Shown here: piece after piece, positions 1 to 64,000 of the stretch
Numbering within the stretch: the stretch's first letter is position 1
Layout of the letters: each line of letters starts with the position of its first letter
From: Octopus vulgaris
Lineage: Eukaryota
DNA length: 64,000 nt
Assembly: GCA_951406725.2 (NCBI GenBank)
Contig: CATOCA020000001.1
Location: 10,788,001-10,852,000, forward strand
Direction: 5' to 3'
Made by a program: the position numbers and the translations under genes
The notes under the pieces: model-generated
Database searches by the model: none
The model's input: only the letters and a program-made list of their open reading frames with translations
What the model was told of the DNA's origin: nothing

Positions 1-1050
1 ATTGGAATTTCAACAACATCAATATTGCCATCATCTCGGAACTTTCTACCAACATATCCATGCATAGTCTTCTGTTCATAGATACTCATCCGTTCATCTA
101 ATGATACGTTGCGGTAGAGTCGTGCGACATCTTTGAGCATGTATTCTGTTATCAGATAAGGAATGTTGCTCAAGGAGCTGCCTTCCAAGTCATATGAATT
201 ATGAAAACTTGGTCAAAGGATGCACTTTGACATTTGTGGTTATAAGATGTTACCGAAAGGATATGATACGACATTCAAAGACATTTTGCATCGATGTTAA
301 GCCCCTGCCACCTTGTTTTCGTTTTAAGGAGAGGGGGTCTACTTCACCGTTTATGTGGAAATTATGTGTACTTGTCAGTATTTTCCGGGTTTTCACATAA
401 ACAGCTCGGATCTCATCAAGTGTCCAATAAAACAGCCCAAATGTCAGCATGAGTACTTGCACAGCAATTACGTTGTGGGCCAATGTTTTATTGAATGCAT
501 AGATTTCTGCGGTCGAAATTTTATTTATTCAGCTGTAATGTTCTTTGTTTATACTTTAATGACACCTGTAAGTTAATGGTACCTGTAAAAAAGCACTTGT
601 TTTGTTACAGGTGCTGTTATGAGATATATTTTCATCCACCCCTAGATATCTGTAACATTCCTCTTCAGATATAGGGGAAACTGTCAGGTCATTGATGGTG
701 ATGTTGCGAGTCTGGTTTACATTTTTCGCCCTTTTCACAACCATATAACATTTATCCTGAACAAACGCCAACCCCACATCTTTTGAGAATGTTGTAACTT
801 GGTCAAAGCTCCTTTTCATCTCATCCATTTTCTTTGCATAAAGTTTTTAAGTCATCCACAAAGAAACAGCGTTCAATTTTGTAATTTCTGTTTCCTTTTG
901 AACCAATGAGATATCCTTAACATGAATGACATGAGGTTTACAGAAAGTATAAACAACATCATAACGAGGTTGTCCCCTTGGAATATGCCTTTGCGATATT
1001 GTATTCTGTGAGTGATAATAGTCACTCTTTGTGTTTAATTTCATGATGGT
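1..1050 (-). mobile_element. Decayed non-LTR retrotransposon RT fragment, R4/Dong-like
   Basis: Broken frames give GxPxxD, YRYLGVDE, and NVIAV..L...FG...WT..EI....KTRK.L....NFHIN..VD.L...RKQGGRGL, typical of R4/Dong-clade RT and post-RT regions. Confidence 0.75.
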
Positions 1051-2431
1051 GGCTCACAATGGAATCAGGTCAGCTATGGCTTTGATTATGGCTCACTGGA
1101 AATTTAGCAAGCTGAATGGCTTCTAGCATCCATGAGTATGTATGTATGTACGTATGTATGTATGTATGCATGTATGCATGTATGTACGTATGTACGTATG
1201 TATGTATATATGTATGTCCGTAAGTGAAAACGTGTGAGTGAATGTGTGTGCGTATGTACATACATATACATACTGACTCGTATATTCTCTCGAGTGATGT
1301 GCTTAATCGGACCCCATTTTAAGTCTGTCATTTGGAACCTTCGCTGTTTATGCCGGATTCTTCTCCGTTATAAACAATCAAGGCAGGTCTTTGGTTTCAG
1401 GATATCTTCCTTCTTTCCCCCAACCAATCACAGCAGCCTTCTGAATGATCATGAGCATTGACTGTCTTCCTGGCTAAGCGCTAAATATATACTTTACCTC
1501 TCTACTTCGTTTTCTTCCTCTCTCTCCTCCGCAGCATCACTCTTACCAACCCACATCCTCACATTATTTGTCCCTCCGCCCACATTTACACTTTATACAC
1601 ACTTCACACGCTAGACCACAGTTTCTACCTACACATCTCACTTCGGTAGCACAGTTACTCTCTGCACACTTTATTACACACAAAGACAAACACACACACA
1701 CACACATACACACAACTTTGTCCCATTGGATATTCTACATTTGACACACACATACAAATGCATACACACTCGTACATAGACTCATACATATTCCCGCACA
1801 CTCACTCTTCAAACACATACACATACTCACACACACATACCCATACTCACAAGTGCTGCCCTCACACATTCGCTTTTGCACCCAACGTTTTGCTTTGTAT
1901 CTCTAAACCACTCACTTCTCTCTCTCCCCCTCCTCCTCCTCCCTTTTCCTCCCACTACTGCTTGGCTCCTACTAACAGTTTACCTCCCCTATACGCACAC
2001 ATACCGCACCCTTCTTCTCTCACTTTCCATTCGTGTTCACTCTTCTTCGCATAAAACCACTTTTGCTCTTCTCTCCTTCTTTCGTCAGCCATTATCTGTC
2101 TCTCACTTAACCCATGTGTACCAACCCTTTGCTTGTACCGTCTACATTATTTGACCTTCATGATGTGTGCCATCTTTTTCAGACAATTTACATTACTGAA
2201 TGTTTTGCCTGCATTTTGCCCTTTCTTGTCTTGGTATTTGATCTGAAGCAACTTTTCTCTCTTATTCGATTTTTATCCTATAGATTCTACTGCAACTGTC
2301 CATGTCACGTCTTGCTGACTTTACAGTGTTCCCAGAGCATTGAACAGCAGTGATGGTGTCTGAATTGTGGTAACCGTCATGAATTATCATGAATACAGGT
2401 TTCTCTCTTCCAATATTTAGATGGCTTTCAA

Positions 2432-2637
2432 GGCGGCAAGCTGGCAGAAACGTTAACACACCGGGCGCAAAGCTTAGCAGTATTTCGTCTGTTTTTTAAC
2501 GTTCTGTGTTCAAATTCCACAGAGGTCGACTTTGCCTTTTATCCCTTCGGGGTAGCAGTTGCGTACTGGGGTCGATCCAATCGACTGGCCCTCTCCCCAC
2601 CAAATTTCATGCCTTGTGCCTAGAGTAGCAAAGAATA
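2432..2637 (+). mobile_element. tRNA-derived SINE, family A (GGCGGCGAGCTGGCAGAA...GTTCAAATTCC...)
   Basis: A/B-box-like head. Many related copies in the window (~7700-7915, ~22830-23020 minus, ~38476-38850, ~47053-47770, ~56410-56760). Confidence 0.75.
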
Positions 2638-2889
2638 TTTAGATGGCTTCCAGTCCGCCATATCAGCTTTTTTCTCAGCTACAACTTTATGCTCTTTAAC
2701 GCCTTTGCTTACCAATACACTACGTTTTCCTTAATATAATGGGACATAAAATCGTTATATTTAATACCGACACTCTGTATATCCATCCATCTACCATCTT
2801 CAACGCTCATTATTCCTGGGAGGGTCATGAGGACATCTGGTGCCTCAGGTACCTCCTGCATAGGGTACTATCAGAGGCAACTGCCAATA

Positions 2890-3250
2890 CGCATACTGAT
2901 TGAATTCTCAAGCATGACCAAATGAGGCTATGGATATTTTCTAGCCATCTCTTTTTGGTCTACCTCTACATTCCCTGCTGTTTTTCATCATTTTAAAGAA
3001 TCGATCTTGCGATTTTGTCATGTGACATCCTAATCGCATGTCCGCATTACCGGAAATGTAGTGGCACAATACGGAAAAGTACCGACCTGATCTGGAGAGA
3101 CTCCCTCATCTCCAAGGTACACACTGTGTCGAGTAAAGCTACTCCAGTCTTTTCGGAGGAATCCCATTTCGGCCGCTTCTGTTTGAGATCAGACTCTTTC
3201 AGTCGTTAGCCAATATTCATGACAACAGATGAGAATGGGCACGAAACCGA
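2890..3250 (-). mobile_element. Decayed RTE-like LINE 3' fragment
   Basis: Minus strand reads GHAIRM...RGRPK..W, resembling the RTE C-terminal GH..RM...RGRP..RW motif. Confidence 0.5.
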
Positions 3251-3683
3251 AACTGAAGATAGTGTGTTTGGCTTTGTTACCAAGTTGTCCTCTTCTGGGG
3301 ATCGAATACTGGAACATTTTATTGTATCTCGGGAGGGTCATTAAGCCAATAAAAAACACATGTACTGGTTCTATTTCACTTTATTATTCCTCACTTTGTT
3401 AACAATTTGTTAACGAATTAAATAAATGAATGTTTGATTAACCGTTTGGTTAACCTATCAACCAGTTATGGTTGTTAGCGACATTTTGTTGTCAATCGTG
3501 ACCGCTTCGATGACTTGTTTTTGTTCTATACTTATGTAGTTATGAGATAGAGTGTACGTGAGAGAGAGGGTTAGAGAGTATGTCTGTGTACATATGTGTG
3601 TGTACATGTGAGCGTACATTCATGTGTGCGCTGTTGTGAATGTTTGCGTATGTATGTTTGTGTATGTCTGTGTGCGCGCGCGC

Positions 3684-3685
<2 letters not shown>

Positions 3686-3770
<85 letters not shown>
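3686..3770. repeat. (TG)n microsatellite
   Basis: Perfect dinucleotide run. Confidence 0.95.
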
Positions 3771-3774
<4 letters not shown>

Positions 3775-3980
3775 TGATGGTTTGTGTGATACAGTTGAAT
3801 CTATAAGTTCGGTAGAGCGAAGATGTGAATGTAAAGCGTGCGAATGGTAAAACGTTTATTCCTCATATCTTTATCTATAGTTTCCCTTTCATAAGACATG
3901 ATATTGTAAGCTTCAGAGAATAACCCGGATTTTCTTAGTATTAATAATAAAAGAAAAAAAGAAATGAGAATTTTACTTAC

Positions 3981-4138
3981 TTTGACATTGCGAATAATCC
4001 AGTATAGGTATTCGTTTCCCTGAGCCTTCCTGACACGTGCCAGAGACAGCAACAGTTCTGTTATAGACTTCTTTAATATACTTAACGAAGGCTGGCAAGT
4101 GACATCCACACTTCATAAGGTTATTGTTTTGGAGGTCA
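3981..4138 (-). CDS. LRR protein, LRR C-terminal cap exon (DLQNNNLMKCGCHLPAFVKYIKEVYNRTVAVSGTCQEGSGKRIPILDYSQCQ)
   Basis: 158 bp, TTCTCTTTATTATTACAG acceptor, in frame with the preceding phase-2 exon. CxCxL...C...C LRRCT cysteine pattern. Phase-1 GTAAGT donor at 3980-3975; no next exon was identified in the window. Confidence 0.88.
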
Positions 4139-4766
4139 CTGTAATAATAAAGAGAACTCTGAATGCGTTTCAGATCAACAGAGAAATTCCTATGTGATTT
4201 GACAAGAAACAAAGATTATAAAATTTGAGCAGGTTTATAAACGCTATGACATTCATTTTTCTAAGTGTTGTTAATAACATCAATAATGTGAAATGCTTTC
4301 TAGTAGAAAGTGGAAGCACTAAGGTTCTATTCTCTTTTAGCTTAGATATTGAATAATAAAGTACCTTTAAATAAGATTACTAGCCACTTGAAACGATTCT
4401 ATTTTATTGTAGTTTAGGGACATTTTAGTGTCGGGAATTTGGTGGTAGGGATCTTGCGCCGCTCTATCTGAGAAAACTCATTTAGACGGGCGGTTTTGGC
4501 GCTAAGAAGGTCGTGTTTATTCTATGTAGCAACTGGTTTTAAAACTAGAGACAGATTTCAGTGTTGTACAATTTATTGCTTGAGCGGCACAGACATGTAT
4601 AGTAATACTCCTAATTAAGAAGGGGAAAATTAATATTCAATTTTGATATATCAATTTGAATATTTTCAGTGTTTTTCAAAAAAGAGCAACAGCAAGAACA
4701 ATAGCAACAACAACACAAATACAACAACAACAACAATAATGATGATAATAATAATAATAATAATAA

Positions 4767-4826
<60 letters not shown>

Positions 4827-4849
4827 TAAACAACAATGACTATTTGAAG

Positions 4850-5045
4850 TGAGAAATAGAAGTTTGTTGACAATGAAGAGAGTAGAGGTGATACCAGTAG
4901 TAATTGATACATTTGGAAGTATTAGCACTCAACTACCAGCATGACTGAAAACAATTGGTACAAGTGTGAAGGTAGAACACCTAAAAGAAATCAGTATTGC
5001 TTGGAACGCAAGAATTCTTCGTAGCGTTCTTGAAGTATAAACAGT
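4850..5045 (+). mobile_element. R4/Dong-like 3' end fragment following a (TAA)n tract
   Basis: Reads KRVEVIPVVI..FGSI...LLGT.RILRSVL, the typical C-terminus of restriction-like-endonuclease non-LTR ORFs. (TAA)n at ~4735-4826. Confidence 0.7.
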
Positions 5046-5097
5046 AAACAAGTAACACTTTCCATCAAACCCAGAAAAGTAAGCTGTGAGTTTTCAT

Positions 5098-5133
<36 letters not shown>

Positions 5134-5232
5134 ATGATGATGATGGTGATGATAATGATGATGATGATGATTATGATGGTGATGATTATGATGATGATTA
5201 TGATGATGATGGTGGTGATGATGATGATGATA

Positions 5233-5268
<36 letters not shown>

Positions 5269-5322
5269 ATGATGATGATAATGATGATGATGATGATGAT
5301 TATGATGATGATGGTGATGATA

Positions 5323-5355
<33 letters not shown>

Positions 5356-5430
5356 GTGATGATTATGATGATGATGATGATGATGATGATAATGATTATG
5401 ATGGTGATGATGATGATGATGGTGATGATA

Positions 5431-5490
<60 letters not shown>

Positions 5491-5965
5491 GTGATGATAA
5501 TGACGATGATGATGATGAAGATGGTGGTGATGATGATGATTATGATGATGATGATGATTATGATGGTGATGATAATGATGATGATGATGATGATGATGAT
5601 TATGATGGTGATGATTATGATGATGATGGTGGTGATGATGGTGATGATAATGATGATTATGATGATGATGATTATGATGATGATGATTATTATGATGATG
5701 ATGATGGTGGTGATGATGATGATGGTGATGATAATGATGATGATGATTATGATGGTGATGATTATGATGATGGTGATGATTATGATGATGATGGTGGTGA
5801 TGATGATGATGGTGATGATAATGATGATGATGATGATTATGATGGTGATGATTATGATGATGGTGATGATAATGATGATGATGATGATTATGATGATGAT
5901 GATGATGATAATGATGATGATAATGATGATGATGATGATGATGATGGTGATGATGATGGTGATGA
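5098..5965. repeat. Long imperfect (ATG/GAT)n microsatellite
   Basis: ~870-bp trinucleotide run; source of the poly-Met and poly-Ile pseudo-ORFs. Confidence 0.95.
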
Positions 5966-6049
5966 GGAGGAGGGGAGGGGGAGGAGGAGGAGGAAGCGGA
6001 AGAGTAGGATTATCCAAAGTGCTTAGGAGAAGAGAAAAGAATACATTCT

Positions 6050-6190
6050 TTAAATGAGAATGCATGGACAGTTTGAAAGGAATAAACAGGATATTAAGGG
6101 TAATACAGCATCGTGGGCATGGCTTGAGCGAGGTGATTTGAAGCGTACCACTGAAAGCCTGATCATTGTTGCATAAGACCAGGCTCTCGC
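6050..6190 (+). mobile_element. R4/Dong-like fragment
   Basis: Reads SWAWLERGDLKRTTESLIIVA*DQAL, matching the conserved SW.WL..G.LK..TE.LI.AAQDQAL motif. Confidence 0.7.
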
Positions 6191-6699
6191 TGCCTCATTG
6201 GTCTGTCTCATTCGCTGTGTATTGACCAAAACCAAATAATCCATTGATGAGGAGGTCCTCACGTAATCGCTAAAGCCAAAAACCTCTCAGTTCAATTGTC
6301 TTATGCCTGAGTAGAAATTAGAGGGAAAATGAATAAAAGAAGGTTTAACCTTCTCATTTGACCCTTCACATGCAATCATAGACATCTTCATACACATTCA
6401 AGCATGAATATGGTAGTAGAAAGTAAAGTTAGAGTTACAGAGAGAGAGAGAGAGAGAGAGATGGGGGTATGAATGTAAGCCATTCACACCACTCTGTACT
6501 ACATACTGCAGTAGATTTATTAGAGAGGAGAAATGAGAAAATGATAATTGAAAATAACAGATACCAAATAAAATTAGGTAGGATGTGGTTAGAGAATCTT
6601 TAAATGATATTCTAGATATAGTTTTGAATCATAAGACAAAAATGATATAATAAAATGTATTGGGCAAACAGATTATATACAGCTGACAGAGGAGAAAGA

Positions 6700-7060
6700 G
6701 ATGACATACAATATATAAATAGCATACTAGATTTAGAGGATATACTAGATATAGATGATATACTAGATATAGATTATATACTAGATATAGATGATATTCT
6801 ATGATAGATTTTGATGATATGTTTGAAGAGATGACATACAAGATATGGATAAATCTACTAAATGTAGCTAACCTGCAATATAGAGAGGATATACACTATA
6901 TAAATGGCATACTAGATTTAGAGGATATACTAGATATAGATTATATACTAGATATAGTTGATATGCTATGATATATTTAGATGATATGTTTGAAGAGATG
7001 ACATACAAGATATGGATAAATCTACTAAATGTAGCTAACCTGCAATATATAGATTATCAG
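6700..7060. repeat. Short local duplication with TATACTAGATATAGA subrepeats
   Basis: The block GATGATATGTTTGAAGAGATGACATACAAGATATGGATAAATCTACTAAATGTAGCTAACCTGCAATATA occurs twice, about 168 bp apart. Confidence 0.8.
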
Positions 7061-7568
7061 CTACAAGATATAAGTGACATACGAGCTATTTTTGTCAAAC
7101 AGTATTGTCATATAAGTGCTGTGGCGAAAGTTGATAGGTATTGCGAAGCTGCGAAATATTGCTGAGTAAAATACCAGTTATATTTGACATGAGAGATTTA
7201 GCTTTATAAGCATTCTAAATATAAGTGGAAATTATAGCAGATATATCTAAAATTGTAGGTATTGGAAATATTTTCTCCCTCGGCACTTCCTTTAGTGAAT
7301 ATGATTTTCAGAAGAGAATATTCTGAACCTTTTAGGAATTTTGCTACATCGTAATGCAATTCTATCATGTTCTGATAAATACAATTTTGAAATAGATCTG
7401 CTTGTATACCTCCCAACCTCTAATACTGCGCAAACGTTGTTAGTTTTACTACTATTTATCTCCCTTAAAATGTTCTCCATTCCAAGCAGTGTGGTTAAGC
7501 TTTAATAGGGATAGGATTGTGTTAAATTTCCCTCTCTTTCTTTACCTCTCCACACACACGTGTATATA

Positions 7569-7613
<45 letters not shown>

Positions 7614-8396
7614 ATATATATATATATATATATATATTAACACAGAAGAATGGAGATATCATACATATTGAACCATCCCGTTTCTGTCAGATTGGCAAAT
7701 CACAAAATCTTGCGATACAGTAATACTGCGTATTAATCGACCCAACAGTTACAGGGTGTTCTCTTTTCATGTTCTGAGTTCAAAATTTCGAGGACGATTT
7801 TGCCTTTCATCTTTTTGGGGTCGATGAATTAAGTACCAGCCGAGCACTACGGTGGATGTAATCGACAAACCCCCAGCCACAAAATTGCAGGCATTGTGCT
7901 TATCGTAGAAAGAATATTATACCAAATGGTTTCGTGGTAGAAATACAGAGGCAAATACAGCAGTCATCAGAAATATTTGAATGGAATTTTTGTGGATCTT
8001 ATTCCTTCTGATAACTCCGTTGTCATAAGGATATAATAAGTAATAACAATATATATATATGTGTGTGTGTATGCTTATATATGCACATACGCATACACAC
8101 ACAGGAAAATTTATATATGTGTGAAAGAAGGTTTGTATGTAGGCCACTCTCTCGACTCCAGTTAATTATGTGTATTTATAAACATGGAGTAAACTAGTTA
8201 AAATCAACCTTCTGATATTTGAACATAAACTTTTCGATAATAAAACACAGTGCTCGGAAATCATGTTGATCCACTGAAATTTAAATCAACTCATTGTTGT
8301 TTATTACCAACAACATTTAACGAGGAATTGAGAATTTTATGACCTAATTTTTATTATTTTCATTTTCTTATAACCAAAAAGAACGTGTTTGCTTAC

Positions 8397-8468
8397 ATTT
8401 TAACTATGCTGGGGAGGAATAAGAAAGCGCCATCTTCATATTTTTCTATTGGGTTGCTGTCCAAATAT
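8397..8468 (-). CDS. LRR protein, 72-bp LRR exon (YLDSNPIEKYEDGAFLFLPSIVK[I])
   Basis: 72 bp, TGTCTCTTTTTCAG acceptor and GTAAGC donor, phase 2-2, LxxNxIxxxxxxAF pattern. Confidence 0.9.
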
Positions 8469-8814
8469 CTGAAAAAGAGACAAATATTACACACTTTAAA
8501 ATAAGTAAAAGTAAATAAATATGTTTACTCCTGTTCAATACTAAATTGCGTTGTAGTCAACACTAACAGGGTAAATGCTGATATTACACACTACAATTGT
8601 TTATTTCTCTTTATAGTTCTGTGGGAAGTGTTGTTTGAACAAGAATAGGTTCCTTCAATCTAACTTAATTATCCTAAGTGAAAACCTGATAACAAAACAG
8701 CAAAAGACGGAAGGGAATAAAATACAAAACTAACAAAATAACAAGGAGACTTTCTTATGTGCACAATATGGGTTTTAGTCAACATTCTCATCCATGGTAG
8801 AAATATCATCCTCC

Positions 8815-8971
8815 ATATAGACATGGTTCTGTGGCAGGAAAATTACTTCTCACATCCATAGATTCTTTAGTCCAACTGTGTGGCACCTTGGACAAATAAC
8901 ATTAACTATAACCTTGGGTCAACTAAGCGTTGTGAGTGAATTTGCTGCAGGAAACTGTGTGGATTCCCTTC

Positions 8972-9026
<55 letters not shown>

Positions 9027-9240
9027 TGTGCTTGTCTCTGTGTTTATCCCCACCAACGCTTGATAACCAATATTGGTTTGTTTACATCCCCCGTAACTTA
9101 GAGATTCCTCAAAAGGTATCCGACTGATTAAGTGCCAGATTTTAAAAATTCAGTACTAAGGATGATTTGTTCGAGTAAACGCTTGAAGGTAGTACTCCAG
9201 CATGGCCGCAATCTGATAACTGAAACAAGGAATAGTAAAA
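8815..9240 (+). mobile_element. SINE family B (degenerate; internal (TA)n, ends ...TGAAACAAGTAAAAG)
   Basis: Homologous to better copies at ~37447-37815 and ~55430-55800 and to many minus-strand copies in 28.6-61 kb. Confidence 0.65.
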
Positions 9241-9879
9241 GTACATACTCCAGTAGCAGTGTAATTGATAAAAAAAGGCTTTCAAAAAAATAGAATATTA
9301 ATTATTGCAATAACATTGACCATCTTCAGACCAGTGCATAACTATCAGAATCCTATTCAAAGTTCATAAAACAATGGCCACCTTTTGGTAGAAGATATAT
9401 ACTAGGTACCTATAAATTGACTTTACAATTTGAACACTTCAGAAGACAATGAAGAACAAGGATAGCTCATCAAACTTTATTGGAAATCATTGGCAAACAA
9501 ATATCACAAGCATTAGAACACTTCGACGTGGATTTAATTGTTACCAATTCTACGTCGCTAAAAGCCACACTGCTTTTTTCTTGGTTGATTTTTATAACGG
9601 GATTTTTACTAAAAGAGTCTTCCCCATGAAGACATACTTTTAAATTTGATTAATCTACACATTTCCTTTGGAAATAACTGAGATATTTTGATTCAAAGTC
9701 ACTTTTTTGCCTTACGCTGCCATTTTATACCTCGAAAACTTTGAAATATATATTTTGAAGAATCAATTTACAATTATTTTAGCTCGAAATGTAGCTTACA
9801 TCTCGATCATCATTGCCAAAACGATGCAATTAATTCGGTTGAGAGCTGAATTACGAATTAAATCATGTAATAGGAGTGC

Positions 9880-10110
9880 ACTCTGTTGTTCACATTCTCT
9901 AAGTGAAGTTCAGTAACAAGGACGGGGAGTCAAATATTGGGGTGCCGGGTGGGATAATCTATAGTCACCTTGATACTTTGGTGGATGGAGTTGGCTACTT
10001 GCTGGATGCTCTCCATTATGTTCCTCTCAGTTTCTACATTACCGTTACTAGAGCTGGTCTTAACTGTGATATTAATGCCATCTATATACCTACAGAAAAT
10101 TAGAAGAGTT
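9880..10110 (-). mobile_element. Penelope-like element RT fragment
   Basis: Reads RYIDGI...MESIQQVANSIHQSIKVTIDYPTRHPNI*LPVL, resembling PLE RT RY(V)DD...NS.H..IK.T......LP.LD. Confidence 0.6.
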
Positions 10111-10219
10111 GTGGACTGTTTTGCCAAGAATTGCTTAGGTTTTCTGATCCACCAGGTCATGAAGAGGCCGGCAATATCTCCAGATACACCGACACAAATG
10201 GCTGCACCTTGAACTTACA

Positions 10220-10652
10220 TGTATAGTTTCAAGCATTTGTCTTATGACGGAAGGCCGAAGACGCTCGACCTTTGTTCTCTCGAAAAACGACGACGACGTG
10301 GTGATCTCATTCTTGGTCACTACATCATAAGCGGAAAGTGTATCCTCTCGAAAGAGCTGTTCTTCACTCCTGCTCCAGAGCGTCGGCTGCAAGGTCACTC
10401 CGAAAAGCTCTATCTACGACGATTTCATCTCAATCGAAGGAGAGGGGCTTTCTCCGTCCGGGTTGCGGATCCGTGGAATAAGCTGCCGGACGAGATAGTG
10501 AAGATGCCGACGACCGCTCGGCGTCAAAGTCTCGCTTGACCAGAAATAGCCTGAACTCTTTGTATGACCACCCTCCCTGTACATAACGCCCTGTCCCCCT
10601 ACATGGCCTTGCTTTTGCTTTTTGAGACAAAAAATTAAACTAAACTAAACTA
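10220..10652 (+). mobile_element. CR1-type LINE 3' end
   Basis: LSY..R.KTLDL.SLEKRRRRGDLI...GHSEKL......RR.AFSVRV..PWNKLP is the CR1 C-terminal signature. Ends in an (AAACT)n tail. Confidence 0.85.
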
Positions 10653-12782
10653 GTGATACTTTAGTCTGTGGTTCTTCCAAGGTGGTTCTTACGCTAGCTC
10701 CTACTGCATGTGCAATCATTCCTTTCTCCTAATTGTTGTTCTCAGGGAGTTGGGTGGGTAGGGTCAAGCCACACCAGCGCTGTGATCTGTGATCTGGCGG
10801 GGTAGAATATATAGTCTAAGAATGAGACACGGATCACGCGTGTTGACCTCACTTCACATTTCACAGACAATCTCATTACATTATACTCCAGCAAAATCGA
10901 TGTCAATAGATGGGTAGAGGGAATCAAGTCCTTAGTGTCCACTACACAACATGTGACGAACTTGGAGTGACCAAAAATACACATTTTATTGAGGATGTCC
11001 TCAGTGCTAACATAGAAGAAGAAGAAGAAGAAGAAGAAGAAGAAGAAGAAGAAGAAGAAGAAGAAGGAGGAGAATAAGAAGAAGAAGAAAAAGAAGAAGA
11101 AAAAGAAGAAGAAGAAGAAGAAAAAAAGAAGACGAAGAAGAAGAAGTAATAGAAGAAGAAAAGAAGAAGAAGAAGAAAAGAAGAAGAAGATGAAGAAGAA
11201 GAACAAGAAGAGGAAGTAGAGGAGGAGAAAAAGAAGAAGAAGTTGAAGAAGAAGTAGAAGAAGAAGAAGAAGAAGAAGAAGAAGAAGAAAAGAAGAAGAA
11301 GAAGAAGATGAAGAAGAAATAGAAGAAGAAGAACAAGAAGGAAACAAGAAGAGGAAGTAGAGGAGGAGAAAAAGAAGGAGAAGAAGAAGAAGTAGAAGAG
11401 GAAGAAGAAGAAGAAGGAGGAGACGAAGAAGAAGAAGGTGAAGAAGAAGAAGGAGAAGAAGAAAATGAAGAAGAAGAGGAAGAAAAAGAAGAAGAAGAAG
11501 AAGAGGAAGAAAAAAGAAGAAGAAAGGGATGAGTAGAAGAGAAACAAGAAGAAGAAGAAGAAGAAGTAGAAGAAGAAGAAGCATGAAAAAGAAGAAAGAA
11601 ATGAAGGAGGTGGAAAAGGAGAAGAAGGAAGAGAATAAAAAGACAAGAAGAAGAAGAAAGAGGAGGAGGAGGAGGAGGAGAAGTAGATGAAGAAGTAGAA
11701 AGTAGAATTAAGTAAAGAAAAAGCAGTAGAAAAAGCATGAGGATGAGGGGGAGTGGGAGAGTAAGAATTACAAGAAGAATAAAGAGGAAAAGAAGGAGAA
11801 GAAGTAGAAGAAGAAGAAAGAAGAGAGGAAGAAGTAGGAGTAGTAGAAGAAGAAGAATAGGAAGAAAAAGACGTCGAAGAAAAGAAGAAAAGAAGAAGGC
11901 GAAGAAGGAGGAGGAGGAGACAAAAGGAGGAGGAGTATGAAGGGAAGTAGAAGTAAAAGAAGAAGTAGAAGGAGGAGGATGTGGAGGAGGAGAAGGAGAA
12001 TAACAAAAAGAAGATAAGAAGAAGAAAGAGGAGGGAGAGAGAAGTAGATGAAGAAGTACAAAGTAGAAGAAGAAGAAGAAGAAGAAAAATAAAGATGAAA
12101 GAGAAGAATAAGAAAAAGAAAGAGGAAGACGGGGAGGAGAAGTAGAAGGAGAAGAAGAAGAGGAAGAAAAAGAAGGAGAAGAGAAATGAGAAGTACAAGA
12201 AGAAGAGGAAGAAGAATAGGTAGAGGAAGAGAAAGAAGAAGGAAAAAAGATGAATAAGAAGAAGAAAGAAGAGGAGGAAAAATGAGGAGGAGGAAGAGGA
12301 GGAGGTTGAAGGAGAAGAAGAAGTAGGAGAAGAAGAAAAAGAAAGAGGAGGAGGAGGAGGAGGAGGTGGAAGAGAAGAAGAAGAAGAAGGAGTAGAAGTA
12401 GAAAAATAAAAAGAAGGAGGTAGACAAGGAGAAGTAGAAGAAGAAGGAGGAGGAGCAGAAGAAGAGGGAGAAAAAGTAGATGAAGAAGAAGAAGAAGAAA
12501 AAAGGAGGGAGATGGGGAGGGGTAGGGCGAGAATTACAAGAAGAAAAAGGAGGAGGAGGGGATGAGAATTACAATAAGAAAATGAAGAATAAGACGGAGA
12601 AGGAGAAGAGAAAACATTAGAAGTAGAAAAGAAGGAGTGGTAGGGGGAGGAGGGAACAAGAAAGATAGAAGAAAAGAAGAAGCAGAAGAGGAGAAGAAGA
12701 AGAGGAAGAATAAGAAGAAAAAGAAGGACGAGGAGGAGGAGCATGAGGAATGGCGGAGGAATAATAATAATAATAATAATAA

Positions 12783-12813
<31 letters not shown>

Positions 12814-14480
12814 AAGAAGGACGAGGAGGAGGAGCAGGAGGAATGGTGGAGGAAGAAGAAGAAGAAGAAGAAGTGGAAGAGATAAAGAAGAAGAGGAACA
12901 AGAAGGACGAGGAGGAGGAGCATGAGGAATGGCGGAAGAAGAAGAAGAAGAAGAAGAAGAAGAAGAAGGACGAGGAGGAGGAGCAGGAGGAATGGTGGAG
13001 GAAGAAGAAGAAGAAGAAGAAGAAGGAAAGGAAGTAGAAGAAAAAGAAGGACGAGGAGGAGGAGCAGGATGAATGGCGGAAGAAGGAGAAGAAGAAGAAG
13101 TAGAGGTGGAAGAAGAAAAAGAATGACGAGGAGGAGGAGCAGGAGGAATGGTGGAGGAAGAAGAAGAAGAAGAAGAAGAAGAAGAGGAAGAGATAAAGAA
13201 GAAGAGGAACAAGAAGGACGAGGAGGAGGAGCATGAGGAATGGCGGAAGAAGAAGAAGAAGGACGAGGAGGAGGAGGAGGAGGAATGGTGGAGGAAGAAG
13301 AAGAAGTAGAAGAAGAAGAAGAGGAAGTAGAAGAAAATGAAGGACGAGGAGGAGGAGCAGGAGGAATGGCGGAAGAAGGAGAAGAAGAAGAAGAAGAAGA
13401 AGAAGAAGAAGAAGCAGAGGAGGAAGAAGAAAAAGAATGACGAGGAGGAGGTGCAGGGGGAATGGTGGAGGAAGAAGAAGAAGAAGAAGACGAAGAAGAA
13501 GAAAAGGAAGAAGAAGAAGAAATGAAGTGGAAATGAAGAGGAGAAGAATATGAAGAGATAGATCGATAATTCTTGGGCGAGAAACATGGCTGAAAAATCA
13601 GGGAATATACGGAATCAGAAATCAACATATTCAAATGCACTCATACACATTCTTATATTCATAGTATCAACGACGGAATGCGGTATGCACACTCACATCA
13701 CACATATTCCCACTCACCCTTGGGGAAATATGGTGAGAGAGATTATTTATTTCATATCGCTTCATTGTCACAAGAATATTAGAAAACACACGCTTACAAG
13801 AAATATATCAGCAGTTTAATTGTATCAGGCCAAATATCCCAGCTTACAAGTACAGTAAGTATTTCAGGTTTACAGATAGAATGTATGTGACTATATTATT
13901 CGAATATATATTTTCCGCTTCCACTTCAGTTGCTCTATTACATAAATAACGGGAAGTGAATGACAAAATTCGAAGTTGAATGATAATATCGAAACACGAA
14001 GGAGAATATTGAAATAAGAAATGGAGGAGGATGCAAAATATAAAATAAAGGAATAATATAGTCACATTTCACACAGAACTACACTTATATATGAACATAC
14101 ACATATACTTCAGCTAAAAATATTTGATGCAAACATGTAAACTCACAAACGTTACCATTTCTAATACAAATTCATATCAAAATCATTGAAATTTGGGGAA
14201 CAAAAATGAGTTATTGAGATGCGAATTGAAACAAAGCAACTACAATAAAGGAACATTATATTTTTCCTATTATTTCACTTTCTCTCTCAAATTCTCTCTC
14301 TTTCTTTCACATTGTCTCGCTCTCTCCTATTCTCTTTGTATCTTCCTAAATCGTGTTCATTCTACAAATTCGAGTTGATTTTGTTTGGTTCAGTCTGAAA
14401 TATTATACAATTTGTGAGCTTATATATCAGCATCAATTATTACTTTCGGAAAATAGTATCAAGAAACTGAACGAACTTAC

Positions 14481-14552
14481 AATCCCTTTAAATTTGAAAG
14501 CCCCGTGAATGCTCCTTCTTTGATGGTTGCTATGTTGTTCTCGTTCAGAGAT
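14481..14552 (-). CDS. LRR protein, 72-bp LRR exon (SLNENNIATIKEGAFTGLSNLKG[L]); duplicate of 17364-17435
   Basis: Exactly 72 bp, CTGCTATAG acceptor and GTAAGT donor, phase 2-2, LRR consensus, open reading frame. Confidence 0.92.
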
Positions 14553-17363
14553 CTATAGCAGTAAAGAAAGAGTAAAATAGATTATATGGAAAATATTTGT
14601 GATACAACATCAAACACTGTGACTTGAGAATGAAAGGAAGAAAACGAAGAAAGATAACGAAGAAGAAAAGGAAGAAGAAGAAGGAAGAGGAGGAGGCGAA
14701 GAAGAATTAGAAGAAAGGAGAAGAGGTTGAAGAAAAAGAAGAGCAAGAAGGAATAGGAGGAAAAAGGAGGAGGAGGCTAAAAAAACGGAAGAAGATGTAG
14801 GAGAAATAGTAAAAGAAGAAGAAGGAGGGGAGGAGGAGGAGGAAGAGAATAACAAGAAGAAGAGGATAAGAATAAGAAAGACGAGGAAGAGGAGGAGGAG
14901 AAGTAGAAAGAAGAAAGGAGAAGAAGAAGAAGGAGAAGAAGAAGGAGAAGAAGAAGAAGAAAATGAAGGAGGATAGGGAGGGGGAGGGGAAGAAGAAGAA
15001 TTGCTAGAAGAAGGAAGGGAAGAACAAGAAGAAGAAGACGTAGAAGAAATTGAAGCAGGAAAAAGAAGAAGATGAAGAAGAAGAAGGAGGAGGAGGAGCA
15101 GGAGGAGAAGGAGAAAGAGAATAACAAAAACAGAAGTTAAGAAGGAGAAGGAGGAGGAGGCGGAGATGTAGAAGAAGAAGAAGAAGAAGAAGAAGGAAGA
15201 GGAGGAAAAAGGAGGAGGAGTAGGAGTATGAAGGGGGAGAATAAGTAGGAGAAGATGAAAAAGAAGAAGATGAAGGAGGAGGAGGAGGATGAGAATAACA
15301 GAAAGAAGAATATAAGAAGAAGAAAGAGGGGTAGGAGGAGAAGTAGATAAAGAAGTAGAAAGAAGAAGAAGAATATAAGAAGAAAAAAAAGAAATAGAAG
15401 AATGAGAAGAAGAAAAGAAAAAGGAGGAGGAGGAAAAGAAGAAGAAGAATTAGAAGAAGAAGCAGAAGAAGAAGAAAAGGAGCAGGAGTGGAAGGGAGGA
15501 GGAGAATTACAAGAAGAAAAATGAGGAGGAGGGGCGGAGAGGATTGGGTAGAAAAAAAGAAGATGAAAAAAAGAAGTAGAAGAAGGAAGAGGAAAAAGGA
15601 GGAGGAAGATGATGATAGGGAAAAAGTAGGTGAAGAAGAAAAAGAATAAGAATAAGAATAAGAAGAAGGAGGAGGAGGAAGGGTTGATGAAGAAGTTGAA
15701 AGTAGAAGAAGAAGAAGAAGGAGAAGAGGAAGTAGAAGAATAAGAAGAAGAAGAAGACGAAGAAGAAGAATAAGAAGAAGAAGACGGAGAAGAAAAAGAA
15801 GAAAAAAGAAAAAGGAGCAGGAGAGGAGGGGGAGGAAGAGAATTACAAGAAGAAATAGGAGGAGGAGGGGCGGAGTGGAGGGGAAGAGAATTTAAAAAAG
15901 AAAATGAAGAATAATAATAAGAAAAAATTAGAAGAGGAAGGAGGAGGACCAGGAGGAGGAGGAGGACCAGGAGGAGAGGAGGACCAGGAGGAGGAGGAGG
16001 ACCAGGAGGAGGAGGAGGACCAGGAGGAGGAGGACCAGGAGGAGGAGGACCAGGAGGAGGAGGAGGAGGAGGAGGAGGAGGAGGTGAAATAGAAGAAAAA
16101 GAAAAGAAGAGAAGAAGAAGAAGAAGAAGAAGTAGATGAAGTAGAAGTGGAAGAAAGAAAAGAAGAAGAAGAAGAAGAAGAAGAAGAAGAAGAAGAAGAA
16201 GAAGGAGGAGGAGGCAGAAGACGAAATGACAAAAAGATGATGAAAAAGGCAGAGAAGGAGAAGTAGAATAAGAAAAAGAACAAAAAGAAGAAGGAGAAGA
16301 AGAAGAAGAAGAAGAAGAAGAAGAAGAAGAAGAAGAAGAAGAAGAAGAAGAAGAAGAAGACGAAGAAGAAGACACATTGAAAATCATGGTGTTTAAGATG
16401 AAACTGAAAATATTTTCGAAATATCAGGAAATAATTCAAGGATAGAATGAAAAATTTTGGGCGAGAAGACATGGCTGAAAAATCAGGGAATATACGGAAT
16501 CAGAAATCAACATATTCAAATGCACTCATACGCATTCTTATATTCATAGTATCAACGACGGAATGCGGTATGCACACTCACATCACACATATTCCCACTC
16601 ACCCTTGTGGAAATATGGTGAGAGAGATTATTTATTTCATATCGCTTCATTGTCACAAGAATATTAGAAAACACACGCTTACAAGAAATATATCAGCAGT
16701 TTAATTGTATCAGGCCAAATATTCCAGCTTACAAGTACAGTAAGTATTTCAGGTTTACAGATAGAATGTATGTGACTATATTATTCGAATATATATTTTC
16801 CGCTTCCACTTCAGTTGCTCTATTACAAAATAACGTGAAGTGAATGACAAAATTCGAAGTTGAATGATAATATCGAAACACGAAGGAGAATATTGAAATA
16901 AGAAATGGAGGAGGATGTAAAATATAAAATAAAAGAATAATATAGTCACATTTCACACAGAACTACACTTATATATGAACATACACATATACTTCAGCTA
17001 AAAATATTTGATGCAAACATGTAAACTCACAAACGTTACCATTTCTAATACAAATTCATATCAAAATCATTGAAATTTGGGGAACAAAAATGAGTTATTG
17101 AGATGCGAATTGAAACAAAGCAACTACAATAAAGGAACATTATATTTTTCCCATTATTTCACTTTCTCTCTCAAATTCTCTCTCTTTCTTTCACATTGTC
17201 TCGCTCTCTCATATTCTCTTTGTATATTCCTAAATCGTGTTCATTCTACAAATTTGAATTAATTTTGTTTAGTTCAGTCTGAAATATTATACATTTGTGA
17301 GCTTATATATCAGCATCAATTATTACTTTCGGAAAATAGTATCAAGAAACTGAACGAACTTAC

Positions 17364-17435
17364 AATACGTTTAAATTTGAAAGCCCCGTAAATGCTCCTT
17401 CTTTGATGGTTGAAATGTTGTTCTTCCAAAGATTT
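17364..17435 (-). CDS. LRR protein, 72-bp LRR exon (NLWKNNISTIKEGAFTGLSNLNV[L])
   Basis: Exactly 72 bp, TTTTTACTGCTATAG acceptor and GTAAGT donor, phase 2-2. Fits the 24-aa LRR consensus LxLxxNxIxxIxxxAFxxLxxLxxL. Confidence 0.92.
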
Positions 17436-19856
17436 CTATAGCAGTAAAAAAGAGTAAAATAGATTATATGGAAAATATTTGTGATACAACATCAAACACT
17501 GTGACTTGAGAATGAAAGGAAGAAAAAGAAGAAAGATAACGAAGAAGAAAAAGAAGAAGAAGAAGGAAGGAGGAGGAGGTGAAGAAGAATTAGAAGAGGA
17601 AAGGAGAAGAGGTAGAAAAAAAGAAGAGCAAGAAGGAATAGGAGGAAAAAGGAGGAGGAGGCTGATAAAAGGGAAGAAGATGTAGGAGAAAAAGTAAAAG
17701 AAGGAGAAGGAGGGGGGGAGGAGGAGGAGGAAGAGAATAACAAGAAGAAGAAGATAAGAATAAGAAAGACGAGGAAGAGGAGGAGGAGAAGTAGAAAGAA
17801 AGAAAGGAGAAGAAGAAGAAGGAGAAGAAGAAGGAGAAGAAGAAGAAGAAGAAGAAAAAGAAGGAGGATAGGGAGGGGGAGGGGAAGAAGAAGAAGAAGA
17901 AGAAGACGTAGAAGAAGTTGAAGCAGGAAAATGAAGAAGAAGATGAAGAAGAAGAAGGAGGAGGAGGAGGAGGAGGAGGAGAAAGAGAATAACAAAAACA
18001 GAAGTTAAGAAGGAGAAGAAGGAGGAGGCGGAGATGTAGAAGAAGAAGAAGAAGAAGAAGAAGAAGGAAGAGGAGGAAAAAGGAGGAGGAGTAGGAGTAT
18101 GAAGGGGGAGAATAAGTAGGAGAAGATGAAAAAGAAGAAGAAGATGAAGGAGGAGGAGGAGGAGGAGGAGAATAACAAAAAGAAGAATATAAGAAGAAGA
18201 AAGAGGGGTAGGACTAGAAGTAGATAAAGAAGTAGAAAGAAGAAGAAGAATATAAGAAGAAAAAAAGAAATAGAAGAATGAGAAGAAGAAAAGAAAAAGA
18301 AGGAGGAGGAGGAAAAGAAGAAGAAGAATTAGAAGAAGAAGCAGAAGAAGAAGAAAAGGAGCAGGAGTGGAAGGGAGGAGGAGAATTACAAGAAGAAAAA
18401 TGAGGAGGAGGGGGGGAGAGGATTGGGTAGAAAAAAAGAAGATGAAAAAAAGAAGTAGAAGAAGGAAGAGGAAAAAGGAGGAGGAAGATGATGATAGGGA
18501 AAAAGTAGGTGTAGAAGAAAAAGAATAAGAATAAGAATAAGAAGAAGGAGGAGGAGGAGGAAGGGTTGATGAAGAAGTTGAAAGTAGAAGAAGAAGAAGA
18601 AAGAAGAAGAAGAAGAAGAAGAAGAAGAAGAAGACGAAGAAGAAGAATAAGAAGAAGAAGACGGAGAAGAAAAAGAAAAAAAGAAAAATGAGCAGGAGAG
18701 AAGGGGGAGGAAGAGAATTACAAGAAGAAATAGGAGGAGGAGGGGCGGAGTGGATGGGGAAGAGAATTTAAAGAAGAAAATGAAGAATAATAATAAGAAC
18801 AAAATTAGAAGAGGAAGGAGGAGGAGGGACCAGGAGGAGGAGGAGGACAAGGAGGAGGAGTAGAACCAGGGGGAGAAGGAGGACCAGGAGGAGGAGGACC
18901 AGGAGGAGGAGGAGGAGGAGGTGAAATAGAAGAAAAAGAAAAGAAGAGAAGAAGAAGAAGAAGAAGTAGTAGAAGAAGTAGAAGTGGAAGAAAGAAAAGA
19001 AGAAGAAGAAGAAGAAGGAGAAGAAGGAGGAGGAGGAGGCAGAAGACGAAATGACAAAAAGATGATGAAAAAGGCAGAGAAGGAGAAGTAGAATAAGAAA
19101 AAGAACAAAAGAAGAAGAAGGAGAAGAAGAAGAAGAAGAAGCAGAAGAAGAAGAAGAAGAAGAAGAAGAAGAAGAAGAAGAAGAAGAAGAAGAAGAAGAA
19201 GAAGAAGAAGAAGAAGAAGAAGAAGAAGACACATTGATAATCATAGTGAAAATATTTTCACAATATTTGACTTCAGAATGAAAGGAAGAAAAAGAAGAAA
19301 GATAACGAAGAAGAAGAAGAAGAAGAAGAAGAAGAAGAAGAAGAAGAAGAATAAGGGGAAGAAGGAGGAGGAGGAGGTTGAGTAGGAGAAGAAGAAGAAG
19401 AAGAAGAAGTAGAAGAAGAAGAAAAGAGAAGAAGAAGAGGAAGAGGAAGGAGAATTGACGAGGAGGTGGAGGAGGCGGAGGAGGTGGAGAGGCGGGGATG
19501 TTAGGAGTAGGACAAAGGAAGGGATGACTGAGGAGGGGCAGCTGGGGGTAGCAGCAGAAGGAGCAGGAAGAGCTGGAGACTGAGAATAAGAGGAAGAATT
19601 GGTAGAGAATGGAAAAGAGGGAGACCAATGAGGAAGCAGAAAGTACAGAGAAGAAAAAGAAGAAAAAGAATAAGAAGAAGAAGAAGAGGAAGAGGAAGAG
19701 GAAGAAGATGAAGAGGAAGAGGAAGAATAAGAGGGAGAAGAAAAAGAAGAAGACGAAGAAAAGGAAGAAGAAGAAGAAGAAGAAGAAGAAGAAGAAGAGG
19801 AAGAGGAAGACGAAGAATAAGAGGGAGAAGAAAAAGAAGACGAAGAAAAGGAAGAA

Positions 19857-19897
<41 letters not shown>

Positions 19898-20229
19898 AGA
19901 AGACGAAGACGAAGAGGGAGAAGAAGAAGAAGAAGAAGAAGAAGAAGAAGAAGAAGAAGAAGAAGAAGAAGAAGAAGAAGAAGAAGAAGAAGAAGAAGAA
20001 GAAGCAGAAGAAGCAGGAGGAGAAGAATATCTTAATGTGGCAGCAGTTTCATGTTTATTTCCTACTTGACTTGCACAACCTCGAGTATCCGCTTCGCGTC
20101 TCTATGTACCAACACATACATCCACACACATACACGCACATGTATGCACATATACGCACATACACACATATGTATATCTACCTCTGGGTGCGAGTATGTG
20201 CGTGAACCTCGTCCCCGTAGTGGTGTCCT

Positions 20230-20940
20230 TTTATCTGTCGATACAGTTTATTATCGAATCTAAAGGTGTTGTCTTCTAGTTCCCGGCGTGTGTCTTTGGA
20301 AATGCGTTTTGAAGCGTTCGTCCATCCGTCCGCTATGTTTTTCTACCCAGTGTTTGATTGCTCCCAGGCCCAAAGTGTGATGTATTTGTACAAAGATTAG
20401 TCAAATCTTTTAAGTATAGTACGTTCTGGGACAGTGGGTGGAATGTGTTTGATGAAATCCATATCGTCTCGGGTATAGCTGGGCATTAATGGGCACAACG
20501 GTTTGAGGAGTATATCCAAAAGATGGCTCAGTTGTTGTGTTGGGGCTCAAGGTCCAGCAACTGTTGGTCTCAATTTGATGTCAGTAGGTCTTAGTATTTT
20601 TATATGCTGATCCTTGCATTTTGGAGCATTCGCATATCTTGGGTGATCCATAGAAATTACTCTCTTTCATTACAGAGCTGCATAAATAATCTTTCTCTTT
20701 ATCTGTGAACGAACGTTGGTATTCATTTATCAGACTTTTGGGTGTATTCATTATTACTTTCTCCGCGTGTCTTGGTTCTTCCTTGTAGCAGGATTGGTCT
20801 GTTTCCAAAATTTTATCTTTATAGTAGTTTTGGTCCGTGACTGCTTTCACCCTTCCCTAATCGGTTTCTTTTAGGATGATTGAATTGTCATTCTTCAGTT
20901 TGTAAGCTTCCTTTTCTTCTTCACGAAGGTTCTGTTTGCA
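20230..20940 (-). mobile_element. Penelope-like element RT fragment
   Basis: Reads NFYGSPKI...RPTVAGP..PT..LSHLLDILLKPL......YTRDD.DFI......FD......HTLGL.AI..W, the PLE RT N-terminal motifs. Confidence 0.8.
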
Positions 20941-23481
20941 TTTTCGGATATTTTATTATATAAGATATAAAACAGATTTAAGTCACTACGTAAAGTATGA
21001 ATGAAAAACACTCATGCATGTAAAATATGAGAAAAGAATGGATGTTCAAAATATTTGTGATTTGAATTAGATTTACAAAGCCTTCGTTGCAACATCAGTT
21101 TTCAGTGGAAGATATTTTTATCATCTCAGAAGTCAGCTTTATTTATAAATATCTTGTTTCTGTCCAATGAGCATTCTATTTGTTATTACACTTTGCTGTC
21201 AAAAGTAATTTATCTTTGCAAAAGTAAACTCCTCTCCTTTGCATAATTGATGCATAAAAGTTCTTCACAAAAATAAATAAACCCCCAAAACTTCAAGACT
21301 GAAATAATAGACTAGGAAGGAAAACATAACAGAAATAGAAAGGGATTTATTAATAGAATTGGTGATGGTAGAGTGGGGAAACCCTGATATAATTTTGAGT
21401 TATGTGCTACAAAGGAGAACAACCTTACATGGTGATTTAACTGGTTAAGGGTGTTATTTAAAAAAGGGATGTGGCAACATACATTGCCTTAGTTTTTTCG
21501 TCTTTTTTTAGCCCTTTGCTCCTTACTCTTGCTGTATTAAACCTCAGTTTGTTCCCATTATTAGCCATCTATGCTAAATCCTTCATCCCCTAAATAGAGT
21601 ATCCCTGTTCATCATTTCTGTAAAGGTTGACCTGCAACAGCTCAAGCGGAATATTAAATTCTCGACCCCATGTCGAATTTATCGATTTTTTTCAGAACTG
21701 GGGGAACTTTTCAAAATTTTCGCTGCGTTAGTTTTGAATTATGACATTGGGCTATGTGTGTGTCAAGTTGAAAGCCGTGGTCAGAGTGAGGGTACGAGAA
21801 AACAGACACACAGAAAACGCACAGAGAAACTGCCGTTTATATAGAGAGAGATATCTGTCTCACAAGTATTGGAGATCTTGCAGGGTTAAAAACTTGTCTG
21901 ATCCTTTCTCCAAAATCGGTAAAATAAAAAGTGTGGAATTTTAACTCAGATCACAGACAACTGGACAATATACTGCAAGGTGTCTTATTCGAGGTCCTCA
22001 TAGTTGCATTTGTTCATTGAACTGTTATGGTTCTTTATTGATCTCTGAAATGAATGACCCAAGGTTGACCTTGGCGGGATTTGACGTCAGATTGCCGTGT
22101 GTCAGAACGCAATGTATTCTACTAGACGGTCAAATGATTTGTGCCAAACCTCGCTCAAGTTATGAACGATGAAAATATCTAACTTATTAAACAGAACTTC
22201 AACTTTACTATTCAACATCTTGAGTTATACGAGATTTAGGAATTCCATTATTGACACTTTTCTCTTTATTTTACATTAGGATTTCTCATTTTGTCAAAAC
22301 GTTCCAAATGTTTTGAGAAATAGATCTGATCGAATGAATTGATCCACTTTAGTATTAGAATATTTGATTAAAACTGAAAGTTTAAGGTGATTAATGCAAT
22401 GATGCAAGCCAATTAACTGGAAATAATCACCTGGAAGAGCAATGTGTTGCAACAGAGTATTTGTTATGATTGCATGTATCAAATAATTACTCTCTTTTAT
22501 TCTATTCCATTTCTTGAGACGTTAAATTTTAATAATTTACTTAAAAATTACGTACGTTTTCAGGTGAACGGGGATACATCAATCAGCCGAAACTTCAATT
22601 AACCTTCCATAATTTTGTAATAAGGTTTATTGTGTTCATGATAGGGTAAATTTTACTGATGACATTCTATCAAAAATAAATTCCTCATAATTTGTTAAAA
22701 TAACACTATTTTGATTTCTTCACTTAGGTATTTTAAGAATTTGGCAATTTAAGCGGATCTCGTCATTATCTGCTGTTTAATCCATCTGTTTCATTTTTAA
22801 TTATAAAAATAATAATTTCTTCCATAGGAACAAACCTGAAATTTTGGGAAAGGGACAAGTCCTTTACATTGATCTCAGAGATAAATTGCTATTTATTTTA
22901 CCGACTCCAAAAGAATGAAAAACAAAGTCAACCTCGACAGAATTTAAAATCGAAACGTAAAGACGAACGAAATACCGCTCAACATTTTGTCTGGCGTGCA
23001 CAACGATTCTGATAGCTCGCTGCATATTCTATTATAAAATTAACACAAACAATAATTAACAATTATTCTGTGACACGATCAACTGATATTATATCATATT
23101 ACTGTAATAATAAGCAACAATTCAACTAATTAATGATATAATATAACTATGTGGAATACACGTTTTCTTAGCACTAAAGTTTTTATACTGTCCGTTCATT
23201 GAATATACCGTAAGATTTGATAAGTTCAGACAAATGAAATCAAAGTCAGATACTAGTCATATCCAATCTCTGTGTATGCGATGTTATATATTATAAATTC
23301 AATATGGTAAGTAACAGTTTATTTGACTTCACAGCAGGTAACATATCGATTTGTTTTACTCTAACATAAGATTGTGCTTAAAGCTGTGAGATAAACAGCA
23401 TAAGCGATTAGCTGAGAACATAATCAATGAGAATTTAAAATATTGGATGTGGAAAATACGTAGAAAGTGTCAAATACTTAC

Positions 23482-23672
23482 AAATATTCAACATTCGTCG
23501 GAATTGGCTGTGGAATTGATAGTAAATTGCGATTTATACAACTTATTATCGCTGTAAATGAATTGCAATAACATGTGTTGCAGATATCTGAATCAGCTTG
23601 AGTCTCCAAAAACAATATCGTACACAGTATAAACACGAGAGACCGTCTATATGATACTACGTGGTGAAACAT
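23482..23672 (-). CDS. LRR protein, first coding exon: signal peptide + LRR N-terminal cap (MFHHVVSYRRSLVFILCTILFLETQADSDICNTCYCNSFTAIISCINRNLLSIPQPIPTNVEY[L])
   Basis: Hydrophobic N-terminus followed by an LRRNT pattern (CxxCxC...ISCxxxxLxxIPxxIPxxVxxL). Phase-2 GTAAGT donor at 23481-23476. A polypyrimidine/CAG acceptor at 23695-23693 lies just upstream of the ATG, so an untranslated 5' exon should lie further right. Confidence 0.9.
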
Positions 23673-24226
23673 ATTGCCAGGCGTAGATTTATCTGTAAAA
23701 GAAGAAAATAGGAAATGTCAGAGATTTCAATGTTATTAACTTCAAATTGCAGATTCTCTGAAGGAACTAAAATTCACCCCTGTTCCACATGACAAATATA
23801 TTTTTGTTTTCATGATTGGATATTTAAAGCTAAAAAATTAAATTTCGATAAATTAGTGTGAAGAAATTTATAAAAATATTATAGCTTTAACGCGTAATAA
23901 TATCAAAGAAAACACCAAACTCACACACACAAACACAAACGCACTCCTACACACATCTGTAACCATACTCGGAGGGGGGTCTAATATATATATATACAAA
24001 ACTAGCGAACCATGAGTTTCGTAGACCCTAAATACGCAGTGGTTGTAAACCCGGTTGGGTCGTTAAATCCGATGGGACCCCACAAGCAACTGTATTGTAT
24101 CAAAGGATTTTTCCTGTACCCCAGTTTTAGAAGCGTTCATACAAAGTTTTTCCTTAAATAAACTATCATGATTTCATTTTACTTACTTTTTTTTTACTGA
24201 AAACAAGAATAAAGCATGAACGTAAA

Positions 24227-24760
24227 TCTATATATATAAAACTCAACTTGTGTGTCTATCTGTGTATCTGTGTGTGTGTCTGTGTCTTTTACTTCCCGGC
24301 ACATCTCCTCCTAGCCAACAAATCGTAGAACCACCAAACATGGGTCACTTAAAGTTTAGGCGAATGAAAATTGAACTGCGCTATTTCTGTTCCGAAATTC
24401 ATCTCGCAAGTGCAAAAATCGATAATGTGTTTGTTTAGGCCTTCTCCCATGCATTGAATAGTGAACTTTACTCAGTCAGCTGTTTGACGTGAACTGTGTT
24501 CACCACGCGTGCAAGCATGCGTAAATTGCATGAAAAATAAAAAAGCAAGACGAATCGCCGTAAACATTGTAGAAATTCGGCAAAGAAATGAATTTTCGGG
24601 ATGTAGCCTGGAGGGTTTTTTCGTATTAATCGTTTGGACTTTGTGAACTCATACCAATTGTTTTCATACCATTTTTAACGCTTTGAATTAAATGTGACCA
24701 TTTTGCGTTGAGTCTGCAGTTTGAATCACTAACCAAATTTTAGCAGGTTGGATTTTTGAT
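24227..24760 (+). mobile_element. Possible non-autonomous Helitron/Helentron-like element
   Basis: Begins TCTATATATATAAAA followed by a (TGTC/TGTG) microsatellite, a layout typical of such elements. A similar minus-strand 5' end lies at ~21800-21852. No 3' end was verified. Confidence 0.35.
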
Positions 24761-24839
24761 CATCACGATACATCGCCAGCGACTCCCTGAAACTCTCCTC
24801 TGATATCCTCGTTGAGAAATACTGATCTAAAAGAATAAT

Positions 24840-25030
24840 TCAACAATGCAATTTTCTGTATGTTATATGTGTTTGTAAATCCTGGTGTTTTTGTTATGTA
24901 TTTGTCTGAATAATTTTTTATCATGCCTAATGCACTTACTATGATAGGAATTGTTTCTGTTTTTAGATTCCTCGTTCGAGTTACCTCTATTTCCAGGTCT
25001 TTGTATTTTGAAAGTTTCTCCATTTCTTTA
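24840..25030 (-). mobile_element. R4/Dong-like 3' end fragment adjoining (TAA)n
   Basis: Reads EKLSKYKDLEIEVTR..NLKTETIPIIV.ALGMI...IQKIALL, the RLE-region K..KY.DL motif. Confidence 0.8.
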
Positions 25031-25399
25031 TTGTTATTATTATTATTTGTGTCGGTTTTGGAGACTAGTTGTTCGGAGCTCTAAGTTTTCTTTAGAATTT
25101 GTTGTTACAATGTTGTTTTCAAAATTTTATTGACCACAGAACCCACCTCGCTGTAAGCGGGGCTAGCTGCGGTGGCCAGAATTCGCCCCTTAAAGGCGAA
25201 TTTTGAGTTTTAAAAACTACAAATTTATATTTTAAAAAGAAAAAGTTCAGTCTGGCTTCCCAAATCGAGGCAAGTAAAGGTTCTTACATCATCCGTTTTG
25301 ACATTTTGTCACCTCCGCTTGTTAATATTTTTGAGAAACAAAGCAAAGACAGCAGCAGTAGTAGTAGCAGCAACAACAACAACAGCATCACAACCATCA

Positions 25400-26150
25400 G
25401 CACCAACAAAAACATAACAGAAAAATGAAGAGGAGGCAAGGAATCAATCCACTTTGACCCTAAAAAAGAAGACACACCACCAGAAATAGACAGCTGATTC
25501 TTGGGGGTAGCTGTCCCCTTGGACATATAGGTCAAAACGAGCATCTTACAGATGCGGAAACTTTACTAACAAAACTATTCGGGTCAAGGCCTAAAATTGT
25601 GGGTGAAAATGGACAGCCAAAATCTGGACACAATTCCAGATATCATAAATTCACACGGTGGCACCAACCTCCACGTGGCCTTTGAAAGCTGATGGTTTCG
25701 GTATCATCTGTGTGGGAACACAAATCATCTAAAATTCTTCTATTGCCCACAACAAATTAGAGAAAGGAGCCTCTCAATTTTGCCAACATCATCAACACCA
25801 CCGCCACCACCACCACAGCAACAATAACAACAATAGCAACAGCACCAACAGAGGCAGGTGACCATCGCGGCTACAAAATCAAGAGTAACAGTAGCAGCAA
25901 CACTAATCGCAGCAGCACGGGCAGCAGCAAAAACAACAGCATCAACCCCGGTCCCCGCCACCAAAAAAGCAACAACGTTATGAATAGGACAACGCCAAAA
26001 AGCTCTACAAGATTTGCCCCTCCCCTGTTCGGAGCACTCAGACACACCTTGCGCGGATAGGGACGACGAAAGACAAAAATGGCAAGTAGTCGCCTGAACA
26101 CGCAAAAGAAAAAGAAACAGAACCCAAAACACACAGACAATACAGACATA
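25400..26150 (+). mobile_element. Decayed LINE ORF1/gag-like fragment with a degenerate zinc knuckle
   Basis: Reads LHVAFES*..R.HLCG.T.HLK...CP, followed by a Q/T/A/P-rich low-complexity segment. Confidence 0.4.
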
Positions 26151-26249
26151 GACTTGCCCAAATGCATCAATAAATTAACATTGATATTTTTTCACCGTTG
26201 TTGCAATCATCTGAAATGGAACTGTCAAAGCGCGATCTTCCAAAAAATT

Positions 26250-28560
26250 TTGTTGATAAAAGGCAAGTCATAAAAAGGGCTATTTCTAGTTACAAAAAAA
26301 GCACTTCTGGTTTTGTTCAAATACTTGGAACCAACAATGAAGCTAAATAATGTAGTTAGACTATTGCTTAATGTATAGTTGAGAAAGGTAAACCTTTTAC
26401 AGCCGGAGAATTTATCAAAAAAACTTTTTTGAGAATTGCTAAAATTTTGTTCAGTGTTTAAGCAAACGCTGAAAAAATACTGTCTCGAATTCAAGAAATA
26501 CCAACTTCTGCATGATCAGTTGAGAGACGTGTAACTGATATAGCTGAAAACATAATTATAACACAGAAAGTTAGATTACAAAAAGCTGCTGCATTCAGTG
26601 ACCCCTATCGATGAAAGTACTCAAGTGAATGACATGGCGCACCTAGCAATTGTTGCAAGATACTGGGACAATGATCGTATTTACGAAGAATCATGTTGTT
26701 TGATTCCTCTTACCAATACATCTACAGGACAGGACATTCTGACTGCATTTCTAAATTATTTCGAAAATCAAGCCATTAATACAAATAAAATATTTTGTAT
26801 TACTACTGGTGGTGCACGTGCAGTGGGTGGAAAGGAAAAAAAGATTTATTAAGCGTCTTGAAAATCACATTTCACGCAGTGTAATGTGTTTTAATTGCAT
26901 TGTACATCAGGAAAATTTAGTTGCAAAACTTTCGTCACAAAGCTTGAGTTCTGTCGTGGAAACTGTTGTTAAAATAGTTAACTTCATGGTTTCTTGCTCT
27001 TCACTGACTCGCAGACAATTTAAGTCTCTTCTGCAAGAACTGGACAGCGAATATGCAGACTTCCCACTTCACAGTAAAGTCCTGCAGCGTAGACTCGGTT
27101 AAAATTTCTCTCTCCCATTTATTATATATACGTGCATTCGAGAGTAGCACGGAACAGCTAGCCTTTTGCCGCTATTTGGATCCCGTTCTGTCCACTACTC
27201 TGATTAGTTGGTATTGGCGCAATTTGTCGCGCCAAACTGCCGCGTATAACCAGTCGGAGTCAGCCTGTTCTCTACCCCGTTTTGGCCTACTTCTCCTTAT
27301 AAACGCTCCCCCTTTTCTCCTTTCGTCTTTTGGTTCCAGACCTTTTAAGGACTAGCCTCTGACCACAAAGACACAGCCAGTTCCAGAAACTTACCAACTT
27401 TGTCCAACAGCATTCCAACAACCTCCATCTTCGTCGCTATCACCATGTCCTTAACGTCTTCAACATCATCTCTCTATGTACACAGCTCTGCAAGCGATGC
27501 ACCCAGGTTCCAACACTTCACTGTTCATGAATTACTTCATCATGGGTCAACAACAAATATACAACCAGTATGAATTCCTGTACAAGTTACCCAGGCAGCA
27601 GCATCACAGCCACGACATCACGTTCAACATATACCTGTAATTGTCTCCTACATCTATGAACCCATACGCATACATTCTGTTCTCATGACGGCATGTCTAT
27701 CGTTCAGTATACATGATGCACACACAGACACATCTGTTAACATATCAATAAATCTTCTTTTAATCATTCTACGCGGTTGTCTCCTTTATCCATCTGGCAA
27801 ATAGATGGTACTATCAATTTTCTCTTTATTGTAAGGGCTGTGTGATGTGGTACTAAAGAGCCATTCTTGTCAACTCGCATCGCACGGTCCTTACAGTCCG
27901 TTGGCTTTGTCGGGGTAATGTTTTGAACAGATTTGTATCATGCTTAGAAGAATATTTCTTGAAAGGAAACAGTTGCCAGAATTGAACAACGAAGACGGTT
28001 TATTTAAACTGATGCTTCTAACTGACAGTCACTTGAATGATTAAAATTTGCATTTACAAGAGAGAGGTCAAACAGTACTTGATGTTTTTGAATATTGGAA
28101 AGGATTTTGTTAAAATCAGATTTTTTTTGCGTGATAAACTTAGCAATACATAAAAATACTTTCCAAATGTAAAAGCTTATTCAAATCGATTTAATATTTA
28201 ATAAAAACGAACTTCAAAAATATATTGCAACGTTGAAAGAAGAATTTTCCAAGTGAGATAAATATTTCGAAACAGATGTTCCTATATTTTCATTTCTCAT
28301 CAAACCCGACTTTGAGGGATTTGAAAACGAACTCATTTAATCTCTCACATTTTGGCTAAAAAACAAATATACAGGATAGTTTTGAAGTGGAAATGATTGA
28401 ATTAACCACTTCAGAATTATGGGGAAAAAATTTATGGAATTACTAAAATCTCTTGAAAGAAGCAGCTTAGAGAAGTCAGTTGCCATCTTCAATCGCTGGG
28501 AGACGTTGCCTGAAAGATTCAATTCTTTGAAGAAAATCGCCTCAGCTCTGCTTTCAGTCC
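26250..28560 (+). pseudogene. hAT-superfamily transposase pseudogene (GTF2IRD2/SPIN/Buster-like)
   Basis: Motifs KPF...F.K, DEST...D.AHLAI..RY, TT(D)GA.A..GK.K, (H)CIVHQENL.AK, VRWL.RG.VL.RF and W..LP..F..LKK.A.ALLS, with many stops and frameshifts. Confidence 0.9.
27083..27895. mobile_element. Solo LTR (TG...CA) inserted in the hAT transposase with a 4-bp TSD GTCC
   Basis: GTCC at 27079-27082 and 27896-27899. Removing the insert restores AAA GTC CGT TGG CTT (KVRWL). Internal TATAAA and AATAAA on the plus strand. Confidence 0.85.
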
Positions 28561-30017
28561 AACATATACAGGATTACCCAAAAACAACAGAACCCATAAA
28601 ATTTCGGTTTCCGTCTACCAAATCCACTCAAAAAGATTTGGTCATTCCGAGACTATAGTAGAAAACAATTTCCCAAAATGCCATGCAGTGGAAACTGAAA
28701 AAGGATCTACGTGCTTGCGAAGTAAGTTTCTTACCACACAGCCACGCCTATGCATGTGTGTTTATGCATAAGTCTATATATAGGATGAACAGGACAAACA
28801 AATATTTAAATAATAGTTCTGACGTGCGTGTAACAACGTTATGGTTGCTTGGAACCAAATGCTCACCGACAAACGACCGCCAGGAACAACGTTATTCTAT
28901 TACGTTGCATAGTTATAGAAAGATAGAGAGAGAGGGAAAAATAAATCATATATACATGTGTGTGTGTAGATACAAATGTTAAATCTTAAAAGAAAAGTAA
29001 CAAAAATTTAAAGTCATTTGACTGCGACGTTGCTGCAGTGCCACCTCAAAAGACTTAAAGCCGAAGAGCCGAAGAAATTTACCTCTGGGCTTATTTTTTG
29101 TAAGCCTGGTACATATTTTATTGATCGCTTTTGCCGAACAGCTATGTTACGGCGGGGGTAAAAGACCTGATGTCAAACTATGAACGGGTAACAGACAGTC
29201 ACACAGACACACACACACAGGCAAACACACACACACACACACACTCACACATACACACACACAAACACACTCACACACACACACACACAAATACGACACA
29301 CACACTCACACAAACATATGTATATATTTATAAAACGGACTTCCTTCGTGTCCGTCTACAATACCCAGTCGCAAGTCTTTGCTCAGCCCGTGGCTATAGT
29401 AGAAGACACTTTCCCAGGTTCCCATGCAGCGAAATTAAACCTGGATCTATGTGCTTGCGGAGCAAGTTTCTTACCACACAGCCACCCCTATGCATGTGTG
29501 TTTATGTATAAGTCTATATATAGTGAGAAAAGGACAAACAAATGTTTAAATAATAGTTCTTACGTGCGTGTAACAACGTTATTGTCGCTTGGAACCAAAT
29601 GCTCACCGACAAACGACCGCCAGGAACAACGTTATTCTATTACGTTGCATAGTTATAGAAAGATAGAGAGAGAGGGAAAAATAAATCATATATACGTGTG
29701 TGTGTATATATAAATGTTAAATCTTAAAAGAAAAGTAACAAAAATTGTTTGTCTCTTTGCGTTCTGAGTTCTGAATCCAATTAGTCGACTGTCCACCTCC
29801 CCCACAAAACACAACCACTGGCATTCTACCTAAGCCAGAAACCACTTTATAGGAGGCAATCTAGGATTTCAGGACAAAGAATTGCTACGCGGGGTCATAT
29901 GTAATCATGTATGGATATATAAAGATGCATGAGGATATATATACATAAACAAACGCGCACAAATATATGTGTGTGTATGAGTGTGTGTGCATGTGAGTGT
30001 GTGTATGTACGTACGTT

Positions 30018-30059
<42 letters not shown>

Positions 30060-30491
30060 GAATGTATATGTGAGCGTGTATCTACATGTATGTGAATACA
30101 TGCACAAGGGTACGAGGCGAAACATTCAAACACACACATATATATAAATATATATAGGTATATAAATACATATATATATATTCATACGCGTTTAGACATA
30201 TACACACGCATATATAAATGTGTATTCTTTTTCTTTAATTCTGTTACTTGTTGAAGTCATTTGCTACGCCCATGATGGAGCACCATATCAAAAGCCTTTA
30301 AGCCTAATAAATTGACATCAGGGCTTATTCTTTGTAAGCCAAGTACTTATTTTATTGGCCTCTTTTGCCGAACCGCAATGTTAAGGAGGGGGCGTGAAAA
30401 CCTGCTGTCAAGATATGAAAGGGTAACAAACATAGTCGCGAAGACAGAAACACACATACACAAACAAACAGACTCACACACACTTATGCAT

Positions 30492-30558
<67 letters not shown>

Positions 30559-32769
30559 GAACTTCTTTCGGTTTCCGTCTACCAAATCCACTCGTACGGT
30601 TTTGGTCAGCCCGAATCTATAATAGAAGACACTTTCCCAAATTGCCATGCAGTGAAACTGAACCTGGATCTATCTGCTCGCGAACCATCTATCTTACCAC
30701 ATAGCCACGCCTATGCATGTGTGTTGATGTATAAGTCTATATACAGGATGAACGGGACAAACAAATATTTAAATAATAATTCTTACGTGCGTGTAACAAC
30801 GTTATGGTTGCTTGGAACCAAATGCTCACCGACAAATGATTGTCAGGAACAAAGTTATTCTATTAAGTTGCATAGTTATAGAATGATCGAGAGAGAGGGA
30901 AAAATAAATCATATATACATGTGTGTGTATATATAAATGTTAAATCTTAAAAGAAAAGTAACAAAAATTTATTTACCTTTATAAAGCCGACTCCAAATAT
31001 TACTTCAGTTTCAAATTTTTTTACAGAAATTAAAAGTCTTATCCACTTATCTGAATATTCTATTGCCTCATATAAATTTTTAGTCTCCCGTTCCGGCTGC
31101 TATCCGATAATCATACTGAATGAAATACGCTGTTGTAATAATTCTCAATTTTTTTTAAACGAGAGTGGCAGTAGTTTCCCCTTGAGGTACGTGATTGGCT
31201 GAAATTCTTTAATATCCGGAAAATAAATCCATTTTCCAGCTAGTCACCATCCCTACACGTCAAGTGTTGAAATGGTCGCTGTGTAACATGAGATGAAGTA
31301 TCTTGTGCGCACTACACATCTCGGTCCTGTATTTGAAATCACGACCTTGTTCCCTAATCACGATTTCATGTGTACTCGACTTCTTTTATATTACCAAAAC
31401 TTTATTTTTCATATGTCCTGGCAACACCCAGAGAATTTTCTTATCTACTTGAAGGTTTTTGTAAAACAAACGCCATTGTTTTTATCGATTATTGGGATGG
31501 CGATATCTGCTCAAAAACACGACCTCATATCTCTAATTACTAAAATGCAAACTCGACGAATCCACCTCCTTTCACAGAATATATTTCAGTTGGTTGTAAA
31601 GTATGCTTGTTGTTCACTGATGACAAGACTATGATCAGAGGCGTTTCGAACATGATTATCCCATCGAGTTACTTATTTTGCAATGTGCGTTGTGCTCTAT
31701 CCTTGGTTAAGACGGTAGGGCGTGAGACAATGGAATATCATTTTCCCAAATGCTTACGATAGGGCTGATAGGGCAAATGTACAAGTAATGGACATTCATT
31801 AGTCCTGAAACCTACATCTACAATAATTATTCTAATGCATCACATGATGTGGATGTTAATTTTCATAGATCTTTCCGATGTATAAGTTCGAACTTACTAT
31901 CAAGATGAACCATCCATTTATTAAATGACATCTAGGACTTCCTTAGGGTCCGTCTACAATACTCACTCACCGGTCATTGCTCGGCCCGAGGCTATAGTAG
32001 AAGACACTTTCCCATGTTGCCATGCAGCGAAACTAAACCTGGATCTAAGTGCTTGCGGAGCAAGTTTCTTACCACATAGCCACGCCTATGCATGTGTGTT
32101 TATGTATAAGTCTATATATAGGATGAACAGGACAAACAAATGTTTAACTAAGAGTTTTTACATGCGTGTAACAACGTTATGGTTGCTTGGAACCAAATGG
32201 TCACCGAAAAACGACCGCCAGGAACAACGTTATTCTATTAAGTTGCATAGTTATAGAAAGACAGAGGGAGAGAGAGGGTAAAATTAATTATATATATATG
32301 TGTGTGTATATATAAATGTTAAATCGTAAAAGAAAAGTAACAAAAATTGATTATCTATTCGCGTTCTGAGTTCCTTTCCTGTCGAACTCCCCTTTGCCTT
32401 TCATTTCTCAGAGGTGCTGAAGTCCAATTAGTCGACTGTCCAATTCCCCCACAAAACACAACCACTGGCAATCTACCTAACCCAGAAACCACTTTATAGG
32501 CGGCAATCTAGGATTTCAGGACAAAGATATGCTACACGGTGTCATATGTAATCATGTATGGTATATAAAGATGCATGAGGATATTTATACATACACAAAC
32601 ACGCACAACTATATGTGTGTGTATGAGTGTGTGTGTGGACATTAGTGTGTGTATGTACGTACGTTTGTATGTGTGTATATATATATATGTATATATGTAT
32701 ATATGTATGTATATGCGGGCGTGTGTCTACATGCGTGTGTGAATACATGCACATATGTACGAAGCGAAA

Positions 32770-32817
<48 letters not shown>

Positions 32818-33131
32818 GCTATATAAATACATAAATATATATTCATACGCGTTTAAATATATACACACACATATATAAATGTGTATTCTTTTTCTTTAAA
32901 TCTTTTACTTGTTGAAGTCATTTGCCTGCGCCCATGCTGGAGCACCATATCAAAAGCCTTGAAGCCCAAAAAATTGACATCAGGGCTTATTCTTTATAAG
33001 ACAAATACTTATTTTATTGGCCGATTTTGCCAGAACGCAATGTTAAGGAGGGGGGCCTAAAAAACCTGCTTTCAAGATAAGAATGGGTAATACACATACA
33101 CAAACAAACTCACACACACACCCATATACAT

Positions 33132-33338
<207 letters not shown>

Positions 33339-34310
33339 AAGAACTTCTTTTCGGTTTCCGTCTACCAAATCCACTCGTAAGGCTTTGGTCGGCCCGAGGC
33401 TATAGTAGAAGACACTTTCCCAAATTGCCATGCAGTGAAACTGAACCTGGAACTATCTGCTTGCAAAACATGATTCTTACCACGCAGCCACGCCTATGCA
33501 TGTGTGTTTATGTATAAGTCTTTATACAGGATGAACAGGACAAACAAATATTTAAATAATAATTCTGACGTGCATGTAACAATGTTATGGTTGCTTGGAA
33601 CCGACAAATGATTGTCAGGAACAACATTATTCTATTAAGTTGCATAGTTATAGAAAGATAGAGAGAGAGGGAAAAATAAATCATATATATGTGTGTGTGT
33701 ATATAAATGATAACTCTTAAAAGAAATGTAATAAAAATTGGTTTACCTTTATAACGCCGACTCCAAATATTACTTCAGTTTCAAATTTTTTTACAGAAAT
33801 TAAAAGTCTTATCCACTTATCTGAATATTCTATTGCCTCATATCAATTTTTAGTCTCCCGTTCCGGCTGCTATCCGATAATCATACTGAATGAAATACGC
33901 TGTTGTAATAATTCTCAATTTTTTTTAAACGAGAGTGGCAGTATTTTCACCTTGAGGTACGTGATTGGCTGAAATTCTTTAATATCCGGAAAATAAATCC
34001 ATCCCTACACGTCAAGTGTTGAAATGGTCGCTGTGTAACATGAGATGAAGTATCTTGTGCGCAAAACACCTCTCGGTCCTGTATTTGAAATCACGACCTT
34101 GTTCCCTAATCACGATTTCATGTGTACTCGACTTCTTTTAAATTACAAAATTTATTTTTCATATGTCCTGGCAACACCCAGAGAATATTCTTATCTACTT
34201 GAAGGTTTTTTGTAAAACAAACGCCATTATTATTATTATTGTTGTTGTTGTTGTTATTATTATTATTATTATTACTATTGTTATTATTATTATAATGATT
34301 ATTATTATTG

Positions 34311-34405
<95 letters not shown>

Positions 34406-34418
34406 AATATTATTGTTA

Positions 34419-34473
<55 letters not shown>

Positions 34474-34611
34474 TAGTTTAAATTCTTTCGTCTCATATAC
34501 TATCACGTCAGCGACTCTCTGCTACGCCTATTTCTTCTTATCCCGCTTATTTCATATTAAAAATAATGTATACTTATCTACTGTTTGTCAAGTGGATTGT
34601 TTATCAAATAA

Positions 34612-34662
34612 TTTATACTCGGAACAATTGTACATATTTCCCTGGTTAAAACGGAATTTCCC
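34612..34662 (-). promoter_or_regulatory. Candidate kappaB (GGGAAATTCC) + TATAAA promoter module, copy 1
   Basis: Minus-strand GGGAAATTCC at 34662-34653 and TATAAA at 34617-34612, oriented toward the LRR gene. Confidence 0.35.
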
Positions 34663-34731
34663 ACTTGGTGCAGCTCCGTAATTTAGTAATTGTTTGAATG
34701 AATACACGCACAAACACAACACACACACATA

Positions 34732-34797
<66 letters not shown>

Positions 34798-34887
34798 TAT
34801 GTATATATGTATGTATTAATAAGTATATTAGAAATATATTTACAGAATTAAAATATAAAATACACGTAGAAAGGTAATGATAACATA

Positions 34888-34994
<107 letters not shown>

Positions 34995-35198
34995 CTTTCA
35001 GTGCGGGGCAACCAGATCGGACCATCACAAGTTTAACTGCCCGAGATGGTTGTGACTTCTGGGACTTGACTGAGGAAAGAAAGCCCCGAATGAGCCGTCT
35101 TTTTTTGCCTGTCCTTCTAATCGGTGTTTCTCCTGTCCGCCTTTCTATCGTCTATCAGTCCGAATCTTTTATCGTCTTCTATTGCGTTTTTTACCATT

Positions 35199-35231
<33 letters not shown>

Positions 35232-37446
35232 CTATCTGTCAATCTATTTATAGATGTTTCTATTTGTTTATCTGTCTAATTATTCTTCGATTTATCTCTC
35301 TCTTTCTCTATTTCTTTCTTTTTTCTTTCTCTCTCTCTCTGTGTTCCACACTTTCTTTTTCTCACTCTTTTTCTCTCCTTCTCTCTTTCTCTCATTCTCT
35401 CTCTCTCTCTTCGTGTTGTTAATGTTAGTGTGCTGGTGCTGTTTGTAGGACCTTTAATTATTAATTAATGATGCTTTACCTTATGGCATTTTTCTACGCA
35501 TACTTGCCACTTGATATTATTATAAGCAATAATATACATATATATATATATATTCACTTATACACAGGTGTGTATGATTGTGTATGGAAGAATACATTAC
35601 TGAAAGAAATTCCAACTTTGATTTTCATGATTTATTTACAATCTTATAATAATATATGATAAGATAAGATAACATAATGAAGTGATAGAATATTAAATAT
35701 CCACTCTGATTGAACGAGTACTTTCATGCATTCTTCAAGTTGTTTAAAAGTAGTTATTGTCTGCATCATTCGAAAGAGAAGTAAATTCTGCATAATGTGT
35801 AAAATATAGGTATGGTGTTAGTAAGAAAATATATTTTAGATATAGGACTATTATCATCGGTCTTAAATTTAATTTCGCCAGTGTAGATATGTACGTGTAT
35901 AAATATTTATTTTAAATCTTAACAGGAAAATAGCAAAGATTGATTTTCCTCGATAATGCCGGTTCCAAATATGACTTTAATTTTAATTTTTTACAGAAAT
36001 TAAATAGGGTTTATCCACTTATCTGAATATTCTATTACCTCATGAAAGTTTATTGTCTCATTTTGCGGCTTGTATCGGATAAGAATACTGACCGAAGTAC
36101 ACATTTGTTATAACCCGTTATGTGTGTGTTTTATTTTTTAACAGCGGTGTCAGTATTTTCTGTCGATGTATGCGATTCGATGTATTTTAATATCCGGAAA
36201 ATAAATCAATTTTCCAGCAATTCACCATTCCTGCACGACGCAAAGTAATATGAGATGAGGTGTCTTGCTTAAGAACGCAATACAACTCCCGCTCCGGGAA
36301 TTGAAACAGCGATCTCGTTATCGCGAATGCAGCACCATTAACAGCGTGGTCATACGCCTTGGATACCAATTATATTATTAAACATGGCACATGACATATG
36401 TAGGCGTGATAGCATCCCAGAAATCCTTCTTATCTACTAGGCGTTTTCCTGAAGCAACACCCACTGAATTTTCATGGAACCCCAAAAAGATCTGAGCGTT
36501 ACCCCTAAGAGATGTCTCTTGTCAGCTAACGATATGGCGTTGTATCATGTAATGATAGAAAGACTGACGCAGAAAATTGCGGAGTTTGATGTGGTGATAC
36601 AAAGTCTGAGAACGAGGCCAATATTAGGTACATATCTTTGTTTGTTTGTTATTTGTGTTTTACTTAGGGTGTTGTGGTCGACGTTGTTGTTTGCACTGTT
36701 CGTAATTTTGCACAAGGGCATTCCAACTATAACCAAATTAATTTTTGTTTATTCCAACATTAGCAACCATGTCTTCTAGATCCACCAAAAAGGCTTTGGT
36801 CGCACCGAGGCTATAGTAGAACACATTTTCCCAAGGTGCCACGCAGTTGGACTGAACCCCGAACCATGTGATTGGTAAGCACGCTACTTACTAAACAGCC
36901 ACTCCAGCACCTATACTTATATTATAAATTATAAAATAAATGTCCTTGAATAACGCTAAATGTTTTGCTTGATCATTATCTGTTATAATTTATGTCCCTC
37001 CGCTCAATGATCAACCACTTCATATCACCTTTGATACACAATTTCTGCACCACATTTTTCTGTTCAAGCCGGTGTTTTAGTGGTAAACCAAACTGAACAG
37101 CCACACTACATACGACCTTTTAAATGATTTTCTTTTGTATGAAAGTTAAGGTATAATATATACTTTTATGTGGCTTTGGGGAGTGGCATGAAACGGATTT
37201 CTTCTATTTGTATGTGCTTCAATTACTTGTGTAACGAACAATTGCTTCAACGAACATGGCTCGGAAAGGATTGTGTGTATATATAAAGATGCCACTGGTT
37301 TGAGAAGTTTTGAGTCGAACTAATTCTGTACTTAATTTTTTAAGCCTGTTACTTATTTTATCGGAGTATTTCGGTGAAACTCTAAGTTACCGGAACGTAA
37401 ACACACCAACACAGTTCATATATACATATACCCAGGCAGACATACT

Positions 37447-37815
37447 TGTAGGAGAGGCTGTATGGTAAGAAACACATGGTTCCGGATTCGGTCCCACGGC
37501 GTGACACCTTGGCTGAGTGTCTTCTGCTATAGCCTAGGGCCGACCAAATCCTTGTGAGTGGATTTCATAGATGGAAACACAAATGAGCCCGTCGTATGTG
37601 TGTGTGTGTGTATTTGTGTGTCTATATTTGTCCCTCCACCATCCCCTGACAACCGATGTTGGTGTCCTTACGTCCCTTTAACCTAGCGGTTCTGGAAGAG
37701 AAACTGATACAATAAGTACAAGGCTTACAATGATTAAGTCCTAGGGTCGATTTGTTCGACTAAAGGCGGAGTTCCAACATGGCTGCAGTCAAATGAGTGA
37801 AACAAGTAAAAGAAT
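37447..37815 (+). mobile_element. SINE family B, near full length
   Basis: tRNA-like head GGCTGTATGGTAAG...GGTTCCGGATTCGGTCCC, internal (TG)n, 3' AAATGAGTGAAACAAGTAAAAG. Confidence 0.75.
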
Positions 37816-38878
37816 AGTCACGATGGGCATCTTTCAGTTTCCATCTACCAAATCAACTCCAGAAGATTTTGTGAGTCCAATGGCTACAGTAGAAGACATG
37901 TGCGTAGTGTGCCACGCAGTGGAAATGAACCCGAAACCAGATTTGGAAGCAAGCATCTAACCACACAGCCGCGCCTAAACATGCCCCCCTACACAGATTC
38001 AATCCAAGGAAACACGCAGAAAGATGAGACACTCTCCAAGCCGTTCACTTTATAATTTGTTAAAACCATTTACATGGTGTCCATTAGTGAGTAATGCTGT
38101 GTTTTGTTTTATTTCTCCTACACATTGATTTCAAATTTTGGCACAACACCAGCAATTTCGGGAGAGGGAGTAAGTTGATTGCATCGACACCAGTACATAA
38201 CTGATATTGATTTCATCGACCCCGAAAGGATAAAAGGCAAAGACAACCTCGGCGGAATATTTCTACTTAATATTTAATATTATTACGGTCATACATTTTA
38301 GAAATTTGGCGTTAAAACAGAAATTCTTCTATTTGGAGATGGTCGTCTCTTGCCAATGAAGCACGCGCAATATATATTTGATCTTCACTTTATTATTATT
38401 GTTGTTGTCGTTGTTGTTGTTGTTATTATTGGTACGCCGGACGAAACGCTTAGAAGTATTTCGTTTCCCCGAAGGCGGCGAGCTGGCAGAAACGTTAGCA
38501 AGTCGGGCGAAACGCTTAGAAGTATTTCGTCCGCGGTTACGTTCTGAGTTCAAACTCCGCCGAGGTCGACATTGTCTTTCCTCATTTCGCAGTCGATTAA
38601 ATAAGTACCAGTTACACACTGGTGTCGATATAATCGACTAAATCCGTTTGTCTGTCCATGTTTGTCCTCTCTCTGTTTAGCACCTTGTGGGCAGTAAAGA
38701 AATAGGTATTTCGTTTGTCTTTACGTTCTGAGTTCAAATTCCGCCGAGGTTGACTTTGCCTTTCATCCTTTCGGGGACGATAAATTAAGTACCAGTTACA
38801 CACTGGGATCGATGTAATGGACTTGTCCTTCTGCTTCCAGTAGACTGGATTATTATTATTATTATTATTATTATTATT

Positions 38879-39431
38879 GAGTGAGCGACCAGAGCATGCC
38901 ATCAAAGTGACACTGGGGTAAAATATACGAAGCCCAGTATACCCATCATGACTACCCGTCTGATAAGGGTACACCAGGCATATGCTTCACAACCATATGT
39001 GCGCGACATTGTGATCTCATATCAAGATAAACAGCACATGACCTTGCAGGTGGAGCCCAGTTAGAATTTTCTTCAGATCGAGTAACCCATTCCGCTCAAA
39101 AGGTCCCTGAATAAGGGTTGTTTAAGGACGTTGAACGAAACACCCATGTTTCCAGAGGTGAATTATTCAAACCCCAAAGAATCCTTCTCAACACATGGCT
39201 ATGATGCTCCCCTACTACTTCTGCTCGTGATCAGAGATGCACATATCGTCAGCCACTAAGGGACATGCTCAACTGGTTAAGGTCAAACAACTGACAAGCA
39301 AATCTGTGGTATTGAGCAGAATATTTGCTGTAGCCCATCTTTTATACCAAGACAAAACAATGTACATGATAACACTTCCAATCAGTTAAGATCAGAAGCC
39401 ATGAGAGCCACTGCCTGGTACTGCATCCGGG

Positions 39432-39433
<2 letters not shown>
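38879..39433. mobile_element. ~555-bp element inserted in an (ATT)n microsatellite
   Basis: Flanked by (ATT)n on both sides. The paralogous sites at ~47430 and ~56760 contain only (ATT)n at this position. Confidence 0.7.
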
Positions 39434-39488
<55 letters not shown>

Positions 39489-39689
39489 CATCATTATTAT
39501 TATTATTACTATTATTATCATTATTATTGACCCCGAGGTCAACTTCGCATTTCATCATTTCGATGTCTATAAATTAAATACCAGTTCTGTACTAGGGGTA
39601 TGTAATCGACTAACTCACCCCCAAAAATATTTCAGGCCTTGTGTCTATAGTAGGAACGACTGTTATTATTGTTATTATTATTTTTGTGA

Positions 39690-39792
<103 letters not shown>

Positions 39793-39945
39793 CATTAGTT
39801 TATTTGAATTCTTTCGTCTCACATAATATGATCTCCTGGGCGTCTCTCTGCTCCACCTGTTTCTTCTTATTCCGCTTATTCTCGATTAAAATATATTAAA
39901 TGTCTACTTATCTACTGTTTGTCAACTGGATTGTTTATCAAATAA

Positions 39946-39996
39946 TTTATACTCGGAACAATTGTACATATTTCCCTGGTTAAAACGGAATTTCCC
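39946..39996 (-). promoter_or_regulatory. Candidate kappaB + TATAAA module, copy 2
   Basis: Same motifs and spacing, with an Inr-like CCAGTT ~23-28 nt after the TATA start. Confidence 0.35.
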
Positions 39997-40287
39997 ACTT
40001 GGTGCAGCTACGTAATTTAGTAAGTGTTTGCAAGTGCTAAGAAACTTGGGAAGCGGATTTTGAACGACGCAAATGTCTCGTATTGACAAATGCGAGTTGA
40101 TTATTGCATTCAGAATTCGGACAAGGAGTAGACGGAATGGGTAGCGAAGGTCGGTGGAGGGTGTTGAAACCCTTTTGGTGAGAGGAGGAATACAGACGAA
40201 TGAATACACGCAGATACAGAACACACACACACACACACACTCACACACTCACACACACACACATTCACACACACACACACAGACACA

Positions 40288-40377
<90 letters not shown>

Positions 40378-40654
40378 GAGAGAGAGAGACTTTTAGGGGG
40401 GCCAACCAGATCGACCCATCTCAAGTGTAACTGCCCGAGATGGTCGTGAAATCTGGGACCTGACTGAGGAAAGAAAGCCACGAAAGAGCCGTCTTTTTTT
40501 GCCTGTCCTTCTAATCGGTGTTACTCCTGCCCGCCTTTCTATCGTCTAACAGTCCGAATCTTTCATTGTCTTCTATTGCGTTTTTTTACCATTTATATAT
40601 GTATGTGTGTGTGTATGAGTGTGAGAGTGTGTATGTGTGTGTGTATGAGTGTGT

Positions 40655-40692
<38 letters not shown>

Positions 40693-41060
40693 CTATCTAT
40701 CAATCTATTTATAGAAGTTTCTATTTGTTTATCTGTCTAATTATTATTCGATTTATCTCTCTCTCTTTCTCTATTTCTTTCATTTTCTTTCCCTCTCTCT
40801 CTGTTCCACACATTCTTTTTTCTCTCTCTTTTTCTCTCCTTCTGTCTTTTCTCTTCCTCTCTCTCTTTATCTCTCTCTCTCTTCGTGCTGCTATTTTTAG
40901 TGTGGTGTTGCTGTTTGTAGGACCTTTAATTATTAATTAATGAGGCTTTACCTTATGGGATTGTTTTTACGCATGCTTGCCACCTGATATTATTGGAAGC
41001 AATAATATCCTTATATAGATATATATACATACATATATATATACATACATATAAATACAT

Positions 41061-41111
<51 letters not shown>

Positions 41112-43097
41112 CTAATACACAGGTGTGTATAGAAGAATATATTATTAAACATGGTACATGGCATATGTAGGTGTGACAGCAACCCAGGAATCACTCTTAT
41201 CTACTAGGCGTTTTCCCGAAGCAACACCCACTGAATTCTCAGGGATCCCCAAAACGATCTGAGCGTTACTCCTAAGAGATGCCTCTCGTCAGCTAACGAT
41301 ATGGCGTTGTATCATGTACTGATAGAAAGACTGACGCAGAAAATTACGGAGTTTGGTGTGGTGATACAAAGTCTGAGAACGAAGCCAACCTTGGGTACAT
41401 ATGTTTGTTTGATTTTTTGTGTTTTACTTAGGGTGTTGTGGTCGACGTTGTTGTTTGCCCTGATCGTAGTTTTGCACAAAGTCATTCCAACTCTAGCCAT
41501 CTAATTCTATTGAATCATATAAGATTTTTGTCTCACGTTTCAGCTGCTATCCGAAAAGCATACACAATGAAATACCCGTTTGAAATAATTCTCTATTTTA
41601 TTTAAAACGAGAGTGGCAGTAATTTTCCTTGATGTTTGTGATTGGCTGAAATTCTTTAATATCTGGAAAAATAAATCTATTTTCCAGCTATTCACCATTC
41701 CTACACGTCAAGTATTGAAATGGTGTATGTGCAACATGAGATGAAGTGTTCTGCGCGCAATACACCTCCCGTTGCAGGATTTGAAATCACAACCCTGTTA
41801 TCGAGAGCAGCACCTTTAACCACGATGTTATGTATTCTCGACTTCTATTATATTACCAAAATGGTATTTTTCATATGTCCTGTCAACACCCAGAGAATAT
41901 TCTTATCTACTTGACACATTTCTAAAACAAACGCCATTTTTTTATCGATTATTGGGATGGCGATATCTGCTCAAAGACACGACCTCATATCTCTAGTTAC
42001 TAAAATGCAAACCCGACGAATTTCCCTCGTTTCCCAGAATATATTTCAGTTGGTTGTAAAGGATGCTTGTTGTTCACTGACGAGAAGACTATGATCAGAG
42101 GTGTTTCCGTCGTGATCATCCCGTCGATTTACATATATTGCAATTGGTGTTGTGTTCTTTCCGTGGTTAAGACGGTAGGGCGTGAGACAATGGAATATCA
42201 TTTTCCCAAATGCTTACGATAGGGCTGATAGCGCAAATATACAAGTAATGGACATTCATTAGTCCTGAAACCTACATCTACAATCATTATTGTAATACAT
42301 CACATGATGTGGATGTTAATTTTCATAGATCTTTCCGATGTATAAGTTCGACCTTTCTATCAAGATGAACCATCAATATATTAAATGACGTCTGGGACTT
42401 CCTTAGGGTCCGTCTACAATACCCACTCACAAGTCTTTGCTCGGACAGAGGCTATAGTATAACAAACTTTCCCAGGTTGCCATGCAGCGAAGCTAAACCT
42501 GGATCTAAGTGCTTACGGTTCAAGTTTCTTACCACATAGCCACGCCTATGCATGTGTGTTTATGTATAAGTCTATATATAGGATGAACAGGACAAACAAA
42601 TGTTTAACTAAGAGTTTTTACATGCGTGTAACAACGTTATGGTTGCTTGGAAAAGAAAAGTAACAAAAATTGATTTATCTATTTGCGTTCTGAGTTCTAT
42701 CCTGTCGAACTCCCATTTGCCTTTCATTTCTCAGAGGTACTGAAGTCCAATTAGTCGACAGTCCACCTTCCCCACAAAACACAACTACTGGCATTCTACC
42801 TAAACCCGAAACCACTTTATAGGTGGCAATCTAGGATTTTAGGCCGAAGAATTGCTACGCGGTGTCATATGTAATCATGTATGGTATATAAAGATGCATG
42901 AGGATATATATACATACACAAACACGCACAAATATGTGTGCGTGTATGAGTGTGTGTGCATATGAGTGTGTGTATGTATGTACGTTTGTATATATATATA
43001 TATTGATTTCACTTTTTCAATATCAGCGACAGTGGGCGCTGGAAAAAGTATAAGTATTTGTGAAGGAAATCTAATTCTCGGCGACAACTATGATTGT

Positions 43098-43142
43098 CAC
43101 ACGCTGACGAGAGGTCAATACCTCGAAACTCGAGTCCGTGTG
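43098..43142 (+). ncRNA. Type I hammerhead ribozyme, copy 1 (predicted cleavage after C43136)
   Basis: CACACG-CUGACGA-GAGG(UCAAUA)CCUC-GAAA-C(UCGA)G-UC-CGUGUG. Full catalytic core, G10.1-C11.1 pair, GUC cleavage triplet, 6-bp stem I. Confidence 0.92.
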
Positions 43143-43450
43143 TATCATAAGTTGAAGACGGGAAGGATGACTTCCCTTTGCAAATACTGACAGGACACAG
43201 ATAGTGTGTCTATGGCCAGCTGGAGGAGTGTGTCCTCCTGGGGCTAAAAACTACAGTAGCATCCACCCTTAGGGGTTAGCCATATTGAAATGGCAAAAAT
43301 ACGTCACGATGTGTTACCGCTACTGTATATAACTCACTTTGATATTTATCATTGTTTGATTTCACTTTTTCAATATCAGCGACAGTGGGCGCTGGAAAAA
43401 GTATAAGTATTTGTGAAGGAAATCTAATTCTCGGCGACAACTATGATTGT

Positions 43451-43495
43451 CACACGCTGACGAGAGGTCAATACCTCGAAACTCGAGTCCGTGTG
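43451..43495 (+). ncRNA. Type I hammerhead ribozyme, copy 2 (cleavage after C43489)
   Basis: Identical to copy 1. Confidence 0.92.
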
Positions 43496-43803
43496 TATCA
43501 TAAGTTGAAGACGGGAAGGATGACTTCCCTTTGCAAATACTGACAGGACACAGAAAGTGTGTCTATGGCCAGCTGGAGGAGTGTGTCCTCCTGGGGCTAA
43601 AAACTATAGTAGCATCCACCCTTAGGGGTTAGCCATATTGAAATGGCAAAAATACGTCACGATGTGTTACCGCTACTGTATATAACTCACTTTGATATTT
43701 ATCATTGTTTGATTTCACTTTTTCAATATCAGCGACAGTGGGCGCTGGAAAAAGTATAAGTATTTGTGAAGGAAATCTAATTCTCGCCGACAACTATGAT
43801 TGT

Positions 43804-43848
43804 CACACGCTGACGAGAGGTCAATACCTCGAAACTCGAGTCCGTGTG
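43804..43848 (+). ncRNA. Type I hammerhead ribozyme, copy 3 (cleavage after C43842)
   Basis: Identical to copy 1. Confidence 0.92.
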
Positions 43849-44155
43849 TATCATAAGTTGAAGACGGGAAGGATGACTTCCCTTTGCAAATACTGACAGG
43901 ACACAGATAGTGTGTCTATGGCCAGCTGGAGGAGTGTGTCCTCCTGGGGCTAAAAACTACAGTAGCATCCACCCTTAGGGGTTAGCCATATTGAAATGGC
44001 AAAAATACGTCACGATGTGTTACCGCTACTGTATATAACTCACTTTGATATTTATCATTGTTTGATTTCACTTTTTCAATATCAGCGACAGTGGGCGCTG
44101 GAAAAAGTATAAGTATTTGTGAAGGAAATCTATTCTCGCCGACAACTATGATTGT

Positions 44156-44200
44156 CACACGCTGACGAGAGGTCAATACCTCGAAACTCGAGTCCGTGTG
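44156..44200 (+). ncRNA. Type I hammerhead ribozyme, copy 4 (cleavage after C44194)
   Basis: Identical to copy 1. Confidence 0.92.
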
Positions 44201-44366
44201 TATCATAAGTTGAAGACGGGAAGGATGACTTCCTTTGCAAATACTGACAGGACACAGATAGTGTGTCTATGGCCAGCTGGAGGAGTGTGTCCTCCTGGGG
44301 CTAAAAACTACAGTAGCATCCACCCTTAGAGGTTAGCCATATTGAAATGGCAAAAATACGTCACTA

Positions 44367-44397
<31 letters not shown>

Positions 44398-44476
44398 GAA
44401 TGTATATGTGAGCGTGTGTCTACATGTATGTGAATACATGCACAAGTGTACGAGGCGAAACATCCAAACACACACA

Positions 44477-44566
<90 letters not shown>

Positions 44567-44911
44567 TATATAAATGCTTATATATGTATTCATAGGCATT
44601 TAGATATATACACACACATAAGCACACACATATATCAATGTGTATACTTTTTCTTTAATTCTTTTACTTGTTGAAGTCATTTGCCTGCGCCCATGCTGGA
44701 GCACAATATCATAAGCCTTCAAGCCCAATACATTGACATCAGGGATTATTCTTTGTAAGCCAAGTACTTATTTTATTGGCCTCTTTTGCCGAACCGCAAT
44801 GTTAAGGAGGGGGCGTAAAAACCTGCTGTAAGTTATGAAAGGGTAACAAACATAGTCGCGAAGACAGACACACACATACACAAACAAACAAACTCACACA
44901 CACTTATGCAT

Positions 44912-45003
<92 letters not shown>

Positions 45004-47426
45004 CGAACTTCTTTCGGTTTTTCCGTCTACCAAATCCACTCGTACGGCTTTGGTCAGCCCGAGGCTATAGTAGAAGACACTTTCCCAAATTGCCATGCAG
45101 TGAAACTGAACCTGGATCTATCTGCTTGCGAACCATATATCTTACCACATAGCCACGCCTATGCATGTGTGTTTATGTATAAGTCTTTATACAGGATGAA
45201 CAAGACAAACAAATATTTAAATAATAATTCTGACGTGCAGGTAACAATGTTATGGTTGCTTAGGAACCAAATGCTCACCGACAAATGATAGTCAGGAACA
45301 AAGTTATTCTATTAAGTTCCGTAGTATTAGAAAGATAGAGAGAGAGGGGAAAATAAATCATATATATGTGTGTGTGTGTATATAAATGAAAACTCTTAAA
45401 AGAAATGTAATAAAAATTGGTTTACCTTTATAACGCCGACTCCAAATATTACTTCAGTTTCAAATTTTTTACTGAAATTAAAAGTTGTATCCACTTATCT
45501 GAATATTCTATTGCCTCATATAAATTTTTTGTCTCACCTTCCAGCTTCTATCCGAAATGCATACTGAATGAAATATCCTGTTGTAATAATTCTCTATATT
45601 TTTTAAACGAGAGTGGCAGTATTTTCCCTTGATGTATGTGATTGGCTGAAATACTTTAATATCCGGAAAATAAATCCATATTCCAGCTAGTCACCATTCC
45701 TACACGTCAAGTGTTGAAATGGTCGCTGTGTAACATAAGATGAAGTGTTCTGCGCACAATACACCACTCGTCCCAGGATCTGAAATCATGACCTTAATCA
45801 CGATTTCCTGTGTCCTCGACTTCAATTATATTACCAAAATGGTATTTTTCATATGTCCTGGCAACACCCAGAGAATATTCTTATCTACTTGACACATTTC
45901 TAAAACAAACGCCATTGTTTTAGAGGTCATGATCATCCCGTCGATTTACTTACATCGTATTGTGTGTTCTATTCTTTCCGTGGTTAAGACGGTAGGGTGT
46001 GAGACAGTAGAATATCATTGTCTCAAATGCTTACGATAGGGCTGATAGCGCAAATGAGTAAGAAAGACATGGTTCCGGGTTCAGTCCCGTTGCGAGAGAG
46101 CTTGGCTGAGTGTCTTCTGCTATAGCCTAGGGCCGACCAAAACGATGTGAGTAGATTTCATAGATGGCAACTCAAATAAGCCCGTCGTATGTGTGTGTGT
46201 AAATTTTTTAGTCTTTATTTGTCCGTCCACCATCCCTTGACAACCGATGTTGGTGTGCTTACGTCCCTGTAACCTAGCGGTTCTGTAAAAGAAACTGATA
46301 GAATAATTAATAGGCTTACAAAGATTAAGTCCTAGGGTCGATTTGTTCAACTAAAGGCGGAGCTCCAACATGGCCGCAGCCAAATGACTGAAACAAGTAA
46401 AAGAATAGTCACGATGGGCTTCTTTCAGTTTCCATCTAGAAAATCCACTCCTGAAGATTTTGAGAGTTCAATGGCTACAGTAGAAGACATGTGCGTGGTG
46501 AGCCACGCAGTGGAAATGAACCCGAAACCAGATTTGGAAGCAAGCATCTAACCACACAGCCGCGCCTAAACATGCCCCCTACACATTCAATCCAAGGAAA
46601 CACGCATAAAGATGAGACACTCTCCAAGCCGTTCACTTTATAATTTGCTAAAACCATTAACATGGTGTCCATTAGTGAGTAATGCTGTGTTTTGTTTTAT
46701 TTCTCCTACACATTGATTTCAAATTTTGGCACAACACCAGCAATTTCGGGAGAGGGAGTAAGTTGATTACATCGACCCCAGTACATAACTGATATTGATT
46801 TCATCGACCCCGAAAGGATAAAAGGCAAAGACAACCTCGGCGGAATATTTCTACTTAATATTTAATATCATTACGTTCATGCATTTTTGAAATTGGGTGT
46901 TAAAACAGAAATTCTTCTATTTGGAGATGGTTCTCTCTTGCCAATGAAGCACGCGCAATATATATTTGATCTTCACTTTATTATTATTATTATTGTTGTT
47001 GTTATTATTGGTACGCTGGGCGAAACGCTTAGAAGTATTTCGACTGCCAAAAGGCGGTGAGCTGGCAGAAACGTTAGCACGTCGGGCGAAATGCTTTGCA
47101 GAATTTCGTCTGTGGTTACGTTCTGAGTTCAAATTCCGCCGAGGTCGACATTGCCTTTCATCCATTCGGGGACGATTAAATAAGTACCAGTTACACACTT
47201 GGGTCGATATAATCGACTTAATCCGTTTGTCTGTCCATGTTTGTCCTCTCTGTGTTTAGCCCTTTGTGGGCAGTAAAGAAATAGGTATTTCGTCTCTCAC
47301 TACGTTCTGAGTTCAAATTCCACCGAGGTTGACTTTGCCTTTCATCCTTTCGGGGACGATAAATTAAGTAACAGTTACAACTGGGATCGATGTAATGGAC
47401 TTGTCCTTCTGCTTCCAGTAGACAGG

Positions 47427-47536
<110 letters not shown>

Positions 47537-47801
47537 CATTATTGTTATTATTATTAAGGCGGAGAGCTGGCAGAATCGTTAGCACGCCGGGCAAAATGCT
47601 TGGTGGTATTTCATCCATCATTAGTTTCTGAGTTCAAATACCCCTGAGGTCAACTTAGAATTTCATCATTTCGAGGTCTATAATTTAAATGCCAGTTAAG
47701 AACTAGGGGCTATGTAATAAACTAACTCACCCCCAAAAATATTTCAGGACTTGTGCCTATAGTAGGAACGACTGTTATTATTGTTATTATTATTTTTGTG
47801 A

Positions 47802-47916
<115 letters not shown>

Positions 47917-48068
47917 CATTAGTTTATTTAAATTCTTTCGTCTCACATAATATGATCTCCTCGGCGTCTCTCTGCTCCACCTGTTTCTTCTTATTCCACT
48001 TATTCTCTATTAAAATTATTAAATGTCTACTTATCTACTGTTTGTCAAGTGGATTGTTTATCAAATAA

Positions 48069-48119
48069 TTTATACTCGGAACAATTGTACATATTTCCCT
48101 GGTTAAAACGGAATTTCCC
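48069..48119 (-). promoter_or_regulatory. Candidate kappaB + TATAAA module, copy 3
   Basis: Same motifs and spacing. Confidence 0.35.
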
Positions 48120-48362
48120 ACTTGGTGCAGCTACGTAATTTAGTAAGTGTTTGCAAGTGCTATGAAACTTGGGAAGCGGATTTTGAACGACGCAAATGTC
48201 TCGTTTGACAAATGCAAGTTGATTTTTGCATCAAAAATTCGGACAAGGAGTAGACGGAGTGGGTAGCGAAGGTCGGTGGAGGGTGTTGAAACCCTTTCTG
48301 GTGGGAGGAGGAAAAAAGACGAATGAATACACGTACACACACACACACGCGCGCGCGCGCAC

Positions 48363-48400
<38 letters not shown>

Positions 48401-48640
48401 ATAGAGAGAGACTTTTATGGGGGCAACCAGATCGACCCATCTCAAGTGTAACTGCCCGAGATGGTCGTGACTTCTGGGACTTGACTGAGGAAAGAAAGCC
48501 ACGAATGAGCCATCTTTTTTTTGCCTGTCCTTCTAATCGGTGTTTCTCCTGTCCGCCTTTCTATCGTCTAACAGACCGAATCTTTCATTGTCTTCTATTG
48601 CGTTTTTTTACCATTTATATATGTATGTGTGTGTGTATGA

Positions 48641-48674
<34 letters not shown>

Positions 48675-48821
48675 CTATCTATCAATCTATTTATAGAAGT
48701 TTCTATTTGTTTATCTGTCTAATTATTATTCGATTTATCTCTCTCTTTCTCTATTTCTTTCATTTTCTTTCCCTCTCTCTCTGTTCCCCACTTTCTTTTT
48801 CTCTCCTTCTGTCTTTCTCTC

Positions 48822-48864
<43 letters not shown>

Positions 48865-49034
48865 GTTGCTATTTTTAGTGTGCTGGTGCTTCTTGTAGGA
48901 CCTTTAATTATTAATTAATGAGGCTTTACCTTATGGGATTGTTTTTACGCATGCTTGCCACCTGATATTATTGGAAGCAATAATATCCTTATATATATAT
49001 ATAGATATATATATACATACATACATATATATAC

Positions 49035-49090
<56 letters not shown>

Positions 49091-49104
49091 GCATATAAAT
49101 ACAT

Positions 49105-49151
<47 letters not shown>

Positions 49152-51024
49152 CTAATACACAGGTGTGTATAGAAGAATATATTATTAAACATGGTATATG
49201 ACATATGAAGGTGTGACAGCAACCCAGGAATCACTCTTATCTACTAGGCGTTTTACTGAACCAACACCCACTGAAGTTTCATGGATCCCAAAACGATCTG
49301 AGCGTTACTCCTAAGAGATGTCTCTTGTCAGCTAACGATATGGCGTTGCATCATGTAATGATAGAAAGACTGACGCAGAAAATTCCGGAGTTTGGTGTGG
49401 TGATACAAAGTCTGAGAACGAAGCCAACCTTAGGTACATATGTTTGTTTGATCTTTTGTGTTTTACTTAGGATGTTGTGGTCGACGTTGTTGTTTGCCCT
49501 GATCGTAGTTTTGCACAAAGTCATTCCAACTCTAGCTATCTAATTCTATTGAATCATATAAGATTTTTGTCTCACGTTTCAGCTGCTATCCGAAAAGCAT
49601 ACACAATGAAGTACCCGTTTGAAATAATTCTCTATTTTATTTAAAACGAGAGTGGCAGTAATTTTCCTTGATGTTTGTGATTGGCTGAAATTCTTTAATA
49701 TCTGGAAAATAAATCTATTTTCCAGCTATTCACCATTCCTACACGTCAAGTATTGAAATGGTGTCCGTGCAACATGAGATGAAGTGTTCTGCGCGCAATA
49801 CACCTCCCGTTGCAGGATTTGAAATCACAACCTTGTTATCGAGAGCAGCACCTTTAACCACGATGTTATGTATTCTCGACTTCTATTATATTACCAAAAT
49901 GGTATTTTTCATATGTCCAGGCAACACCCAGAGAATATTCTTATCTACTTGACACATTTCTAAAACAAACGCCATTGTTTTTATCGATTATTGGGATGGC
50001 GATATCTGCTCAAAGACACGACCTCATCTCTCGAGTAACTAAAATGCAAACCGGACGAATTTCCCTCGTTTCCCAGAATATATTTCAGTTGGTTGTAAAG
50101 GATGCTTGTTGTACACTGACAAGAAGACTATGATCAGAGGCGTTTCCGTCGTGATCATCCCGTCGATTTACATATATTGCAATTGGTGTTGTGTTCTTTC
50201 CGTTGTTAAGACGGTAGGGCGTGAGACAATGGAATATCATTGTCTCAAATGCTTACGATAGGGCTGATAGCGCAAATATACAAGTAATGGACATTCATTA
50301 GTCCTGAAACCTACATCTACAATCATTATTGTAATACATCACATGATGTGGATGTTAATTTTCATAGATCTTTCCGATGTATAAGTTCGACCTTTCTATC
50401 AAGATGAACCATCAATATATTAAATGACATCTGGGACTTCCTTAGGGTCCGTCTACAATACCCACTCACAAGTCTTTGCTCGGACAGAGTCTATAGTATA
50501 ACAAACTTTCCCAGGTTGCCATGCAGCGAAGCTAAACCTGGATCTAAGTGCTTACGGTTCAAGTTTCTTACCACATAGCCACGCCTATGCATGTGTGTTT
50601 ATGTATAAGTCTATATATAGGATGAACAGGACAAACAAATGTTTAACTAAGAGTTTTTACATGCGTGTAACAACGTTATGGTTGCTTGGAAAAGAAAAGT
50701 AACAAAAATTGATTTATCTATTCGCGTTCTGAGTTCTATCCTGTCGAACTCCCATTTGCCTTTCATTTCTCAGAGGTACTGAAGTCCAATTAGTCGACAG
50801 TCCACCTTCCCCACAAAACACAACTACTGGCATTCTACCTAAACCCGAAACGACTTTATAGGTGGCAATCTAGGATTTTAGGCCGACGAATTGCTACGCG
50901 GTGACATATGTAATCATGTATGGTATATAAAGATGCATAGGATATATATACATACAGAAACACGCACAAATATGTGTGCGTGTATGAGTGTGTGTGCATA
51001 TGAGTGTGTGTATGTATGTACGTT

Positions 51025-51088
<64 letters not shown>

Positions 51089-53559
51089 TGTATATGTGAG
51101 CGTGTGTCTACATGTATGTGAATACATGCACAAGTGTACGAGGCGAAACATCCAAACACACACACAAACACACATATATATATATATATATATATAGGTA
51201 TATAAATACTTATATATGTATTCATACACATTTAGATATATACACACACATAAGCACACACATATATCAATGTGTATACATTTTCTTTAATTCTTTTACT
51301 TGTTGAAGTCATTTGCCTGAGTCCATGCTGGAGCACAATATCATAAGCCTTTAAGCCCAATACATTGACATCAGGGATTATTCTTTGTAAGCCAAGTACT
51401 TATTTTATTGTCCGCTTTTGCCGAACCGCAATGTTAAGGAGGGGGCGTAAAAACCTGCTGTAAGTTATGAAAGGGTAACAAACATAGTCGCGAAGACAGA
51501 CACACACATACACAAACAAACAAACTCACACACACTTATGCATCAACATATATATATATATATATATATAACGAACTTCTTTCGGTTTTTTCGTCTACCA
51601 AATCCACTCGTACGGCTTTGGTCAGCCCGAGGCTATAGTAGAAGACACTTTCCCAAATTGCCATGCAGTGAAACTGAACCTGGATCTATCTGCTTGCGAA
51701 CCATCTATCTTACCACATAGCCACGCCTATGCATGTGTGTTTATGTATAAGTCTTTATACAGGATGAACAAGACAAACAAATATTTAAATAATAATTCTG
51801 ACGTGCATGTAACAATGTTATGGTTGCTTGGAACCAAATGCTCACCGACAAATGATTGTCAGGAACAACATTATTCTATTAAGTTGCATAGTTATAGAAT
51901 GATAGAGAGAGAGAGAAAAATAAATCATATATATATGTGTGTGTAGATACAAATGTTAAATCTTAAAAGAAAAGTAACAAAAATTTATTTACCTTTATAA
52001 AGCCGACTCCAAATATTACTTCAGTTTCAAATTTTTTTACAGAAATTAAAAGTCTTATCCACTTATCTGAATATTCTATTGCCTCATATAAATTTTTTGT
52101 CTCACCTTCCAGCTTCTATCCGAAATGCATACTGAATGAAATATCCTGTTGTAATAATTCTCTATATTTTTTAAACGAGAGTGGCAGTATTTTCCCTTGA
52201 TGTATGTGATTGGCTGAAATACTTTAATATCCGGAAAATAAATCCATATTCCAGCTAGTCACCATTCCTACGTCAAGTGTTGAAATGGTCGCTGTGTAAC
52301 ATAAGATGAAGTGTTCTGCGCACAATACACCACTCGTCCCAGGATCTGAAATCATGACCTTAATCACGATTTCATGTGTCCTCGACTTCAATTATATTAC
52401 CAAAATGGTATTTTTCATATGTCCTGGCAACACCCAGAGAATATTCTTATCTACTTGACGCTTTTCTAAAACAAACGCCATTGTTTTTATCGATTATTGG
52501 GATTGCGATATCTGCTCAAAGACACGACCTCATCTCTCTAGTTACTAAAATGCAAACCCAACCAATTTTCCTCGTTTCCCAGAATATATTTCAGTTGGTT
52601 GTAAAGTATTCTAGTTGTTCACTGGCGGAAAGACTATGACCACAGGCGTTTCGGTCATGATCATCCCGTTGATTTATTTACATCGTAATGTGTGTCCTAT
52701 TCTTTCCGTGGTTAAGACGATAGGGGTGAGACAATGGAATATCATTGTCTCAAATGCTTACGATAGGGCTGATAGCGCAAATGTTCAAGTAATGGACATT
52801 CATTAGTCCTGAAACCTACATCTACAATAATTATTGTATGACATCACATGATGTGAATGTTAATTTTCATAGATCTCTCCGAAATATTAGTCCGGCCTTA
52901 CTATCAAGATGAACCTTCAATTTATTAAATGACATCTAGGACTGAATTATTCTGCTACTAGCAGAAGAATGAAAGCGATATATTCTACGTGGTTTAATCT
53001 CCATATGTGTAACTTTCATGTACATGGGTTATCTCAAGTGCAGCATTCTCTGTATGGTTTAGGGGCGTCCAGTTCACCCTGTGTAACTTGCCGGAGGTCT
53101 CACACAGCAGATGCAGGTATTAGAGGGTAAAGACGGTACTGAATCCCTAAGCTGTTCACGTGTGAATCCGCATATCAATTTATTATTATTCCATATACAA
53201 ACAACAGTTTAGATTGTGTGAGTACGTTTGTGTATATATACATATATACATAATTAAGATTTTGCTTACAAACTTTGTCTCCCTTTTCAGCTTCCTTTCA
53301 GCAACCAAAACCATGTCTCAATATTACTATTTCCTGCAACTATCTTTGCCAATCTACCAGGGAAAGACATTCTCTTGTCAGTTAGATAATCTCTCTTCTT
53401 TTTTCTGGTTTTAATTTCATTTGGCTTTTTCCTTTCCTGTCTCCTACTGTAACTCTTGCAACTCATAAATTATATTCACTATTATATACATCAACTCTAG
53501 CTAACTCTACGGTACCTTCTGCTGATATTAAACCTCACCCACCTTCGTTATTCTAAGTA

Positions 53560-53870
53560 AATCTTGCTCTTCGTAATCGAGGCTGAAGTCCTCCATTCAT
53601 ATCGAATTCCTTCCTAGTTATTTTGTCAAGATTTGCAAATTGAGATCTTTCCAATCAACAAAATCTGCTGAATACCGAAGTAACCATACTTCCCAAAGTT
53701 TTACAACCTTTACTAGATTTAGAACACTAAGCTTTCCCTTTATTAGCTTCTTTTCCCTTCCGATGTACTCCTTATCTATTTCCATTGTTAGTACACTCTC
53801 AGATTCTAATACTCCGAAGCACTTATGATTCTCTGCCTTCAGTGATTTTACTCTCTTGCTATCTGACATT
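53560..53870 (-). mobile_element. R4/Dong-like RT fragment (duplicated at ~62990-63300)
   Basis: Reads EYI.R.KKLIK.KL...NL.K.V..W.V.LLRYSA.FVDW...LDK.TRK...MNGGL.PR. Confidence 0.7.
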
Positions 53871-56757
53871 CACTGCTGACTATCTGTCCCCTTTTTATGA
53901 CTTATGTGGCGCACATATCTATGCCAAATTCCTATATCTTTGCTGAAGAATCTTACAATTCTTGTTCCTATAGATATACACACTTATGTGTGAATATATA
54001 TAGGAATATGCCACTGCATATATGTGTGCATATGTTAGTGCGTGTATGTATATGTAGGTCTCTCTCTCTATGCATGTGTGTGTATACATTCGTCCCCTTA
54101 ACCCCTAAGTCAAACACATCCTCACTATAAAAACTAATCTCTATATACTCTCATATGTTTCTCATTCGCCAAATAATAGACTCTTCCAAGGCCTTCCAAA
54201 TCTGATTCACTTTCTATTCAAAGATGCAACTGATAACTTCCATTATCCTTTGCCAGGGACTTTCCTAGAAACTTTACTAACTCTTCGATCACGAAAATAC
54301 CCAACACATTTATCTGAGAATTCCATGGTTTCCCAAAAGACTGGTAACGAATAATATCCTCGATAAAGGATATTATGCATTTCTGCATTTTCTTCTTCTT
54401 CTTTCTCCAATAACGGAATGATTTGCTCAGATGGAATTCTTTACTCAATAACATGCTTAGCTATTCTAGAAACAGCTCTAAGAGACTTTGCCAATTTCTA
54501 TAACCACTCTGCACAGTTCTTTTATTTGTTTCAGCCATTTCACTGCGGCCATGCTGGAGCACTGCCTTTTTAATCGAACTTATTATTTGTAAGACTTGTA
54601 CTTATTCTATGCGTCTCCTTTACTGAACCACTAAATTACGGGGACGTAAATTCACCAACATCGGTTGTCAAGCGATGTTGGTGGACAAACACAGACACAC
54701 AAACTCACACACACACACACACCCACGCACATGATGGTCTTCTTTCAGTTTCAGTCTTCCAGATCCACTAACAAGGCTTAGGTCGGCCCGAGGCTATAGT
54801 AGAACGCATTTTCCCAGTGTGCCACGCAGTGGGACTGAACCCCGAACCATGTGATTGGTAAGCACGCTACTTACTAAACAGCCACTCCAGCACCTATACT
54901 TATATTATAAATTATAAAATGAATGTTCTTGATTAACGCTAAATATTTTACTTGATCATTATCTGTTATAATTTATGTCCCTCCGCTCAATGATCAATCA
55001 CTTCATATCACCTTTCATACACAATTTCTGCACCACATTTTTCTGTTCAAGCCGGTGTTTTAGTGGTAAACCAAACTGAACAGCCACACTACATATGACC
55101 TTTTAAATGATTTTCTTTTGTATCAACGCTAAGGTATAATATATACTTTTATGTGGCTTTGGGGAGTGGCATGAAACGGATTTCTTCTATTTGTATGTGC
55201 TTCAATTACTTGTGTAACGAACAATTGCTTCAACGAACATGGCTCGGAAAGGATTATGTGTATATATAAAGATGCCACTGGTTTGAGAAGTTTTGAGTCG
55301 AACTAATTCTATACTTAATTTTTTAAGCCTGTTACTTATTTTATAGGAGTATTTCGGTGAAACTCTAAGTTACCGGAACGTAAACACACCAACACAGTTC
55401 ATATATACATAAACCCAGGCAGACATACTTGTAGGAGAGGCTGTATGGTAAGAAACACATGGTTCCGGATTCGGTCCCACGGCGTGACACCTTGGCTGAG
55501 TGTCTTCTGCTATAGCCTAGGGCCGACCAAATCCATGTGAGTGGATTTCATAGATGGAAACACAAATGAGCCCGTCGTATGTGTGTGTGTGTGTATTTGT
55601 GTGTCTATATTTGTCCCTCCACCATCCCCTGACAACCGATGTTGGTGTGCTTACGTACCTTTAACCTAGCGGTTCTGGAAGAGAAACTGATACAATAAGT
55701 ACAAGGCTTACAATGATTAAGTCCTAGAGTCGATTTGTTCGACTAAAGGCGGAGCTCCAACATGGCTGCAGTCAAATGACTGAAACAAGTAAAAGAATAG
55801 TCACGATGGGCTTCTTTCAGTTTCCATCTACCAAATCCACTCCAGAAGATTTTGAGAGTCCAATGGCTACAGTAGAAGACATGTTCGTAGTGTGCCACGC
55901 AGTGGAAATGAATCCGAAACCAGATTTGGAAGCAAGCATCTAACCACACAGCCGCGCCTAAACATGCCCCCCTACACAGATTCAATCCAAGGAAACACGC
56001 AAAAAGATGAGACACTCTCCAAGCCGTTCACTTTATAATTTGTTAAAACCATTAACATGGTGTCCATTAGTGAGTGATGCTGTGTTTTGTTTTATTTCTC
56101 CTACACATTGATTTCAAATTTTGGCACAACACCAGCAATTTCGGGGGAGAGAGTAAGTTGATTACATCGACCCCAGTACATAACTGATATTGATTTCATC
56201 GACCCCGAAAGGATAAAAGGCCAAGACAACCTCGGCGGAATATTTCTACTTAATATTTAATATTATTACGGTCATGCATTTTTGAAATTGGGTGTTAAAA
56301 CAGAAATTCTTCTATTTGGAGATGGTCGTCTGTTGCCAATGAAAACACACGCAATATATATTTAATCCTCACTTTATTATTATTATTATTATTATTATTA
56401 TTGTTGGTACGCCGGGCCAAACGCTTAGAAGTATTTCATCTGCGGTTACGTTCTGAGTTCAAATTCCGCCGAGGTCGACTTTGCCTTTCATCATTTCGCA
56501 GTCGATTAAGTAGGTACCAGTTACACACTGGTGTCGATATGATCGACTTAATCCGTTTGTCTGTCCATGTTTGGCCTCTCTCTGTTTAGCACCTTGTGGG
56601 CAGAAAAGAAATCGGTATTTCCTTTGTCTTTACGTTCTGAGTTCAAATTCCGCCGAGGTTGACTTTGCTTTTCATCCTTTCGGGGACGATAAATTAAGTA
56701 CCAGTTACACACTGGGATCGATGTAATGGACTTGTCCTTCTGCTTCCAGTAGACTGG

Positions 56758-57277
<520 letters not shown>

Positions 57278-57425
57278 GTTTATTTAAATTCTTTCGTCTC
57301 ACATAATATGATCTCCTTGGCGTCTCTCTGCTCCACCTGTTTCTTCTTATTCCGCTTATTCTCGATTAAAAATTATTAAATGTCTACTTATCTACTGTTT
57401 GTCAAGTGGTTTGTTTATCAAATAA

Positions 57426-57476
57426 TTTATACTCGGAACAATTGTACATATTTCCCTGGTTAAAACGGAATTTCCC
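57426..57476 (-). promoter_or_regulatory. Candidate kappaB + TATAAA module, copy 4
   Basis: Same motifs and spacing. Confidence 0.35.
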
Positions 57477-57794
57477 ACTTGGTGCAGCTACGTAATTTAG
57501 TAAGTGTTTGCAAGTGCTATGAAACTTGGGAAGCGGATTTTGAACGACGCAAATGTCTCGTATTGACAAATGCAAGTTGATTGTTGCATTCAGAATTCGG
57601 ACAAGGAGTAGACGGAATGGGTAGCGAAGGTCGGTGGAGGGTGTTGAAACCCTTTTGGTGAGAGGAGGAATACAGACAAATGAATACACGCAGATACAGA
57701 ACACACACACCCACACATACACACTAAACACACACATTCACACACACACACACACACACACACAACACACACACACACACACACACATCACACA

Positions 57795-57840
<46 letters not shown>

Positions 57841-58082
57841 GGAGAGAGAGAGACTTTTAGGGGGGCCAACCAGATCGACCCATCTCAAGTGTAACTGCCC
57901 GAGATGGTCGTGACTTCTGGGACTTGACTGAGGAAAGAAAGCCACGAATGAGCCGTCTTTTTTTGCCTGTCCTTCTAATCGTTGTTTCTCCTGCCCGCCT
58001 TTCTATCGTCTATCAGTCCGAATCTTTCATTGTCTTCTATTGCGTTTTTTTACCATTTATATATGTATGTGTGTGTGTATGA

Positions 58083-58116
<34 letters not shown>

Positions 58117-58259
58117 CTATCTATCAATCTATTTATAGAAGTTTCTATTTGTTTATCTGTCTAATTATTATTCTATTTATTATCTCTTTCTCTATTTCTT
58201 TCATTTTCTTTCCCTCTCTCTCTGTTCCCCACTTTCTTTTTCTCTCCTTCTGTCTTTCT

Positions 58260-58298
<39 letters not shown>

Positions 58299-58421
58299 GT
58301 TGCTATTTTTAGTGTGCTGGTGCTTCTTGTAGGACCTTTAATTATTAATTAATGAGGCTTTACCTTATGGGATTGTTTTTACGCATGCTTGCGACTTGAT
58401 ATTATTGGAAGCAATAATATC

Positions 58422-58508
<87 letters not shown>

Positions 58509-60426
58509 GCATATAAATACATACACACACACATATATATATATATATATTCACTAATACACAGGTGTGTATAGAAGAATATATTATTAAACATGGTACA
58601 TGGCATATGTAGGTGTGACAGCAACCCAGGAATCACTCTTATCTACTAGGCGTTTTCCCGAAGCAACACCCACTGAATTCTCAGGGATCCCCAAAACGAT
58701 CTGAGCGTTACTCCTAAGAGATGCCTCTCGTCAGCTAACGATATGGCGTTGTATCATGTACTGATAGAAAGACTGACGCAGAAAATTACGGAGTTTGGTG
58801 TGGTGATACAAAGTCTGAGAACGAAGCCAACCTTAGGTACATATGTTTGTTTGATTTTTTGTGTTTTACTTAGGGTGTTGTGGTCGACGTTGTTGTTTGC
58901 CCTGATCGTAGTTTTGCACAAAGTCATTCCAACTCTAGCCACCTAATTCTATTGAATCATATAAGATTTTTGTCTCACGTCTCAGCTGCTATCCGAAAAG
59001 TATACACAATGAAGTACCCGTTTGAAATAATTCTCTATTTTTTTTTAAAACGAGAGTGGCAGTAATTTTCCTTGATGTTTGTGATTGGCTGAAATTCTTT
59101 AATATCTGGAAAATAAATCTATTTTCCAGCTATTCACCATTCCTACACGTCAAGTATTGAAATGGTGTCCGTGCAACATGAGATGAAGTGTTCTGCGCGC
59201 AATACACCTCCCGTTGCAGGATTTGAAATCACAACCTTGTTATCGAGAGCAGCACCTTTAACCACGATGTTATGTATTCTCGACTTCTATTATATTACCA
59301 AAATGGTATTCTTCATATGTCCTGCAACACCCAGAGAATATTCTTATCTACTTGACACATTTCTAAAACAAACGCCATTGTTTTTATCGATTATTGGGAT
59401 GGCGATATCTGCTCAAAGACACGACCTCATCTCTCGAGTTACTAAAATGCAAACCCGACGAATTTCCCTCCTTTCCCAGAATATATTTCAGTTGGTTGTA
59501 AAAGATGCTTGTTGTTCACTGACGAGAAGACTATGATCAGAGGCGTTTCCGTCATGATCATCCCGTCGATTTACATATATTGCAATTGGTGTTGTGTTCT
59601 TTCCGTTGTTAAGACGGTAGGGCGTGAGACAATGGAATATCATTGTCTCAAATGCTTACGATAGGGCTGATAGCGCAAATATACAAGTAATGGACATTCA
59701 TTAGTCCTGAAACCTACATCTACAATCATTATTGTAATACATCACATGATGTGGATGTTAATTTTCATAGATCTTTCCGATGTATAAGTTCGACCTTTCT
59801 ATCAAGATGAACCATCAATATATTAAATGACGTCTGGGACTTCCTTAGGGTCCGTCTACAATACCCACTCACAAGTCTTTGCTCGGACAGAGTCTATAGT
59901 ATAACAAACTTTCCCAGGTTGCCATGCAGCGAAGCTAAACCTGGATCTAAGTGCTTACGGAGCAAGTTTCTTACCACATAGCCACGCCTATGCATGTGTG
60001 TTTATGTATAAGTCTATATATAGGATGAACAGGACAAACAAATGTTTAACTAATAGTTTTTACATGCGTGTAACAACGTTATGGTTGCTTGGAAAAGAAA
60101 AGTAACAAAAATTGATTTATCTATTCGCGTTCTGAGTTCTATCCTGTCGAACTCCCATTTGCCTTTCATTTCTCAGAGGTACTGAAGTCCAATTAGTCGA
60201 CAGTCCACCTTCCCCACAAAACACAACTACTGGCATTCTACCTAAACCCGAAACCACTTTATAGGTGCAATCTAGGATTTTACGCCGAAGAATTGGTATG
60301 CGGTGTCATATGTAATCATGTATGGTATATAAAGATGCATAGGATATATATACATACAGAAACACGCACAAATATGTGTGCGTGTATGAGTGTGTGTGCA
60401 TATGAGTGTGTGTATGTATGTACGTT

Positions 60427-60466
<40 letters not shown>

Positions 60467-60530
60467 TGTATATGTGAGCGTGTGTCTACATGTATGTGAA
60501 TACATGCACAAGTGTACGAGGCGAAACATC

Positions 60531-60598
<68 letters not shown>

Positions 60599-60945
60599 GG
60601 TATATAAATACTTATATATGTATTCATACGCATTTAGATATATACACACACATAAGCACACACATATATCAATGTGTATACTTTTTCTTTAATTCTTTTA
60701 CTTGTTGAAGTCATTTGCCTGCGTCCATGCTGGAGCACAATATCATAAGCCTTTAAGCCCAATACATTGACATCAGGGATTATTCTTTGTAAGCCAAGTA
60801 CTTATTTTATTGTCCGCTTTTGCCGAACCGCAATGTTAAGGAGGGGGCGTAAAAACCTGCTGTAAGTTATGAAAGGGTAACAAACATAGTCGCGAAGACA
60901 GACACACACATACACAAACAAACAAACTCACACACACTTATGCAT

Positions 60946-61005
<60 letters not shown>

Positions 61006-64000
61006 CGAACTTCTTTCGGTTTTTTCGTCTACCAAATCCACTCGTACGGCTTTGGTCAGCCCGAGGCTATAGTAGAAGACACTTTCCCAAATTGCCATGC
61101 AGTGAAACTGAACCTGGATCTATCTGCTTGCGAACCATCTATCTTACCACATAGCCACGCCTATGCATGTGTGTTTATGTATAAGTCTTTATACAGGATG
61201 AACAAGACAAACAAATATTTAAATAATAATTCTGACGTGCATGTAACAATGTTATGGTTGCTTGGAACCAAATGCTCACCGACAAATGATTGTCAGGAAC
61301 AACATTATTCTATTAAGTTGCATAGTTATAGAATGATAGAGAGAGAGAGAAAAATAAATCATATATACATGTGTGTGTAGATACAAATGTTAAATCTTAA
61401 AAGAAAAGTAACAAAAATTTATTTACCTTTATAAAGCCGACTCCAAATATTACTTCAGTTTCAAATTTTTTTACAGAAATTAAAAGTCTTATCCACTTAT
61501 CTGAATATTCTATTGCCTCATATAAATTTTTTGTCTCACCTTCCAGCTTCTATCCGAAATGCATACTGAATGAAATATCCTGTTGTAATAATTCTCTATA
61601 TTTTTTAAACGAGAGTGGCTTTTCCCTTGATGTATGTGATTGGCTGAAATACTTTAATATCCGGAAAATAAATCCATATTCCAGCTAGTCACCATTCCTA
61701 CACGTCAAGTGTTGAAATGGTCGCTGTGTAACATAAGATGAAGTGTTCTGCGCACAATACACCACTCGTCCCAGGATCTGAAATCATGACCTTAATCACG
61801 ATTTCATGTGTCCTCGACTTCAATTATATTACCAAAATGGTATTTTTCATATGTCCTGGCAACACCCAGAGAATATTCTTATCTACTTGACGCTTTTCTA
61901 AAACAAACGCCATTGTTTTTATCGATTATTGGGATTGCGATATCTGCTCAAAGACACGACCTCATCTCTCTAGTTACTAAAATGCAAACCCAACCAATTT
62001 TCCTCGTTTCCCAGAATATATTTCAGTTGGTTGTAAAGTATTCTAGTTGTTCACTGGCGGAAAGACTATGACCGCAGGCGTTTCGGTCATGATCATCCCG
62101 TTGATTTATTTACATCGTAATGTGTTCTATTCTTTCCGTGGTTAAGACGGTAGGGTGGTAGACAATGGAATATCATTGTCTCAAATGCTTACGATAGGGC
62201 TGATAGCGCAAATGTTCAAGTAATGGACATTCATTAGTCCTGAAACCTACATCTACAATAATTATTGTATGACATCACATGATGTGAATGTTAATTTTCA
62301 TAGATCTCTCCGAAATATTAGTCCGACCTTACTATCAAGATGACGCATCAATTTATTAAATGACATCTAGGCCTGAATTATTCTGCTACTAGCAGAAGAA
62401 TGAAAGCGATATATTCTACGTGGTTTACTCTCCATGTGTGTAACTTTCATGTACATGGGTTATCTCAAGTGCAGCATTCTCTGTATGGTTTAGGGGCGTC
62501 CAGTTCACCCTGTGTAACTTGCCGGAGGTCTCACACAGCAGATGCAGGTATTAGAGGGTAAAGACGGTACTGAATCCCTAAGCTGTTCACGTGAGAATCC
62601 GCATATCAATTTATTATTATTCCATATACAAACAACAGTTTATATTGTGTGAGTACGTTTGTGTATATATACATATATACATAATTAAGATTTTGCTTAC
62701 AAACTTTGTCTCCCTTTTCAGCTTCCTTTCAGCAACCATAACCATGTCTCAATATTACTATTTCCTGCAACTATCTTTGCCAATCTACCAGGGAAAAACA
62801 TTCTCTTGTCAGTTAGATAATCTCTCTTCTTTTTTCTGGTTTTAATTTCATTTGGCTTTTTCCTTTCCTGTCTCCTACTGTAACTCTTGCAACTCATAAA
62901 TTATATTCACTATTATATACATCAACTCTAGCTAACTCTACGGTACCTTCTGCTGATATTAAACCTCACCCACCTTCGTTATTCTAAGTAAATCTTGCTC
63001 TTCGTAATCGAGGCTGAAGTCCTCCATTCATATCGAATTCCTTCCTAGTTATTTTGTCAAGATTTGCAAATTGAGATCTTTTCCAATCAACAAAATCTGC
63101 TGAATACCGAAGTAACCATACTTCCCAAAGTTTTACAACCTTTTCTAGATTTAGAACACTAAGCTTTCCCTTTATTAGCTTCTTTTCCCTTCCGATGTAC
63201 TCCTTATCTATTTCCATTGTTAGGACACTCTCAGATTCTAATACTCCGAAGCACTTATGATTCTCTGCCTTCAGTGATTTTACTCTCTTGCTATCTGACA
63301 TTCACTGCTGACTATCTGTCCCCTTTTTATGACTTATGTGGCGCACATATCTATGCCAAATTCCTATATCTTTGCTGAAGAATCTTACAATTCTTGTTCC
63401 TATAGATATACACACTTCGTGTGAATATATATAGGAATATGCCACTGCATATATGTGTGTATATGTTAGTGCGTGTATGTATATATGTATGTCTGTATGC
63501 ATGTGTGCGTATACATTATCCCCTTAACCCCTAAGTCAAACACACCCTCACTATAAAAACTAATCTCCATATACTCTCATATGTTTCTCATTCGCCAAAT
63601 AATAGACTCTTCCAAGGCCTTCCAAATCTGATTCACTTTCTATTCAAAGATGCAACTGATAACTTCCATTATCCTTTGCCAGGGACTTTCCTGGAAACTT
63701 TACGAACTCCGATCACGAAAATACCCAACACATTTATCTGAGAATTCCATGGTTTCCCAAAAGACTGGTAACGAATAATATCCTCGATAAAGGATATAAT
63801 GCATTTCTGCATTTTCTTCTTCTTCTTTCTCCAATAACGGAATGATTTGCTTAGATGGAATTCTTTACTCAATAACATGCTTAGCTATTCTAGAAACCTC
63901 TATAAAAGACTTTGTGAATATTTGTAACCACTCTGCACAGTTCTTTTATTTGTTTCAGCCATTTCACTGCGGCAATGCTGGAGTCTTTTTAATCGAACAA

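Follow-up and report, generated by a model that had tools for sequence, protein, structure and literature searches.

A candidate conversion-shuffled pool of variable LRR exons in an octopus adhesion-GPCR family

We know of no diversified immune receptor in cephalopods. The accessible part of a 2026 review names none either (PMC13428168). The described system most similar to the genes analyzed here is exon shuffling in brown-algal ROCO genes. In the available portions of two ROCO reports (PMC3341825, PMC11378527), as in octopus, each 72-nt phase-2 exon encodes one 24-aa LRR, the number of repeats varies, some exons are inactivated, the concave face is diversified, splice variants occur (in octopus suggested by annotation models) and an immune role is proposed. 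However, ROCOs are intracellular ROC-COR GTPases, whereas in octopus the LRRs sit outside the cell on an adhesion-GPCR ectodomain that exists in membrane and secreted-type versions; Pfam scans of five proteins returned no match for a ROC-COR GTPase domain. In the octopus genes the intron also cuts through the variable strand, and inverted exons were seen at one locus only, beside an assembly gap. The two cases are independent in origin.

Lamprey and hagfish VLRs, as far as the sources at hand describe them (PMC3900441, PMC13428168), share the series LRRNT, n x 24-aa LRRV, LRRVe, short last LRR and LRRCT, the variability of the concave sheet, the fold and the coexistence of membrane and secreted forms, the latter being predicted in octopus. 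Yet a VLR starts as an incomplete germline gene and is assembled somatically, with donor cassettes, by cytidine deaminases, while the octopus genes are complete, intron-containing germline genes with repeats that are ordinary spliced exons. The gene described here is not a VLR.

At primate red/green opsin exon 5, in the MHC and in plant R genes, introns are homogenized, exon divergence is kept around selected sites and new haplotypes are created by conversion, according to the portion of PMC3924837 available; the octopus unit differs in being a repeat exon with >100 copies within and between genes rather than a gene pair. The sea-urchin SpTransformer genes, in the accessible text of PMC8634487, are likewise a young invertebrate multigene family of mosaic coding blocks with long GA-rich simple repeats, which are proposed to promote duplication and conversion, but the proteins are unrelated and the mosaic elements lie within one exon. 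Finally, the group-3 adhesion GPCRs of Ritschard et al. 2019 (PMC6408891) combine LRR, GPS and 7TM domains, form tandem clusters and show branch-level positive selection. The part of that report available to us gives no positively selected sites, exon-level repertoire, intron homogenization or 7TM-less members. In our literature search, mostly outside subscription papers, octopus LRR-adhesion GPCRs were nowhere described as hypervariable at the exon level.

Layout and affiliation of the window gene

The window, a stretch of 64,000 nucleotides from Octopus vulgaris, includes the first coding exons of a gene that is complete and in frame and encodes a predicted signal peptide, an LRRNT cap, two variable LRRs, LRRVe, LRRCT, a Cys-rich domain, a SEA-like part, HRM and again a SEA-like part (Table 1). 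The gene extends past the window start with 11 further coding exons (G000:C31:10787146 to 10766072): two for the Cys-rich domain, three SEA-like, two HRM, three SEA-like and, directly after this second SEA-like block, a short terminal exon that looks like the tail found in relatives with a 7TM. Its start-codon exon matches the N-terminus of the protein model P0024 and has 31 related copies in the genome.

Table 1 Features of the window gene and its repeat units (positions within the window)
Feature	Position	Strand	Remarks	Basis
Start-codon exon with predicted signal peptide and LRRNT cap	23482..23692	-	start codon 23672; ends phase 2	sequence
GAA/GGA purine-rich tract, upstream of exon B	17496..19245	.	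pyrimidine-rich on sense strand; part of ~2.9-kb repeat unit	
Variable LRR exon B	17364..17435	-	72 nt, phase 2-2, AG/GT borders, NLWKNN...LNV	
Unique ~900-bp intron segment, downstream of exon B	16453..17363	-	common to the family's type-1 units	
Purine-rich tract, upstream of exon A	14612..16375	.	91% A+G on +; best matches mostly paralogue g03	
Variable LRR exon A	14481..14552	-	72 nt, phase 2-2, AG/GT borders, SLNENN...LKG	
Unique ~900-bp intron segment, downstream of exon A	13568..14480	-	13 substitutions vs B copy in 910 aligned bases	
Last LRR exon, LRRVe-like	8397..8468	-	72 nt; among paralogues varies at x7, x8 and last codons	
Short last LRR and LRRCT cap exon	3981..4138	-	158 nt	

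A tblastn search with P0056 revealed no GAIN/GPS exon in the 54 kb downstream of the LRRCT of the window gene, and none of 72 genome-wide GPS matches lies on C31 beyond 9.48 Mb. A secretin-type 7TM of this gene was not found either, Pfam returning only LRR and a weak HRM match on P0001. As GAIN, GPS and 7TM are lacking, the product is predicted to be secreted; close paralogues retain the 7TM. One of them, g04 (P0014), to which the window gene is 73-74% identical over the aligned part, has Pfam matches to 7tm_2 (E=6.6e-34), GPS (E=1.1e-10) and LRR_8 (E=2e-25), and GAIN and GPS exons follow in genomic order downstream of g04. In a GPS-7TM tree of 21 rows (of 27 intended, 6 in which the GPS motif was not located were dropped), 17 octopus rows group together with 100/100 support. 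This clade includes A0A0L8FLR8, A0A0L8GYR2 and A0A0L8GB41, all listed as group 3, with which P0014 nests at 100/100. The tree covers the paralogue and the window gene joins by sequence identity; on this footing it belongs to the octopus-expanded group-3 adhesion-GPCR family, as a 7TM-less member, a point absent from the initial annotation of this DNA.

In the AlphaFold model the pattern x3-L-x5 forms the strands (residues 81-83, 105-107, 129-131 and 153-155), which together with established LRR structure predicts that the variable x positions lie on the concave, ligand-facing side. Against lamprey VLR structures the modeled LRR part reaches a TM(target) of 0.74-0.79, but netrin-G ligands, LGI1 and Slit match it equally well. 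A solenoid of LRRNT, 24-aa LRRVs, LRRVe and LRRCT with a variable concave face is present; on the model, VLRs and other LRRs with caps are not told apart. The Cys-rich domain has 12 Cys and a CCxxxxCN end like the CC-x4-CN motif of Ly6/uPAR three-finger (LU) domains; the model has pLDDT <50 there, Pfam gave no match and an Atlas lead to a TGF-beta receptor ectodomain reached 0.76 only. The SEA-like part (residues 302-394, pLDDT 60-85) has no Pfam or Atlas match, and its modeled secondary-structure order fits the β-α-β-β-α-β of SEA domains, ferredoxin-like modules that lie ahead of HRM/GAIN.

Annotation model P0024 includes exon A and model P0001 skips it. These models differ by multiples of 24 aa, as do 13 isoforms of one O. 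sinensis gene, and LRR exon skipping is suggested by such annotation models, although several isoform units look like mid-exon chimeras of the kind that read mis-mapping would give. Head-to-tail LRR exon junctions of family members occur in the RNA-like runs X1, X4 and X6 (three studies) and not in X15; these runs are contigs of presumed RNA nature, and their depth did not enter the evidence. No junction of exon A itself is among those listed from these runs.

Divergence of the exon pair and of the family

Exact alignment of exons A and B, which are spaced 2883 bp apart, gives 12 differences in 72 nt, 3 synonymous and 9 non-synonymous, the same counts as in the initial annotation. The clustering at x positions reported there is also seen: 8 of the 9 replacements fall inside five codons (x5, x7 and x8 at the 5' end, x2 and x3 at the 3' end) and the ninth, A/S, is in the framework. 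These hypervariable codons of exon B are located at 17432-17434, 17423-17428 and 17366-17371; the exon matches Pfam LRR_8 with E=1.1e-4, as a single repeat below the curated cut-off. Intron divergence, previously judged by eye to be ~2%, amounts to 14 substitutions in 987 aligned bases (1.4%) and 5 indel events for the unique flanking intron, making the exons ~12x more diverged (Fisher P=1.8e-8, odds ratio 13.9). In the purine-rich tracts (~1.75 kb), which the initial annotation had left aside, 40 of 1669 aligned bases are substituted (2.4%) and 24 indels occur. As the tract is also only 2.4% diverged, the contrast is valid for the whole unit, and intron divergence does not approach that of the exons on the full alignment. 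A false duplication or assembly artefact was ruled out by the 17% exon difference and is further countered by a B-like-then-A order in g03, with 2889-bp spacing, and by up to 21 units at other loci.

Both exons belong to a set of >100 repeat exons that are nearly interchangeable and are spread over at least 17 genes of one family. At 17 loci we collected 126 internal LRR exons that are in frame, with 2-21 at each locus, in line with the modular 72-bp exons proposed earlier, while 7 of 133 are frame-broken, for which assembly errors are possible. The 102 type-1 exons encode 97 distinct peptides and join 65 5' motifs to 23 3' motifs in 89 combinations, that is, in near-free combination. LRRVe, LRRNT, LRRCT and type-2 exons vary at the same x positions. 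In models from O. sinensis, 8 of 18 5' motifs are common to this genome and 10 are absent from its set. No orphan VLR-type cassette arrays were seen among 79 genome-wide pattern matches, of which 73 fall within the 17 loci, 3 at the gapped 5' end of g16 and 3 upstream of more distant LRRCT exons, outside the examined stretches. All counts refer to one haploid assembly with gaps at g06, g12 and g16. The ending of g06 after the second SEA exon and the lack of an LRRCT in g12 are apparent only, as assembly gaps cut both loci.

Among 72 units (2556 pairs), mean differences rise from 3.8% in introns to 7.8% in the framework and 46% in the five concave-face codons. Together with the blocks common to distant genes described below, this agrees with the earlier suggestion of conversion with intron homogenization. 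Framework pS is 0.164 (16%) and five-codon pN 0.48; the ratio of five-codon pN to framework pS was estimated at 3.2 (gene-bootstrap 3.0-3.6), and framework pS itself exceeds intron divergence (gene-bootstrap ratio 3.0-6.1), so silent exon sites are older than introns. Within the five codons dN/dS>1 was not obtained: pN/pS is 1.26, and in a minimal-change test 45 of 57 changes were non-synonymous against 81% expected (P=0.71). The position-specific excess leads us to infer selection on these codons. The initial annotation had called for diversifying selection to be examined by genome-wide exon collection with dN/dS and conversion tests; its proposal holds in the excess over framework pS and in the signs of recombination, but not as an overall dN/dS>1 within codons, where the value is ~1. 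Whole-gene selection tests overlook such sites because the repeats are not alignable by position.

Proposed origin and function of the repertoire

In our reading, exons A and B are modules drawn from a pool of 72-bp LRR exons that extends over the whole family, is likely shuffled by conversion and kept diverse by selection, and would act as a variable recognition repertoire. The ~2.9-kb units, each consisting of an exon, ~1 kb of unique intron and ~1.75 kb of purine tract, would mispair; crossing-over between mispaired units would alter repeat number and conversion would homogenize the introns. Conversion that erases a binding-face motif would be selected against, so that old motifs persist with their linked silent variants, and short conversion tracts would recombine these persisting motifs. 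The shuffling would thereby combine germline gene conversion and unequal crossing-over, homogenizing the framework as well as the introns. Each intron appears to split the variable β-strand, with x2-x3-L in one exon and x5-L-x7-x8 in the next, and any intron crossover or exon skip would for this reason make a new in-frame strand. We hold the conversion-plus-selection step with good confidence. Selection and conversion had been offered as alternatives; both find support, acting together rather than either/or.

Several observations point to such exchange. Within the 72 bp exon the Hudson-Kaplan Rm is 10, and one tree is therefore invalid for tree-based site models; mean r2 between exon sites is 0.04-0.05 at 11-72 bp. 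Upstream and downstream introns are more strongly correlated with each other (Mantel r=0.42) than with the exon blocks between them (0.04-0.18). Exon A, together with the 110 bases preceding it and the greater part of the tract further upstream, matches paralogue g03, 5.5 Mb away, and other segments of the A/B region match g05, g06, g08, g10 and g11. High-frequency intron variants lie near the exon (8 of 10 within 160 bp, P=4e-5), some of them in a short run rich in CT, where the mutation rate may be higher. Gene-level structure (Fst-like) is 0.28 for introns and 0.08-0.09 for exons in all 72 units, a contrast that depends on outlying genes since it is weak for both in the 62 core units (intron 0.084, exon 0.043-0.083).

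The 7TM (membrane) and secreted forms would then bind foreign ligands that change rapidly and most likely come from microbes or parasites, a functional step to which we give about even chances. We infer an immune or self/non-self recognition role. With its VLR-like geometry, membrane/secreted-type pairing and measurable diversification mechanism, the family is a concrete immune-receptor candidate; if true, octopus would have an antibody-like receptor repertoire and a GPCR with an ectodomain evolving like an immune receptor. Only tentatively do we suggest an independent VLR-like recognition system on an adhesion-GPCR scaffold, in which >100 LRR exons would be recombined in the germline, with exon skipping and possibly somatic conversion in haemocytes, 7TM members would signal and 7TM-less members would be secreted antibody-like binders.

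Through the same evolutionary mechanism the repertoire could instead serve the wiring of neurons, with a code like that of Dscam or the protocadherins, or self-recognition of tissues such as skin and sucker, and not defence, which strikes us as rather unlikely; the family would then form a combinatorial code of a new kind in the octopus arm. Octopus arms show self-recognition by skin cues, an LRR-bearing group-3 member is skin/sucker-biased and the fold matches NGL, LGI1 and Slit, all of which speak for this role. Among related group-3 genes, expression is in skin/sucker for some, broad for others and in axial nerve cord for yet others, and the available text of PMC6408891 reports enrichment of O. 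bimaculoides group-3 adhesion GPCRs in axial nerve cord, suckers and skin, its authors proposing a role in wiring. However, the quick turnover of repeat number and motifs (10 of 18 O. sinensis 5' motifs absent here), the 7 frame-broken exons and the many secreted-type copies would fit an arms race more readily than a wiring code under conservation, and expression in C. minor is in gill and skin, which are barrier tissues.

The preferred conversion-plus-selection reading was also weighed against other sources of exon divergence. Targeted local hypermutation of exon ends (germline or templated), with little positive selection and with purifying selection guarding the L/N scaffold, is improbable. 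The five codons do have more synonymous minimal changes per site (4.55) than framework (1.14) and intron (0.62), which could come from a mutation-biased process, and many of their codon differences are multi-nucleotide. Hypermutation is nevertheless difficult to reconcile with the third position of x5, which is T in 71 of 72 units beside first and second positions carrying all four bases, or with that of x3, A in 62 of 72 and likewise adjoining four-base positions. The L6 silent site inside the variable patch has two states only (CTT 36, CTG 36), and intron bases flanking the splice sites are not raised in divergence.

Exon-restricted conversion templated by spliced mRNA (cDNA), shuffling exons and leaving introns untouched, is quite improbable. 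Exon blocks are indeed decoupled from both flanking introns, as the Mantel values above show, and D' is lower in exons (0.27) than in introns (0.51; MAF>=0.12). On the other hand, intron variants recombine freely too (r2 0.05-0.07), blocks common to different genes contain intron and tract DNA, and no fused or intron-less LRR exon pair is present among the 147 exons listed, the shortest spacing being 573 bp.

The least probable course, to which we give hardly any credence, is a single tandem duplication of recent date with rapid change of amino acids thereafter, through selection alone and without conversion, that the initial annotation had also considered: it would fit the 8 of 9 replacements in five codons and the family-wide x5 values (pN 0.50, pS 0.05), but is contradicted by Rm=10 within the exon, by a silent A/B divergence of 19% against 1.4% in the intron and by identical copies in distant genes. 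As pS (3/15.7=0.19) and pN (9/53.3=0.17) of the pair are roughly equal, rapid amino-acid change after duplication is insufficient alone. Exons A and B are not each other's nearest relatives in the comparison with family units; for the 5' block the sister unit ranks only 44th-56th of 71. Every block of both exons has an identical match in other genes, and exon A is 100% identical to the exon of g03 at G000:C31:5336352-5336423.

Divergence of paired LRR exons and their family

The window (G000:C31:10788001-10852000), part of a 2.8-Gb genome, carries a gene whose exons are identical to stored proteins labeled Octopus vulgaris. Its two variable LRR exons, A and B, differ at 12 of 72 nucleotides, whereas the unique flanking intron has 14 substitutions (1.4%) and 5 indels over 987 aligned bases; this contrast is real and well beyond chance (Fisher P=1.8e-8). 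The purine-rich tracts of the two units differ by 40 substitutions in 1669 bases (2.4%) and 24 indels. The initial annotation had described exons far more diverged than their introns, with amino-acid changes clustered at variable LRR positions, and both observations hold: eight of nine replacement differences fall in the five codons for positions x2, x3, x5, x7 and x8 (x codons). Its interpretation, diversifying selection or conversion acting on duplicated exons, stands only in part, as A and B are not sister copies and their silent and replacement divergences are nearly the same (pS 0.19, pN 0.17), both more than 10 times the intron value.

LRR-region exons of the gene within the window
Feature	Position	Strand	Length
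Signal-peptide/LRRNT exon	23482-23692		
Exon B	17364-17435	minus	72 nt
Exon A	14481-14552	minus	72 nt
Last LRR exon	8397-8468		
LRRCT exon	3981-4138		

Genome searches returned 31 LRRNT-exon and 37 LRRCT-exon matches, from which 17 close loci on contigs C31, C30, C2, C5 and C14 were taken (g12, g16 and g17 are partial). These contain 126 in-frame and 7 frame-broken internal LRR exons, 2-21 per locus and of two types, as well as 14 in-frame last exons; a few more damaged exons lie outside this count. Type-1 exons are highly diverse, with 97 distinct peptides among 102. The statistics cover 72 of the 102 units, those in which 700 or more of the 880 downstream intron bases could be aligned; among them the mean pairwise difference is 3.8% in intron, 7.8% in framework and 46% in the five x codons. 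Even the 77 unit pairs with introns less than 1% apart still differ by 42% at x-codon positions. Type-2, last, LRRNT and LRRCT exons vary at the same positions. Other family modules also vary in number, since the Cys-rich domain is tandemly present in two and three copies in the O. sinensis models P0007 and P0020. At g16 (G000:C5:141880930-141891849; stretches L092, L093, L086), where no LRRNT exon was found, four LRR exons are mirrored as an inverted copy beside an assembly gap, either a true inverted duplication or an assembly artefact.

Probable conversion and selection among units

Because silent-site divergence exceeds intron divergence between A and B and in the framework family-wide (16% different, 3.0-6.1 times intron), the exon variation is older than the introns. 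We consider the following mechanism probable: gene conversion would homogenize the introns and selection would hold conversion back in the exons. The available text of PMC3924837 describes this same signature for opsins and MHC. Block comparison across the family rules out A and B as sister duplicates. An exon of g03, 5.5 Mb away, has the same sequence as exon A, and g03 also matches the 110 bases before exon A and most of the upstream tract. For B, the 5' block recurs in g03 and g09, and the 3' block in six units of g03, g05, g06 and g09. Within-exon linkage is near nil (r2 0.04-0.05 at 11-72 bp; Rm=10), and flanking introns correlate with each other more than with the exon between them, short blocks being noisy measures. 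By analogy with SpTransformer genes, as presented in the accessible part of PMC8634487, the purine tracts may promote mispairing of units.

Variation is position-specific: the five codons have a pN 3.0-3.6 times as high as framework pS; x5 is variable at codon positions 1-2, yet its third position is T in 71 of 72; and of the 10 common intron variants, 8 are no more than 160 bp from the exon. We therefore infer that selection acts on the x codons. Pooled over the five codons, dN/dS is about 1 (1.26 pairwise; minimal-change test P=0.71), and the 62 core units show weak gene-level structure in introns and exons alike. All values derive from one haploid assembly, gaps included. In the AlphaFold model (pLDDT ~70-95 in the LRR part, 57 overall) the strands consist of x3-L-x5 and span each exon junction.

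Gene layout and relation to adhesion GPCRs

Past the window edge, eleven further in-frame exons encode a 12-Cys domain (putatively LU-like), a SEA-like block, an HRM (weak Pfam match, E=0.018), a second SEA-like block and a short terminal exon similar to the tail of 7TM relatives. The product is predicted to be secreted, because GAIN, GPS and 7TM exons were not found across 54 kb downstream, nor GPS matches on C31 past 9.48 Mb. This 7TM-less layout recurs in g03 and in models P0007 and P0023 (O. sinensis) and P0057 (O. bimaculoides).

Six close GPS copies occur in the genome. Locus g04 (model P0014) combines LRR, Cys-rich, SEA-like, GAIN, GPS and 7TM domains, and the full layout including HRM is found in the more distant relatives P0056, P0058 and P0061. 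A GPS-7TM tree was built from 21 of 27 intended rows, the other 6 being left out because the GPS motif was not located in them; in it P0014 groups at 100/100 with three group-3 proteins of Ritschard et al. (PMC6408891). The window gene does not itself classify as an adhesion GPCR; it derives from that family. The octopus expansion of group 3 is already published there, and the available text reports neither selected sites nor the exon repertoire; that of PMC13719153 mentions LU-bearing molluscan GPCRs, octopus not being named.

The 7TM-less paralogues carry the HRM between two SEA-like blocks, unlike the close 7TM-bearing g04 (C31:2.90-2.95 Mb), g05 (C30:15.46-15.53 Mb) and g15 (C30:19.56-19.62 Mb), which gave no HRM exon match. 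Both forms could descend from a SEA-HRM-SEA-GAIN ancestor via different deletions. At G000:C31:2553586-2564774, a GPS exon 100% identical to that of g04 at protein level lies downstream of a more distant-type HRM exon (88%), a pairing that suggests exchange between subfamilies. In the 7TM-less P0057 the SEA-like block is duplicated, and by eye the second copy is closer to the first copy in the same model than to those of O. vulgaris; either the secreted layout arose independently or the copies have evolved in concert. The second HRM exon (G000:C31:10777360-10777500) is 100% identical in 6 C31 places and 99% in 5 more, C1, C2 and C7 among them; such constant exons are either homogenized or very young. 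HRM copies at C31:10008669, C31:4854626, C7:619238 and C1:216652768 have no nearby close LRRNT/LRRCT match.

A LINE-type element (minus strand, positions 1118-4342 of stretch L069) inside an intron of the second SEA-like block contains broken frames that, by their motifs, are putatively endonuclease and reverse transcriptase. The intron ahead of the LRRCT exon holds an ATG/CAT trinucleotide array of ~860 bp (window 5100-5960), nearly identically present in g06. Upstream of the gene, window 28600-64000 has no convincing ORF of at least 110 aa and consists of nested segmental repeats (1-2.4 kb blocks, 86-99% identity, period ~8-10 kb), with a 353-bp tandem array at 43004-44367.

Possible function, known systems and splicing

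Recognition of changing foreign ligands, an immune role to which we give roughly even chances, is favored by the rapid turnover, the diversity of the concave face, the broken exons and the secreted-type copies. A neural or self-recognition code is the main rival, to which we give a lower probability; it draws on the tissues of group-3 gene expression, namely axial nerve cord, sucker and skin for O. bimaculoides, gill and skin for C. minor (available text of PMC6408891). The whole explanation, conversion under selection plus foreign-ligand recognition, we regard as fairly likely.

Exon shuffling works alike in brown-algal ROCO genes, as far as the accessible parts of PMC3341825 and PMC11378527 describe it; identity with ROCO was rejected. 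The LRR part resembles lamprey VLRs in shape (PMC3900441, in part), with equal likeness to NGLs, LGI1 and Slit, and the octopus genes are not VLRs since the germline genes are complete. The available text of PMC13428168 names no diversified cephalopod receptor. We found no account of an octopus LRR exon repertoire in the literature, where subscription papers and unseen supplements may bear on novelty.

Three RNA-like contig sets (three studies, none recorded as RNA) contain junctions that join LRR exons head to tail, in frame on the minus strand as read by eye; the large run X15 lacks them. Thus family members are spliced, a statement covering members and not exon A itself. Exon A is included in model P0024 but not in P0001. 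For one O. sinensis gene there are 13 models, whose lengths differ by multiples of 24 aa; exon skipping may explain this, but several of the models contain mid-exon chimeras typical of mis-mapped reads. Among O. sinensis repeats, 8 of 18 motifs at the 5' end also occur in the present genome, as do 3 of 21 repeats taken whole.
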